Source of the DNA: an uncultured Gemmatimonadaceae bacterium
GTDB lineage: Bacteria > Gemmatimonadota > Gemmatimonadetes > Gemmatimonadales > Gemmatimonadaceae
Assembly: GCA_963822945.1 (NCBI GenBank)
Contig: CAWGJO010000006.1
Coordinates: 1-64,000 of the forward strand
Length of the DNA stretch: 64,000 bases
Direction of reading: 5' to 3'
Under the pieces are notes generated by a model. The model had not been told where the DNA came from, did not search any database, and saw only the letters and a list, made by a program, of their open reading frames with translations. Positions 1 through 64,000 of the stretch are shown piece after piece (the stretch's first letter is position 1; the number at the start of each line of letters is the position of its first letter). The translations under genes and the position numbers were made by a program.

Positions 1-31
1 GGAGCAGATAGAGCAACCGAACGAAGTAGAT

Positions 32-1237
32 GTGGAGAAGGGTCGACATCGTGTAGGGCTGGCGCTCGCCCTGCTGCTGATGCCGGTGATGGTCGATCTG
101 CACCTCATGGTGCTGAGCGAGCCGTTGTTTCTGGCGTTGATCGCGTTGACGCTGGCGACGATGGTGGCGGCGCCCGACACTCCGGTCGCGGCCGGGGTGT
201 GCGCGGCCGGCGCATTGGCCGTTCGGTATTCCGGCATCGGGGTGGTGGCCGGCGTGGTCGTGTGGGCGCTGTTGGGCAGCGGTCCGCTGAAGGCGCGGCT
301 GCGGCGCGCAGCGTGGGCGCTCGCGCCGACTCTCGTGCTGGGGTTGGCGGGGGTCGTCGGGGTGCGTTCCGCCGGCGGGGTCGTCACCCGGCATCTCGGA
401 TTCTACGGTGGCCTGCCGGGCGTTCTGGCCGACGGTGGCGCGACGCTGGCGCAATGGCTGGTGCCGACGGCCCGGCCGGCCGCGTGGGTGTGGTGGCTCG
501 CACTGCCGGCCGCGGTGGTGGTCGCAGCGGTGGTGGCCGCCGGGGCGCGACGCGCGCGGCGTCTGTGGCAGCTGCTGCCGCAGGATCTGCCGATGCAGAG
601 TTCGACCAACGTGCCGCAGTTGGTCGCGGCGCGCGTGTTGGGCGCGGGCGCGGTGCTGGGCGTGGCGTACGCGGCGGGGCTCGTTGGCGCACGCCTGTTC
701 GTCGACGGGTCGTTCACCTTCGACGCGCGGCTGATGGCGCCCCTGATCATGATCGTGTCGTTGGCGTTCGCGGTGGCCGCGGCCACCTGGTGGCGGTCCG
801 CCGGCCGGCTCCCGCGGCTGGGGCTCGCGATGCTCCTGCTGGTATGGGGCGGAGCGTCGCTGGCGGCGACGCAGAGCCGCGTGCACGAGTCGATGACCTA
901 CGGCCTGGACTTCGCGGGCGATGCGTGGCGTGCGTCCCCGCTGCTGGAGTGGGTGCGGGCCGACGGGAGTCGCCGGCCGCTGTATTCCAACTGGCCGTCG
1001 CTGGCGTATCTGTATCTCGATCGCCCGGCGCGCGGGGTGCCGACGTCGGGCGATGGGGACACGTTGCGGGCGTTCGGCGACAGTGTGGCCGCGCACGACG
1101 GCGTGGTGCTCGCGTTCAGCGTGCGCAACCCGGCATACGTCGCGGTCGAGTCGCTCGTCGCGGGCTCCGGGCTCCGGGTGCTGGCCACGTATCCCGGCGG
1201 CCAGGTGCTGGGGCGCGCCGCGGATCGGGCGCGCTGA
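32..1237 (+). CDS. Polytopic membrane protein, GT-C/ArnT-like; probably 5'-truncated
   Basis: Many hydrophobic helices, LSEPLF and VRYSG motifs, soluble C-terminal domain. First ~9 codons derive from suspect sequence. Confidence 0.55.
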   Translation: MEKGRHRVGLALALLLMPVMVDLHLMVLSEPLFLALIALTLATMVAAPDTPVAAGVCAAGALAVRYSGIGVVAGVVVWALLGSGPLKARLRRAAWALAPTLVLGLAGVVGVRSAGGVVTRHLGFYGGLPGVLADGGATLAQWLVPTARPAAWVWWLALPAAVVVAAVVAAGARRARRLWQLLPQDLPMQSSTNVPQLVAARVLGAGAVLGVAYAAGLVGARLFVDGSFTFDARLMAPLIMIVSLAFAVAAATWWRSAGRLPRLGLAMLLLVWGGASLAATQSRVHESMTYGLDFAGDAWRASPLLEWVRADGSRRPLYSNWPSLAYLYLDRPARGVPTSGDGDTLRAFGDSVAAHDGVVLAFSVRNPAYVAVESLVAGSGLRVLATYPGGQVLGRAADRAR

Positions 1238-1240
1238 CGA

Positions 1241-1854
1241 TCAGCGCAGGTCGACGCCCACGCGGAGTCCGGCGCGGGCGTCCGGGTGGACGAAGAAGTC
1301 GGCGAAGCGCCCATCGCGCTCGATGCGGATTACGTGCATGAGCGCCACGCCCCCGTAGATGAGGGAGATCTGTACCGAGGTGAGGCCGGACGTCCGCCGC
1401 ATGAAGGCGACGTCGCTCACGGTTCCCGTGCGGCCGAGGGTGAGATAGAACGCCGTGGTGGCGATGCCGCCCATGAGCACGCCCCGTTGGAAGGGGCCGC
1501 CGCCATGATGGGGATCGTCGAGGATCGCCTCGTCCACCATGGCCTGCACGTCGAGCCCGGCGCTCGAGAACATGAACTGCTTGTGCGGGTGCAGTTCGGG
1601 ATCGATGCCGGAGAACACCGTCGGCCGGCCGTGGTCGAGGCCGAAGGTCGGACGGGCGCCCTGGAGGAGCGCGGCGGTGATGTGACCGCCCTCGTGGGCG
1701 AGGATGCTGGTGGCGAATCCGGCCCAGAAGCGCTTCCACGAACCGCGGTGGTGTGCCGGCGCCGGCGCGGGCCCGGGCGTCTGCGCCGCCGCGGCGGCGG
1801 GAGGAGCATGGCGAGTGCGACGGCGGCCCGGAGGGCGCGGCGGGGGCGGACCAT
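1241..1854 (-). CDS. Exported hypothetical protein with HEXXH motif (frameshift ~1800)
   Basis: Signal peptide MVRPRRALRAAVALAMLLP in one frame continues as AAAAQTPG...SILAHEGGH in ORF 1241..1975. Confidence 0.6.
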
Positions 1855-1942
1855 TACGGTGCGGACTCGGAACGCATAGTATCCGGGCATGAGGTGGCCG
1901 CCCCGCCGGCGGCGGCGCGGTCGTGCCAGAGGGAGGAACTCC

Positions 1943-2236
1943 ATGCCTGCAAAACTTTCGGACGTCGAGATCCAACGGTCACTGGGCACGCTCTCCGGTT
2001 GGGCGAGACGCGGCGATGCATTGGCCAAGACGTTCACCTTTTCGCGGTTCGCCGACGGCATCGCGTTCGTGGCGAAGCTGGCCGGGATGGCCGACGCCAT
2101 GGATCACCATCCCGACATCGATATTCGCTACACGAAGGTGACGTTCACGCTGTCCACGCACTCCGCGGGCGGGATCACGCAACTGGATCTCGATCTGGCC
2201 GCGAAGATCGAGCAGGGGTTCGGCGCCGCGCCGTAG
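1943..2236 (+). CDS. phhB: Pterin-4-alpha-carbinolamine dehydratase
   Basis: DHHPDI and LSTHSAGGITQLD motifs; GGAGG RBS before ATG 1943. Confidence 0.92.
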   Translation: MPAKLSDVEIQRSLGTLSGWARRGDALAKTFTFSRFADGIAFVAKLAGMADAMDHHPDIDIRYTKVTFTLSTHSAGGITQLDLDLAAKIEQGFGAAP

Positions 2237-2275
2237 CGATCAGGCGCGGCCGGCACGAGGCCCGCGCCCTGCCGC

Positions 2276-2974
2276 TCAACGACGCCGGTCGCCGCCGCTC
2301 ACCAGGCTCAGGATGAACAGGAACAGATTGAGCAGGTCGAGGAAGATCGTGACGGCGGCGATCACGTAGTCCTGATCGCCGAACTGCCCCGAGCGCGTGA
2401 TGCGCCAGGTGTCGAATACCAGCAGTCCCGCGAACACGAATACGCCGCCCCCGGCGATCCACATCGACCCGGCCGCGCCCATGCTTGGGAAGAAGAATCC
2501 GATCAGCATGGTGGCGATCAGCACCCACAGGCCCACCGTGAAGAATCCGCCCCACGCGCTGAAGTCGCGGCGGCTGAACACCGCGTACAGCGTCAGCACC
2601 CCGAACGTGGAGAAGGTGAGCAGTCCCGCTTCGGCCAGCACGCCCGGTTGCATCTTGGCGTAGAACACCAGCATCGGGGCCAGCCAGATGCCGACGATGA
2701 AGGTGAACAGCAACGTGAGGATGATGTTGCGCGGGTAGCTCCGCGCCTGCGACTGCGCCATCATCAACGGGATGAACCAGCAGATGGCGGTGATGAACGG
2801 ATGCGCCGCCACGGCGTTCATCAGCGACAGCTGCGTGGTGGTGAAGGCGGCGCCGAAGAGCGTGACGACGACCCCCACGAACACCAGCCCGTAGGTGCGG
2901 CGCACCAGCGTCGCGCGCTCCACGCCGGAGAGGACCCGGGGGGCGGTACCGACCGCGTATCGCGAGAAACCCAT
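2276..2974 (-). CDS. Bax inhibitor-1/YccA family membrane protein
   Basis: About 7 TM helices; FDTWRI and IFLDLLNLFLFIL C-terminal signature; AGGAG RBS. Confidence 0.9.
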   Translation of the reverse strand: MGFSRYAVGTAPRVLSGVERATLVRRTYGLVFVGVVVTLFGAAFTTTQLSLMNAVAAHPFITAICWFIPLMMAQSQARSYPRNIILTLLFTFIVGIWLAPMLVFYAKMQPGVLAEAGLLTFSTFGVLTLYAVFSRRDFSAWGGFFTVGLWVLIATMLIGFFFPSMGAAGSMWIAGGGVFVFAGLLVFDTWRITRSGQFGDQDYVIAAVTIFLDLLNLFLFILSLVSGGDRRR

Positions 2975-3084
2975 GATTCGAACGGACTCCTGAGAGAGAA
3001 AAACCCTGCCTCCAATTGTACCCGGCCACGGGGGCCTGGTGCCAGTGGAGGCAGGGGGGTGAGCGGAGCGGGGCCGCGCAAATC

Positions 3085-3882
3085 TTAGTGTTTGCGCAAC
3101 TCCACGTTGCCGTTCACGGTGCGCATGGTGATCATCGGTCCGCCCTTGCCCAGGGTGGCGCGCAGGTGGCGCGGGTCGATACGCCCGCTCAACGTGACGG
3201 GAAAGTCGGTGGTGAACCGTCCGTTCACCGTGCTCAACTCGACATCGGCGTTCACGTCGTTCGGCAGTTCCACAACCACCGACCCGTTGACGGTGCTGAA
3301 CCGCATGTCCTGCGTGGGCCGGTAGTGCAGCATGGCGGCGTGCACAGAGCCGTTCACGCTGCTGGCCGACACCGGGCCGCCGTCCGTCTCCACGTTCACC
3401 CGTCCGTTGACGGTGTGGGCCCGCACCTCCGACGTCACGCCGGTGACCGTCACCTCGGAGTTGACGGTGTGCGCCCCGATCTTCACGCCGGCGGGCACGC
3501 CGATGTCGAAGTCCACGGCGATCTGGTTGCTCCGGTCGCGCCGGTCGTTGCGCGACTCGTAGCCCGTGGGCGAGCAGCTCGCGTCGTCGCCCCACAGCGC
3601 GCAGACGAGCACGTTTTGCTTGTCGTCGCCGTAGCGCTGGACGTCGTAGCGGACGTAGGCCGGGTCACCGCGCCGCACGTGCTTGGTGGCGGTGACGGTC
3701 ACGCTGTCGCCGCCGGCGCTGTGGACGGTCACGCGGCCGTTGAGGCTGCGGATGTTGATCCACCCGCCGGCGGGGATCTTCCACGCCCAGTGGGTGGTGG
3801 TCTCCTCGCTGTTCTGCGCACGCGCCGCGGCGCCGGGAATTCCGGCGGCCAGCAGCGCGGCCATGGCGATCAATCGACGCAT
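3085..3882 (-). CDS. DUF4097 family beta-strand repeat exported protein
   Basis: Signal peptide; repeated TVNG units. Confidence 0.85.
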   Translation of the reverse strand: MRRLIAMAALLAAGIPGAAARAQNSEETTTHWAWKIPAGGWINIRSLNGRVTVHSAGGDSVTVTATKHVRRGDPAYVRYDVQRYGDDKQNVLVCALWGDDASCSPTGYESRNDRRDRSNQIAVDFDIGVPAGVKIGAHTVNSEVTVTGVTSEVRAHTVNGRVNVETDGGPVSASSVNGSVHAAMLHYRPTQDMRFSTVNGSVVVELPNDVNADVELSTVNGRFTTDFPVTLSGRIDPRHLRATLGKGGPMITMRTVNGNVELRKH

Positions 3883-3914
3883 AACACGAATCCTACTTGA
3901 GAGACGTCAAACTG

Positions 3915-4685
3915 TCACTTCAGGGCGCGGAGCCGCACGTCGCCGCTCACCGTGGAAACGGAGAACTCGCGGCCACCCGTGCCGATGCTGGCGTTGATGC
4001 TGCGGCGTCCCATGCGGCCGCTGAGGGTGAGCGGGAAGTCGGTATCGAGGTCCCCGCTCACGGTGGACATCGAGAAGTCGGCATTGAGGCCGGTGGGTAC
4101 GGACACCGTCACGTCGCCGCTCACGCTGCGGAAGTGCAGGGGGCCGTCGCCGGAGAGCTCGGTGATGCCGGCATCCACGTCCCCGCTCACGGTGGTGGCG
4201 CGCACGGCGGTGGCATGGAGATTCCGGAGCGTGACGTCGCCGCTCACGGTGGCGGCGCGCACGTCCCCGTGCGCGCCGTCGATCCGGATGTCGCCGCTCA
4301 CGGAACCCGCCTCGGCCACCATGCTCGCCGGCAGTTTGACCGTCACGTCCATGCTGCCGTGGTTGCCCCAGCGCCGGTCGTGCGAATGCATGTGCGAGCC
4401 GTCCTCGTCGCACGACTCGTCGGTGTCGTGCCACAGCACGCATACGACCACCTTGCCCGAGTACTCCTTCACCACCGTGTACACGTTGGCATCCGATCCG
4501 TGCCGCATGGCGGTGACTTCCACCGTGCTGCCGCTGCCCGGCAGATACGTGATGTCACCGTTGATGTTGTGCACCGAGACGACGGTGCCCGCCGCCTCCG
4601 ACTTGGACCACTGGAAGTCGCTGCGCTGGGCGCCGGCCGTGCTGCCGACGAGGGCGAGAAAGGAGAGTCCGAGCAGTGCGCGCAT
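3915..4685 (-). CDS. DUF4097 family beta-strand repeat exported protein
   Basis: Signal peptide MRALLGLSFLAL; repeated (T/S)VSGD units. Confidence 0.85.
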   Translation of the reverse strand: MRALLGLSFLALVGSTAGAQRSDFQWSKSEAAGTVVSVHNINGDITYLPGSGSTVEVTAMRHGSDANVYTVVKEYSGKVVVCVLWHDTDESCDEDGSHMHSHDRRWGNHGSMDVTVKLPASMVAEAGSVSGDIRIDGAHGDVRAATVSGDVTLRNLHATAVRATTVSGDVDAGITELSGDGPLHFRSVSGDVTVSVPTGLNADFSMSTVSGDLDTDFPLTLSGRMGRRSINASIGTGGREFSVSTVSGDVRLRALK

Positions 4686-4737
4686 GGGAGTCGGGAGTTG
4701 GAGGTGACCGGGGAATGAACGTTGGGCGGGCGTCATG

Positions 4738-5655
4738 TCAGCGCCCGCCGCGATGACGAATCACGATGTCCCCGCCGAACGATTCGGCGGTGATCCGCGC
4801 CTCGCCGCTGCCGATGGTGAAGGTGAAGCGCTTGCTGGTGGCGACGCCGATGTCGTGTTCACCCGGCTGCAGCGTGATCGGGAAGTCGCTGTCGATGGAA
4901 CCGTTCCAGGTGGAGACGGTGAGTTGGGCGCTGGCGCCCGCCGGGATGTCGAGCGAAACGTCGCCGGAGTGGGTGGTGAACTGGTAGCGGCCGGCGGGAT
5001 CGATCGAGCCGTCGAAGGTGACGTCGCCGCTCGTGGTCTGGGCGCTCACCGATTGGGACGTGACGTGCCGGAGCGTCAGATCGCCGCTGACCGACGCGAC
5101 GTCCACGTTGCCGGCGACGCCGGTGAGCGACACGTCGCCGCTCACGCTGTTGGCCGACACCGTGCCCTTGAGTTGCGCCGCCGTGATGTCGCCGGAGAGC
5201 GTGTTGAAGTCCACGTGGCCGGACGCGTTCTCGACGGTCACGTCGCCGGTCTGGGTGTGGGCCGATACGTCGCCCCCGGTGCCGCGGATCGAGACGTCGC
5301 CGTTCATGGTCTGCGCGGTCACGCGCACGCCGGCCGGCACCGTCACCTCGATACGCCCGTCGTCGGATGCGTCGGAGGCATCCAGCGATACACGGTTCCC
5401 GGAGGCGTCGAAGCGCAGGCGGCCACGTTCGGTGGCGGCGCGCACGTGCACGGTGTTGCCGGAGCCGGTGGTGACGAAGATGTTGCCCCGGCGCGCCGAG
5501 AGCGCCACCACGCCGCCCGTGGCGATGGTGACGGTGGTGTCGATGCGGTCGGCGCCGCGGCGGACGAACACGCGGCCGTCGTCCCGGCGGTCCTGGGCCG
5601 AGGCCGGCGCCGCGACGGCGACGAGAAGCAGAGCAGCGAACAGTGTATGGCGCAT
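4738..5655 (-). CDS. DUF4097 family beta-strand repeat exported protein
   Basis: Signal peptide; repeated SGD/TGD/NGD units. Confidence 0.85.
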   Translation of the reverse strand: MRHTLFAALLLVAVAAPASAQDRRDDGRVFVRRGADRIDTTVTIATGGVVALSARRGNIFVTTGSGNTVHVRAATERGRLRFDASGNRVSLDASDASDDGRIEVTVPAGVRVTAQTMNGDVSIRGTGGDVSAHTQTGDVTVENASGHVDFNTLSGDITAAQLKGTVSANSVSGDVSLTGVAGNVDVASVSGDLTLRHVTSQSVSAQTTSGDVTFDGSIDPAGRYQFTTHSGDVSLDIPAGASAQLTVSTWNGSIDSDFPITLQPGEHDIGVATSKRFTFTIGSGEARITAESFGGDIVIRHRGGR

Positions 5656-5664
5656 TTGAGGGTC

Positions 5665-6444
5665 CTAGGTGGCCGACGGCAGTCCGGCCGTCATCCGCAT
5701 GAGCTGAACCTTGATGTCGAGCGACTGGCTGAGCGACTGCATGAGGAACTTGCTGTTCGGATCCTTGGCCAGCGCGGTCTTGCACTGGGCGATGGCCGAA
5801 TCGATGACCGCGAGATTGCGTTCGAGCACGGCCACGGTGGCGGTGTCGAGCTGGCTGTGCCGCTGGCTGATGATGGCGCGCAGGCCGGCGATCTCGCCGT
5901 CGTACGACTTCTCGATGGCGGCAGGTGTGGCTTCCGCCGCGCGGTTGGCGGCCAGGCGGGCCCGCGTGCTCTCCGTGGGCCGCGGTGCCGGAGCCGGCAT
6001 TTGCGACGGAGGCACGGCGAGCGCGGTGTCGCTGGGCGGCGCGTTCGTGGCCGCGACGTGGACGGCCGGCGTCGCCGGAGCGACGGGGGACCGGTGCAGC
6101 GCACGGTACCCCAGCCCCGCCGCCAGCAGTAGTGCGGCAGCCGCAGCGAGACCGCCCAGTCGCGGCGATTTCCAGAAGGGCCGGCGGTCGGCCAGGCCGA
6201 CCACCGGGGTCTCGATGCGCTCGGCGATGCCCTGCCAGAGGTCGCGGGACGGCGTGAGCGTGGGGAGCTGCGACGCCACATGGCTCACCGCCCGCAGATC
6301 GGCGAGCAGCGCCCCGCACGCCGCGCACCGGCGCGCGTGCGCCTCCAGGGCGGCGCGTGTCGCGCCGTCCAGGTCGCCCTCCAGCAAGTCCATCAGCCGG
6401 TCGGCGAAGATCTCGCAGGTGATCGTGGGAGTGGTGCCGCTCAT
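5665..6444 (-). CDS. Anti-sigma factor with zf-HC2 domain, single TM and helical C-terminal domain
   Basis: HARRCAAC (HxxxCxxC); TM LAAAAALLLAAGL; ATGA overlap with the sigma gene. Confidence 0.85.
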   Translation of the reverse strand: MSGTTPTITCEIFADRLMDLLEGDLDGATRAALEAHARRCAACGALLADLRAVSHVASQLPTLTPSRDLWQGIAERIETPVVGLADRRPFWKSPRLGGLAAAAALLLAAGLGYRALHRSPVAPATPAVHVAATNAPPSDTALAVPPSQMPAPAPRPTESTRARLAANRAAEATPAAIEKSYDGEIAGLRAIISQRHSQLDTATVAVLERNLAVIDSAIAQCKTALAKDPNSKFLMQSLSQSLDIKVQLMRMTAGLPSAT

Positions 6445-7011
6445 CGGTTCAATGCCTCTCGCAAAGAGGAGCCGGGCCCGGTGCAGCTGGGCCTTGGTGG
6501 CTCCGGTGGTCACGCCGAGCATCTCGGCGATCTCTTCGTGCTTGTACCCTTCCACGTCGTGCAACGTGAACACCCGCCGCGCGCCGGGTGGGAGCCGCGT
6601 CATCGCTTCCTCGAGGTCGAGCAGGTCGCCCGGCTGGAGCGTGGAACCCACCGTGCCCGCGTGGGCGTCCATCCCCCGCTCCTCGTCCTCCTCCTCGAAC
6701 CGCGCCTGCCGGCGGGAATCCGTCTTCCGTGCATTCAGCACGACGTTCACGGCCAGCCGGTGCAGCCAGGTGGAGAAGGAACTGTCCCCGCGAAAGAGCT
6801 TCAGCTTGTCCCATGCGCGGACGAAGACGTCCTGCGTGAGCTCCTCGGCGCGCGCCCGGTCGGCGACCATGCGTGCACAGAGCGAGAACACCCGGTCGAC
6901 GTGTTGCCGGTACAGCCGCTCGAACGCCGCCCGATCACCCGCCGCGGCGCGTGCCGCGTCGGCGTCGGACGGTCGGGGTGTCGGCGATTCGAGTATGGCC
7001 ACAGCGGTCAT
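6441..7011 (-). CDS. ECF-type RNA polymerase sigma-70 factor (one extra base near the stop)
   Basis: AEELTQDVF, FSTWLHRLAVN, EEIAEMLG...KAQLHRAR. Removing one T near 6463 gives LLLREALNR-stop. Confidence 0.92.
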
Positions 7012-7117
7012 GCGTCGTCGGTCTCCGTCCGTACAGCGGATCAGATACTCGACGCGGGCAAAAGGTTGGAACCCCGGCCCGGGCGCGTTCCCGGCCGGCT
7101 TGTGGGTGTGCGGGGGC

Positions 7118-7804
7118 CTACGCCGGCCCCCGCGCCCCGGTTTCGGGGGGGGCCGCGGCCAGCCGGGCCGCAAGTGTGGGGAGATCCCCCACGCGGTCCA
7201 GGTAGTAGCGGGGGGCGCTGGGGAGCAGGTCCTCCCGTGTGAATGGGCCCCAGAGCGCGGCCACCGTGGCGACGCCCGCCGCGTTTCCGGCGTGCATGTC
7301 GTGCACCGAGTCGCCCACGAACATGGCCCGGCCGGGGGTGGCGCCCAGGCGGTCCAGGGCCACCCGCACGGGCTCCGGATCGGGCTTGTGCTTCTGGGTG
7401 GAGTCGGCGCCGACGATGGTATCCACGAACTCGAGCAGCCCCACTTGGTCGAGGCCGCGTTCGGAGAGTTCCACCGACTTGCTGGTGACGATGCCGATGG
7501 GGTGTCCGGCGTCGCGGAGGGCCTCCAGCGTTTCGGAGGCGCCCGCATACGGACGGAGGAGCCGGTCGTGGTGCTCGAGCTGGAATTCGCGGTAGGCCGC
7601 GATGAACCGATCCACCTCGGCGGGGGAGTCGGCAAACCGTTGGAAGGTGTTCCGGAGCGGCGTGCCGAGCCAGCGGAGCCACTCGGCGTCGCTGGGGGTG
7701 GTGAGGCCGCGCGACTCGAAGGCGTACGTCTTGGAGCGCAGGATCAACTCGACGGAATCGATGAGCGTGCCGTCGAGGTCGAACAGGATGGTGAGTGGTT
7801 TCAT
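7118..7804 (-). CDS. HAD-IA family hydrolase (PpaX/phosphoglycolate phosphatase-like)
   Basis: FDLDGTLIDS, KPDPEP and VGDSVHD motifs. Confidence 0.9.
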   Translation of the reverse strand: MKPLTILFDLDGTLIDSVELILRSKTYAFESRGLTTPSDAEWLRWLGTPLRNTFQRFADSPAEVDRFIAAYREFQLEHHDRLLRPYAGASETLEALRDAGHPIGIVTSKSVELSERGLDQVGLLEFVDTIVGADSTQKHKPDPEPVRVALDRLGATPGRAMFVGDSVHDMHAGNAAGVATVAALWGPFTREDLLPSAPRYYLDRVGDLPTLAARLAAAPPETGARGPA

Positions 7805-7866
7805 GCGTCGGGGTGCGGGTTCTGCGAAGACTAGCCGCACCGGGCGGCGGGCGCGACCGGGCGGGA

Positions 7867-8703
7867 TCAGCGCCGGCCGGGCACCGAATCGGCAGGCACG
7901 CTGCCGCGCTTCCAGTCGTAGACGATCCCGGGCTTGAGCGTGATGAACAGGGCGTTCCGGACGCCGAAGCCCGGCATCGACGTGTCGCGACAGTCGAGGT
8001 AGCGCACCTCGGCGACGTCCTGGGGCCTGATATTGGCGAGCACCGACTCGGGATCGAGATGGCGTGGGGCCACGTGCGAGGGTTGGTGCGTGACGTGGCC
8101 TGCCATGTCCACCTGCACGCGGCCGATGGGCGCGATGGGGCCGTCCGTCTTGGGCCCGAACTGCTCGTGGACACCATTCACCCATATGTTGGCGGTTGGG
8201 CCGCACAGGTGGATGTCGTTGTACAGCATGTTCGGCCTTAGATCGCGGATGACGTCGTAGATGTTCGTGACCGGGCGGTGGAGGCGCGCGATCATCGTCG
8301 AGTCGATGACGTAGTCGTCCGAGCGCGCGCGGGCTTCGACGTGGACGGTGTCCAGCGTCGGCGGTATGCGGGCCAGGGTCAGCGCAATGTTCACGGTGTC
8401 GCCCGGCGCGGCGCGCACGAGGCGCGTGGTGGGGAGGTACCCGACGCGCCGCGCGGTGATGCGGTACAGCCCGCTGTCGATGCGGAAGGTGAAGGCGTAC
8501 CGCCCGGCGCTGTTGGTGACGCCGGCGAGCACCACACTGTCACGTCCCCATATGATCGCCACACCGACGTCTGCCATCGGCGCGTTCCCCGTATCGGACA
8601 CCTGGGTTCGGACCACGACGGGTGCCGGCTTCTGGGCGCGGGTGGCGGCTGGGAGCGCGAGCAGGATCGCGGCGGGGAGGAGGCGTGCGAGCCGGGCGGG
8701 CAT
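7867..8703 (-). CDS. Exported protein with carboxypeptidase regulatory-like domain and plug-like region
   Basis: Signal peptide; TNSAGRY...YRITARRVGY...LDTVHVEA. Confidence 0.7.
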   Translation of the reverse strand: MPARLARLLPAAILLALPAATRAQKPAPVVVRTQVSDTGNAPMADVGVAIIWGRDSVVLAGVTNSAGRYAFTFRIDSGLYRITARRVGYLPTTRLVRAAPGDTVNIALTLARIPPTLDTVHVEARARSDDYVIDSTMIARLHRPVTNIYDVIRDLRPNMLYNDIHLCGPTANIWVNGVHEQFGPKTDGPIAPIGRVQVDMAGHVTHQPSHVAPRHLDPESVLANIRPQDVAEVRYLDCRDTSMPGFGVRNALFITLKPGIVYDWKRGSVPADSVPGRR

Positions 8704-8757
8704 GGTCGCCAGTATGCGGGCCGGGTCGGCGTGCCGCAACGCCGGGCGGCGGTACGA

Positions 8758-8804
8758 GAAAACGAAACGGCCGGCCCGGGTTTTCCCGAGCCGGCCGCCT
8801 TCGT
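8758..8804 (-). terminator. Intrinsic terminator of the csp gene
   Basis: Minus strand CGGCCGGCTCGGG-AAAA-CCCGGGCCGGCCG followed by TTTCGTTTT. Confidence 0.8.
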
Positions 8805-8828
8805 GTGCCCCCGAAGGGGCGGTTGGCC

Positions 8829-9041
8829 TTAGCGGCCGAGCTTGGTGACGTTCTCCGCCGCGGGGCCCTTCTGGCCCTGGACGACGTCAAACTCGACCCG
8901 CTCACCCTCGGCCAGCGACTTGAAGCCACTGCCCTGGATGGCGGAGTGGTGGACGAAGCAATCCTTCTGCCCGTCTTCCGGCGTGATAAAGCCGAAGCCC
9001 TTCGCGTCGTTGAACCACTTCACTGTGCCGGTCGTACGCAT
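8829..9041 (-). CDS. cspA: Cold-shock protein (CspA family)
   Basis: [15 protein letters not shown] (RNP1) and CFVHHSAI (RNP2); AGGAG RBS. Confidence 0.95.
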
Positions 9042-9473
9042 TGCGGTACTCCTGTGTGTTGTTGTGGTCGGAGTCCGGATATGGCCGTACGTGCCGACTA
9101 CAATGTTCGTGACCAAAGCCCTCACGATGGGCGGTGTTCCCGCCACGCCGGACACTCGCCGGACGTAACGCGCGACATCGAACAACAGGAATGGACCCGG
9201 CGAATGCCAGGTTCCGAGCTGCTCGTGGAACGTGTCGTACCAAGGGTACGAAATCGCTGGCCATAACCTAGGGTGGCGCCAGAAGGGGCGCAACGGGGAA
9301 CAACGGGGCGTATTCTGTCCGCTGAACCCCCACGCGGGTGTCGTGACTTGGAGGATGGCGTACGGCCCCCCATCAGACGCATACTATGAATAACCATGTC
9401 CGCTGGCCGGCCCCTCGGATGGGGGTCGGCGCCTGAGTGAGGTGCCAGCGCGACGCTTGCTCCGGAGGGATGG

Positions 9474-9870
9474 ATGACCGATTTCAGGTCGGGGCACAAC
9501 GCGAGCGACGCCGGCGAGTTCGGATCCGCCGCGGTGCACGATCCCAAGGGGTTCGCCGCGTCCGCGTCCCGGACCATCGGCGCCGAGGTGGAGCGGGTAT
9601 TCGCCGCATGGACCGACGAACGGAAGCGCCGCCAATGGCTGCGCAACGATGAACTCGAAGTGACCGAGTCGACCCCGACCGTGTCGCTGCACGGCACGTG
9701 GGCGGCCTCCACGTTGCGCGTGTTCTTCATGCCGCGGGGGCCCTCCCGCACGACATGTGACCGTGGACCAGGAGGACCTGTCCACGGGGCGCAAGGCGGA
9801 GCAGATGAAGAAGTTCTGGCAGGCGCGGCTTGCCCGGCTGGCCGCGGGGCTCGAGGCCACGCGCCGTTGA
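9474..9870 (+). CDS. SRPBCC-like hypothetical protein (frameshift ~9757)
   Basis: SRTIGAEVERVFAAWTD; continues as DQEDL...MKKFWQARLARL-stop in another frame. Confidence 0.6.
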
Positions 9871-10854
9871 CGGAGCGCCGAACGCGACCGTTCCTGGTCG
9901 CGGCCGCGCAGGTGAGGCCGGAGTTTCTCGACGCGGCAGCCACGACGCGGAAGGCGTGCGCCGTGATCCGCGAGGCGGCCGCCAAGGGGGCACGCCTGAT
10001 CGTCTTCCCCGAAGCGTTCGTTCCCGGATATCCGCTCTGGGTGTGGTACGTCCCGGCGGGCGACAGCGCCTCCCTGCGTGAGGCGTACGCCGAACTGGTC
10101 GCCGAGTCGGTCACGATTCCGGGGCCGGAAATCGACATGCTCTCCGAGACGGCGCGTGAGTGCGGGGTATGCGTCGCGATCGGCGTGAACGAGCGGAATG
10201 CCGAAGCCAGCGACACATCCCTCTTCAACACCCTGGTGTGGATCGACGCCGACGGGCGGCTGCTGGGACGCCACCGGAAGCTGGTACCCACGAGCGGCGA
10301 ACGTCTGGTGCACGCATCCGGCGACGGGAGCACCTTCGGCGTGCACGACACCGCGTGCGGGCGCGTGGGCGGCCTGATCTGCTGGGAGAACTACATGCCC
10401 CTGGCTCGGTACGCGCTGTACGCGTGGGGTGAGCAGATTCACGCGCGCCCCCACCTGGGACCGGGGCGAGCCGTGGCTCTCCACACTGCGTCACGTGGCC
10501 AAGGAGGGCCGGGTGTACGTCATCGGCGCGTGCAGCCCGATGCGCACGGCGGACGTGCCGGACCGGCTATCGTTCAAGGCTCGCTACCTGGCCGATGCCG
10601 GGGAATGGTTGAATCCGGGGGACAGCGCGATCGTCGACCCGGACGGGAAGATGCTCGCGGGCCCGGCCCACGAGGAGGAGACGGTGTTGTACGCCGAGGT
10701 GGATCCGCGCAAGATCACCGGACCGCGATCGCAGTTGGACGTGGCGGGCCATTACGCGCGTCCCGACATCTTCCAGCTCACGGTGTTCCGCGAGCCCCGG
10801 CCGCTGCTGCGTGTGGGCGAGGCATCGGCGGGCCTGGAGCCGGGCGAGGGTTGA
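9867..10854 (+). CDS. Nitrilase / carbon-nitrogen hydrolase (frameshift ~10445)
   Basis: Catalytic triad motifs FPEAF, HRKLVPT and LICWEN; C-terminal DVAGHYARPDIF. Confidence 0.92.
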
Positions 10855-11951
10855 CCGGTCCGCCGGGCGCGAGCCCCGAATTGGCGCGGGCGCTGGTCCT
10901 GCGCTACGGCTGGAACTCGACCAGCTACCAGATCCTGAACCCCGGCATCTCCCACTGGTTCTCCGCGGCGGGCGATGCCGTGCTCGGCTACGCCCGCTTC
11001 CACGGCGTCTACGTGGTGGCCGGCGCGCCCATCTGTCCGGCCGACCGGCTGGCGGAGGTGGTGGACGAGTTCGAACACGAGATGCGCGCCGACGGGAGCC
11101 ACGTGTGCTACTTCGGCGCCGAGGGGCGCGTGGAGCAGCTGCTGCGTGAGCGGCCCGGGCGTGCCTTCGTGATCCTCGGGGGGCAGCCGGTGTGGCATCC
11201 CGCGGCGTGGGCGCCCATCGTCGCGCAGCACGCTTCGCTGCGGGCCCAGATCCAGCGGGCGCGGAACAAGGACGTGGAGGTGAGCGAGTGGAACGCGGCC
11301 CGCGCCCGCGGGCGGGCGGACCTCTGGCGGTGCCTGCGCGAGTGGGGCGCCACGCGGGGACTCCCGCCCATGCACTTTCTGGTGGAGCCGCGCACGCTGG
11401 ACCGGCTGGAAGACCGCCGCGTCTTCGTGGCCGAGCGGGCGGGCTACGGCGTGGTGGGGTTCCTGCTGGCGTCGCCGGTTCCGGTACGCGATGGGTGGCT
11501 GGTGGAGCAGATCATCCGCGGGCGCGGCGCGCCCAACGGCTGCAACGAGCTCCTCATCGACACCGCGATGCGCGTGTTCGAGGCCGAGGGCTCCGGCTAC
11601 GTCACGTTGGGGCTGTCGCCGCTGTCGCGTCGCGCCCACCTGGACGAGACGGTCAATCCGGTGTGGCTTCGCTACGTGCTGGCGTGGATGCGCGCGCACG
11701 GGCGGCGGTTCTACAACTTCGACGGGCTGGACGCCTTCAAGGCAAAGCTCGATCCGGAGCGTTGGGAGCCGGTGTACGCCATTGCCGACGGGCGGCGGGT
11801 GCTGCCACGCACGTTGTTCGCGATCGCGGCGGCGTTCAGCGGAGGCTCGCCGATTGCCTTCGTCGCCCGGGCGGTGCTCGGCGCGGCGCGCATGGAAGCG
11901 GTGTGGGCGCTGGAGAGTGCGCAGGAGTACGATGCGAAGGTGAAGGGCTGA
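10851..11951 (+). CDS. DUF2156 / MprF-like aminoacyltransferase soluble domain protein
   Basis: VVAGAPIC, APNGCNELL, LGLSPL, FYNFDGLDAFKAKL.P..WEPVY. Confidence 0.85.
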   Translation: MTGPPGASPELARALVLRYGWNSTSYQILNPGISHWFSAAGDAVLGYARFHGVYVVAGAPICPADRLAEVVDEFEHEMRADGSHVCYFGAEGRVEQLLRERPGRAFVILGGQPVWHPAAWAPIVAQHASLRAQIQRARNKDVEVSEWNAARARGRADLWRCLREWGATRGLPPMHFLVEPRTLDRLEDRRVFVAERAGYGVVGFLLASPVPVRDGWLVEQIIRGRGAPNGCNELLIDTAMRVFEAEGSGYVTLGLSPLSRRAHLDETVNPVWLRYVLAWMRAHGRRFYNFDGLDAFKAKLDPERWEPVYAIADGRRVLPRTLFAIAAAFSGGSPIAFVARAVLGAARMEAVWALESAQEYDAKVKG

Positions 11952-12061
11952 ACGGCGCAAGCTGAGAACCGCTGCCGCTGGACGCAGTCCCCTTCGCGGT
12001 GTTGATTTGGCCCGTTCGCACGGCCACGTCGTTCCTCTCCGCCCCTCCTGCCTCGACCCGC

Positions 12062-13849
12062 ATGCACTTCACGAGACTCGACTGGATCATCGTCACGGCG
12101 TCGATCGTCGTGTCGTTCCTGCCGGCGCTGTTCTTCATCAAGCGCGCGGGCTCCAGCACCGCCGAATTCTTCACCTCGGGCCGCGCCGCGCCCTGGTGGC
12201 TGGTGGGCGTCTCGATGGTGGCCACGACGTTCAGTACCGATACGCCCAATCTGGTGACGAACATGGTTCGCCAGAACGGCGTGGCCGACAACTGGCTGTG
12301 GTGGGCGTTCCTGCTCACCGGCATGATGACGGTGTTCTTCTTCGCCCGCATGTGGCGCCGGTCGCGGGTGATGACCGACCTCGAGTTCTACGAGCTGCGC
12401 TATTCGGGCAAGGCGGCGAGCTTCGTGCGCGGCTTCCGCGCCGTCTACCTCGGCCTCTTCTTCAACTGCGTCATCATGGCCACGGTGAACCTGGCGGCGG
12501 TGAAGATCGCCGGCATCGTGCTCGGGTGGCCGTCGTGGAAGACGCTCACCATCGCCGCCATCATCACGGTGTTCTTCGCCTCGGTGTCCGGCCTCTGGGG
12601 CGTGCTCGTCACCGACTTCATCCAGTTCGGAATCATGATGACGGGGACGTTCGCCGTGGCCTACTTCGCGGTGAAGCAGCCGCAGGTGGGCGGCATGGCG
12701 GGGCTGATCTCGAAGATCGATCCCAAGACGCTGAATCTGCTGCCCGACTTCGGCAACTGGTCGGTGGCGCTGGCGGTGTTCATCATCCCGGTCACCATCC
12801 AGTGGTGGTCGGTGTGGTATCCGGGGGCCGAACCGGGCGGCGGGAGCTACATGGCGCAGCGCATGCTCGCCTCGCGCAGCGAGAAGGACGCGCTCACCGG
12901 CACGTTCCTGTTCAACGTGATGCACTACGCGCTCCGCCCCTGGCCCTGGATCATCGTCGCTCTCGCCAGCACGATCATCTACCCCAACCTGGCCTCGATC
13001 CAGCACGCCTTCCCGGCGCTCGATCCCAAGCTGCTGGGCGACGACATCGCGTACCCGGCCATGCTGCGCTTCCTGCCGGCCGGATTCCTGGGCCTCATGG
13101 TGGCCGGCATGCTCGCCGCCTACTGCTCCACCATCGAGACGCATCTCAACTGGGGCACATCGTATCTGGTGCACGACTTCTACCGGCGATTCATCAGTCG
13201 TGACCGGTCGGAGAAGCACTACGTGTTCATCGGTCGCGTGGTCACCGCGCTGCTCATGGTGTGCGCCGCGCTCCTCACCTTCGAGCTGACCACGGCCAAG
13301 GCGGCGTTCGACCTCATCCTCTCCATCGGCGCCGGGACGGGGCTCATCTACCTGCTGCGCTGGTTCTGGTGGCGCGTGAATGCGTGGAGCGAGGTGTCGG
13401 CGATGGTGAGTTCGTTCGTCGTCGCCGTCGGGTTCTTCGTCGGCGGGAAGATGGGGCATCCGGTGGACGCCAACGTGTCGCTGGTGATCACCGTGGCCGT
13501 GACCACCGTGGTGTGGGTGGCGGTCACCTATCTCACCGAGCCGCACGACCACGCCACGCTCCTGGCCTTCTACCGGCTGGTGCGCCCCGCCGGCCCCGGG
13601 TGGACGGCCATCCGCGCGGAGTCCGGGCTCGGGGCGTCGCCCGACAGCCTGCCACAAGCGATGCTGGGCTGGACGCTCGGCTGCCTGTTCGTCTATTCGG
13701 CGCTGTTCGGCACGGGGAGCTTCCTCTACGGCCGCATCCCGCAGGCGATCATGTGGACCGTGTCCTTCGTGATCAGCGGGATCGGGCTCCTGATGGTGGT
13801 CCCGCGGCTGTGGAGCGGCGCGGGCTCGGAGGCAGCGGAGGGCGCATGA
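12062..13849 (+). CDS. Sodium:solute symporter (SSS family)
   Basis: EFFTSGRAAPWWLVGVSMVATTFS; about 14 TM helices; YMAQRMLA. Confidence 0.92.
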   Translation: MHFTRLDWIIVTASIVVSFLPALFFIKRAGSSTAEFFTSGRAAPWWLVGVSMVATTFSTDTPNLVTNMVRQNGVADNWLWWAFLLTGMMTVFFFARMWRRSRVMTDLEFYELRYSGKAASFVRGFRAVYLGLFFNCVIMATVNLAAVKIAGIVLGWPSWKTLTIAAIITVFFASVSGLWGVLVTDFIQFGIMMTGTFAVAYFAVKQPQVGGMAGLISKIDPKTLNLLPDFGNWSVALAVFIIPVTIQWWSVWYPGAEPGGGSYMAQRMLASRSEKDALTGTFLFNVMHYALRPWPWIIVALASTIIYPNLASIQHAFPALDPKLLGDDIAYPAMLRFLPAGFLGLMVAGMLAAYCSTIETHLNWGTSYLVHDFYRRFISRDRSEKHYVFIGRVVTALLMVCAALLTFELTTAKAAFDLILSIGAGTGLIYLLRWFWWRVNAWSEVSAMVSSFVVAVGFFVGGKMGHPVDANVSLVITVAVTTVVWVAVTYLTEPHDHATLLAFYRLVRPAGPGWTAIRAESGLGASPDSLPQAMLGWTLGCLFVYSALFGTGSFLYGRIPQAIMWTVSFVISGIGLLMVVPRLWSGAGSEAAEGA

Positions 13850-14673
13850 CCGAGCGCCGGCCCGCCGTGACGAAGGCCGTCGTGCTGGCGCGAGGGCTGG
13901 GTACTCGCATGCGCCGTGAGGACGCCGGCGCGGCGCTCGACGACGCCCAGGCCGCGGTGGCGGCTCGTGGCGTGAAGGCGATGATCCCGATCGGGCGTCC
14001 CTTTCTGGACTTCGCCCTGAGCGCGCTCGCCGACGCCGGTTGTACCGACGTGTGCGTCGTCGTCGCGCCGGGCCCCAACGAAATTCGTGACCACTACACG
14101 CGCACGCCGCCCGAGCGGGTGCGCGTTTCGTTTTCCATTCAGGAGGAACCCCGCGGCACCGCCGATGCGCTGCTCGCAGCCGAGGCATTCGCCGCGGGGG
14201 ACCGGGTGCTGATGGTGAATTCCGACAATTACTACCCGCCCGCCGCGCTCGCGGCGCTGTGCGCGGCGCCCGGTTCGGCGGTGCTCGGCTTCGAGCGCGA
14301 CGCGCTGATCCGCGAGAGCAACATCGAGGAGGCGCGCGTGCTCCGGTACGCGCTGCTGGCGCAGAACGCCGACGGCTCGTTGGCCCGCATCGTCGAGAAG
14401 CCCGACGAGGCCACGGCCCGCGCCTTCGGCGACGACGCGCTGGTGAGCATGAACGCGTGGCTGTTCACGCCCGTCATCTTCGACGCCTGCCGGCGCGTGA
14501 CGCCGTCGCCGCGGGGGGAACTCGAACTGCAGGACGCCGTGCGCATCGCCATCGAGGAGATGGGGGAGCGGATCGACGTGGTGCGCGTGGCGGCCGGCGT
14601 GCTCGACCTGTCGAGCCGCGGCGACATTGCCAGCGTGCGTGAACGGCTGGCCGGCGTGGAGGCACGGCCATGA
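13846..14673 (+). CDS. Sugar-1-phosphate nucleotidyltransferase
   Basis: AVVLARGLGTRM, KAMIPIGRPFL, QEEPRGTA, IVEKP, SPRGELEL; ATGA overlap. Confidence 0.88.
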   Translation: MTERRPAVTKAVVLARGLGTRMRREDAGAALDDAQAAVAARGVKAMIPIGRPFLDFALSALADAGCTDVCVVVAPGPNEIRDHYTRTPPERVRVSFSIQEEPRGTADALLAAEAFAAGDRVLMVNSDNYYPPAALAALCAAPGSAVLGFERDALIRESNIEEARVLRYALLAQNADGSLARIVEKPDEATARAFGDDALVSMNAWLFTPVIFDACRRVTPSPRGELELQDAVRIAIEEMGERIDVVRVAAGVLDLSSRGDIASVRERLAGVEARP

Positions 14674-16028
14674 GCGGCGCGTTCGCGCGGCCGCTGGTGA
14701 CCGCCGGCATGTCGAGTGCCGCGGCGTCCGCCAAGGACGAACTGTTCACCGCCGCCGTCGACGCCCTGCGCGCCCACGACGTCTCGGGGGAATCGCTGGC
14801 CGCCTGGTTCTCGCCGGGGCGCATCGAGGTGTTGGGCAAGCATACCGACTACGCGGGCGGACGCAGCCTGCTCTGCGCCGTGGAACGCGGCGTCTGCCTG
14901 GTGGCCTCGCCGCGCGCCGACGGGATGGTGCGCGTGATCGACGCCCGCCTGAACGATTCCGCCACGTTCCCCTTCGGGCCCGACATCGAACCGCCCATGG
15001 GGCACTGGTCCAACTATCCGATGACCGTGGTGCGCCGCGTGGCGCGCAACTTTCCCAATGCGCGCCGCGGGCTCGACATCGCGCTGGCCAGCGATCTGCC
15101 GCTCAGCGCCGGCGTGAGCAGCTCCAGCGCGCTGGTCGTCGCCATCTTCCTCGCCGTCTCGTACGTCAACGACCTGGAGCACGACGAGGCGTACCGGCGC
15201 GAGATCACCGATCGCGAGGCGCTTGCCTCGTACCTCGGCTGCGTGGAGAACGGGCAGAGCTTCGGCACCCTGACCGGCGACCGCGGGGTCGGGATCTTCG
15301 GGGGCAGCGAGGACCAGACGGCGATTCTGTGCTGCCGGCCGCGCATGCTCAGCCAGTACTCCTTCTGCCCGGTGCGCGCCGAGGGCACGGTGCGACTGCC
15401 CGAGGGGTACACCTTCGCGATCGCCAACAGCGGGGTGCTGGCCGAGAAGGCGGGCGCGGCCCGCGACGCCTACAACCGGGCGTCGGTGGCAACCCGCGTC
15501 ATCCTGCAGTTGTGGACCGAGGCCACGGGGCGCGACGACGACTCGCTGGCCGCGGCGGCCGCCTCGTCGGCCGATGCCCCGGACCGCATCCGACAGTTGA
15601 TCCGCGGCGCGACGCACGCCGAGTATCCGCCGGGCGTCCTGATGGACCGGTTCGACCAGTTCGTGGAGGAGAGCACGCGGATCATTCCCGAGGCGCGGCG
15701 GGCGCTCGACGCCGGCGACCTGGAGCGGTTCGGCGCGTTGGTGGACGAGTCGCAGAACAACGTGGAGCGGTGGCTGGGCAACCAGATCGCGGAGACGATC
15801 GCGTTGCAGCGGCAGGCGCGCGCCCTCGGCGCCGCGGCGGCGTCGGCGTTCGGCGCCGGGTTCGGCGGCAGCGTGTGGGCGCTGGTGCGGGAGTCCGACG
15901 CGCCCGCGTTCGCGCAGAAATGGGATTCCAGGTATCGTCTAGCGTTCCCCAATGCGGGTCCGGCTGCGGAGGTATTCGTGACCGGGGCCGGCCCGGCAGC
16001 ACTCCAGTTGGCTCACCCAAGGCCGTGA
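14670..16028 (+). CDS. Galactokinase-like GHMP sugar kinase
   Basis: PGRIEVLGKHTDY, PLSAGVSSSSA, GAGFGGS. Confidence 0.88.
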   Translation: MSGAFARPLVTAGMSSAAASAKDELFTAAVDALRAHDVSGESLAAWFSPGRIEVLGKHTDYAGGRSLLCAVERGVCLVASPRADGMVRVIDARLNDSATFPFGPDIEPPMGHWSNYPMTVVRRVARNFPNARRGLDIALASDLPLSAGVSSSSALVVAIFLAVSYVNDLEHDEAYRREITDREALASYLGCVENGQSFGTLTGDRGVGIFGGSEDQTAILCCRPRMLSQYSFCPVRAEGTVRLPEGYTFAIANSGVLAEKAGAARDAYNRASVATRVILQLWTEATGRDDDSLAAAAASSADAPDRIRQLIRGATHAEYPPGVLMDRFDQFVEESTRIIPEARRALDAGDLERFGALVDESQNNVERWLGNQIAETIALQRQARALGAAAASAFGAGFGGSVWALVRESDAPAFAQKWDSRYRLAFPNAGPAAEVFVTGAGPAALQLAHPRP

Positions 16029-16035
16029 GGTGCAT

Positions 16036-16422
16036 ATGTGGAAGGATTTCAAGGGTTTCCTGATCAAGCAGAACGCCATCGGACTCGCGGTGGCGGTGGT
16101 GATCGGCGTGGCGCTCAACGACGTGGTGAAGGCGATCGTGAGCGACGTCATCATGCCGATCGTGGCCGTGGCGCAACCCAGCGGCGAGTGGGCGACGTAC
16201 GTGCTGCACTTGTGGAAATTCCAATTCCCGGTCGGCCACCTGGTGAATGCGGTGATCAACTTCTTCATCATCGGCTTCGTGGCCTGGCGCATCAGCAAGA
16301 TCTTCGTGAAGGAGCCGCCCAAGGGTGCGCCAACCACGAAGGTCTGCCAGTTCTGCAAGTCGACCATCGACATCGCCGCCACGCGGTGCGCGCACTGCAC
16401 CAGCCAACTGTCGGCGGCGTAG
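16036..16422 (+). CDS. mscL: MscL-family mechanosensitive channel with C-terminal CxxC-CxxC ribbon
   Basis: FKGFLIKQNAIGLAVAVVIG, NAVINFFII; tail CQFC...CAHC. Confidence 0.88.
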   Translation: MWKDFKGFLIKQNAIGLAVAVVIGVALNDVVKAIVSDVIMPIVAVAQPSGEWATYVLHLWKFQFPVGHLVNAVINFFIIGFVAWRISKIFVKEPPKGAPTTKVCQFCKSTIDIAATRCAHCTSQLSAA

Positions 16423-16431
16423 GGGCCCTGC

Positions 16432-16794
16432 ATGGCGGCACCGCGGAAGCGGGCGGACGTCCCGGGTGCGTCCGGCACGTACGCCCGCATCTACGCCGTG
16501 GTGCGCCGCATTCCCCGGGGCCGGGTGGCCACCTACGGGCAAGTGGCCCGCGTGGCCGGCCTGCCGGGTCATGCGCGGCAGGTGGGCTACGCCATGGCGG
16601 CGCTCAAGGACGGGATGCGGGTACCCTGGCACCGGGTGATCAACGCGCAGGGGGCGGTGAGCCCGCGGCGCGCGGGCCCCGGGGCCGGTGTGCGGCAGCG
16701 CCAGCTGCTGGAACGCGAGGGCGTGACGTTCAGCCCGCGCGGGCGGGTGTCGCTGGACCGGTACGGCTGGGAGCCTCGCGGCCGGAGCCGGTGA
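16432..16794 (+). CDS. Alkyltransferase-like (ATL) protein, MGMT family
   Basis: IPRGRVATYGQVA; PWHRV (Trp in place of the catalytic Cys). Confidence 0.9.
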   Translation: MAAPRKRADVPGASGTYARIYAVVRRIPRGRVATYGQVARVAGLPGHARQVGYAMAALKDGMRVPWHRVINAQGAVSPRRAGPGAGVRQRQLLEREGVTFSPRGRVSLDRYGWEPRGRSR

Positions 16795-16864
16795 ACACTA
16801 CAGTGGATGTCGGCGGCACCGCGGGTGCGGTGCGGCGCTGGTCACGGGATGGGAGAACGGAACG

Positions 16865-17359
16865 ATGCGAGAGTACTTCAAGCGGTTGTTCGCGCATCTG
16901 CAGTGGGCGGATGCGCGCACCCTGCGGTCCATCGTCGACAGCCAGCACCTGCCGGCGCATGCGTTGGAACTGTTCGCCCACGTGGTGGCCGCCGAGCACG
17001 TCTGGCTGAGCCGGTTGGCGGGCGTGGCCTCCAGGCTGCCCGTGTGGCCCACACTCTCGATTGCCGAATGCGATGCGCTGATGCACGAGAACCATGCGGC
17101 GTACACCCAATTTCTGGACGAGCTGGGCGACGACGACCTCGCGCATTCGGTGGCCTATCGCAATTCGGCGGGCCGGGAATTCACGTCCACCATCGAGGAG
17201 ATGCTCACGCAGGTGGCGACGCACGGCATCTACCACCGCGGTCAGATCGCGGCGCTGGTGCGCGCGGCGGGCGATGAACCGCAGCCCACGGATTACATCG
17301 CGTTCGCCCGCGGGGCGCCGTCCGCCACGCGCGGCGGCCAGGACCCGGCCTCGCGATGA
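16865..17359 (+). CDS. DinB family protein
   Basis: AHVVAAEHVW and HGIYHRGQI. Confidence 0.88.
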   Translation: MREYFKRLFAHLQWADARTLRSIVDSQHLPAHALELFAHVVAAEHVWLSRLAGVASRLPVWPTLSIAECDALMHENHAAYTQFLDELGDDDLAHSVAYRNSAGREFTSTIEEMLTQVATHGIYHRGQIAALVRAAGDEPQPTDYIAFARGAPSATRGGQDPASR

Positions 17360-17760
17360 GTGCCGACGCCTCCGCCGATCGTCCACAGCCGCCCCATCCG
17401 TCCGGGCCGCGGCGCCACCGGCTGTACAAGCCGATGGTGTCGCGTACGGTGTACTACCGGCATCTGGTGCGGAACGCGCTCATCGGCGGCTCGATGGTCG
17501 GGGTGGCGTTGATGGTCGGTGTGGTGGGCTACCACGTGACGGCGAGTCTCGGGTGGCTCGACTCGCTGGTGAACGCGAGCATGATCCTGGGCGGCATGGG
17601 CCCGGTGGATCCCATCCGGTCGAGCGCCGGCAAGTGGTTCGAGAGCTTCTACGCGCTGTTCAGCGGCGTGGTGTTCATCGGGTCGGTGGGCGTGATGCTG
17701 GCGCCGCCGGCCAAGCGGTTCCTGCACCGGTTCCATCTGGACATCGAGGCGGACGACTAG
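17356..17760 (+). CDS. Small two-TM membrane protein (pore-module-like)
   Basis: TM - GWLDSLVNASMILGGMGP - GKWFESFYALFSG - TM. Confidence 0.65.
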   Translation: MSADASADRPQPPHPSGPRRHRLYKPMVSRTVYYRHLVRNALIGGSMVGVALMVGVVGYHVTASLGWLDSLVNASMILGGMGPVDPIRSSAGKWFESFYALFSGVVFIGSVGVMLAPPAKRFLHRFHLDIEADD

Positions 17761-18140
17761 AAGGCCACCCTCACCACGCGGATGCTGTCGGGAACGAGCC
17801 CATCGGCGGGTCCGGGCACCAGGCGCCACCAGTAGACGAGGGCTTCCTTCGCGCCGGCGTAGTAGCCGGAGACGGTGGAATACGAGATGCTGGTGTCGGC
17901 GCCCGGGCGCAAAATCAGGCAGCCCGGAATGTCGGGGCCGCATGGGGCCCACAGGATCAACGCGGACTCTCCCGCCTCGACGGGGAAGAAGCCGATTGAG
18001 AAGCTGCCGCGGTTGCTCAGATGGATGGCGGAGTCGGCGGCCGACACCGCGACAGCGAGATCTTCGCGCGGCATCGTGGGCCCGTTGCAGGCGGCCACGA
18101 GTATCGCAGCGAGGATGGCGGTAACGGTTCCGGTGCGCAT
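17757..18140 (-). CDS. Hypothetical lipoprotein
   Basis: MRTGTVTAILAAILVAAC lipobox; GGAGG RBS. Confidence 0.65.
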   Translation of the reverse strand: MRTGTVTAILAAILVAACNGPTMPREDLAVAVSAADSAIHLSNRGSFSIGFFPVEAGESALILWAPCGPDIPGCLILRPGADTSISYSTVSGYYAGAKEALVYWWRLVPGPADGLVPDSIRVVRVAF

Positions 18141-18273
18141 AAGGCCTCCGTGGATGGACGGCGGCAGAGCCAACGGTTTCGTGGGCCGCCCGTCCCTACC
18201 AGAGGTCAACTCCGTCGCCGCGCCGGCGGTCACGGAACGGGCATGAGGCCCTGGCGGGATGCGGAACCGTTAC

Positions 18274-18302
18274 TTGACAGGTCCCCGATCGCCGGTGAAG
18301 AT
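18274..18302 (+). promoter_or_regulatory. Sigma70-type promoter of the phhA leader
   Basis: TTGACA (18274-18279), 17 bp, GAAGAT (18297-18302); ATG 7 nt downstream. Confidence 0.65.
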
Positions 18303-18309
18303 TCGCGGC

Positions 18310-18393
18310 ATGACGACGCACCTCTGCGCCTGGTATTCCTACTGGTATTCGACCTCATCCACGGGCCGAAGCTGGAGGCGTGCGCACAGGTAG
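18310..18393 (+). CDS. Putative Trp/Tyr-rich attenuator leader peptide (27 aa)
   Basis: MTTHLCAWYSYWYSTSSTGRSWRRAHR-stop; WYSYWY cluster; followed by a terminator and phhA. Confidence 0.8.
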   Translation: MTTHLCAWYSYWYSTSSTGRSWRRAHR

Positions 18394-18415
18394 TCAGGCG
18401 CTGGAGTCTTTCCTC

Positions 18416-18448
18416 AGGCGGTCCGTGAAGTTCACGGGCCGCCTTTTT
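18416..18448 (+). terminator. Attenuator terminator upstream of phhA
   Basis: AGGCGGTCCGTGA-AGT-TCACGGGCCGCCT then TTTT. Confidence 0.85.
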
Positions 18449-18473
18449 CGTGTTCACCACCACCGAGGTCGCC

Positions 18474-19236
18474 ATGCTGGACGCCGCACAGAAGCTCCCA
18501 ACCGAAGAGCCGCAGTTCATCGAGCAGCGGTGGAACGAGTACACCAACGAGCAGCACGACGTGTGGGCGCTGCTCTACGAGCGGCGGATGCGCGACCTGG
18601 CCGAGCATGGCAGCGAGGTGTATCTGCGGGGCGCCGAACGGATCGGGTTGTGTCCCGACTGCGTGCCCGACCTGCGCGTGGTGAACGAGAAGCTGCGGGT
18701 GCTCACCGGGTGGCAGGCGGTGCCGGTGAGCGGGTTCCTGCCGGCGCCGGAGTTCTTCCGCTGCCTGTCGCGGCGCCTGTTCCCCACCACGGTGACCATC
18801 CGGCCGCGGGAGCAGCTCGACTACCTGCCGGAGCCCGACATCTTCCACGACGTGTTCGGGCACGTGCCGCTGCACGCGAGCCCGGCGTTCGCGGACTATC
18901 TGCAGCGGTTCGGGCAGATTGCCTGCCGGGCGGAGCGGGAGGAGCAGATTGCGGGGATGGCGCGGCTGTTCTGGTTCACCGTGGAGTTCGGGCTGGTGAG
19001 GGAGGACGACGCGGGTGAAGGTGTACGGGAGCGGGCTCATCTCGTCGCACGGCGACGCGGCGCACGCGCTGGGCCCGGAGTGCGAGCGCCGGCCGTTCAG
19101 TGTGGACGCGGTGCTGGCGCAGCCGTTCGAGATCGACCGGATGCAGGACGTGCTGTTCGTGGTGGACACCTTCGGGCTGCTCTTCCACGCGGCGCAGGAG
19201 GCGGCGGACAGGTTGGGGATTCCGGACGCCGTGTGA
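18474..19236 (+). CDS. phhA: Phenylalanine 4-monooxygenase (frameshift ~19013)
   Basis: YLPEPDIFHDVFGHVP, LFWFTVEFGL; continues KVYGSGLISS...FEIDRMQ. Confidence 0.93.
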
Positions 19237-19254
19237 GCGTGGCATCTTGGGCGG

Positions 19255-19770
19255 GTGAAGACGATCACGGGCAGTAGACGATGGGTGGTAGCCGCCATGC
19301 TGGCAGTGGTGGGCATGGCGGCGGCGTGCAAGCAGGGGCCCACGCCGCAGCAGGTGGCGCAGCAACAGGCCGAGCGCGCGCAGGAAGTGGCGAGTTCGCC
19401 CTGTCCGGCCGACGGGTGGTGGAAGGAGTGCAGCCTGACAGCGCGGCTGCTGGCTGCGGGGATGGGCGTGCGGCTGGACAGCGCGCCGGCCAGGGACAGT
19501 GCCATTGCCAAGCCGGGGCTGCTGTACCACATCGGCCGTTCGACGCTCAAGGTGTTCCTGTTCGCCGATTCCGCGGAGCGGAAGGCGGCGGTGGCGAAGT
19601 TGGACACCACGGGGTTCATCGGGTACGAGGCCACGCAGTCGTACCCGCCCAAGACGTCGATGCTGCAGTCGGCCAACCTGCTGGCGCTGCTGGTGAGCCA
19701 GAGCGAGACGCAGCGGCAGCGGATCGGAGACGCGATCACGGCGGGGGCGCCGCAGCCGGCGAAGAAGTAG
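19255..19770 (+). CDS. Hypothetical lipoprotein
   Basis: Hydrophobic leader ending MAAAC. Confidence 0.65.
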   Translation: MKTITGSRRWVVAAMLAVVGMAAACKQGPTPQQVAQQQAERAQEVASSPCPADGWWKECSLTARLLAAGMGVRLDSAPARDSAIAKPGLLYHIGRSTLKVFLFADSAERKAAVAKLDTTGFIGYEATQSYPPKTSMLQSANLLALLVSQSETQRQRIGDAITAGAPQPAKK

Positions 19771-21959
19771 GGACGAGGAGGAGCACGGCCAGCACGCGCA
19801 CCGGACGGTCGCTGTCGCCGCGCGCGTGGAGTTGGGCGAACGTGCGGACGGCGTTGAGCCAGGCTTCGTCGGGCATACGTGCTTCTGCAAGTTCCTGAAG
19901 CACCTGCTCGGCGCCGGCGCCGAAGGCCGAGGTGGCGGCACGGCGCGCGTCCCGGGTGAGTGGGGCGTATCGGGCACGCAGGTGCCGCGGGCTTCGAGAT
20001 GCGATGCCGTCGATGCGGCGGAGCATCCGCCGGCGCGCGACGGCGGTGCCGATGGTCGCCGGCTCGAGCAGTCCGAGCGAATCGAGTTCCTCGCCCCACT
20101 CGTGCACGCGCGCCACGACCTCGTCGGCGAGGGCGGAATCGAAATCCGTTTCGCCGCCGCCGGCCGCCTCGACCGCGTCGAGAACGGAGGCCAGGTCATC
20201 GCGGGTTCGCAGCAGGTCGCCGCAGAGCAACCGTGTTTCGCCCGCGGCCTGAACGACGGCGAGGTAACCGGGTTCTGCTGCATGCGTCGCCGCCACCAGC
20301 GTCGGACCGGCAGGACGATCCGGGGTGGGCGCGAGCCAACGCTCCAACGCCTGCGTGAGCCGGCCGGCCGCCGTGAGCGCGGCCGGAGACTCGACGGCGG
20401 GGGCAGCGAAGAGGCGCGGCACGATCGCCCCCCGGATTCCGACCGCGCGCGCGGCTTCGCGCAACTTGCGGCGCAGGTGGGCTTCGAGCTGGAGCAGCTT
20501 GTTCGCGCCGGCGGGCGGCCGCATTGCGTAGACGAAGACCTCATCGTGCGGCGATCCCATACGCCGGATCCGGCCGATGCGCTGTTCGCACCGCGCGGGA
20601 GTCCACGGCAGGTCGGCATGCACCACGACGTCGGCCGCCTGCAGGTTGACTCCTTCGCTGAACAGATCGGTGGTGATGAGCGTCCGGACGCGCTGCGCCG
20701 CCGGCACCCGATCGCGGCCGCCCGGCGCGAACTGGGCCAGGAGTTCACGCCGAGTGATCCGGCCGCCGGCGACGGCGCCTCCGCGGCCGGTGAGCATGGC
20801 GACCTGGCCGTACGGAGCGAGGCGCCGGTAGAGCGCCTTCACGGTCTCGCCGAACTCGGCGAACACTACGATCTGTGAATCCGCGTGGCGGCGCATCACG
20901 TCCAGCAGCGCCTCGGCTCGGGTGTCGTCCGGATCGGGGTCCATCGCCAGGGCGTGCAGCAGCCACTCCACGCCGTCGCGGTGAAAGGTCGCTTCGTCGA
21001 TGAGCGTTGCGTCGTCCGGGATGAGCGAATCGCTGGCGATCTGCGGAAAGGCCAGTTGCAGCGCGCCCTCGGTGTAGCACCAGGCCCGCAGTTGCGCGCG
21101 TGTCGGATAGCGATCGGCGTCGAACGCCTCGAGAAGCGCTTCGCACTGCGCCAGCCGCCGGCGGAGCGCCGACGCGAACGCGGCGCGGCTCGAACCCCAT
21201 TGCCGGACGAGGGAGAGTGTGAGCAGAGCGCCGCCGTCTCCGCCGTCTTCCACCGGCACCGGAGGGGGCAACTCGAGAATCTCGTCGAGAATGCGCTCGT
21301 CGGCCCGGATGTCCAGCCACTTCAGGCCGGCCACGCGTGGGAGCACGGTACCGCGCTCGCCAGGGTCGACGTTGTCCGCCTCGCGCTTCACCACGCATGC
21401 TGCCAGACCGTCGGCGTCCAGGGCGCTCGCACGGCGCCCGAGAAAGAGCGCGAGTTGGGCGCGGAGGTCGTCGAGGCGATTGTGAACGGGCGTGGCCGAG
21501 AGGAGCAGCACCGGCACGCGCGCGCAGAGTCGCGCTAGCGCGCGGTAGCGGCGCGTGGACGGGTTGCGAACGTGATGCGATTCATCCGCGATCACGAAGT
21601 CCGCGTCGAAGTTGAGCGCGCGTCCGCGGCTGAGCGCCTCGTACGATATGAACGTCGCCCCCATCCCGGCCCTGGCCAGCGCGTCGGTCCACATCCCGCG
21701 CAGGGCCGCGGGCGCCACGACGAGCAGGCGTTCCGCGTGTCGGGCCGCGGCGAGCGACGTGTAGGTCTTTCCGAACCCCACCGGATCCGCCAACATCGCG
21801 CCGCCGTATCTCGCCACGAGTTCGCGCAGGCGAGCGCCGGCCGCCCGCTGGTACGGGCGCAGCACGATGGTACCGAGCGTGTCGCGTCCCCGGGCGCCGA
21901 GCCACGCGCGCGCGATGGCCGCGCGCACGCATGTCCGCATTGCCGCGCGTCCAGTTCAT
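19736..21959 (-). CDS. SNF2-family (SF2) helicase/ATPase (probable frameshift near start)
   Basis: ADPVGFGKT, IADESH, LSATP, TTDLFSEGVNLQ, DLPWTPARCEQRIGRIRR; ATG 21959 overlaps the MTase stop (ATGA). Confidence 0.88.
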
Positions 21960-24900
21960 CGGGTGCTCCACCGAAGCAGCGGCGCCAATTGCCGCCGATC
22001 GATGCCGAATGCCTCGAGCACGCTCTCGAGAAGTTGCGCGTCGGGAATCGGGACCGGCGGGTCATGGCCCTCGAACCGCGTCACCAGCGGGGCGAGCGTT
22101 CGACGCGCGCGGTCCCAATCGGCGGGAAGGGGAAGGCGCGCCATGGTCCAACCGAGGTAACGTCGGAAGCCACCTCTTGCGGGCTCGGCGAGCACGTGCG
22201 ACCACGCGGCCGCCACGGGCGAGTTGAGGATCGCGGCGAGAGTACGCGCGTCGTCCGCGTCCGCGCAGCGAATGACGTAGCAGGTGTTCATCGGCACGGT
22301 CGGGTCGCCGGCCGGCAGGACGAGCGCCCGCGGCCGCCGCCCGAAGTCGGCCCAGACGACGCGCGGGACATCGGAGCGAGCGCCGTCCGTGCGGAAGAGC
22401 GTCCACCAGGGGCACTTGCCGTGCGCATCGGTACGCGCGGCCAGACGATGCCGGTAGCGCGAGAGCCACCGTCGGGTGCGGGGCGGCAACTCCCGAAGCG
22501 CTACTCCGCGTTCGTCGCACGGCCAGACGATGCGCTCGCGATCACCGGTGCTCACCCAGGGCCGAAGAGTCTCCCCGCGAACGACCGGCCGAAGGTGGCG
22601 GCACTCGAGTTCGCCGGTCTTGCCCCCGGCGGCGCGAACCGTCGCGACCCCGCCGCGCGCGTCGAGCAACTCGACCACGAACGCGTCGTTGCACCCGCTC
22701 TTCACGCCGAGCAGCGGGCGGCCGACGGGTCCGTCGGCGAGCGGGACGCCGATGCGTGTCAGGCGATCGAACGCAGCACGCACCGCCGGCGGGAGCAGCA
22801 GCCACGGGCTTCCGGCGGTGTCGTCGAGCGTGAGTCCGCTCGGCGGGAGGTGCCATGCCTCCCGCGTCCCGTGCCGGTGCACGGCGATCGCGATCGGTTG
22901 GCGGACGGCGTCGCCGATTGCCGGCGGTTTGCGGGCGACGAGCAGGGACGGGTAGACGGCCGCGTCGAAGAGAGCGGGGGCGTCAGAGTAGTCCTCGACG
23001 CGCACCACCCGCGCATGCTCGTCCACGAGACGCCGCACTCCGCCGCCGGCGAGCGACCGCCAGAGCTTGGCGGGAAGGAGCAGGGCGAGCGTTCCGCCGT
23101 TGGCAAGCAGCGCGACGCTGCGCTCGACGAACAACGCCGCGAGGTCGACCTGGCCGGCGAACCCCGCCGACGCGTGCGCCGCGGCGGCCCCGGGCTCCCA
23201 CTGCGCGCGGCGGAAGACGAAGTAGTCGGCCTGGAGCCGCGCGCGTTCTCTCGCCGGAATGCGGTGCAGCCGCACCCACGGCGGGTTGCCGATCACGACG
23301 TCGAATCCTCCCCGGTCGCCGATGTCTGCGAAGTGCACGGGAAAGGAGAAGGGGAGCGCGCCGCCGTCGGCCAGTCGGCGATGCTCGCGCTGCAGCACCA
23401 CCACACGGCGTCGGAGCGATGTCAGATCCCGGCGGTCAGCGGCCGTGAGGCGATGCCGCTCGCCGAACAGATCGCGCCCACGGTGCGCCAGCACCGCTTC
23501 ACGACGGGCGTGCCGCGCGGCGGTCAACTCGCGCTCCAGCAGACTCAACGCTCGTGATCGCTCCCGGCGATCGAGCGTCCGGCCGAGCGTCGACTTGCGG
23601 GCGCCCGTGGCTCGCGCGTAGCGGCGGTGGAGGAGTGCGAGCTTGGACGAGCCCGCGGCGTGTGGTCCGTCAGCCGCTCCGAAGCCGGGACCGGAGAGCG
23701 AGTCGCCGACGCGTACGTTGCGATCGAGATTCGGGAGCGGAGCGACGGCTAGCGGATCGGCGACGTCGCACTCGATAACCACGGCGAGCCAGAGCCGGAG
23801 TTCGCACAGCCAGACGGCCGTCGGGTTCCGGTCGACGCCGAACAGCGATGCGGTCAATACGTCCCGGCGCACCGCGCTCACGGGTCGCCGGTCGCCGAGC
23901 ACGATCCGGAGATCGGCAAGGCGGTGCAACGCGTGCACGAGAAAGGCCCCTGAGCCGCACGCCGGGTCGAGCAGGGTGGCGCGCGCGAGACGCCGGCGGA
24001 ACTCCTCGTGATCAGCGACCGGCGGCGCGCCCTCTACGAGCAGGCGAGCGGCGTCGGACTCCGATAATCCGGTCGCGACGAGCAACTGCTCGAGCGCCTG
24101 ATCGGTGACGCGTTCGACGAGGCGCTGTGGGGTGAAGAATGCGCCGCTGTCTCGGCGGTCGTGCGATGCCATGAGCGATTCGAACGCTCGGCCGAGCATC
24201 TCCGGATCGACGGCGGCGTCGCTCCACGTGGTCGAATCCTCACGCGCCGTGAAGCGGTATCGGGAGAACAGATCGCCGACGATTGCGCCGAGGGCCCGGT
24301 CGGCAAAGACGAGGTCGCGGTTGCGTCGTTCGACCGGCGTGGGCGCGAAGAGGCCGCCGTTCAGGAACGGGATGCGGCCGAGGGCGCGGGCGGTCGGGGC
24401 GCGCCGGGCCAGCGGTGTGTTGAGCGTGCCGAAGAAGAGCGGGCGAAGCACGCGTGCGTGAAACCGCCCGCCCGCTGCCGCGCAGGCATCGAAGCTCTCG
24501 ATGAGGTACGTGCGGCGGCCGTCGAGCCACCCCTTGGCTTCGAGGAACGCGAGAAAGAGGAGGCGCGAGGTGTAGAGGAGGGCGAGCGTGCGCCGGTCGT
24601 CGGGCGGGCAGCGTCCCGGTGCCGACGTTGCGAGATCGGTCACTCGCCGCTCGAGTTCGCGGTAGAACCGCCGGCAGAGCGCGTCGCGGCCCAGGACCTC
24701 AGTCCATCGGAGGTGCTGGAGACCGGCATCCGTGTTCGCGCCCGATTGAAGGGCGCAGATCGTCTCGGCGTCGCTGACGCGCACCTGCCGGCGATCGACG
24801 AGCAGCGATCGGACGCGCGGGGGACGGCGGTCACCGCTCCAGGCGGCGAGCGCAAGGGACGCGTCGCGGTTGTCGGCCAGGGCGACCAGGCACAGCAGGT

Positions 24901-25174
24901 GAGGCGCGTGCGATTGCAGGCGCGCGGCGATACGGGGAAGCTGTTCGCGGAGCGGGGGGCCGGCCCCGATCACCCCCGCGAGCGCGCATCCGCCGTTGCC
25001 CACGGGAATGAATGTCAGATCGCGGAATGACTCGGTAAGGCCGATCGCCGAGCGGCGACCCGCGTCGAGTGGTCGGGCGACTCCGTCGATCCCGACCGAC
25101 GCCAGCAGCGTGGCGATCGCGTGCGGAGAATCCGCGGCGGCCAGGAGGGCGGCCGCGGTACGGGGGGAGAGCAC
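21956..25174 (-). CDS. Large N6-adenine DNA methyltransferase (type IIG/Eco57I-like architecture), 1072 aa
   Basis: IPFLNGGLF, DPEMLGRAFE, GAFFTP, LDPACGSGAFL, FDVVIGNPPW; TaqI-like C-terminal recognition region. Confidence 0.9.
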   Translation of the reverse strand: MLSPRTAAALLAAADSPHAIATLLASVGIDGVARPLDAGRRSAIGLTESFRDLTFIPVGNGGCALAGVIGAGPPLREQLPRIAARLQSHAPHLLCLVALADNRDASLALAAWSGDRRPPRVRSLLVDRRQVRVSDAETICALQSGANTDAGLQHLRWTEVLGRDALCRRFYRELERRVTDLATSAPGRCPPDDRRTLALLYTSRLLFLAFLEAKGWLDGRRTYLIESFDACAAAGGRFHARVLRPLFFGTLNTPLARRAPTARALGRIPFLNGGLFAPTPVERRNRDLVFADRALGAIVGDLFSRYRFTAREDSTTWSDAAVDPEMLGRAFESLMASHDRRDSGAFFTPQRLVERVTDQALEQLLVATGLSESDAARLLVEGAPPVADHEEFRRRLARATLLDPACGSGAFLVHALHRLADLRIVLGDRRPVSAVRRDVLTASLFGVDRNPTAVWLCELRLWLAVVIECDVADPLAVAPLPNLDRNVRVGDSLSGPGFGAADGPHAAGSSKLALLHRRYARATGARKSTLGRTLDRRERSRALSLLERELTAARHARREAVLAHRGRDLFGERHRLTAADRRDLTSLRRRVVVLQREHRRLADGGALPFSFPVHFADIGDRGGFDVVIGNPPWVRLHRIPARERARLQADYFVFRRAQWEPGAAAAHASAGFAGQVDLAALFVERSVALLANGGTLALLLPAKLWRSLAGGGVRRLVDEHARVVRVEDYSDAPALFDAAVYPSLLVARKPPAIGDAVRQPIAIAVHRHGTREAWHLPPSGLTLDDTAGSPWLLLPPAVRAAFDRLTRIGVPLADGPVGRPLLGVKSGCNDAFVVELLDARGGVATVRAAGGKTGELECRHLRPVVRGETLRPWVSTGDRERIVWPCDERGVALRELPPRTRRWLSRYRHRLAARTDAHGKCPWWTLFRTDGARSDVPRVVWADFGRRPRALVLPAGDPTVPMNTCYVIRCADADDARTLAAILNSPVAAAWSHVLAEPARGGFRRYLGWTMARLPLPADWDRARRTLAPLVTRFEGHDPPVPIPDAQLLESVLEAFGIDRRQLAPLLRWSTR

Positions 25175-25250
25175 GCGAGCACGCTACCTCGCCCCGCCAA
25201 CCGCACCGCCATCACCGCACTGCGAACCGGCTCAATTCACGCCGTCAACC

Positions 25251-27370
25251 CTACGGCAACCGCTCCGCCGTGAACGAGACGATCACCGTCCGCGGCATCC
25301 CCGGCTCGTACGCCGCCGGCTGCACCGTTCACCAGATCGGGGTTCAGGAACGCCGATCCGATGTACCGCGTGTCGGCCAGGTTCTGCACCGACACGAATC
25401 CGCGGATCCCCACGCCGCCGGCGCTCAGCAGCGGCCGCCGCCACTCCAGCGTGAAGTTGAGAATGCTGTGCCCCGCCACCCGCACCAGGTTGGCGTCGTC
25501 GGCAAAGTACCCGCTCGCATGCTCCAGCCCCAGCTTCACCCGCGGCGCGTATGCACCGCTGAACTGCGTGCCCACCTCCACGTTGGCCATCAGGTCGGGC
25601 ACGCCCATCACCTTGTGCCCGCTGAAGTCGGCCGTGGCGCCGGGGCTGCCCAGATACGTGCTGTCCACCACGTAGTCCAGATACCGGTTGCGCGACCAGG
25701 TGAACGCGGCGTTGGCGAACACGCCGCGCGGCCCCTGCGCGGTGAGCCCCAACTCCGCCCCGCTGCGCCGCCCGCGCGCCGCCGTGAGATAGAACCGGCC
25801 GCCGTTGTAGGGGATGATCTCGTTGGACACCTCGATGTCGTACAGCGCCAGGTCCGACGAGATCCAGAACGCCGCCGCCTGCAGCCCCACCGTCTTGTAA
25901 CCCACCTCGTAGCTGGTGGAACGAATGGGGTCGAGCAGCGGGTTGATGCCCACGGGCGGCATTCCCGGCCCCACATCGGTCTCGTTGCCCGCCGGCACCT
26001 CGATGCCCCCGCCCACGTTGGCATACGCGTTGGACGTGGCCGAGGTGCGCCAGCTCAGCCCCAGCTTGGGCGTCACGTGCGTGAACGCGCGGCTGTCGTT
26101 GAGCGACGGGTCGATGTAGCTGTGCGCGTAGTACGTCACGTTGTCGAAGCGCGCGCCGGCGGACAGGGTCACACGGTCGCCGAGCGGGAACTCGCCCTGC
26201 GCGAAGGCGCCCAGATTGTTGGCGCCCTCGCCCTTGTTGTCGCGCAGATCGGGGCCCCGCTGGCCGTCCACCAGCGAGTAGAAGAGAATCGCCCCGTCCT
26301 GAAACGCCTCGTCGGCGCCCGCCGTGACGCGCAACTCGCGCCCCGACGGCAGCACGAAGCTGTGCCGGCCCACCACGTTGCCCCCCACGTGGTAGCGCGT
26401 GAAGTCGCGGTAGGTGCCGCGCTCGGAACGCTGCAGGTACTTGGGACTCACGAACACCATTCCCGACAGCGACGTCGCCGAGTCCACCTGGTGTTCCACC
26501 GTGGCCCCCAGCCGCGCGATGCGGTTGTACCGGCGCTCGTCGCGCGAGGCGTACGTGGCGTTGGCCTGCCGCGGATCGGCCGTCACCTCGGCCATGGTGA
26601 GCGGCCCCGGAATGCGGAACAGGTTGTTGGCGCCGGACGCGTACACGCCCAGCCGCGTGCGCGTCGCCCATCATCCCCACCACGCCCGCGTTCACCAGCG
26701 AGCGCCGCGCCCCCGAGTGGTCGCGCCAGCCGTCGAACGACGTGTTGGTGAAGTTCACGTACGCCATGCCGCTGCCGGTGGGCGCCGACAGGCGCGTGGA
26801 ATAGCGGGCCAGTCCGTAGCCGCCGAACATCGGCTGGAAGTCGAACGCCGGCGCGCTGCCCGTGGGCACGGTGCGCACGTTGATCACGCCGCCGGCCGCG
26901 TTGCCCCACACCGCCGACGCGTTGGACCGGATCACCTCCACGCCCTCGGCGGCGGCGAGGTCGATCTGGTCGAACGCCGTGCGCCCGTCGGGCTCGGTTT
27001 CCGGAAAGCCGTCCACGAGCACGCGCACGCCGCGCGACGTGCCGGCGTTGGAGCGGTCGCCGGCGCCGCGGGCGCCGAAGCCGCGGATCACCAGCCGCAC
27101 GTCGCTGGTGCCGTAGCGCGACTGGGCCACCACGCCCGGCACCATGGTGAGCGCCTCGTCCAGCCCGAAGCCGCGCAGCGAGCGGAGCTCGAGCGCGGGG
27201 ATGCTGGTGACGGCCAGCGGCGTGGTGAGAATCAGCGAGGGGGCGCGGGTGGCGGTGACGGTCACGCCGCGCAGGGCGACGGCGCTGTCGCGCGTGCCGG
27301 CATTCTGCGCCAGCGCAGGAGGGGCGAGCAGGACGCCGAGCACGGCGACGGCAACGACACGGGTACGCAT
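25251..27370 (-). CDS. TonB-dependent receptor (frameshifts ~26660 and ~25310)
   Basis: Signal peptide, VTVTATR, plug IRGFG...VLVDG...VEVIRSNASAVWGNAAGGVIN; barrel ending VQNLADTRY...PGMPRTV. Confidence 0.88.
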
Positions 27371-27448
27371 GAGTGGGATGGGTGGATGTTGGGGGACATG
27401 CCCATTCGACGGCGATGCGGTGCTGTGTCCGAACCCTAACCGGTGGAC

Positions 27449-28603
27449 CTACTCCACGCTGTAGGACCTTCCCTTCCATTCCAGGCGCCGCCCGCGGGCC
27501 AGGGCGATGACCGCGATGTAGAGCACCGCCAGCAGGCCGAGCGGATAGGCGAAGGCGTACCAGACGGGGAGCTTCAGAAAGGCGTAGCCCGCCCCCCAGA
27601 ACGCCACGGCGAACCCCACGGTGACCACCGCCCAGAGCAGCGCGGCCGGCGAGGTGAGCCCGGCGAGTCCGGCAAGGAGCACCACGGGCGGGGCCAGCGC
27701 CACGAGCGGAGCCCCGAGCAGGGCCAGCGGAAAGAGTGCCCGCGACAGGCGGTCCGGCATCGCGTCGCGCCCGCCCACGTACACGTTCTTCTGCCATCCG
27801 CGCACGATCTCGTCCAGCGACGTGTACATGCGCGTGCTGAGCTGGTCGAGCCCCGCCACGAGCGCCAACCGGCGTCCCTGTCGGACGAAGCGCTGCGCCA
27901 GCGCCAGATCCTCCGCTACCTTGTCGCGCACCGCCTCGTGTCCGCCGCTGGCGTCGTACGCCGCGCGCGTGACGAAGATGCACTGGCCGTTGGCGATCGC
28001 GTCGGCGGGGCGGCGGGCGTTGCTCACCCGCTCAGTGCCGCCGTAGCGCGCCACCAGCAGCCCGAACATCTGCGGCTGCACCACGCGCTCCCAGAAGGTG
28101 CCCAGTTCCTGGGCGCCGGCCACGGTGAGCAGATCGGCGCCGCGCGCCCGCATGGCGTTCACGCTCCGGGCCACGAGATCGGGTGCGTGCACGGTGTCGG
28201 CATCGGTGAAGAGCAGGACGTCGCCCGTGGCCACGGCGGCGCCCGCCGCGCACGCCCACTGCTTGCCGAACCAGCCGTCGGGGAGCGGCTCCGGCGTGAT
28301 CACGCGCACCCTCGGGTCGTCGAGGGCGATCGCCCGCGCCAGCCCGCCGGTCTCGTCGGTGCTGTGGTCGTCCACCACGATCACCTCCAGGTCCGGGTGG
28401 TTGCTCGCGAGCACCGAGCGCAGGCAGCGCTCGATGTTCCGCGCCTCGTTGCGAGCGGGAATGACCACCGACACGCGCGGCACCGGAGGCGGCACGACGT
28501 CCGACCAGTCGTCCAGCGACCGCGAGTTCCGGGCCCGCAGCACGACGACCAGCGGCGCCAGCACCCAGGGCAGGGCGGCGAGGAGGGCGACGGGAACGGT
28601 CAC
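27449..28603 (-). CDS. Glycosyltransferase family 2 (CrtQ/HpnB-like)
   Basis: VSVVIPARNE, VDDHSTD, GWFGKQWAC, FTDAD, ANGQC, VAEDL. Confidence 0.9.
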   Translation of the reverse strand: MTVPVALLAALPWVLAPLVVVLRARNSRSLDDWSDVVPPPVPRVSVVIPARNEARNIERCLRSVLASNHPDLEVIVVDDHSTDETGGLARAIALDDPRVRVITPEPLPDGWFGKQWACAAGAAVATGDVLLFTDADTVHAPDLVARSVNAMRARGADLLTVAGAQELGTFWERVVQPQMFGLLVARYGGTERVSNARRPADAIANGQCIFVTRAAYDASGGHEAVRDKVAEDLALAQRFVRQGRRLALVAGLDQLSTRMYTSLDEIVRGWQKNVYVGGRDAMPDRLSRALFPLALLGAPLVALAPPVVLLAGLAGLTSPAALLWAVVTVGFAVAFWGAGYAFLKLPVWYAFAYPLGLLAVLYIAVIALARGRRLEWKGRSYSVE

Positions 28604-28743
28604 GACGGGGAAGGGGCCGGAGAGCGGTGCACGAACGAAACCTCCACCGGTGATCCGCCACAGGGAAGGGCCGCGGCGCGTTGACCGCGCCCGGGGAACC
28701 GTCTACGTTCGTGCGCCATGCACGTGCCCGCCGCCCGCTCCGC

Positions 28744-29645
28744 ATGAAGCGCCCGCCGCCGCTGGGCACGGGCGCGCGCGTGGCGCTGCTCGCGCCGGCC
28801 GGCCCGCTCGCCGGCCCCGACGACCTGGCGCGCGCCGAGGCGAACTGCCGCGCCATGGGATGGGAGCCCGTGCCCGGCAAGGCGGTGCTGGCCCGCGACG
28901 GCTACCTGGCGGGCACCGATCAGGAGCGGCTGGACGACTTCAACGCCGCGCTGCGCGACGACGCGATCGACGGCATCTGGTGCGTGCGCGGCGGCTACGG
29001 CGCCATGCGGCTGCTGGAGGGCATCCAGTACGACGTGTTGCGCCGCCATCCGCAAGACGCTCATGGGCTACTCGGACATCACGGCGCTGCACGCCGCCAT
29101 CGGCATGCGCTGCAACCTGGTGACCTACCACGCCCCGGTGGCGCGCGCCGAGCTGACCCCGTTCTCGCGCGATTCGCTGGAGCGCGCGGTGGTGCAGCGG
29201 GTGGATCCGTGCGGCGCGGCGCCCGACGCGCGGACGCTGCGCGGGGGACGGGCGCAGGGGCGGCTCGTGGGCGGGAACCTGGCCCTGCTCGCGGCGCTGG
29301 CCGGCACGGCGTTCGCCCCCGACTACGAGAACGCGATCGTCGTGCTCGAGGACGTGAACGAGGACGTGTACCGCGTGGAGCGCATGCTCCTCACGCTGCG
29401 GTTGGGCGACGCCTTTGCCACCTGCACCGGGCTCGTGTTCGGCGCCTTCACCAACACGCCCGAGCACCGTCCCGACCACGGCGGCTCGCGCTCGCTGGCC
29501 GCCGTGCTGCAGGAGCTGGCCGATCTGCTGCGCGTGCCCTGTCTGTCGGGTGTTCCCGTGGGCCACATCGACGACCAGTGGACGCGTGCCGCTCGGCATG
29601 CACGCGCGGTTGGATGCCGACGAGCGCACGCTGTCGGTGGGCTAG
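28744..29645 (+). CDS. ldcA: LD-carboxypeptidase, peptidase S66 (frameshifts ~29050 and ~29585)
   Basis: RGGYGAMRLL, GYSDIT, GGNLALL, LEDVNE, VGH. Confidence 0.9.
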
Positions 29646-29700
29646 TCTTACCCGCCGCGGCGGCCGCGATTAGGTTGCGGTCATCCCTCCACATTCGCTC

Positions 29701-30057
29701 ATGAAAACCGGTCAGGCACTTCTCGACGAAGTCAAATCGCGGATTCAGGAAACGTCCGTGGCGAGCGCGCTGGACAGCTACCGGCGGCGCGAGCACATCG
29801 TGTTCCTGGACGTACGCGACCCAAACGAGACCGGGCTCGGCCGCATTCCGGGCGCCCTGGTGATCTCGCGCGGGAATCTCGAATCGAAAGTCGAGGCGGT
29901 GCTGCCGCGCGACGCGATGGTGATCGTCTACTGCACCAACGGCAACCGCTCTGCGTTCGCGGCCGATACGCTGGAGCAGATGGGCTACCGGAACGTCACC
30001 TCGCTGCGCGAGGGGTATCGCGGCTGGCTGGACGCCGGCGGCGATGTGGAGGATTGA
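29701..30057 (+). CDS. Rhodanese-like domain protein
   Basis: LDVRDPNE, GRIPGA, YCTNGNRS. Confidence 0.9.
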   Translation: MKTGQALLDEVKSRIQETSVASALDSYRRREHIVFLDVRDPNETGLGRIPGALVISRGNLESKVEAVLPRDAMVIVYCTNGNRSAFAADTLEQMGYRNVTSLREGYRGWLDAGGDVED

Positions 30058-30075
30058 CGGCTGGCAGGCAATGAG

Positions 30076-30690
30076 ATGACGCCGCTCGACGAACTGCTGC
30101 ACCACCCCGAAGTCGCGCGAATCACACGAGCACTGGCGGCCCGTCCGGGGCGGATCGTCCATCCCGACGTGCCGGTTCGCTACGCCGCCACGGCCGCGAC
30201 GCTGCGCATGGGTGCGGCGGGCCCCGAACTGCTGCTGATCCGGCGTGCCGAGGTGGAGCGCGACCCGTGGAGCGGGCACGTGGCGATGCCGGGGGGGCGC
30301 ATGGACGCGGGCGATCCGGACCTCGCGGCCACCGCCATCCGCGAGACGCGCGAGGAAACGGGGATCGACCTCGCCGCGGCCGGGCGAATGCTCGGCACGC
30401 TCGACGAGATCCATCCCCGCACACCCTCGCTGCCCCTGATCGTCGTGCGCCCCTACGTGGCGGCCGTGGCCGGCAATACCTCGGTGACGCCCAACCGGGA
30501 GATCGCCGGATACACGTGGGTTCCCTTCGCCGCCTTTCTCGACGAACGCAACTGGGGCACGGCGCCGATCGCCGTGCGGACCCTGGGCACCCAGGAGCGC
30601 CCGGTGTTCCGCTACGACGGCTACCAGGTGTGGGGGATGACCGAGTACATGCTGCGGCAGCTCGTGACGCGCTACCGGCAAACCGACTGA
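30076..30690 (+). CDS. Nudix hydrolase, CoA pyrophosphatase family
   Basis: WSGHVAMPGG...AIRETREETG; VWGMT. Confidence 0.9.
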   Translation: MTPLDELLHHPEVARITRALAARPGRIVHPDVPVRYAATAATLRMGAAGPELLLIRRAEVERDPWSGHVAMPGGRMDAGDPDLAATAIRETREETGIDLAAAGRMLGTLDEIHPRTPSLPLIVVRPYVAAVAGNTSVTPNREIAGYTWVPFAAFLDERNWGTAPIAVRTLGTQERPVFRYDGYQVWGMTEYMLRQLVTRYRQTD

Positions 30691-30697
30691 GCCACCG

Positions 30698-31075
30698 CTA
30701 CGGGCGCGGCTTCACCGCCATGATCGCCATGGTGTTGCCGTCGGGATCCTTGAAGAAGGTCATCCAGAGGTCGCCGTTGGGCATCGGCGCCACCAGGTGC
30801 GGCTGGTCGATGAACTCCACCCCGCGCTCCCGCATCTCCGCGTACGCTGCCTCCACGTCGGGGACGTCGAAGTAGAGGATCGACCCCGGGTGGTCGAACT
30901 CCGGCTCGGCGCCGGCGTCCAGCATGAGCCGCGTGCCGCCGGCGTCGAAGAAGGCGAGGCTGGGCGGGGCGGCAAAGAGGAACTTCATGCCGAGGGCGTC
31001 GCGGTAGAACGCGGTGGCGCGGTCGATGTCGTGGACGACGACGGCGATCTGGCCGATGTGGGAGAGGTGGGTCAC
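30698..31075 (-). CDS. VOC/glyoxalase family protein
   Basis: IGQIAVVVHDIDRATAFYRDALG; FFKDPDGN. Confidence 0.9.
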   Translation of the reverse strand: MTHLSHIGQIAVVVHDIDRATAFYRDALGMKFLFAAPPSLAFFDAGGTRLMLDAGAEPEFDHPGSILYFDVPDVEAAYAEMRERGVEFIDQPHLVAPMPNGDLWMTFFKDPDGNTMAIMAVKPRP

Positions 31076-31171
31076 GGGGGGCTGGGAGGCTGTCGGACGG
31101 TCGCGCGGTGAGGCCGTCGGTGGACGGAACGGGTTCCGATGGGTTGCCGGGCGTCCGCCACGCGCGAATAT

Positions 31172-31184
31172 TTAGCTAGGCTAA
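31172..31184. promoter_or_regulatory. Palindromic operator between divergent VOC and MarR genes
   Basis: TTAGC-TAG-GCTAA in an AT-rich patch just upstream of the MarR ATG. Confidence 0.5.
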
Positions 31185-31197
31185 CCAACTATTCATC

Positions 31198-31684
31198 ATG
31201 CCAGCGAAACGCGCAACCCCCCGCCACCCGTCCCGCCCGGCGCGCGGCGCCGGACCTCGAGCCCGCCGAGATCGCCACCCGGCTGCACTCGGCCGCCATC
31301 CACCTGCTGCGCCTGCTCCGGCGCGAGGACGACGCCTCGGGCATCTCGGCGCCCCTGCTCTCGGCGCTGAGCGTGCTGGTGTTCGGGGGCCCGCGCACCC
31401 TGGGGGAACTGGCGGCCGCCGAGCAGGTGCGGCCGGCCACGATGAGCCGGGCGGTGGACGCGCTGGCCGCGGCCGGGCTGGCCGAACGGGCGTCCGACCC
31501 CAGCGACGGGCGCGTGGCGCGCATCCGGGCCACGCCGTCGGGGCGGCGCATGCTGGAGGCCGGGCAGCGGCGCCGGGTGGCCAGCCTCACCAGCCGGCTG
31601 GACGGGCTGACGGCGGCCGACCGGCGAACGCTGGGGACCGCGATCGGGATCCTGGAACGGGTGATCGGCGAGACGCCGGGCTGA
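31198..31684 (+). CDS. MarR family transcriptional regulator (frameshift near start)
   Basis: LGELAAAEQVRPATMSRAVDAL...DPSDGR...TPSG. Confidence 0.88.
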
Positions 31685-31710
31685 CCGGCGCCGGTGGCGG
31701 CTTGCGAAGA

Positions 31711-31751
31711 AGTTAGTCTGGCCTAATAATTGAGTTAGGTCGGCATATATT
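31711..31751 (+). promoter_or_regulatory. Tandem DtxR/MntR-like boxes over the mntH promoter
   Basis: AGTTAGTCTGGCCTAATA and AGTTAGGTCGGCATATAT, 22 bp apart; the second overlaps -10 TATATT. Confidence 0.6.
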
Positions 31752-31758
31752 TCGCGCC

Positions 31759-33152
31759 ATGGTCATTCCGGGCTTTCCCCGCCGTTCGCACCGTCACGAC
31801 GTCACGACGTCCACCTCCACGCCGCCGCAGGGCGGCGGCGGGTGGCGGCGCGCGCGCGTCGCCCCCAGCCTGTCCGACGCCTATCGGACGATTCCGGTCG
31901 ATCGGCGCTCCTGGTGGCGCATGATGCTCGCCTTCGCCGGGCCCGGCTACCTGGTGGCCGTGGGCTACATGGACCCCGGCAACTGGGCCACCGACCTGGC
32001 CGGCGGGTCCGCGTTCGGCTACACGCTGCTCAGCGTGATCATGCTGTCGAACCTCATGGCGATCCTGCTCCAGGGGCTGGCGTCCAAGCTCGGGATCGTC
32101 ACCGGACGCGACCTGGCGCAGGCGTGCCGCGACCACTACTCCCGCCCGGCGGCGATCTTCCACTGGGTCCTGTGCGAGATCGCCATCGCGGCGTGCGACC
32201 TGGCCGAGGTGATCGGATCGGCCATCGCCCTCAACCTGCTGTTCGGGATCCCGCTGGCGATCGGCGTGGTGATCACCGCCTTGGACGTCCTCGTGGTGCT
32301 CGTGCTCCAGAACCGCGGCTTCCGCCTGCTCGAGGCGGTGGTGGTCACGCTCATCGCCACCATCGGCGCCTGCTTCCTGTTCGAGATCCTGCTGTCGCGG
32401 CCCGACATGGCGGCCGTGGTCGCGGGGTTCCTTCCCCAGCGCGAGATCGTGGCCAATCCGGAGATGCTCTACATCGCCATCGGCATCCTCGGCGCCACGG
32501 TGATGCCGCACAACCTGTACCTGCACTCGTCCATCGTGCAGACGCGGCGCTACGAGGAGAACGCGGCCGGAAAGCGCGAGGCGGTGAAGTTCGCGTTCAT
32601 CGACTCCACCATCGCGCTCATGATGGCGCTGTTCATCAATGGGGCGATCCTGGTCGTGGCGGCGGCCACCTTCCACCGCACGGGCCACACGGAAGTGGCC
32701 GAGATCCAGGATGCGTACAAGCTGCTGACGCCGCTGCTCGGCGGCGGCGCGAGCGCCGTGTTCGCGCTGGCGCTGCTGGCGTCGGGGCAGAATTCCACGC
32801 TCACCGGCACGCTGGCCGGCCAGATCGTGATGGAGGGATTCCTCAACATCCGGCTGCGTCCCTGGGTGCGGCGCCTCATCACCCGGCTCATCGCCATCGT
32901 GCCGGCGGTGATCGTGGCCATCGTGGCCGGAGAGTCGGGCACCGCGCAGCTGCTCATCTTCAGCCAGGTGATCCTGAGCTTGCAACTCTCCTTCGCGGTG
33001 TTCCCGCTGGTGCAGTTCACGTCGGAGCGCGAGAAGATGGGCGAGTTCGTGAACCCGCCGCGCTGAAGGTCCTGGCCTGGACGATGGCCTGGTTCATCGC
33101 CGTGCTGAACGCGTGGCTGCTGTTCCAGACCCTCCGTGGATGGCTGCGCTGA
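31759..33152 (+). CDS. mntH: Nramp family Mn2+/Fe2+ transporter (frameshift ~33060)
   Basis: [10 protein letters not shown] and [13 protein letters not shown] signatures. Confidence 0.95.
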
Positions 33153-33621
33153 TGTTCAAGAGGATCCTGCTGCCCGTCGAGAACTCGTCGTACGACGCGG
33201 CGATCGTCGAGTACGTGCGCGATCTCGCCAAGTGGTGCGGCGCGTCGGTGCTCGTGATCCACGTGGCCGACGGCTTGGCGGCGCGCAACGTGAAGGAGCT
33301 CAGCCTTCGGGAGTCGGAGGAGATGCGCGACGATCGCGAGTATGTGGAGCGCATCGCGGCGGAACTCTCGGCGGCGGGGGTCGTGACCGACTGCATCCTG
33401 GCCGGCGGCGAGCCGTCAAGGAGATCGTCGAGGCCGCCGAGCGCGAGCACTGCGATCTGATCGCCATGGCGACGCACGGCCACCGGTTCTTCAAGGATGT
33501 GCTCTTCGGCAGCGTGGCCAACGAGGTGCGGCATACGTCGCGGGTACCGGTGCTGCTGGTGCTCGGCAAGCCGGCCACGCCGCCACGCGCTACGCCGCCG
33601 CACGTGTCGTCGCTCGCGTGA
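33152..33621 (+). CDS. Universal stress protein (frameshift ~33413)
   Basis: [19 protein letters not shown]...FGSVANEV...PVLLV. Confidence 0.9.
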
Positions 33622-34325
33622 AGCCGTCGAAGTCGGGCACGGGAGCGGGCGCGCGGTCCAGGGCGCCGCTCACGGCGCCGGTGGAGGACTACCTCAAGGC
33701 GATCTACGAGTTGGAGAGCCACGGCACGGCGGCCGGCACCAAGGAACTGGCGGCGGCGCTGCGCATCGCCCCCGCTTCGGTGAGCGGAATGGTGCGCCGT
33801 CTGGCCGCGCAGGGGCTCATCGCCTACGAGCGCTACCGTGGCGCGCGGCTCACCGACAAGGGGCGCCGGGCCGCGCTCGGCACCCTGCGCCGGCACCGCG
33901 TGATCGAGGCCTACCTGGCCGAGGCGCTCGGATACCCCTGGGATCGGGTGCACGACGAGGCCGAGTTGCTGGAGCACGCTGCCTCGGACGAGCTGGTGGA
34001 CCGCATGGCGGCCGCCATCGGCGAGCCGGAGACCGATCCCCACGGGGCGCCGATCCCCGCGCGCGACGGCACCATGGACGAGCGCCGCCTGGCCTCGCTG
34101 GACGATCTGCCCCCGGCGCCGAGGCGCGCATCACGCGCGTGGAGGACGACGACCCCGAGCGGCTGCGCTACCTGGGGCGCATGGGCATCCGCCCCGGCGC
34201 GCGGGTACGCATCGTGGAGCGGGCGCCGTACGGCGGCCCCATCACCCTGCGCGTGGCCCGCGCCGAGCGGCACGTGGGATCGGAACTGGCACGCCACGTA
34301 CTGGTCATACCACCGCCCGGGATAA
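33618..34325 (+). CDS. mntR: DtxR/MntR family metal-dependent repressor with FeoA domain (frameshifted; end approximate)
   Basis: EDYLKAIY, RRHRVIE, EAELLEH, DPHGAPIP; FeoA-like LRYLGRMGIRPG after a frameshift at ~34112. Confidence 0.9.
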   Translation: MKPSKSGTGAGARSRAPLTAPVEDYLKAIYELESHGTAAGTKELAAALRIAPASVSGMVRRLAAQGLIAYERYRGARLTDKGRRAALGTLRRHRVIEAYLAEALGYPWDRVHDEAELLEHAASDELVDRMAAAIGEPETDPHGAPIPARDGTMDERRLASLDDLPPAPRRASRAWRTTTPSGCATWGAWASAPARGYASWSGRRTAAPSPCAWPAPSGTWDRNWHATYWSYHRPG

Positions 34326-34334
34326 CTTTCAGCC

Positions 34335-35244
34335 ATGCTGCTTCCGCTCCTCCAGCTTCTCCTGATGCAGGCCGCGCCTCCGGTCGCCGCTCCGCGGCCC
34401 GCCGTGGGGCGGGCGCAGCGGGCGGCAAGCGCGGCGCGTCCGCAGCGGCAGGCAAGCCCCGGCGCCCGCGTTCCCGCCCCCGGCGCAAGAACGATCGCGA
34501 TTGACGAGCGGCTGGCCGCCGACGCGCACCTGCGCGTGGGCGACCGGCTGGTGGTGCGGTCGCGCGTGGACGGACCGGGAGACACGGTGGTGATCGGGAG
34601 CGGTGGTGCGCCGCAGCGCCGACCCGTCGGAAGTGGCGCGCGACGAGTACCGCGTGCTGATGCACCTGGACCAGCTTCAGTCGCTCATCGGGTACGGCGA
34701 CCGCGTGGACCGGTTCGCCGTGGCGACGCGCGACTCCGCGGCCACCGACAGCGCGACGGCGGTAATCAACGACGCGGCGTTCGGGTTCCGGGCGTACCGC
34801 TCCCGCGACATCGCCGTGGAGACCTCGCAGACCTTTCTGGTGGTGAGCCGCTTCCACCGGGCCATCGGCGTGATCACCATCGTGGCGAGCGCCGTGTTCC
34901 TGCTCTGCATCATGCTGCTCAAGGTGGACGAACGCCGGCGCGACGTGGCGGCCTTGCGGCTCATGGGCATCTCGTCGGCCACGGTGCTCAAGGCGGTGGT
35001 GCTGGAGGCGACGTTCGTGGCGGCGCTGGGCAGCCTGTTCGGCGTCGGGATCGGGATCGCGACGTCGGCACTGGTGAACCAACACTACCGCGGTGTCTAT
35101 CGCACGCCGCTGGCGTTCTCGATCGTGACGCCCGACGTGGTGGCGTTCGCGGTGGCGCTGTCGCTGGCGCTGGGCGTGGTGGCCGGGTTCTTCGCGGCGC
35201 GGCGGCTCACCCGTGTGAATCCCCTCGTGCTGTTCGGCCGGTGA
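34335..35244 (+). CDS. FtsX-type ABC transporter permease (frameshift ~34600)
   Basis: ERRRDVAALRLMG...VVLEA; cleavable-looking N-terminal signal. Confidence 0.8.
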
Positions 35245-35248
35245 CGCC

Positions 35249-36433
35249 GTGCTTCTGACCCTCGCCCGGGCCTCGCTGCAGCGCCACCGGCTGCGCACCG
35301 CGCTCGCCGTGGTGGGCGTGGCGGTATCGGCCGCTCTGCTGCTCGACATGGTGATGCTGTCGAGCGGCATGCGCGAGTCGTTCCGGACGCTGCTCGAGTC
35401 GACGGGGTTCGAGATCCGCCTCACGCCCAAGGGCACCATGCCCTTCGACACCGAGGCGACGATCGACAGCGCGAGCGCGCTGATGGCGCAACTCCGCGCC
35501 AACCCGGACATCGCGACGGTGAGCCCCGTGCTCGGCGGGCAGGTGCACGTGCAACTGGCCGGCCGGAACGTCGCGGCGGTGGCCATCGGCATCGAGCCGG
35601 CCGTGCAGGGCGACTACCAACTGCGCGGCGGGCGCGACATCGCGGCGCCCGATCAGATGGTGGTGAGCCCCGAGTTCCTCGCCGCCACCGGAGCCCATGT
35701 GGGCGACACCCTGCGCATTGCCGGCGGATACGACGCGCAGATGCGCACCCTGGTGCGCGAGCGGCGTCTCGTGGTGGCGGGAACGGCGCACTTCGTCTAC
35801 ATGCCGGCCAACCCGCGCGTGGTGGCGATGCCGCTGGCCACGCTGCGCGCGATGACCGGCGCCCGCGACGACCCGGTATCGATCGTCATGCTGCGCCTGC
35901 GGAAGGGGGCCGACGCCTCGGCGGTGCAACAGTGGGTGGCGCGCAACATTCCGCGCGTGACGCCGATTTCCACGGCGGCGGCGCTGCGGCAGGTGGACCA
36001 GCGGCTCAGCTACTTCCGGCAGCTCGCGTTCATTCTCGGATCGGTGAGCCTCACGGTGGGGCTGCTCCTGGTGACCACGCTGGTGACGGTGTCGGTGAAC
36101 GAACGACTGGGAGAGATCGCGGTGATGCGAGCCATCGGAGTGGCCAGGGGGTCGATCGTGGCGCAGGTGCTGGTGGAGGGGGTGGCGATCATGCTCGCCG
36201 GCTCAGTGCTCGGGCTCGGCCTGGGTCTGGTGACGGGGCGGTATCTGAACGGCATCCTGTCGCACTTTCCGGGCCTGCCGGCGGCCATCGACTTCTTCCT
36301 CTTCCAGCCGCGCGACGCCTGGGTGTCGCTGGGGCTGCTGGCGGTGTGCGGCGTGCTGGCGGGCATCTATCCCGCGTGGCGCGGCGCCTCGATGCCGATC
36401 GCCGTCACGCTGCGCGAGGAGGCGGTGGCATGA
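35249..36433 (+). CDS. MacB/FtsX-type ABC transporter permease
   Basis: RHRLRTALAVVGV; ERLGEIAVMRAIG; YPAWRG. Confidence 0.9.
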   Translation: MLLTLARASLQRHRLRTALAVVGVAVSAALLLDMVMLSSGMRESFRTLLESTGFEIRLTPKGTMPFDTEATIDSASALMAQLRANPDIATVSPVLGGQVHVQLAGRNVAAVAIGIEPAVQGDYQLRGGRDIAAPDQMVVSPEFLAATGAHVGDTLRIAGGYDAQMRTLVRERRLVVAGTAHFVYMPANPRVVAMPLATLRAMTGARDDPVSIVMLRLRKGADASAVQQWVARNIPRVTPISTAAALRQVDQRLSYFRQLAFILGSVSLTVGLLLVTTLVTVSVNERLGEIAVMRAIGVARGSIVAQVLVEGVAIMLAGSVLGLGLGLVTGRYLNGILSHFPGLPAAIDFFLFQPRDAWVSLGLLAVCGVLAGIYPAWRGASMPIAVTLREEAVA

Positions 36434-37125
36434 CCGAGCCCGTGCTGGTGCTGAGCGCGCGCGACCTGCGGCGCGACTACCCCATGGGCGCATCGCCGGT
36501 GCACGCGTTGCGCGGCGTGTCGCTCGACGTGGCGCCCGGCGAGTACGTGGCGATCGCCGGCCCGTCGGGGTGCGGCAAGTCGACGCTGCTCAACCTGCTC
36601 GGCGCCATCGACCGGCCGAGCGCCGGCACGGTGAGCATCCAGGGCCGGCGCGTGGACCAGCTCGGCGACCGCGAACGCACGCGGTTCCGGCTGCTGCACA
36701 TCGGGTTCGTGTTCCAGCGTTTCTACCTGATGCCGGCGCTCACGGCCCGTGAGAACGTGGAACTGCCGCTGGCCGAGGCGGGCATGGGCCGCGCCGAACG
36801 GCGCGAACGCGCCCGCGAGCTGCTCACGTACGTCGGGCTCGGCGCGCGCGTGGACCACCGGCCCTCGCAGCTCTCGGGGGGCGAGCAGCAGCGCGTGGCG
36901 ATCGCGCGGGCGCTGGGCAACCGGCCGGCGCTGCTGCTGTGCGACGAACCCACCGGCGAACTCGACGCGCACACCGGCGCCGAGATGATCGCGCTCTTCC
37001 ACCGGCTCAACGCCGACGGCACGACGATCGTGGTGGTGACGCACGACGACGAACTCGCCGCCGCGGCGCGGCGCGTGGTGCACATGAAGGACGGCGCCAT
37101 CGTGTCCGACTCGCGGGTGCGCTGA
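36430..37125 (+). CDS. ABC transporter ATP-binding protein (LolD/MacB type)
   Basis: GPSGCGKST, LSGGEQQR, CDEPT, VTH. Confidence 0.95.
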   Translation: MTEPVLVLSARDLRRDYPMGASPVHALRGVSLDVAPGEYVAIAGPSGCGKSTLLNLLGAIDRPSAGTVSIQGRRVDQLGDRERTRFRLLHIGFVFQRFYLMPALTARENVELPLAEAGMGRAERRERARELLTYVGLGARVDHRPSQLSGGEQQRVAIARALGNRPALLLCDEPTGELDAHTGAEMIALFHRLNADGTTIVVVTHDDELAAAARRVVHMKDGAIVSDSRVR

Positions 37126-37128
37126 GCC

Positions 37129-38688
37129 GTGCTCTCGCTGCTCTCCTTCCGTCACCTGGTGCAGCGCCCATGGCGCACGCTGTTCCTGCTCGCCGGCTAC
37201 GGCCTCGGCGTGGGGGTGATGGTGGTGCTGCTGTCCATCGGCACGGCGATGCTGACGCAGGCTCGCAGCGAACGGTTGGTGGGCGGGGGCGAGATCACCG
37301 TGCTCCCCGAGGGCATCGACGTCGAGGTGATGAAGACGGGCGGGCTGGGCGGGATGTTCCTGTCCATCGACCACGCGCGCTTCGTCTACCGGCAGATTCT
37401 GGCGTCGCCGCGATTGGCGGGCGACGTGACGGCGGCGGCCCCGCAGGTGGTGGGCAAGCTCGTGTATCTCACGCTGCCCGATGGCCGGCAGCAGGCCGTG
37501 CTCGCTACCGGGCAGATCCCGTCGCGCAACGCCGCCGTGGGCGCCGGCGCGCCGATCGTCGACGGGAAGTGGACGGACGATGCGCTCGACCGCGAGTGGA
37601 TGACGCCGACGCCGTACGAACTGCGCAACGAGATCGATCACTTCCACCTGCCGCCGCCGGCGGTGGCGCACGATCCGTCGTGGGCAGAGTGGCACTACTT
37701 CAACGTGGTGTCGGCGGACGGGAAGCAGTGGGCGTTCATCTCGTTCATCGTCGCCGGGCAGGTGCCGAACGGCCGGTGGGGCGGGCAGGTGCTGGTGACG
37801 CTGCACCGTCAGGGGCGGCCGGCGCGGCGCTTCGTCGCCGATGTCCCCGCGTCGCAGGTCCGCTTCTCGACCACGAAGGCCGATCTCCGCATCGGACCGT
37901 CATCGGCGACCCTGCTCCCCGACGGGAGCTATCTCCTGCACGCGAGCGCCACCGAGAGCAGCACCGGGGCGCCGCTGACCGTGGATCTCATGGTCAACCC
38001 CCAGGCGGGTGCCTACTTCCCCGGCGCCGCAATAGCCACGGACTCGATGGTATCCGGATACGTCGTGCCCGCGCTGCGCGCCACCGCCGACGGCGAGATC
38101 TGCGCCGGGTCCAAGTGCGAGCGCTACACGGGCGCGCAGGCATATCACGACCACAACTGGGGCGTGTGGCGCCGTGTGAGTTGGGAGTGGGGGGCGGGGA
38201 GGGCTGGGGAGTTGGGCGTGTTGTACGGCAGGGTGCAGGAAGCCGGTCGGACAGTCGGACAGTCGGACAGTCGGACCGCGAACGGCGGTGACTGTCGAAC
38301 TGTCGGACTGTCCGACTGTCAGACTCTTCGTCCGCTGTTCGTCTACCTCACCGACTCCCTGGGCTTTCTCGCCGTCTTCCGCCCGCGCGACATCGCCTAC
38401 ACCGACGGCGACACGATCGTCGTCAATGGCCACCGGGTGGCCGTGCCGTCGCGCGGGGTGATGACCGACGTGCGCGGCGACGACTCGCTGCGTGTGGAGA
38501 TCGAGGTGCAGGACGCCGCGGGCACGGACACGCGCAACCCACTCGTCGAGCGCGGCGACACGCGCGCGGCGCGGGCCCTGGCCCGCCCCTACTTCATCCA
38601 GATGAAGGGGTTGCTTCACGTGACCGGCCGCGTGCACGGCCGGCCGATTACGGGAACCGGCACCGGGTTCTTCGAGACCTATCGCTGA
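37129..38688 (+). CDS. MacB-like N-terminal permease segment fused to an AttH/CrtC-like beta-rich domain
   Basis: RHLVQRPWRTLFLL plus one TM; WAEWHYFN, YHDHNWG, WEW, terminal GTGFFE. Confidence 0.7.
   Translation: MLSLLSFRHLVQRPWRTLFLLAGYGLGVGVMVVLLSIGTAMLTQARSERLVGGGEITVLPEGIDVEVMKTGGLGGMFLSIDHARFVYRQILASPRLAGDVTAAAPQVVGKLVYLTLPDGRQQAVLATGQIPSRNAAVGAGAPIVDGKWTDDALDREWMTPTPYELRNEIDHFHLPPPAVAHDPSWAEWHYFNVVSADGKQWAFISFIVAGQVPNGRWGGQVLVTLHRQGRPARRFVADVPASQVRFSTTKADLRIGPSSATLLPDGSYLLHASATESSTGAPLTVDLMVNPQAGAYFPGAAIATDSMVSGYVVPALRATADGEICAGSKCERYTGAQAYHDHNWGVWRRVSWEWGAGRAGELGVLYGRVQEAGRTVGQSDSRTANGGDCRTVGLSDCQTLRPLFVYLTDSLGFLAVFRPRDIAYTDGDTIVVNGHRVAVPSRGVMTDVRGDDSLRVEIEVQDAAGTDTRNPLVERGDTRAARALARPYFIQMKGLLHVTGRVHGRPITGTGTGFFETYR
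38246..38325. repeat. Inverted GTCGGACA octamer arrays inside a CDS
   Basis: About 4x GTCGGACA, spacer CGCGAACGGCGGTG, about 4x ACTGTCnn. Confidence 0.9.
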
Positions 38689-38729
38689 GCGCGCTTGACG
38701 GGCTCCGGCGCCGGCCGCCAATTGAGGGC

Positions 38730-39536
38730 ATGGCAGGCACCGTTCATCTCGGCACGCAGGGCTGGAACTACGACGCCTGGGTGGGTCCCTTCTATCCGCC
38801 CAGGACGCGGCCGGCGGAATACCTGACCGTGTACGCGCGGGCGTTCGACACCGTGGAAGTGGATTCGACCTTCTATGCGGTGCCGGCCGCGAAGACGGTA
38901 CGCGGCTGGGCCCGGCGCACGCCGGAGCACTTCCGCTTCGCGCTCAAGATGCCGCAGGAGGTGACGCACGAGCGCCGGTTGCGTGGCTGCGCCGACGTGG
39001 CCCAGGAGTTCTACGACCGCGCGCGCGAGCTGGAGGGGAAGCTCGCCGTGATCCTGCTGCAGTTCGGTCCGGATTTCGGTCCCGTCGAGCTGCCGGCGCT
39101 CGCCGAGTTCCTGCCCACGCTGCCGCCGGACATCCGGTTCGCCGTTGAGTTCCGACAGCGGGGGTGGATCCATGACGGCGTGCTCGCGCTGCTGTCGGAG
39201 CACGGCGTGTCGCTGGCGCTCAACGACGGGAAGTGGATTCCCCGCAAGCAGGTGCTGGCGCTGGCCGAGCGTCCCACGGCCGACCTGATCTACGTGCGAT
39301 GGCTGGGCAATCGCAACATCGTGGATTTCTCGCGCGTGCAGGTGGACCGCACGCGCGACCTCGACGCATGGAGCGGCGTGCTGGCGCGTCTGGAGAAGGA
39401 CGGCCGCACCATCTACGGCTACTTCAACAACCACTTCTCGGGGCACAGCCCGGCGTCGGCGCGCGATCTCCAGCGGCTGCTGCATCAGAGTCCGGTGGAT
39501 CCCGAGACGCTCGGGGAGCAGATGTCGCTGTTCTAG
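38730..39536 (+). CDS. DUF72 family protein
   Basis: GTQGWNY, VEVDSTFY, FALKMP, YVRWLG, YFNNH. Confidence 0.92.
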   Translation: MAGTVHLGTQGWNYDAWVGPFYPPRTRPAEYLTVYARAFDTVEVDSTFYAVPAAKTVRGWARRTPEHFRFALKMPQEVTHERRLRGCADVAQEFYDRARELEGKLAVILLQFGPDFGPVELPALAEFLPTLPPDIRFAVEFRQRGWIHDGVLALLSEHGVSLALNDGKWIPRKQVLALAERPTADLIYVRWLGNRNIVDFSRVQVDRTRDLDAWSGVLARLEKDGRTIYGYFNNHFSGHSPASARDLQRLLHQSPVDPETLGEQMSLF

Positions 39537-39537
39537 A

Positions 39538-39570
39538 GTCGGACAGTCAGACAGTCGGACAGTCGAACAG
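39538..39570 (+). repeat. GTCGGACA octamer array (4 units)
   Basis: GTCGGACA GTCAGACA GTCGGACA GTCGAACA right after the DUF72 stop. Confidence 0.9.
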
Positions 39571-39615
39571 CGCTGGCCCCGCCATGGGGCGCCGGGATTC
39601 GCTACCTTTGGCACC

Positions 39616-40344
39616 ATGTCCCGGCGCATCATCCTGTTCTCGATCATCTCCGTCGCCCTGGCGGCGCTGTTCACCCGGCTCGGCTTCTGGCAGATCAGCC
39701 GGATGCATGAACGGCAGGCGCTCAATGCCTACATCGAGTCGCGCATGGACTCCACGCCGGTGCCCTTCTTCTCGCTCACCGACGACAGCGCCGCGACGCA
39801 CTTCCGCCGCGTCACGGTGAGCGGGACTCCGGACTTCGAGCACGAGTTCTACATCACGGAAGTCTCGCGCAACGGCTCGCCGGGCGTCTACGTCGTCACG
39901 CCGATTCGCGTGGCCGGACACGACACGGCCGTGCTCGTGAACCGCGGGTGGGTGTATGCGCCCGACGCGTCGACCATCGAGCCCGACCGGTGGCACGCGC
40001 CGGACAGCACGTTCGAGGGGTACGTCGACGAGTTCCAACATCCGCTCAAGCTCCTGCGGGAACCGCATCATCTCCGCACGATCAACTACGCGCAGATCTC
40101 CGAGAAACTTCCCTATCCGATCGCCGACACCTACGTGGTGGCGCTGGGGAAGGACTCGGTGGTTTCGGGCGTGCCGCTTCGCATCGCGCCGCCGCCGCTC
40201 GACGAGGGGCCGTTCCGCAGCTATGCCATCCAGTGGTTTGCGTTCGCGCTGGTCTCCATCGGCGGCGCGACGTTCGTGGCGATGAAGGACCGCGAAGCCC
40301 GGCGGGCCGCGGTGCAAGGGGAGTCGAAACCGACGGAGGTCTGA
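39616..40344 (+). CDS. SURF1 family protein
   Basis: LGFWQISR, VLVNRGWV, YAIQWF. Confidence 0.9.
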   Translation: MSRRIILFSIISVALAALFTRLGFWQISRMHERQALNAYIESRMDSTPVPFFSLTDDSAATHFRRVTVSGTPDFEHEFYITEVSRNGSPGVYVVTPIRVAGHDTAVLVNRGWVYAPDASTIEPDRWHAPDSTFEGYVDEFQHPLKLLREPHHLRTINYAQISEKLPYPIADTYVVALGKDSVVSGVPLRIAPPPLDEGPFRSYAIQWFAFALVSIGGATFVAMKDREARRAAVQGESKPTEV

Positions 40345-40345
40345 G

Positions 40346-42197
40346 ATGCCGGAACAGCCGAAGTCCCTGGCCAGCGAACAGGAAGCGCGCGATGTCGCCG
40401 AAGCGGCGCGTGAGACCGAGTGGTCGGGGCCCAGCTTCGTGCGCGAGTTGTTCCTCGGCCGGTTCCCGCTGAAGCTGATCCATCCCATGCGCGCCGCCCG
40501 ACGCCGCCGAAGAGGCGCGCGCCCGGCCCTTCCTCGACCGGCTGCAGGCGTTCCTGGAGCGCGTCGACTCCGACATGATCGACCGCACGGGCCAGGTGCC
40601 CGAGGAATACGTCCAGGAACTGCGCGAGATGGGCGCCTTCGGGATCAAGATTCCCACCGAATTCGGCGGGCTCGGCCTCCACTATTCGAGCTACGTGAAG
40701 GCGATCGCGATGGTGACGTCCAAGGACGGATCGCTGGCGGCGCTGCTATCGGCGCACCAGTCCATCGGACTGCCGCAGCCGCTGGAGCTGTTCGGCACTG
40801 ACGAGCAGAAGGCGAAATACTTCCCGCGGCTCGCCAAGGGCGCGATCTCCGCGTTCGCGCTCACCGAAGTGGACGTCGGCTCCGACCCGGCCAACCTGGC
40901 GTCGCACGCCGAGCCGAGCGACGACGGCACGCACTGGGTGCTGAACGGCGAGAAGCTCTGGTGCACCAACGGCACGTGCGCCGAGCTGTTCGTGGTCATG
41001 GCGCGGACGCCGGACCGGGTGGTGCACGGCAAACCGCGCCGTCAGATCACGGCATTCATCGTCGAGGCGGCCTGGCCGGGCGTCGAGGTCGAGCACCGCT
41101 GCCGGTTCATGGGGCTCAAGGCGATCGAGAACGGGCTGATCAAGTTCACCAACGTGCGCGTGCCGAAGGAGAACATTCTCTGGGCCGAGGGGCGCGGGCT
41201 CAAGCTGGCGCTGGTGACGCTGAACACCGGGCGCCTCACCCTGCCGGCGAGCACGGTGGGTTCGTGCAAGGCGCAGCTCGAGGTGGCGCGCAAGTGGGCC
41301 ATGGAGCGCGTGCAGTGGGGGCAGCCGGTGGGGAAGCACGAGGCGGTGGCGCAGAAGATCGCGATGATGGCCGCCGATACGTTCGCCATGAATGCCGTGT
41401 CGCAATTGACGGTGGAGGTGGCCGAGCGCGGCGGGTACGACATCCGGCTGGAAGCCGCGGTGGCCAAGATGTACAACACCGAGGGCGCGTGGCGTATCGT
41501 GGACGACACGCTGCAGATTCGCGGCGGCCGCGGCTACGAGACCGCCGATTCGCTGCGCGGGCGCGGGGAGCGTCCGGTGCCGGTGGAGCGGATGATGCGA
41601 GACTCGCGCATCAATCTGATCTTCGAAGGCTCATCGGAGATCATGCGGCTGTTCATCGCTCGCGAGGCGGTGGACCATCATTTCAAGCTGGCGTTCCCGA
41701 TCGTGGACCCCAAGTCGAGCTTCGAAACGCGCGTGCGGGCGGCCGTGCGCGCGGCGCCGTTCTACATCGGGTGGTATCCGATGCTGTGGGTGCCGCGCTT
41801 CGGCGGCTTCGGCGAGTTCGGCCGGTTGACGGGGCACATGCGGTTCGCGGAGCGCCGGGCGCGCAAGTTGGCGCGTGTGCTCTTTCACGCCATGGTGCGC
41901 TACGGTCCCAAGCTCGAGCGCAAGCAGGCGGTGCTGTTCCGCGGCGTGGACATCGGGGCGGAGTTGTTCGCGATCGCGGCGGCGTGCGTCCGGGCCGACG
42001 ATGAGGCCCGCCGGGGCAACGCGGCGGCGCTCGAACTGGCGGACGTATTCTGCCGCCAGGCCCGCCGGCGGGTGGACCAGCTGTTCCGCGACTTCTATGG
42101 TCCGAACGACCAGGCGATCTACGCCCTGAGCCAGAAGGTGCTCAGTGGGGAGTATGAATGGATGGAGCGGGGAGTGATGAGCGCATGGGGAGAGTGA
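40346..42197 (+). CDS. Acyl-CoA dehydrogenase (VLCAD/FadE10-like; frameshift ~40490)
   Basis: AFALTE, LNGEKLWCTNG, QIRGGRGY, RINLIFEGSSEI. Confidence 0.92.
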
Positions 42198-42210
42198 GGG
42201 GCACAACACC

Positions 42211-42509
42211 GAGAACCAGTGCCACTTAAAGACTGCGCAGGGCCGATACTACGCAGGGCCGATACCACGCAGGGCCGAGACGGCGCAGGGCCGAAACGGC
42301 GGGGAAAGGGTGGGGCCTTCGGCCTACAACAGCGAATGTAGAGCAACGGCGAGAGAATGCGATGACGCTTCTCTCGCCGTTTTCAATTTCATCCGCCGTT
42401 TGCTTGCTTCAGCTTCCCCGCCGTATCGGCCCTGCGCTGTTCATGCCCTGCGTAGTCTCGGCTCTGCGTAGTCTCGGCCCTGCGTGGTTTCGGCCCTGCG
42501 CTGGTTCTC
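42211..42509. repeat. Palindromic composite element with inverted 16-mer arrays, copy 1
   Basis: 4x GCAGGGCCGAnACnnC (42237-42300), ~120-bp core, 5 inverted units (42420-42499); outer GAGAACCAG/CTGGTTCTC. Confidence 0.9.
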
Positions 42510-42723
42510 AGTTCGCTCCTTCCAGGAATGCTGTATACCCCTCATCCGCAATCGCTTCCTCGATCTGGTCGATCGTTGCGACTGCCGGATCGTGGTGAAT
42601 CGTCGCCGACCCGATCTGCACGTCATCCACCGTAACCCCGGGCGTCTTCGCCAGCCGGCTGCTCACGGCGTGCACGCAGTGATTGCAGGTCATGCCTTCG
42701 ATCTTGAATTTCACCTGTTCCAT
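42508..42723 (-). CDS. copZ: Heavy-metal-associated (CopZ-like) chaperone
   Basis: IEGMTCNHCV; AIADEGY. Confidence 0.88.
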   Translation of the reverse strand: MEQVKFKIEGMTCNHCVHAVSSRLAKTPGVTVDDVQIGSATIHHDPAVATIDQIEEAIADEGYTAFLEGAN

Positions 42724-42796
42724 ATAGTGCTCCGGTAATGGCCTCGAAGAGAAGATAATCCCGGCGCCGGGCGGTGGACCAGCGTATGGTTCGCGC

Positions 42797-42848
42797 GACT
42801 GTCCGACTGTCCGACTGTCCGACTGTCCGACTGTCCGACTGTCCGACT
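42797..42848 (-). repeat. GTCGGACA octamer array (6.5 units)
   Basis: Perfect (GACTGTCC)6 GACT, starting 2 nt beyond the DMT stop codon. Confidence 0.95.
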
Positions 42849-42850
42849 CC

Positions 42851-43751
42851 TTACTCCACCGTCCCCCTCCGCAACTGCAGCAGTACCACCGCGGTGGCAA
42901 TCAGGACCCCGCCGCCGAGTGTTGCGGTCGTGAGCCGCTGGCCCAGCACCGAGGCGCCGAGCAGGGCCGTCCAGAAGGGCTCGACGGTGGAAATGATCGC
43001 CGTGCGCACCGGCCCCAGCACGCGCAGTCCGCGCAGGAAAGCGATGAAGGCGATGGCGGTGGACCAGAGGGCCAACGCGCCGATGGCCATCCACGCGTGG
43101 GGCGACAGCACGACGGTGGCGTGGTTGGTGAACAGGTCGATGAGCACGAGCAACACGCCGGCCCCGAGTGCCGAATACACGGCGGCGATCGACTCCGACA
43201 ACTGCACCTGGTAGTAGCCGATGAGCGGGATGTACATGGCGTAGGCGAACGCCGACACGAGCGCCAGCGCCACGCCCATGGGGTGAAGGATGCCGACGCT
43301 CGGCGTCCCGACCATGATCGCGATGCCGGTGAGCGAGAGCACGAGCGCGAGCATACGCGTGGGCGTCATGCGCTCGGTGCCGCGCACGGCAGCGATCACC
43401 GCCACCCAGGCCGGATACGTATAGAAGAGGAAGCTGAGCGGTGCCGCGGGGATGTAGTCGAGCGCCGACAGGCTCACGAAGGCGATGAATGCCTGCGCGC
43501 CGCCGGCGAACAGGAGCACGGGCAGCAGCCGGCGCAGGGGCGCCCGCAGCGACTTCACGCTGCCGGCCAGGAGCGCCAGCATGACGGTGCCCAGCAGATA
43601 GCGCCACGACAGCGCGTTGAGCAGCGAGGCGCCCGACCGCTCGGCGAGCGACGTGAGAATCGGGATCGCGCCGAAGCCCGTGGCGCTGATCACGATCAGT
43701 CCGGTGGCGCGCCAGCCTGGCGCCCCGCGTCGTCGCGGCGGCTTCGGTCAT
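42851..43751 (-). CDS. DMT/EamA family transporter (frameshift ~43710)
   Basis: About 10 TM helices; LFYTYPAWV, STVEPFW. Confidence 0.88.
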
Positions 43752-43797
43752 CACTGTTCGGGGCGGGGGCTTGGGGATCGGCGCGAGTTCACCGCAC

Positions 43798-45218
43798 TCA
43801 GAGGAGCGTGCCAGTGAGAAACAGCTTTGGCGACGGTGAAGTAGATGATCAGGCCCGTGACGTCCACGAGCGTCGCCACGAAGGGGGCCGAGGCACTCGC
43901 CGGATCGAATCCCAGGCTCTTTCATGACGAACGGCAGCATCGAGCCGGCCAGCGATCCGAAGGTCACGATGCCGATGAGCGACACGCCCACGGTGAACGC
44001 CACCAGGTCGTGATGCAGGTCGTAGTTGGTGAGCCCGATGTGCTGCCAGACCAGAATACGGGTGATACCCAGCACGCAGAGAATGGAACCCAGCATCAGA
44101 CCGGTGGGGATCTCCCGAAGCGCGATGCGCCACCAATCTCGTAACCTGATCTCACCCAGGGCCAACGCGCGGATGATCAATGATGTGGCCTGTGACCCGG
44201 AGTTGCCGCCCGAACTCATGACCAGCGGGATGAACGCCGTGAGCACGAGTGCCTTGGCCAGTTCGTCCTAGTAATGGTTCATCGCACTGGCGGTCAGCAT
44301 TTCGCTCAGGAACAGCGCGCTCAACCACCCGCCGCGCTTCCGCACCATGCGCCAGAAGCCGATCTGCATGTACGGCTCTTCCAGTGCTTCCATACCGCCG
44401 AACTTCTGGACGTCTTCCGTCTGCTCTTCCTCGATCGCGTCGATCACGTCGTCCACCGTGACCACGCCGAGAATGCGATTGTTCTCGTCCACCACCGGGA
44501 CGGCCACGAGGTCGTAGTTCGAGATGGCGCGCGATACCTCTTCGCGGTCGCTCTGCGCCGGCACCGTCACCACCTCGGTCCACGCGAAGTCACCCACCTT
44601 CCCGCCCTCTGGCGCGGCGAGCAGCTCGCGCAGCGACAGCACGCCGCTCAGCCGGCCGGCATCGTCGGTGACGTAGATCTGGTACATCGCCTCGCGGCGC
44701 CCGCTGCGCGCGATGCTTCGCACGCTCGCCAGCGCGGCCTCGATGGTCATCGACGCGGGCACCGAGACGAACTCGGTGGTCATCAGACCGCCGGCCGTGT
44801 CGGGCTCGTACGCCAGCAGCCGTTCGGTCTCGCGCCGGGCCTCGGCGGGGATCGCGGCGAGGATCTCCTCGGCGCGCTCCTCCTCGATCTCCTCCAGGGT
44901 GTCGGCGCGATCGTCCGGGGTCATCTCCGAGACGAGGGCGGCGGCCTGGCGCGCGGACATCGCTTCGAGCACCTCGGCGCGGAGTTCCTCGTCGAGGTAT
45001 TCGAGCACGTCGGCGGCGCGCTGCGGCGGCAGCGCGGCAAGAAGGGCGGGAACCTTCTCCCGCGGCAGCAGCTCGGCGACGTCGGCCAGATCGGCGGCGT
45101 GCAACTCCTCGGTCTCGGCCGCGACGGCGGTGGGCGAGTCGTCGAGGAGCGCGAGGATGTCGGGCGCGAGCAGTGCCGCGACCGGCCGGTCTTCCGGAGT
45201 GTGCTGAGGTGGCGTCAT
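43798..45218 (-). CDS. mgtE: Magnesium transporter MgtE (in-frame TAG at 44268-44270, frameshift ~43920)
   Basis: [13 protein letters not shown] pair, [20 protein letters not shown]. Confidence 0.92.
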
Positions 45219-45317
45219 TTCCCGGCCTCCCTGGAACGCGCAGGGCGTCTTTTCGGCGACGAACGTGGGCAGGGACCGTTCGCCCCCCGCTCAGGTCCCT
45301 CCGTAACAGCGCGCGTC

Positions 45318-45346
45318 AAGTTAGGCCCGCCCGCACAGGGGGACAA
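45318..45346 (-). promoter_or_regulatory. Putative mgtE promoter
   Basis: Minus strand TTGTCC, 17 bp, TAACTT; same -10 hexamer and spacing as the tRNA-Gln promoter. Confidence 0.5.
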
Positions 45347-45499
45347 GGCACGAGGTCATATGCGTTCGGAGCACCCGTGCATATCCGCGCGGCGGTCCGC
45401 GCATGCCAACCCTTCGCCGGGATGTGCTGTCCAACGACGTGCAACCGCGAATCGGCCCCTCACCCCGACCTTCCCCCAGTCCCGCACCTCGTTTCGTTC

Positions 45500-48063
45500 A
45501 TGAATCGTCTTGCACTCGTTACGGCCCTGTTGGTCCCGGTCCTCCTGCCGGCCCAGCGGCCGGTGCTCGCGCAATGCGTCCTCCGACCGGCCATTGGTCG
45601 CCGACGCGTCGGCGCCCACGGCGTTTCCGGCCCCGGTGGCCACGCCCCCCGTGCTCGACGGGCGCGACGACGATCCCGCGTGGAAGAACGCCCGCCTCAT
45701 CACCGCGTTCCGGGAGTTCGACCCGACCCCCAACGGCGACCCCCGTTTCCGGACCACCGCCCGCATCGCCTACGACGCGCACGATCTGTACTTCTTCGTG
45801 CGGGCCTACGATCCGCACCCCGACAGCATCGTCGCCCTGCTCAGTCGCCGGGACGTGAAGACGGCCTCCGACCAGATCAAGGTGATGATCGATTCGTACC
45901 ACGATCTCCGCACCGGCTACGAATTCGCGGTCAATCCGGCCGGCGTGAAGCGCGACTACTACACGTACAACGACGGCGACGAGGACGAGTCCTGGGACGG
46001 CGTCTGGGACGTCGCCACCCGCATCGACTCGCTGGGCTGGACCGCGGAGTTCCGGATCCCGCTGAGCCAGCTCCGGTATCCGTCGGAGCACGAGAACACC
46101 TTCGGCATCATGATCGACCGGGACGTGGCGCGGTTCAGCGAGCGGTACAGCTGGCCGCTGTACAGCCGTTCGCGCACGGGGATCGCCTCGCAATTCGCGG
46201 CGGTTCCGGGGTTCACCGGCCTGGCCTCGCCCCATCGCCTCGAAGTGTCGCCCTATACCGTGACGAAGACGGAGAACGCGCTCGGTCGGGAACGGCTACG
46301 CGCAACGCACCTCGGCCACCGCCGGTGCCGACATCAAGTACGGCTTGACGTCGAACCTCACCGTGGACGCGACCGTGAATCCCGACTTCGGGCAGGTGGA
46401 AGCCGACCCGTCGGTGCTGAACCTCAGCGCCTTCGAGACCTTCTTTCCCGAGAAGCGCCCCTTCTTCCTGGAAGGCCAGGGACTGTTCCGCTTCGACGTC
46501 AACTGCAACAACGGCGTGTGCTCCGGCCTGTTCTACTCGCGCCGCATCGGCCGCTCGCCGCAGCTCGGAGGCGTGTACACCGGTGACGGGAATCCGGAAC
46601 AGACCACGATCCTCGGAGCCGGCAAGCTCACCGGGCGGCTGGCCAGCGGCGCCTCGATCGGCGTGCTCGATGCGGTGACCAGCCGGGAGCAGGGGCCGGG
46701 CCATGCGACCATCGAGCCCCGGACCAACTACTTCGTGGGCCGGCTGCAGCAGGACTTCCGCGACGGCGCCAGCGGGATCGGCGTCATGGTGACCAGCGTG
46801 CGCCGCACCCTGGACCAGTACAGCGCGCCCTACCTGCGCAACGACGCGATGGCGGGCGGCATCGACTTCCGCAACCAGTTCCTGAACCGCCGCTACAGCG
46901 TCTCCGGCTACGTCGCGGCCAGCCGGGTGGCCGGGTCGGCGCAGGCCATCGCCGCCACCCAGCAGAGCTTCGTGCACGACTACCAGCGGCCCGACGACAA
47001 CCTGGCGTACGACAGTACCCGCACGTCGCTGGGCGGCACGTCGGCGCAGCTCAACTTCAACAAGCTCGGCGGTGGGTTCACCCGATTCTCCGTCGGGTAC
47101 CAGTGGCTGTCCCCCGGATTCGAGATCAACGACGTCGGATTTCTGAGCCACGCGAACGCGCAGAACCAGTATCTCTGGTACCAGTTCGCGTTCAACAACC
47201 CGACGCGCGTGTACCGCAACCTCCGCATCAACATCAACGAATGGACCAACTTCTCGGCCCAGGGGATGCGCGAGGACGCGGGCGGCAACATCAACTGGAA
47301 CAGCACGCTGCAGAACAACTGGTCCATCGGGATGGGGGCGAATGTGGACGCCGCGGTCCCGTCGCTGTGCGCCACCTGCTCGCGCGGCGGCCCGGCGCTG
47401 GCTCAGTCACGCAGCTATTCGGGGTGGGCCAACGTCAGCGGCGACAGCCGGCGCTCCATCGTCCCGGCGCTGAGCGCCGGTTGGGACCGCAGTGACGAGG
47501 GACGCTCCTCGTACGCCGAAGTCGGCCCGAGCGTCAGTCTCCGGGTGTCGAGCCGGTTCAGCGCCGACATCGGAGCGGACTGGAGCCACAACGTCAGCGC
47601 CGCGCAATGGTACGGCAACTACGGTGCGATGGGCAGCGACACCACGCACTACACCTTTGCGCGGCTCGACCAGCACACGCTGTCGATGACCACGCGCCTC
47701 AACTTCACCGCCACGCCGAACCTCTCGCTGCAGGTGTACGCCCAGCCGTTCGTCACCAGCGGCAGTTACTCCGACTGGGTGGAGTTGAACGACCCTCGTG
47801 CGGCCCAATTCGCCGACCGATACAAGCCGTACAGCAACCCTGCCGGCCTCTCGGGCTTCAACTACAAACAACTGCGGTCCAACACCGTGGTGCGGTGGGA
47901 GTACCGTCCGGGCTCGGTGCTGTACTTCGTCTGGTCGCAGCAGCGGCAGCAGGACGGACTCGATCCGGGGACCTTCCAGTTCGGCCGCGACTACCGGAAC
48001 CTGTTCCGGGCACATCCCGGAAATACGTTCCTGATCAAGGGGTCGTACTGGTTGAACTTCTGA
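45500..48063 (+). CDS. DUF5916 family outer-membrane protein with CBM9-like domain (frameshifts ~45570 and ~46295)
   Basis: Signal peptide; GYEFAVNPAG, WTAEFRIP, NPDFGQVEAD, FPEKRPFFLEG, FYSRRIG; terminal Phe. Confidence 0.85.
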
Positions 48064-48066
48064 ACA

Positions 48067-48148
48067 TCGGTAGGTCGGTGAGTGGGTAGGTCGGTAGGTC
48101 GGGCAACTACGAACGCGGTGCTACCGACCTACCGACCTACCCACCTAC
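48067..48148. repeat. Inverted TCGGTAGG octamer arrays between convergent genes
   Basis: About 4x TCGGTAGG, spacer ...CGAACGCGGTG, about 3.5x CTACCGAC. Confidence 0.88.
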
Positions 48149-48152
48149 TGGT

Positions 48153-48377
48153 TCAAACCAGCCGCCTCCGCTCCTCCACCACCTCCGCCACGTCGTAGCC
48201 GGCCACCGCGACCGCCGCCCTCAGCGCCTCCGCCGTCGCCCGCCCGTCGTGCTCGATCACCGCCGCGCCGATGGTCACCTCGGCGTGCGCAATGCCCTGT
48301 ACCGCGGTGAGCGCGGTGAACACCGCCGTGACGCAGTAGTTGCTGCGCATCCCCGGAATCGACAGGCGGGTGTACAT
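48153..48377 (-). CDS. HMA-like domain protein
   Basis: LSIPGMRSNYCV...AVAVAGY. Confidence 0.75.
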   Translation of the reverse strand: MYTRLSIPGMRSNYCVTAVFTALTAVQGIAHAEVTIGAAVIEHDGRATAEALRAAVAVAGYDVAEVVEERRRLV

Positions 48378-48458
48378 GCCCCCCAAGTTAGCATTGGCTC
48401 TGTCCGTTGACGCGTCCCGTCGCGTCCGCGAACTTCCGGACGCCCTCACCCAACGCCA

Positions 48459-49349
48459 ATGACCTCTGTCGCATTTCTCGGACTCGGCGCTATCGGCCGG
48501 CCCATGGCCCAGCGCGTGGCCGCCGCCGGCTTCGATCTCACGGTCTGGAACCGCACCGCCGAGCGGTCGCGCGAATTCGCCGCCGCCACCAAGGCGCGCG
48601 CCGCCGCCACGCCCGCCGACGCCGTACGCGGCGCGCAGGTCGTCGTCGCCTGCCTCTCCACCTCGCAGAACGTCGCGTCCCTGCTCGACGGGCCCGACGG
48701 CATCCTCGCCGGCATTCAGAAGGGCGCGCTGTTCGTGGACTGCACGTCGGGCGACCCCAGCACGTCGGCGCGCATCGCCGAACGCCTGGCCGAGCACGAC
48801 GTGGCCTTCATCGACGCACCGGTGAGCGGAGGCACGAGCGGCGCCGAGAAGGGCATTCTCACCGTGATGGTGGGTGGCGACGCCAAGGCGCTGGAGCGCG
48901 CGCGGCCGGTGCTCGAGTCGTTCGGCAAGAAGATCGTGCACTGCGGCGCCGTGGGCGCCGGCGACGCCGTGAAGGCCATGAACAACGCCATGCTGGCCAT
49001 TCACGTGTGGTCCACCGGCGAGTGCATGGCCGCGCTCGCGCGGGCCGGCGTGAGTCCGCGGGTGGCGCTCGATGTGGTCAACGCATCGAGCGGCCGGTCG
49101 AACACTTCGGAGAACCTGTTCCCCGAACGCGTGCTCACCCGCGCCTTCCCGCGCACCTTCCGGCTGGCCCTGCTCGACAAGGACATCGGCATCGCGGCGC
49201 AGGTGGCGCGCGAGCAGAAGATCCCGTCACCCATTCTCCAGCTCGCCGCCGAACTGTTCCGCATGGCGCACGCAGAACTCGGCGAGGAAGCCGATCACGT
49301 GGAAGCGGTGCAGATGATCGAACGACTCGGCGGCACCGAGATCAAGTAA
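48459..49349 (+). CDS. Beta-hydroxyacid dehydrogenase (3-hydroxyisobutyrate dehydrogenase family)
   Basis: FLGLGAIG, DAPVSGG, KAMNN, LLDKD. Confidence 0.92.
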   Translation: MTSVAFLGLGAIGRPMAQRVAAAGFDLTVWNRTAERSREFAAATKARAAATPADAVRGAQVVVACLSTSQNVASLLDGPDGILAGIQKGALFVDCTSGDPSTSARIAERLAEHDVAFIDAPVSGGTSGAEKGILTVMVGGDAKALERARPVLESFGKKIVHCGAVGAGDAVKAMNNAMLAIHVWSTGECMAALARAGVSPRVALDVVNASSGRSNTSENLFPERVLTRAFPRTFRLALLDKDIGIAAQVAREQKIPSPILQLAAELFRMAHAELGEEADHVEAVQMIERLGGTEIK

Positions 49350-49362
49350 CCCGACAATCCTG

Positions 49363-50609
49363 ATGCCCAAGACGACCGAACAGCCGACCGCGGCGAGCGT
49401 GGACACCATCCGCTCGCACTTTCCCGCCCTGCGCCGCACCCACAATGGCCACCCGGTGGCGTACTTCGACGGGCCGGGCGGCACGCAGGTGCCGCAGGTG
49501 GTGGTGGACGCGATGGCCGACTATCTGCTCCACCACAACGCCAACACGCACTGGGCCTACCCGACGAGCGAGGAGACCGACGCCATGCTGGCGTCGGCGC
49601 GCGCGACGCTGGCCGACTTCCTGAACGGGAACGCCGACGAGATCGCGTTCGGCCAGAACATGACCTCGCTCACCTTCCATCTGGCGCGCGGACTGGGCCG
49701 CGCGTGGGGGCCGGGCGACGAGATCGTGATCACCGAACTCGACCATCACGCCAACGTGGCGCCCTGGCAGGCGCTGGCCGTGGACCGCGGGGTCACCATC
49801 CGCACGGCGCGGATGCGCCCGGAGGACGGCACGCTCGACTGGGACGACCTCGAGCGCCAGGTCAACAAGAAGACCAGGCTCGTAGCCATCGGCGCGGCGT
49901 CCAACGCGCTGGGGACGATCAGCGACGTGCGGGCCGCGTCGGAGCTGGCCCACGCGCAACGGCGCGCTGTCGTTCGTGGACGCCGTGCACTACGCCCCGC
50001 ACCAGCTGGTGGACGTGCAGGCCATCGGCTGCGATTTCCTGGCCTGCTCGGCGTACAAGTTCTACGGACCGCACATCGGCATTCTCTGGGGGCGCCGCGC
50101 GCTCATCGAGGCGACGGACGTGCCGCGCCTGGCGCCGGCGCCGCAGGAGTCGCCCGAGCGGCTGGAAACGGGGACGCAGAATCACGAGGCCATCGTGGGC
50201 GCGGCGGCGGCGGTGGACTTCCTGGCCGGCCTCGCACCCCGCGGAACGCCCGGCGGCCGGCGCGGCGCGCTCGCGGCGGCGTACGGCGAACTGCACCGTC
50301 GGGGGATGGCGCTGCTGGAACAGCTCTGGACGGGGCTCGAGGCGACACCGGGCGTGACGCTGTTCGGACCGCGCCCCGGGCAGCCGCGCACGCCGACGCT
50401 GTCGTTCATCAAGCAGGGAGAGGAGACGACGGCGATTGCGCGTCGACTGGCCACCGCGGGGCTGTTCGTGTCGAACGGCGATTACTACGCGACCACGGTG
50501 ATGGAGCGATTGGGACAGATAGCCGGACGGAACGGTCAGAATCGGGATGAGCTGTTATTCGAGCGCGGAGGAAGTGGAGCGGATGAACACCGCGATAGGG
50601 CGGAACTGA
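49363..50609 (+). CDS. Cysteine desulfurase-like class V PLP enzyme (frameshifts ~49958 and ~50520)
   Basis: YFDGPGGTQVP, DHHAN, DAVHYAPH, CSAYKFYGPH, ETGT. Confidence 0.9.
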
Positions 50610-50613
50610 GTAA

Positions 50614-50997
50614 CTACGCAGGGCCGGTACTACGCAGGGCCGATACGACGCAGGGCCGAAACCACGCAGGGCCGATACGACGCAACGGCGATACTACGCC
50701 AGGGCGATACGACGCAGTACCGATACAGCGCAGGGCCGAAACTACGCAGGGCCGGTGCCACGCAGGGCCGAAGCCACGGGGAAGGGGTAGGGGCCTGCGG
50801 CCCTGACAACTGCGAGTTGGATTCGCCCCGTCCCAGGGCGCCGCCGCCGGTCGGGTGCGACGTTCCATCCCACGCCGTTTCACCACCCACCCGCCGTTTT
50901 CACCCTTCCGAATCCCCGCCGTACCGGCCCTGCGTTGTTTCGGTCCTGCGCTGGATGTGCCCTGCGTCGTATCGGCCCTGCGCCGTATCTCGGTCCC
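50614..50997. repeat. Palindromic composite element with inverted 16-mer arrays, copy 2
   Basis: 10x GCAGGGCCGAnACnAC-type units (50618-50777), ~140-bp core, 4-5 inverted units (50918-50997). Confidence 0.9.
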
Positions 50998-51013
50998 GCT
51001 GTATCTTGGTTGA

Positions 51014-52232
51014 ATGCTTCGCCGCCTCCTCCTCCCAGCCCTGCTCCTCGCCGGCTGTACCGTCCACTCTCCCGCCGTCACTCCGCCGCGGGCCGAGTTC
51101 CTGCTCGTTTCCGGCGACTCCACGTACTGGGTCACCAGCGGCGACGACGGACTCTCCGTGCGTGGTTCGCCGATTGTGCTGGCGGAGTACGGCGGCCGGT
51201 TCCACGAGCTGTACGTGGCCGACGATGACCACTCGTACTACAACGCACTGCTCGTGGGCCAGCTCGTGTTCTCCCGCGACCTCATCACGGGCGATTCCAC
51301 CGCCGTGTTCACCGATACGCTGGTGGATCGCGTCACCCGGGACTACGAACGGTCGCACCCGGACGACGTGCCGCTCGGCCCCGACGATCCGGTGGCCGAC
51401 CGCCCGCGCTTGGTGGCCACGTCGGACGTCTCGCTGCTGGCGGTGCACGGGCCCTTCCTGTCTCTCGAGTACCACGCCGACACGCGCACCCGGCCGAACC
51501 CCGGATACCACGCCACCTGGCGCACCGTGGTCGACATGCGGGTGGGCCATCCCGTGGGCGTCGCCGATCTCGTCGGCATCCGAGCAGGCGCCGCGGATGA
51601 TCGCCGAGGGGCGGCGGTCGTATCAGACCGTGATCGATGCCGCGCGCAACGGGGAGCACGCATTGGGCGACGTCGTGTCGCTCGTGCTGTCGGAGGTGAG
51701 CTTCGACGATCGGAGCTTTCGGTTGACCGACGTCCACGGGCATCCGGCGATCGTCTTCGCCGGACGCATCGCCGGCCGGCGCGACGGGCAGGGCGCGCTC
51801 CCGCTGCTCCCCATTCCCATCGATTCCGAATCGTGGTGGGGCACCGTCCGTCCGACCCTTCCCACCAGCCGCGACAGCAGCCAGGCACGGTGGGCCCGGC
51901 CGGGCTACAGTGTGGTTGCGCGCATCGATACGGCCGACAGCGTGGCCGACGTGACGCTGGTCGATTCCCTGTCGCATCGCAGCTTCAGTGTGGCGCAGGT
52001 CCACACGCCGCTCCGGCGCGTGTACTGGCTCGACGAGCCGCCCATCGATTCGACCACGCGGCGGGCGCTGAAACGCGCGTTCAACGACGCGGCCCTGTAC
52101 GACGACAACGTCCGCGTGGCCGCGCACCGTCCGCCGCCCGGTCCGACGCTGCTGCACCCGGCCGTCCTCACCCGGTCCAACCCTCGACCAGCCGCTCGGC
52201 GCGATGAACGCCGGCGCCCCGTACAGCCATGA
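51014..52232 (+). CDS. Hypothetical lipoprotein (frameshift ~51585)
   Basis: MLRRLLLPALLLAGC lipobox; coding-like sequence continues in ORF 50817..52232; ATGA overlap with the next gene. Confidence 0.7.
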
Positions 52233-52735
52233 GCCCATCCGCGCGCGCCACGAAGACCGTCAAGGAGAGCCAACACGAGTCGTCGCAGCTCATGATGCCC
52301 GGCGACGCGAACAACCTGGGCCACGTCTTCGGCGGCGTGGTGCTCTCGATGATGGACAAGACGGCGGCCATTGCCGCGCTGCGCCACTGCCGCAACTCCG
52401 TCGTCACCGCGTCCATCGACCGCGTGGACTTCCGCGAGCCCATCCACCTGGGCGACCTGCTGGTCATGAAGGCCAGCGTCAACTACGTGGGGCGCACCTC
52501 CATGGAGGTGGGCGTGCGGGTAGAGGCCGAGGACCTGCTCACCGGCCTGCGGCGGCACACCAATTCCTGCTACCTCACCTTCGTGGCCGTGGACCGCAAT
52601 GGGCGCCCGGTGGGCGTCCCGGCGCTCAAGCCGGAGAGTCCCATAGAGTTACGCCGGTACGAGGCCGCCGAGGCCCGCCGCCGCCGGCGGCTGGAGGAAC
52701 GTGAGGCGGAGCGGCGACAGGAGGAAGAGGCCTGA
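52229..52735 (+). CDS. Acyl-CoA thioesterase (hotdog, YciA-like)
   Basis: DANNLGHVFGG, VVTASID, VGRTSMEV. Confidence 0.92.
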   Translation: MSPSARATKTVKESQHESSQLMMPGDANNLGHVFGGVVLSMMDKTAAIAALRHCRNSVVTASIDRVDFREPIHLGDLLVMKASVNYVGRTSMEVGVRVEAEDLLTGLRRHTNSCYLTFVAVDRNGRPVGVPALKPESPIELRRYEAAEARRRRRLEEREAERRQEEEA

Positions 52736-52785
52736 CGCCCGCCGGTGCATTGTTCGGGGTGCGCGCTTCTGGGTATACTCCAGAC

Positions 52786-53188
52786 ATGAAGCTATTCACC
52801 GTCGATCAGGCAAACGCGACGCTGCCGCTCGTGCGGAAGATCGTCGCTGACGTGGTGCGCGAGCACGCCGTATGGCGCGAGAAGATTCTCGAACTCGACC
52901 TCGCGGCCTCCGAACGCGCACGCCGAGAGCGAGCGTGCCAACACCGAGCGGTTGGAGCGCGAGGTTCAGGCGCGGGCCCGCGAGATCTCGGGCTTCCAGC
53001 GCGAACTCGGCGCCCTCGGCATCGAGATGAAGGATCCGCGGCTTGGACTCGTGGACTTCCCCAGCGAGATCAACGGCCGCCGGATCCTGCTCTGCTGGCG
53101 CCTGGGCGAGCCCGAGATCCAGTTCTGGCACGAGGTGGACGGCGGGTACGCCGGCCGCCAACCGCTGGAGCCCTCGCTGGTCGGCTGA
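52786..53188 (+). CDS. DUF2203 family protein (frameshift ~52920)
   Basis: FTVDQANATLP; KDPRLGLVDFP, LCWRLGE, WH, GYAGR. Confidence 0.85.
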
Positions 53189-53229
53189 CCTCCCGCTCTC
53201 GACCTTCCTCACTCTCCCGAACCCCACCC

Positions 53230-53538
53230 ATGCTCACCTACAACGCGCCGGACGGCATTCAGTACACCGTTCAGGTTGCGGTTCCGGCTTCCAGCAACGC
53301 CGTGGTGTACTTCCGGCACCCCGACGGGCAGCACACGCGCCTCGACCGGTACAACTGGTACATCAGCCACGGGCCCGAGGCGCGCAGCGTCACGGGCCGA
53401 CTCGATCCGAAGCTCGTGGAACAGTCGCTGGACCAGGAGATGCTGGCGCGGCTCTTCCGCCGGTCGATGCCGGTGTCGCGTCCCGATCCGGCGCACGACG
53501 TCTGGCGTTCGGAGACATCACACTCTGGGCGGAACTGA
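53230..53538 (+). CDS. Hypothetical protein
   Basis: MLTYNAPDG... with GC3-rich codon usage. Confidence 0.6.
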   Translation: MLTYNAPDGIQYTVQVAVPASSNAVVYFRHPDGQHTRLDRYNWYISHGPEARSVTGRLDPKLVEQSLDQEMLARLFRRSMPVSRPDPAHDVWRSETSHSGRN

Positions 53539-54468
53539 GCCCTCTCCCGCGTCGCGGTAGGGCACGTCGATCTCCATTCCGTCCTTCCCCACGACCGTGT
53601 CGCGGAACACTTCCCGCGCCTCGCGGGCGAGGTCGGACGTATCGCGCGAGTAGCGCGCCGACAGGTGCGTGAGCACGAGCCGGCGCACGCCGGCCTTCGC
53701 GGCGACCTCCGCCGCTTCCCTCGCCGTGGAGTGCCCGGTCTCCCGCGCGCGCTCCGCCTCCTCATCCGCGAACGTGGCCTCGTGGAGCAGCAGATCGGCG
53801 TCGCGTGACATCTCGATGGTGGTCTCGCAGGGGCGTGTGTCGCCGGTGACCACCACCGTGCGGCCCGGACGCTCGGGGCCCACGAGTTCGCCGGGCTCCA
53901 CGACGCGCCCGTCGGCAAGGGTCACCGCCTGGCCGCGGTGGATCTGCCCCCACTGCGGCCCTTCGGGAATGCCGAGTTCGCGCGCCCGCTCCGGGTTGAA
54001 GCGTCCCTTGCGGACCTGTTCGATGAGCGCATAGCCGAACGAGGTCGCCGGGCCGTGGTCCACGGGGAAGGGCACGATCGCATAGTCGCCGTACTCCACG
54101 CGCTGCATCGCGTCCAGTTCGACGATCTCCACCGGGAAGCTGATGCGATCGACGCCGAACTCCTTGGCCCGTTTCAGATGCCGGCCCGCGCCGCGGGGGC
54201 CGAACAGTCGCATGGCGTCGGTGCGTCCCTGCAGCGCCATGGTGCGCATGAGGCCGATCACGCCGATCACGTGGTCGGCGTGGAAGTGCGTGAAGTAGAT
54301 GTCGCGCAGGGAGAACGACACGCCGTAGCGCATCATCTGGCGCTGGGTGCCCTCGCCGCAGTCGAACATGATCGTCTCGCCCTCGCGCACGAGGACCACG
54401 GAAGACACGTTGCGCTCCACCGTGGGGCGCGAGGCGGAGGTGCCGAGCAGGCCGAGGGAGAGGGACAT
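53518..54468 (-). CDS. rnz: Ribonuclease Z
   Basis: FDCGEGTQ, THFHADH, GDTRP, HEAT, HST, THLSARY, exosite arm GIPEGP. Confidence 0.95.
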   Translation of the reverse strand: MSLSLGLLGTSASRPTVERNVSSVVLVREGETIMFDCGEGTQRQMMRYGVSFSLRDIYFTHFHADHVIGVIGLMRTMALQGRTDAMRLFGPRGAGRHLKRAKEFGVDRISFPVEIVELDAMQRVEYGDYAIVPFPVDHGPATSFGYALIEQVRKGRFNPERARELGIPEGPQWGQIHRGQAVTLADGRVVEPGELVGPERPGRTVVVTGDTRPCETTIEMSRDADLLLHEATFADEEAERARETGHSTAREAAEVAAKAGVRRLVLTHLSARYSRDTSDLAREAREVFRDTVVGKDGMEIDVPYRDAGEGSVPPRV

Positions 54469-54484
54469 GGGGGTGCAATATAGA

Positions 54485-54556
54485 GACGGTCGGACGGTCA
54501 GACAGTCGGACAGTCGGACAGTCAGACAGTCGGACAGTCGGACAGTCGGACAGTCA
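54485..54556 (+). repeat. GACAGTCG octamer array (9 units)
   Basis: (GACRGTCR)9; the last unit contains the minus-strand TGA of the dehydratase. Confidence 0.95.
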
Positions 54557-55518
54557 GGAAGCGGAGTGGTCCAGCACCGCGCGCCAGCGTGCGTCGTCGA
54601 TGTTGCCGCCCGAGACGATGACGGCGGCCGGAAATTCGAGCCGCGACTTGTTGAACAGCACCGCGCCGGTGGCGACAGCGCCCGCCCCCTCGACCTTCAG
54701 GTCGTGCGCGACGTGCAGCAGCGCGATCGCCTTGCCGATCTCCTCCTCGGTGAGCAGCACGATGTCGTCGAGCGCGTGGAGTCCGATGTCGAGCGCTTCC
54801 TCGTCGATCTGGCCGGCCAGGCCGTCGGCGAGGGTGGGCGTCACCGGGATCTCGATCACTCGGCGCGCGGCCACCGACCTGGCCATCGCCGCGGTCTGGT
54901 CGCTCTGCGCGCCGACGATGCGGACCGGCGGCGCTTCGCGGCGCAGCAGCGAGGCGCATCCGCCCAACAGTCCCCCCCGCCCACGCATACCACGAGCGTG
55001 CGCAGCTCCGGAAGCTGCTGCATGATTTCCAGCGCCACCGTGCCCTGGCCTGCCAGGAGCATGTCGCCGAGGCAGGGGTTGATGAACGTCAGTCCGTGTT
55101 CGCGGCCGAACGCCTTGGCCGCCGCCATCGCGGCGTCGTAGTCGGGTTGCGAATCGTCCAGCGTGGCGCCGAGCGCGCGGATGCCCGACTTCTTGACCTC
55201 CGGGGCGTTGGCGGGCACGAAGATCGTGGCCGCTATGCCCAGCGCTCTGGCGGCGTAGGCGACGCCCAGTCCGTGGTTGCCGGCGGACGAGGCGACCACG
55301 CCGCGCCGCTTGGCGTCGGGAGGGAGTGTGGCCAGCGCGTTGAGCGCTCCGCGCAACTTGAAGGAGCCCGTGACCTGGCGGTTCTCGAGCTTCAGGTAGA
55401 CATCGCCGCCGGCGATGTGCGACAGCGCGTCGCTCTTGAGCAGCGGGGTGCGGATCGCGTGGGCCGCGATGCGGTCGGCGGCACGGTGCACTTCCAGTGG
55501 GCGGAGATCTTCGAACAT
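54554..55518 (-). CDS. Threonine/serine dehydratase family PLP enzyme (frameshift ~54975)
   Basis: KLENRQVTGSFKLRGA, SAGNHG, GQGT, VGGG, SGGN. Confidence 0.92.
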
Positions 55519-55668
55519 GGGGGGCATGCTAGGGCGGCCCGGGGTGCCGAGCAAGGGAACATCCGGGTCCCGGGCCGGGCGGGTGCGCCGTCCCGGGTCC
55601 GGGCCGGCCGGGGGACCGGATGGCGTGGGCACGCGAGTTGTGACCGTAAGCACAAGCCGGTCGTCACC

Positions 55669-55697
55669 TTGACTGTAGAGGGTCGTGAGACTAGGAT
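55669..55697 (+). promoter_or_regulatory. Promoter of tRNA-Ala
   Basis: TTGACT, 17 bp, TAGGAT. Confidence 0.65.
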
Positions 55698-55790
55698 TCA
55701 CTCAGTCGAGCGGCCCCGCACGCGGGGCCGTTGCTGTAGGAACCCGGGTGCGAACGGGCAGCGCAGTCTTTCCGGCGTCTCGGGCCTTTC

Positions 55791-55863
55791 GGGGCTGTAG
55801 CTCAGCTGGGAGAGCGCTGCAATCGCACTGCAGAGGTCAGGGGTTCGATCCCCCTCAGCTCCA
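55791..55863 (+). tRNA. tRNA-Ala (CGC), CCA not encoded
   Basis: GGGGCTG...CAGCTCC-A; anticodon arm CTGCA-ATCGCAC-TGCAG; GGTTCGATCC T-arm. Confidence 0.95.
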
Positions 55864-56013
55864 TTCGCGAGGCAACTCGCGCAAAAATAATTGCCCGCCG
55901 CCGTTCGGTAGGACGGAGAGTTCCAATGACGGCGAGCGTGGCAAACAACAATGGCAACGCCGCGAACCAAGTGTTCGCGGCGTTCTTGTTTTGAGACGGT
56001 TGGCCGAAGGCAG

Positions 56014-57345
56014 CTACTTCGGCGGAAGGAGCGCTCCGTAATCGGAGCGTGCTGCGTCGAAGGCGTGGCCGAAGAAGGCGAATTCCTGCTTCTCGACGTC
56101 ACCGTTCTGGTCCAGGAGCACGCGCGAGATCAGTCCGCCGATGAAGCGCATGATGGAGCTCTCGTGGACTTCCGCGTGCGAGCGCCGGGTGAGGATGGTC
56201 TGCGCGCCGGCCGTGTCGCGCACCGAGACCTCGTACCACATCCCCTGGCCCTGGAAGGGGCGCTTGAGGGGCGCGCTCAGGAAGTGCGCCGCGGCGAAGG
56301 GCAGCAGCCAGTCGGGTTCCTGTCCGAAGTGGAGCGTCCACGAACGCTCGTGCGCCGAGCGCGCGATGACGAAGTCCGAGGTGAAGTGGTGCACGCCCAC
56401 CCGGAAGAACTTGACCTTGGTGGAGAACGAGCCCGACAGCACCAGCGAATCGGGGAGCGGGCGTTCGCCGCCGGCGAGGGGAAGGAAGTCGCGTCCGAGC
56501 ACGCGCGCCCGCACCACGACCGGCGGGCCGTCGGAGCGCGCCGAGAAGTATTCGGCGCCCGCATGCGACGACAGATGAAAGTCGTATTGCGTGGGGCCGA
56601 CGTACTTCTTCATGTATTCGGCGAACGCCGGGTACCTGGCCCGCAGCCGGTCGGGGTGGAGCGTGAAGTGCATCGTCACCAGTTCCGACCCGTCCGGTTG
56701 GCGCTCGGCGAGCAGCGAGTCCATGGAGAAGAGCTGGGACGCCACGGCGCTCGTGCGCGGGAACGCGGCCAGATAGTCGGCGCGGATGGCGCTGTCGCTG
56801 CGGGCGCCCGCCGAGGTGAGGAGGCCGACGATGCCGTCCGCCACGTCGCGCGCGCTGATGCTGCCGAAGGCGATGGCGACGTCGGTGTCCCAGGCGTAGT
56901 CGTCGTCGCCGAGCTTGCGAAGGCGCACCAGGTGCTTGGCGTCGCCCAGCTTCGCGGGCCAGGGCACCGAGTCCATCACTTCCTGCTCGGTGATGCCCGC
57001 GGGCGTGACGAATTCGCTGAGTTCGAGCTGGCGGGTGAGCGAATCGGGTTCACGCGTCCAGACCGTCGTGTCGTCGAACACGTGCGACGGTACGAGCACC
57101 GTGCTGGCCAGCCGGTCGCGGACGTGCGCGTAGCGGGGGCCGTGGTGGATGTTGGCGTAGCGTTCGTAGAGCGCGGTGAAGGCCTGTTCCACGCGCTGGC
57201 GGCCGCCCGGTGTGGTGCCGGCGAGGGGAAGGGCGCCTTCGCGGCAGGCGCCCAGACCAAGGGCCGCTGCCAGGGCGAGCGCGGTGGCCGTTCGGCGGCG
57301 ACTGGCCGGGGAGGTGGAGCGTGGCGTAAGTCTAGAAATGAACAG
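56014..57345 (-). CDS. Hypothetical lipoprotein (frameshift ~57235; start uncertain)
   Basis: 392-aa ORF with host-like codon use; upstream frame has ALALAAALGLGAC lipobox. Confidence 0.65.
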   Translation of the reverse strand: MFISRLTPRSTSPASRRRTATALALAAALGLGACREGALPLAGTTPGGRQRVEQAFTALYERYANIHHGPRYAHVRDRLASTVLVPSHVFDDTTVWTREPDSLTRQLELSEFVTPAGITEQEVMDSVPWPAKLGDAKHLVRLRKLGDDDYAWDTDVAIAFGSISARDVADGIVGLLTSAGARSDSAIRADYLAAFPRTSAVASQLFSMDSLLAERQPDGSELVTMHFTLHPDRLRARYPAFAEYMKKYVGPTQYDFHLSSHAGAEYFSARSDGPPVVVRARVLGRDFLPLAGGERPLPDSLVLSGSFSTKVKFFRVGVHHFTSDFVIARSAHERSWTLHFGQEPDWLLPFAAAHFLSAPLKRPFQGQGMWYEVSVRDTAGAQTILTRRSHAEVHESSIMRFIGGLISRVLLDQNGDVEKQEFAFFGHAFDAARSDYGALLPPK

Positions 57346-57379
57346 GACTAAGCTCGACTTTCGGGGGCGGCGGCGAGGG

Positions 57380-57408
57380 TTGCCTTTGCGTAAGTCGAAA
57401 ACTAACTT
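57380..57408 (+). promoter_or_regulatory. Promoter of tRNA-Gln
   Basis: TTGCCT, 17 bp, TAACTT. Confidence 0.6.
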
Positions 57409-57445
57409 TGGGGGCCTCGGCGCGCAGTTATACGTTCGAGGTAGA

Positions 57446-57518
57446 TGCCCCTTGGTGTAACTGGCAACACGCCTGACTCTGGATCAGGAGAGTCCTGGTT
57501 CGATCCCAGGAGGGGCAA
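57446..57518 (+). tRNA. tRNA-Gln (CTG), CCA not encoded
   Basis: TGCCCCT...AGGGGCA-A; anticodon arm CCTGA-CTCTGGA-TCAGG; GGTTCGATCC T-arm. Confidence 0.95.
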
Positions 57519-57525
57519 CTGCAAT

Positions 57526-57559
57526 AGCCCGTGGACGTTCCACCGTCTGCGGGCTTTTT
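57526..57559 (+). terminator. Terminator after tRNA-Gln (inside element)
   Basis: AGCCCGTGGACG-loop-CGTCTGCGGGCT then TTTT. Confidence 0.8.
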
Positions 57560-57655
57560 GCATGCCCCCCGGAATCGTGGCGCCTCAAGAGTCCCCTCAA
57601 TAGTCCCGCCGCGAGCCGCGAGTCGAGAAAGGGCCGTGTAGGTCACTGGATATGT

Positions 57656-58042
57656 GTGAAACACACATCCATTGGCGACCTGCCAGCCGAGTGGCGGGAG
57701 CGAGCGGACTACCTCCGCGAGTACGGCGATACCAACTCGGCCAAACTGTGGGAACTCGCCGCCGCTGAACTCGAACGCGCGTGGACCGCATTCGGCGAGG
57801 ACACGCTGTCCTTGGCCGATGCCGCGCGGCAATCCGGCTACACGCCCGGACACCTCGGCGCGCTGGTCAAGCGTGGCCTGATCCCCAATGCCGGGCGTCG
57901 TGGCGCCCCGCGCATCCGTCGCAGTGATCTGCCGGTGAAGCAGCCCGGCGGTCCTGGCCGCCCCTCCCGACCTCGGGCGGTCCCCAGCCGCGCACACCTT
58001 CGGCGCGCGGCCCTTTCCACCCCTCCGCAGGAGACTCCATGA
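57656..58042 (+). CDS. HTH DNA-binding protein, excisionase-like
   Basis: LSLADAARQSGYTPGHLGALVKRGLIPN...PRIRRSDL; ATGA overlap with the integrase. Confidence 0.7.
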   Translation: MKHTSIGDLPAEWRERADYLREYGDTNSAKLWELAAAELERAWTAFGEDTLSLADAARQSGYTPGHLGALVKRGLIPNAGRRGAPRIRRSDLPVKQPGGPGRPSRPRAVPSRAHLRRAALSTPPQETP

Positions 58043-59230
58043 AACGGAAACTGTGGTCCGTCACTCGCATCACGCACCCCAAGCACCCCGGCTTGGTGGT
58101 CCGCGTGGGCGAGTATCAATCCGGCGGCACGCTGCACGTGTTCCGCTGGGTGCGCGGCAAGCAAATCAGCCGCTCATTGAAGTGTCGGCGCGTCGATCTC
58201 GGGACCACGACGCGGCAGCAGGAACGCGAGGCGCGACGCTTGGGCGCGGAGTTCATTGAAGAACTCGCATCCGCCCCGCCCGAGAGCGGCGATGAGGATC
58301 CCACGCGCCATCGGCTCCGGGGACCGCTGACGTTGAGCGCACTCGCGGATCGCTACGAACGGGACGGGTTCGCGGGGCGCACGAAGGGGTACAAGCGGGA
58401 CGCCCTGGCCTCGATACGCCGTGTGGCGGCGGCGCTCGGCGCCGATCTGCCCATCGCCCACATCAAACCCTCTCACCTCGCACGTTACCTCGCTGCGCGG
58501 GTGGCGGAGGGGCATGCGCCCGCTGGGCGGCGTGACTTGGTGGCGACGACCATCGCGCTGAACTGGGCGTGCGGTGAGGAGTTGATTGACGCGAACCCGC
58601 TGGCGACCAAACGCGCCCGCGACGCCATGCGGATCGACCACGAGCCTCGCCGCCCGGTGGTCACGAAGGCCCGTTACGCGGCGCTCTGCCAGGTGGCCCC
58701 GCAACTGCCGCCCGCATTCCTGCCGCTGCTGCATCTGGCGTGGCACACCGGCCATCGGATCAGCGCCATTCTCGGGCTCCGCTGGGAGCATATCGTGTTC
58801 ACCGCTACGCCCGACGCGCCCCACGGGCGGATCACCTGGTACGCCGGGGCCATTCGGAATCGCAAACGCCACGAGCACACGCTGCCGATGAACAAGCCCG
58901 CGCACGACGCGCTCCTCGTGTGGCAGCGGCGGCGGGGCAAACAGGTCGGGGCAGGGTGGGTGTTCCCGGGCGCAAAGGACCCCACACCAGCCGCTCGATC
59001 AATTCCCGCCCCGCACCTGGATGCGGAACGCCGAACGGCTCGCCAAGCTCCCCCACCTCGATGGCGGCAGTTGGCACCCCTTCCGCCGAGGGTGGGCCAC
59101 CGCGCGGAAGGCGCTGCCGTTGAAGGACGTGGCCGCTGGGGGCGGGTGGACCGACACCGCGACCGTCCTCAAGTCATACCAGCACGCGGATGCCGAGGCG
59201 ACCAAGGCGGCGACGACGTTCGTAGCGTAG
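58039..59230 (+). CDS. Tyrosine recombinase/integrase (frameshift ~59000)
   Basis: HTGHRISAILGLRW (catalytic R); after the shift WHPFRR, GGW, LKSYQH (catalytic Y). Confidence 0.9.
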
Positions 59231-59336
59231 CCGGATACCGGCGAATTCTTCGGCAGGTGGGGTTTTTAGTTCTTTGAACCCACGCTGTCTGGCGTCGTTC
59301 CCTTGTCGTGGGCGTCGATAACGGTCAGTTTTCGGC

Positions 59337-60068
59337 TTGATCCTTCGCAGGCATCAACACGCCGACATCGACGCCGCCTACAACTTGTTGACGTCAGGGA
59401 AGTCTCTCCGTATAGGACCCGGCCAATCCGGCCAGCCGATCGCCTCCATCTGGAAGTTTTGGGTTGAAGGGAAGGAGGTGTATGCGATGAACCGCGACTT
59501 CGGTATCCCGAAGATTAGCGTGCATGCCTCCGGCCAGATTCACTACCGTCCGACCCCCCGGGACGTGCAACTGCTTGCTCCGGCCCTACCGCTGCCGGAC
59601 ACGCCGTGGCAAGCGGCTCTGCAGATTCGATTCCTGATCACCGCCAACCGCACCCATCAGCGCCTCACCAAGAGCTTAAGAGGGGCGAAGAGGCGCGCCT
59701 CGTACAGGTCGGGGACGGCCAAATGCTGATCCTAGACCTGTTGGTTGCTCCTCCCGGCACGCGAGGGGACACTGCCAACCCGCCTGTTCTTTCCAGCGCG
59801 CAGCGCGCGTGGGCGGCATCGCTGCACGGATGGGCGTCAAGCGCTGCTCCTGGCCCGAGTGACCGATCTCGATGAAGAGAACAGGGGACACGCCGCATTT
59901 CTGCGGGGCCCGGACCGCCCGAAACTGACGGGTCGCAGGGGCAGTCCCCGAAATCCTGCGCATTCGCGGTAGCTCGGAAGGAAACATTCTGCTGATCGTC
60001 CCGGCCAGGCCTGAGGCAGTTCGAACGCTCGGTCCCCCAGCGTCGCAGGAGCCTGATCCTGCGCTTAG
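59337..60068 (+). CDS. Hypothetical cargo protein with multiple frameshifts (possibly a pseudogene; end approximate)
   Basis: ORFs 59337..59729, 59606..59875 and 59745..59972 read as consecutive pieces of one protein. Confidence 0.45.
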
Positions 60069-60174
60069 ACGTCAGCCGAGCGCCAATATCTCCTGCCCAG
60101 ACGCCCGCTGTGAGATTGTCGCCCCCGACGGGAGACCGGTAGGAATCCTAGGCCTGACCGGCTCCAACTCTGTC

Positions 60175-60480
60175 GTGACACTGTCGAAGAATGATCGCGT
60201 GATGGTGCAACTCGGTGTGGTAAGGCTCACGTTGCATGAGGCCAATTTGATTCCGGACGGGCGCTTCGAACTGCCGACGATTCACCTCGCGTACATTCCG
60301 GCCGTTGGGAGCCTTCGCCCGCGCGAGTGGGGGCTCAATGCTCGGTGCACGTTCGACGGCGCCGTGTTCAAGGTTGAACTCGCCCCCAAGTCCGTTGGTC
60401 TGTTGCCGAACGGCGCCCCGCCAACACCTGAGGTCCTTGCCGATGAGCAACTTCGTTCACTTCGCCACCGTCGACGCTAG
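60175..60480 (+). CDS. Hypothetical cargo protein
   Basis: 101-aa ORF with protein-like composition; no recognised motif. Confidence 0.35.
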   Translation: MTLSKNDRVMVQLGVVRLTLHEANLIPDGRFELPTIHLAYIPAVGSLRPREWGLNARCTFDGAVFKVELAPKSVGLLPNGAPPTPEVLADEQLRSLRHRRR

Positions 60481-60879
60481 TTCTGACGGCGACCCGATCA
60501 AATCCAATCGCAACAGCGGCACTCAACGGGACACTTGTCCTGCACGACAGAATATCACCGTCGCAACCAAGCTGATCCACATGCCTGAATGGTACCGGTT
60601 CAAGTTTTTCTCTGGCGTTCTCTGCGCCTTGTCACGAGCGTCAAGTGATCGCCCTACCTCACGCGCTGCAACACGCCCCAAGACTACCTGCATACCCGCA
60701 CCGACGACGAGATCAAAGAACTACAGGTCGCGTTCACTGTCAGGCTGCACAACCACCACCGAGAGGAACGATCTGGCCCGCCTCATTCACGCCGAGGGGC
60801 GCCGACGCAGGCTGTGGTAGCCGCTGCCGGGCGCGATGATTGCCCACCGCGCCGTCAATGAACGATTGAGGCCGAACCC

Positions 60880-61689
60880 ATGCTCGCTATCGTCGTTACC
60901 GTCGGACTCAGTCTCTTGTCGCTGTACGTCGGCATGGCGGCAGCAGGCGCGCAGCAAGACCGGGCTGCCTTGCGACGGCAGCGCGGTGTGGCCAAGGCGC
61001 TGCTGGCCGAACTCGACCGCATCGACGCGGAGATTTCCCGCATGCAGCAGACGGGGCTTCTCCCATACACGGGCTACCCCCCGGTTCCGGTCCCCACCAC
61101 GATTCATCGCTGGATTGAGGGCCTCATCTCGCAAATTGCCGACGAGGCCCCAGATGTTGTTGGTGGGTTCATGCGCCTAGAAGTAGCGCTCGTTGTGTTA
61201 GCGCAGGTCACCGACCGCGCTCGAACCTCATTCACCGCAGTCGGCCACGCCTACGATGACTTTATGCTCTATGAGGAGAGGCGTCGGGAAGACTTTTCGG
61301 CGTGGCGACATGACGGGAACACCAACCGATGGGCTGCCCCCGCACCAGACGCGACGATGGACGAACTGCCGGACGACGCGGAATCGCTTCTGCGACTCGA
61401 ACTGAGATCTCCTTCGCTCAAGGCGGCCGCTGCCGCCAAGCGCAAATGGCTTGAGGCGGTGGCAATCAACGAGAAAGACGTTGCGGAGTATCGGAGTCAA
61501 CCCTTGGCCGTCAGGTCAATCTTGATCCGCCTCCAAGAACGGCTCTACCCAATCGCGCGCCGGGTGATCCCGACACTTCCAAACCTCGTGTTGAAGACGG
61601 CTATTCCACTGGTCGAAGATGCTCAAGACGCGCAACGGGCGGATGAGAAAGCACTCGAGGAATTCCGCTCCGGACACCGCCAGTTGTAG
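60880..61689 (+). CDS. Hypothetical cargo protein, N-terminal TM plus helical domain
   Basis: 269-aa ORF; MLAIVVTVGLSLLSLYVG TM; ALLAELDRI. Confidence 0.65.
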   Translation: MLAIVVTVGLSLLSLYVGMAAAGAQQDRAALRRQRGVAKALLAELDRIDAEISRMQQTGLLPYTGYPPVPVPTTIHRWIEGLISQIADEAPDVVGGFMRLEVALVVLAQVTDRARTSFTAVGHAYDDFMLYEERRREDFSAWRHDGNTNRWAAPAPDATMDELPDDAESLLRLELRSPSLKAAAAAKRKWLEAVAINEKDVAEYRSQPLAVRSILIRLQERLYPIARRVIPTLPNLVLKTAIPLVEDAQDAQRADEKALEEFRSGHRQL

Positions 61690-61718
61690 CACGCCGTCCA
61701 CCCGCGCGCTGCACGAGT

Positions 61719-62003
61719 TTACTTGCGCCGCTCGCCTTCCCGCTCCACCGCGTCCGCGAGCGTCAGGAGCGCAGCGGCGTGCTGCCGCACTGCCTGCACG
61801 AGCTGGGCCCGCGTGGCAAGCTTGGGCGTTGAGGTGCCCTGCTGCCACGCCATCGCCGCACTCCGGCCCACTCCGGCCCATCGGCCGATCACCGTCAGCG
61901 TGGGGCGCAGGGCATCCAGCAGCGCGGGGAGGTGGTTCGCGGACTTCGGCGGGACCTTCACGAGATCACCGGGCCCCCAGGTGAAACGACTGTTGCGTGC
62001 CAT
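61719..62003 (-). CDS. Small XRE-like HTH protein
   Basis: TLTVIGRWAGVGRSAAMAWQQGTSTP; GGAGG RBS. Confidence 0.6.
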   Translation of the reverse strand: MARNSRFTWGPGDLVKVPPKSANHLPALLDALRPTLTVIGRWAGVGRSAAMAWQQGTSTPKLATRAQLVQAVRQHAAALLTLADAVEREGERRK

Positions 62004-62016
62004 AGCGTTCCTCCGG

Positions 62017-62268
62017 TCAGCGGACACGGGGCGGCCAGCACCCGAACTCGACTTCCTCTAACGCCTCGACTCGCGCGGTGGCGGTGGGAAGATCGTGCCA
62101 GAGGAATTCTACGCGCACGCTGTCCGGGCGCGAGGACCACGCCACGCGACAGCGCACCGCGTAACAGTCCGGGACGTGGGGATCGGCCACCGCTTGGACG
62201 GCGGCGACGTGCGTGGCGCCGGTGTAGGCGCGGACATCCTTGGTGATCGTAGCGAGCAGCGGTTCCAT
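62017..62268 (-). CDS. Hypothetical protein
   Basis: AGGAG RBS before ATG 62268; co-oriented with the HTH gene. Confidence 0.55.
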   Translation of the reverse strand: MEPLLATITKDVRAYTGATHVAAVQAVADPHVPDCYAVRCRVAWSSRPDSVRVEFLWHDLPTATARVEALEEVEFGCWPPRVR

Positions 62269-62441
62269 GCGAGGGCTCCTGTGTGAACGGTGGGCCATAC
62301 GACAAGGGTCATAATGACCAAGGCCCTCGCCCTGCCCAAGCGCCATGCCGCCCCGCTACTCTTGGCGGATCATCTTGATCCGCCCGCCACCCGCCCGAGA
62401 ACTCGTGGCCTAGCAACGAGTTCTGTCGTTCACACGCGCTG

Positions 62442-63173
62442 ATGAGGCATCAGGAGAGTCCTGGCTTGATCCCAGGAGGGGCAACTGAAAGCGACTCAAC
62501 CAGTTCGGTTGGGTCGCATTCTTGTGGTTTCGGGGGGCGCCGCCAGATTGGTCGCTGCCGATTGTGGTCACCGGTTCAACTGGCGACAGACCGGAGGATA
62601 GAATTGACCAGCAGCAAGAGGCCGCCGCGACGTGGAGGGCTCTACAGTCGCCCGAGCCATTGGCGCTCTTGGGTTTTGCGAGATGCTTCAGGGGTGGTCG
62701 TCGGCGCCGTCGCTATTCTCGCGTCCCTGTTCTACTTCAGCTTCAGCTGGAGGAACGTGGGCGCCGGCGTGGCGGTCTTGGTGATCTCGTACGTCTCGCT
62801 GCGCAGCGACCGGGCACGCCTTCGCGCCGTTGAGGCCGAGCAACCTCCGTTACCGCCGCCCGACCCGAATCCCCAGTTCCACTACGTTACGAGCGGCATC
62901 GGGATGGACGGCGGCACGTTCGTGTTCGCGCACGAGGGTCCGCTGCCCATCCGGAACCTCGACGTGGCGTGCAAGCACGGATCGGCCCGCGTGAGCCCGT
63001 CATCCGAGTTGGAGCCAGGCGCGAGGGTGACGGTGTCGATCCGTGGGCTCCGCGCTATCGAACCGACGTTTGGCTTCACCCTCACGTACACGGACGCCAA
63101 CGGGGCTCAGTGCCGTGCAGTGTTCACATCCGTCGCGCGCGACCGCTTCACCATCGAGTACTCCACGGACTGA
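62442..63173 (+). CDS. Hypothetical protein with two TM helices and a beta-rich C-terminus (true start likely further downstream)
   Basis: Two hydrophobic segments, Pro linker, Ig-like tail; the ORF's 5' part overlaps attR and the hairpin. Confidence 0.5.
   Translation: MRHQESPGLIPGGATESDSTSSVGSHSCGFGGRRQIGRCRLWSPVQLATDRRIELTSSKRPPRRGGLYSRPSHWRSWVLRDASGVVVGAVAILASLFYFSFSWRNVGAGVAVLVISYVSLRSDRARLRAVEAEQPPLPPPDPNPQFHYVTSGIGMDGGTFVFAHEGPLPIRNLDVACKHGSARVSPSSELEPGARVTVSIRGLRAIEPTFGFTLTYTDANGAQCRAVFTSVARDRFTIEYSTD
62449..62487 (+). repeat. attR: copy of the tRNA-Gln 3' end
   Basis: ATCAGGAGAGTCCTGGCTTGATCCCAGGAGGGGCAACTG vs ...GGTTCGA... in the tRNA. Confidence 0.92.
62491..62524 (+). terminator. 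Terminator-like hairpin after attR
   Basis: GCGACTCAACC-AGTTC-GGTTGGGTCGC then ATTCTT. Confidence 0.65.
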
Positions 63174-63384
63174 GCGAGGCGTGCCCGTGATCCAAGGTTG
63201 GGTCGCGTTTTATTGTGTCTTCGGGCGGCTCCCCCAGATTGGCGCCTGAAGGTTCCTCGAGGCCGCTTGAGCGGAGAAACAGGCCGCGAGCGCATGCGGG
63301 GAATGGCCATCCGCGGAGGGTGATCTCGTTGACGTTGACCCAGAAGAGTGATCTGCCGCGCATTGAATCGCCGCTGGGACAATC

Positions 63385-63777
63385 ATGGGCACATTACTCG
63401 GCGTCGTGTTCGGTGGAATCACGGCGATCGGTGCTGCCCACGGTGATTCGACTATTCGTTCCGGCTTGGGCCCAGCGCAAAGTTTCGTGTTGTCACTCGC
63501 TGGGTGGACCTCCAGTGCGACTCTCATCGCTGAACTTTGGAAGCATGCCAGGAGTGAGCGTTCGGCCATTTGGGTGAGCATCGGCTCAGTCGTTCCGTTC
63601 GTGCTGACTTCGCTGATGATCGCGTCTCCCGGCTCCGAGTTTCTCTTGCCACTCGAGGTGGTCTCCTTCATCGTATGTGAAGCAATTGCCGGAGTCGTAG
63701 TCGGGGAACTCGGGTGGAAGTACTTCGGGCCACTGTCCAGCCACGATCAGGAGAACGCTTCCGAAATGCGCGAGTAG
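63385..63777 (+). CDS. Hypothetical membrane protein
   Basis: 130 aa with 3-4 hydrophobic segments. Confidence 0.45.
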   Translation: MGTLLGVVFGGITAIGAAHGDSTIRSGLGPAQSFVLSLAGWTSSATLIAELWKHARSERSAIWVSIGSVVPFVLTSLMIASPGSEFLLPLEVVSFIVCEAIAGVVVGELGWKYFGPLSSHDQENASEMRE

Positions 63778-64000
63778 CGTCTTTTCGGGCGGATTGGTGC
63801 CTGAACATTTTCAGGCCACGCCCGCGGGGTGCCTCACATGGCCGAGTCATCGTTTGCGGGCTCCGGCTAACTCAGATAGGCGGACGTTGCATGCCTCAAT
63901 CCAAGAAGCGAACTGGGCGTGGTGTTGACCCGCTGACGCTGCTTGCAGGCCTGGTCCTCGGGCTCGACTCTATCTTCGGGCTCCTCATCGCCGCAGGCAC

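Follow-up and report, generated by a model that had tools for sequence, protein, structure and literature searches.

A predicted tyrosine-responsive leader-peptide attenuator upstream of phhA in Gemmatimonadota

The 64,000-nucleotide stretch of DNA analysed here (the window) comes from a Gemmatimonadaceae MAG and contains a gene of the phenylalanine 4-monooxygenase family, phhA, which is preceded by a short leader ORF, a repeated nine-base word and an intrinsic terminator. The features discussed below are:

1952..2215, plus strand: pterin-4a-carbinolamine dehydratase domain (phhB-like; PF01329), unlinked, 16 kb upstream of phhA
18274..18279, plus strand: -35 hexamer TTGACA of a predicted promoter, from sequence and conserved as TTG[AC]
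18297..18302, plus strand: -10 hexamer GAAGAT of the predicted promoter, 17 nt after the -35, with the leader ATG 7 nt further on
18310..18393, plus strand: leader ORF P0001, 27 aa, from ORF reading and conservation
18331..18348, plus strand: sensing codons 8-13 (W Y S Y W Y), in which Tyr is the conserved part
18338..18378, plus strand: 1:2 hairpin (anti-antiterminator, possible pause), from folding and covariation
18360..18368, plus strand: antiterminator strand CACGGGCCG, from its pairing with the terminator 5' arm and from conservation
18416..18448, plus strand: intrinsic terminator, with 5' arm 18416-18428, 3' arm 18432-18444 and a T-run to 18448
18465..18469, plus strand: Shine-Dalgarno-like GAGGT of phhA, from sequence
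18474..19236, plus strand: phhA, with an extra base near 19011 in the assembly
55791..55863 and 57446..57518: two tRNA genes, from Rfam

The word CACGGGCCG occurs twice, at 18360-18368 and again at 18433-18441. A preliminary description of this DNA had pointed out the promoter, the 27-aa ORF with its Trp/Tyr cluster, the terminator and the repeated 9-mer, and all of its coordinates are right; the 1:2 hairpin and the extra base in phhA are new relative to it. At gathering score, Rfam returned nothing in the 64-kb window beyond the two tRNAs, and at E<=10 the interval 18150-18550 had no match to any family, including the Trp, His, Phe, Thr and Leu leaders and the T-box. The phhA element appears to work like the Rfam leader families while belonging to none of them by sequence.

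The gene itself is split into two frames by a single extra base near 19011. Both halves match NCBIfam PRK11913, and PF00351 (Biopterin_H) is present; because of the frameshift each half alone falls below the whole-protein cut-off. The protein is closest to PRK11913/TIGR01267, retains the HxxFGH motif and the Glu iron ligands, and scores much lower with models of Trp or Tyr hydroxylases; the best solved relatives of the intact protein from a relative, G012, are bacterial Phe-4-hydroxylases. PhhA would then convert Phe to Tyr. As the extra base is absent from G012 (99% identical protein) and from contigs of the public runs X1 and X2, it is probably an assembly error, the alternative being a strain-private mutation. 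Elsewhere in the window, a TonB-receptor-like gene (25237-27370, minus strand) seems to be broken between two frames, a sign that the assembly may have other indel errors as well. The interval 19736-25174 (minus strand) holds an adenine-methyltransferase-like gene with weak PglX/MAD2 matches and then an SNF2-like helicase gene whose DrmD/DpdE matches are below cut-off; a defence pair is possible.

The conservation of the leader was assessed at 110 phhA loci, in sets of 30 and 80, with a picking rule that uses the terminator word and the position of the ORF and is blind to amino acids. It yields 51 distinct leaders of 22-43 codons; the other 59 loci are 3 duplicates, 2 without upstream DNA, 9 near-clade loci lacking the element, 5 from a distant clade, 19 from Acidobacteriaceae and 21 of Planctomycetota type. 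The preliminary description had named conservation of the W/Y codons and stem covariation as checks; the Tyr codons prove to be conserved, and the 1:2 hairpin and terminator covary (both below). Among the near-clade Gemmatimonadota phhA loci that have DNA upstream, 49 of 58 carry leader ORF and terminator, and the 1:2 hairpin and the antiterminator word recur with them. Two Acidobacteriota phhA loci also carry leader and terminator. The rule finds no leader before nine near-clade genes, six of which form one subclade, nor before the 19 Acidobacteriaceae and 21 Planctomycetota-type genes, its terminator word being specific to Gemmatimonadota, so that leaders of another design may exist there. 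Throughout, leader counts are descriptive, as kin are not independent; the 51 include L022 (from the unpublished genome G022), on which no conclusion hangs. One genome, G009, has two phhA copies (C23:20618 and C13:549368) with a full leader before each.

The -10 hexamer of the phhA leader agrees with the consensus at only three of six positions, and because of this the fact that a promoter scan called no site there is not taken as absence. It is conservation that appears to carry the predicted promoter. Of the 51 leaders, 43 have TTG[AC] at 33-39 nt 5' of the leader start, and in these 43 the spacer is 17-18 nt and the -10 takes the form (C/T)ANNNT, with A at position 2 in 43/43 and T at position 6 in 42/43, both counts being biased upward by a -10 picking rule that itself favours these bases. 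The end of the -10 is 6-7 nt from the leader start codon in 34 of the 43, and a Shine-Dalgarno-like word precedes the start in 0 of the 51 leaders. This spacing would fit a leaderless mRNA starting at the leader AUG, as had been predicted for this ORF from the single sequence. The one RNA run, X20, consists of contigs and has none over the leader. Four Tyr leaders (L037, L045, L050 and L053) have no -35 of their own and begin just past a tRNA-Gly(CCC) gene, within a few bases of it; there, 3' processing of the tRNA could be the source of a near-leaderless mRNA.

Folding gives the terminator hairpin 13 pairs at -25.1 kcal/mol (z -5.8). When the transcript is cut before the terminator 3' arm (18358-18432), 18360-18368 folds onto 18419-18427, with a z of only -0.86, so that folding energy by itself proves nothing for the antiterminator; the full transcript folds into the terminator together with the 18338-18378 hairpin, which buries the antiterminator strand. 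Antiterminator and terminator share a common 5' arm and are mutually exclusive, and the 1:2 hairpin overlaps the control codons (18338-18378 versus 18331-18348). As a control for chance, the genome was scanned for terminator-like sites, and at 8 of the 646 found the 3' arm recurs as a 9-mer copy 45-110 nt upstream.

Structural tests were made on 49 aligned leaders. The terminator is their consensus fold, with double changes in 7 of its 12 consensus pairs. For the 1:2 hairpin there are 56 double-change cells against 28.2 +/- 4.6 in shuffled alignments, a value reached in 0 of 500 shuffles, in a test that is inflated by relatedness among the leaders; slid controls give 3-20 such cells. Pairing between the antiterminator strand and the 5' arm of the terminator is possible in 93% of cells over the 49 sequences, as against 30-39% for slid controls. 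Covariation support for this helix is thin because it is almost invariant, with double changes in two pairs and three cells; in one leader (L085) all three strands have changed together at two positions.

The geometry was explored with a model that places a 27-nt ribosome footprint on the leader, assumes equilibrium folding and scores the antiterminator at >0.5. With either the first or the last Tyr codon in the A site, the antiterminator passes this threshold in 42 of 49 leaders; two codons past the last Tyr it does so in 6, and four codons past in none. In the model, then, the switch has its edge at the last Tyr codon, and the distance is kept: of 51 leaders, 43 have the last Tyr 9-15 nt ahead of the antiterminator word, 30 of them at 12 nt. 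When the ribosome is placed at the stop codon, the equilibrium model has the antiterminator re-forming in 26 of 49 leaders (0.97 in the leader shown here), and in 16 when no ribosome is present. At equilibrium, therefore, the simple picture drawn from the E. coli trp operon fails, and termination would have to rest on the order of folding.

The same element is found before other genes. When a covariance model (R1) was run on 61 genomes, a second strong copy appeared in exactly the five genomes of this genus that bear tyrA (E 1e-13 to 1e-21, rough values). These copies lie 0.4-1.6 kb upstream of tyrA and have 3-5 Tyr codons and no Trp; the next gene encodes DAHP synthase in four and chorismate mutase in one, with prephenate dehydrogenase downstream. 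In G040 an R1 copy precedes a CM-TyrA fusion. In G020 a leader with 4 Phe and 3 Tyr codons (L122; G020:C54:22506-22651, minus strand) stands before aroF, with pheA next; tyrA was not found in that genome, and its phhA has a Tyr leader. A copy before aroF in G028 (L128; C456:2006-2144) has only 1 Tyr and 1 Trp and is no neat fit; it is possibly decayed or re-tuned.

A further 16 R1 matches are His-rich leaders. The hisG gene that follows is Pfam-confirmed for one of these matches and for the copy in our own genome (G000), and its N-terminus is visible after at least 9 more. The copy in G000 (L113; C20:770532, plus strand), a leaderless ORF and terminator before hisG, came from a separate leader scan and is not matched by R1 at E<=0.05. 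The His and Tyr leaders have in common their length, leaderless spacing, antiterminator word and terminator core, for which common descent would be the simplest reading. Seven of the 31 R1 matches away from phhA (L134, L136, L140, L143-L145 and L147) were set aside as chance terminator matches with no cognate leader. No Trp-rich leader with a terminator was found before the genome's own trp genes in the 11.5 kb examined. We consider it probable, with some reserve, that a single leaderless Gemmatimonadota chassis has been copied before different genes, with a change of control codons as its only re-tuning, to His for hisG, Tyr for phhA and aroF/tyrA, Phe plus Tyr for aroF-pheA, and Tyr plus Trp in this genus, giving a tyrosine ribulon that has recruited a normally catabolic hydroxylase as a source of Tyr.

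Two leaders of other kinds were seen in the same genome. An Asn-rich ORF of 21-23 codons with an intrinsic terminator lies directly before a tRNA-Asn(GTT) gene, which is followed by a SerA-like dehydrogenase gene:

G000:C28, ATG at 27046, minus strand: Asn leader, with tRNA-Asn at L115:5822-5895 and relatives L153-L164, L170 and L171

It is present in 14 of 20 relatives examined (13 of 14 from the genus and also G024), each with 3-6 Asn codons, 46 of 61 of them AAT, and is likely to be an attenuator controlling a tRNA gene. A Thr-rich leaderless ORF with a terminator (L114; G000:C21:291745, minus strand) precedes a 335-aa class II tRNA synthetase core that is ThrRS-like and of a short form; its terminator differs in sequence from that of the phhA leader.

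What, then, does the phhA leader sense? Tyr codons number at least two in 50 of the 51 leaders and at least three in 45, making up 12.9% of leader codons compared with 2.5% genome-wide, and they are divided between TAC (87) and TAT (84 of 171, against 18% TAT genome-wide). Phe codons are absent from 43 of the 51. The preliminary description had proposed sensing of Trp and Tyr, the product of the enzyme rather than its substrate. Product sensing is supported by the scarcity of Phe codons and by the Tyr leaders that also precede tyrA operons, and the Tyr half of the proposed specificity stands; the Trp half does not hold generally. Sensing-window codons number 210 in the 15 leaders of this genus, 50 of them Tyr and 24 Trp, and 522 in the 36 others, with 121 Tyr and 7 Trp; Trp stands at 1.4% genome-wide.

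The Trp codons of this genus could be a selected second input, making the leader a dual sensor of Tyr and Trp through which, for example, Trp shortage would drain excess Phe that inhibits DAHP synthase. Besides their number, it is suggestive that a Trp codon falls before the last Tyr in all 15 leaders of the genus, that L014 has two Trp and a single Tyr in its sensing window, and that W8 and W12 of the leader here lie inside the stall window that opens the antiterminator in the model, so that some read-through on Trp starvation is predicted whether or not it has been selected. Yet Trp is at background in the 36 other leaders and absent from the five tyrA-operon leaders of the very same genus; the fixed TGG is part of a paired stretch, the 5' arm of hairpin 1:2, and PhhA cannot make Trp. 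We regard selected dual sensing as unlikely, though it is the alternative that we take most seriously. The Tyr reading holds and the Trp reading is doubtful; Trp cross-talk would nonetheless be expected in this genus, as the model has a stall on a Trp codon opening the antiterminator.

It is improbable, to a much greater degree, that the terminator acts constitutively or yields a small RNA, with an ORF that is incidental, or that the leader peptide itself acts in the manner of an arrest peptide. The terminator does dominate the full-length fold, and there is fair conservation in the C-terminal half of the peptide (TGR, Arg-rich), but the residues that are conserved have their codons in paired RNA segments, the N-terminal half is variable except for Tyr, the spacing from Tyr to antiterminator is fixed, and hisG is preceded by the same chassis with His codons in it. 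The least credible reading of all is a leader that reports the overall speed of translation, or the modification state of tRNAs, rather than Tyr supply. Queuosine-modified tRNAs do read the codons for Tyr, His and Asn alike, leaders for all three are in this genome, and codons ending in U, the rarer ones, are used in excess (TAT as above; AAT in 46 of 61 cases in the Asn leaders against 17% genome-wide), yet codon type follows pathway: Tyr with phhA and tyrA, Phe plus Tyr with aroF-pheA, His with hisG, and Thr with the class II synthetase core.

A Tyr-supplying role for phhA, as originally suggested, gains support from the presence of the element before tyrA operons too. Neither tyrA nor pheA was found in G000, which is 88% complete; the genome does have chorismate synthase (aroC), DAHP synthase, trpA, the phhB domain and, on another contig, hppD. 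The phhB-like domain in the window presumably recycles the cofactor of PhhA, a link that we take from the known pathway. An absence of tyrA, the point that the preliminary description wanted checked, fits what was found in G000 but does not extend to all genomes with an attenuated phhA, tyrA being found in 8 of 23 of these. In the genus, tyrA is found in 5 of 16 genomes and pheA in 0 of 16, so that phhA would convert imported Phe rather than complete a de novo route.

Gemmatimonadota also have a second phhA clade, whose members lie beside fahA or hppD, are at 44-52% identity and are set off by a long branch with a support of 100, in a quick tree that leaves out 10 of the 110 loci and is used for that branch only. 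A leader was found at none of the five loci of this clade. Both clades are carried by G018, and there is a counter-case in G034, where an attenuated phhA is directly followed by hppD. HgmA_C was found in 0 of 61 genomes, even those with fahA, which is probably a query miss and not evidence.

Taken with the spacing, the covariation of the 1:2 hairpin and terminator, the geometry and the occurrence of the same element before aroF/tyrA operons, conservation leads us to conclude that the phhA leader is very probably a Tyr-responsive, ribosome-mediated transcription attenuator that turns phhA on when charged tRNA-Tyr is scarce; attenuation by a translated leader peptide, the core of the original proposal, is what these same lines of evidence favour. 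Transcription would start at the leader AUG. When charged tRNA-Tyr is short, the ribosome would stall on codons 9-13 and cover segment 1, leaving 18360-18368 free to pair with 18419-18427 so that the terminator cannot form. When Tyr is plentiful, the ribosome would run over the antiterminator strand, the 1:2 hairpin would re-form behind it or after its release, and transcription would end near 18448. Termination under these conditions would depend on the local 1:2 hairpin re-forming before segment 3 appears. As neither tyrA nor pheA was found in G000, PhhA would supply Tyr from imported or recycled Phe, and together with the aroF/tyrA copies it would belong to a tyrosine 'ribulon' that has its RNA chassis in common with the phylum's hisG attenuator.

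Known leader-peptide attenuators respond to Trp, Phe, His, Thr, Leu/Ile/Val and Cys, with trpL, pheL-pheA, hisL and thrL as the enterobacterial examples. The phhA element resembles these in having a short ORF with cognate codons, a 1:2 hairpin, an exclusive antiterminator and a terminator before a gene that supplies the amino acid. It differs in sensing Tyr, in its leaderless start, in having no Rfam match, in a leader stop codon that lies ~8 codons beyond the antiterminator strand, and in controlling a hydroxylase usually regarded as catabolic. The Tyr T-box controls tyrS and, in the Bacillus cereus group, phhA, and would follow the same logic, in that uncharged tRNA-Tyr induces Tyr supply; it binds the tRNA directly, whereas the phhA element uses a translated ORF and has no T-box match.

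The mechanism of attenuation at trpL has been described (PMC13602947). A parallel for the leaderless and repeated arrangement is the Cys 'ribulon' of mycobacteria, in which polycysteine leaderless sORFs act as attenuators (bioRxiv 10.1101/834739): as here, leaderless sensory ORFs precede several operons and respond to one amino acid, but the amino acid is Cys and the output is occlusion of a ribosome-binding site, rather than Tyr and an intrinsic terminator in another phylum. Predicted uORF-terminator attenuators outside enterobacteria include uORFC-13-1, with a Phe codon and located before aroF in Acholeplasma, and uORFC-8-2, with Cys codons and located before cysS in Rhodobacterales (PMC8632094); unlike the phhA element, they use Phe or Cys rather than Tyr and are not before phhA. 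The main text and one supplementary file of PMC8632094 mention neither phhA nor Gemmatimonads, and passage searches of that paper, PMC11109978 and PMC2965389 turned up no phhA or Tyr leader. Table 7 of PMC1173090 gives tyrA operons with putative attenuators in front of them, and in the rows examined none is from Gemmatimonadota or before phhA. The phhABC operon of Pseudomonas aeruginosa has a sigma-54 promoter, the protein activator PhhR and a catabolic role (PMC1173090), whereas here a gene for the same enzyme family is unlinked from phhB and hppD and lies behind a predicted RNA switch. In a literature scope without most subscription papers and the older comparative surveys of attenuation, we found no description of a Tyr-specific leader attenuator or of a phhA leader.

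Being short, leaderless and terminator-based, the element might find use as a tyrosine sensor. The chassis common to His, Tyr and Phe leaders makes a change of attenuator specificity testable by codon swaps in one reporter and, if the idea of a shared chassis is true, would offer a natural series showing how such specificity evolves. Gemmatimonadota are an abundant soil phylum of which little has been cultured. A regulatory signal of this kind assigns function, in that it would distinguish a phhA clade that supplies Tyr from one that is catabolic, and on the attenuator reading this genus is predicted to live on phenylalanine that it imports.
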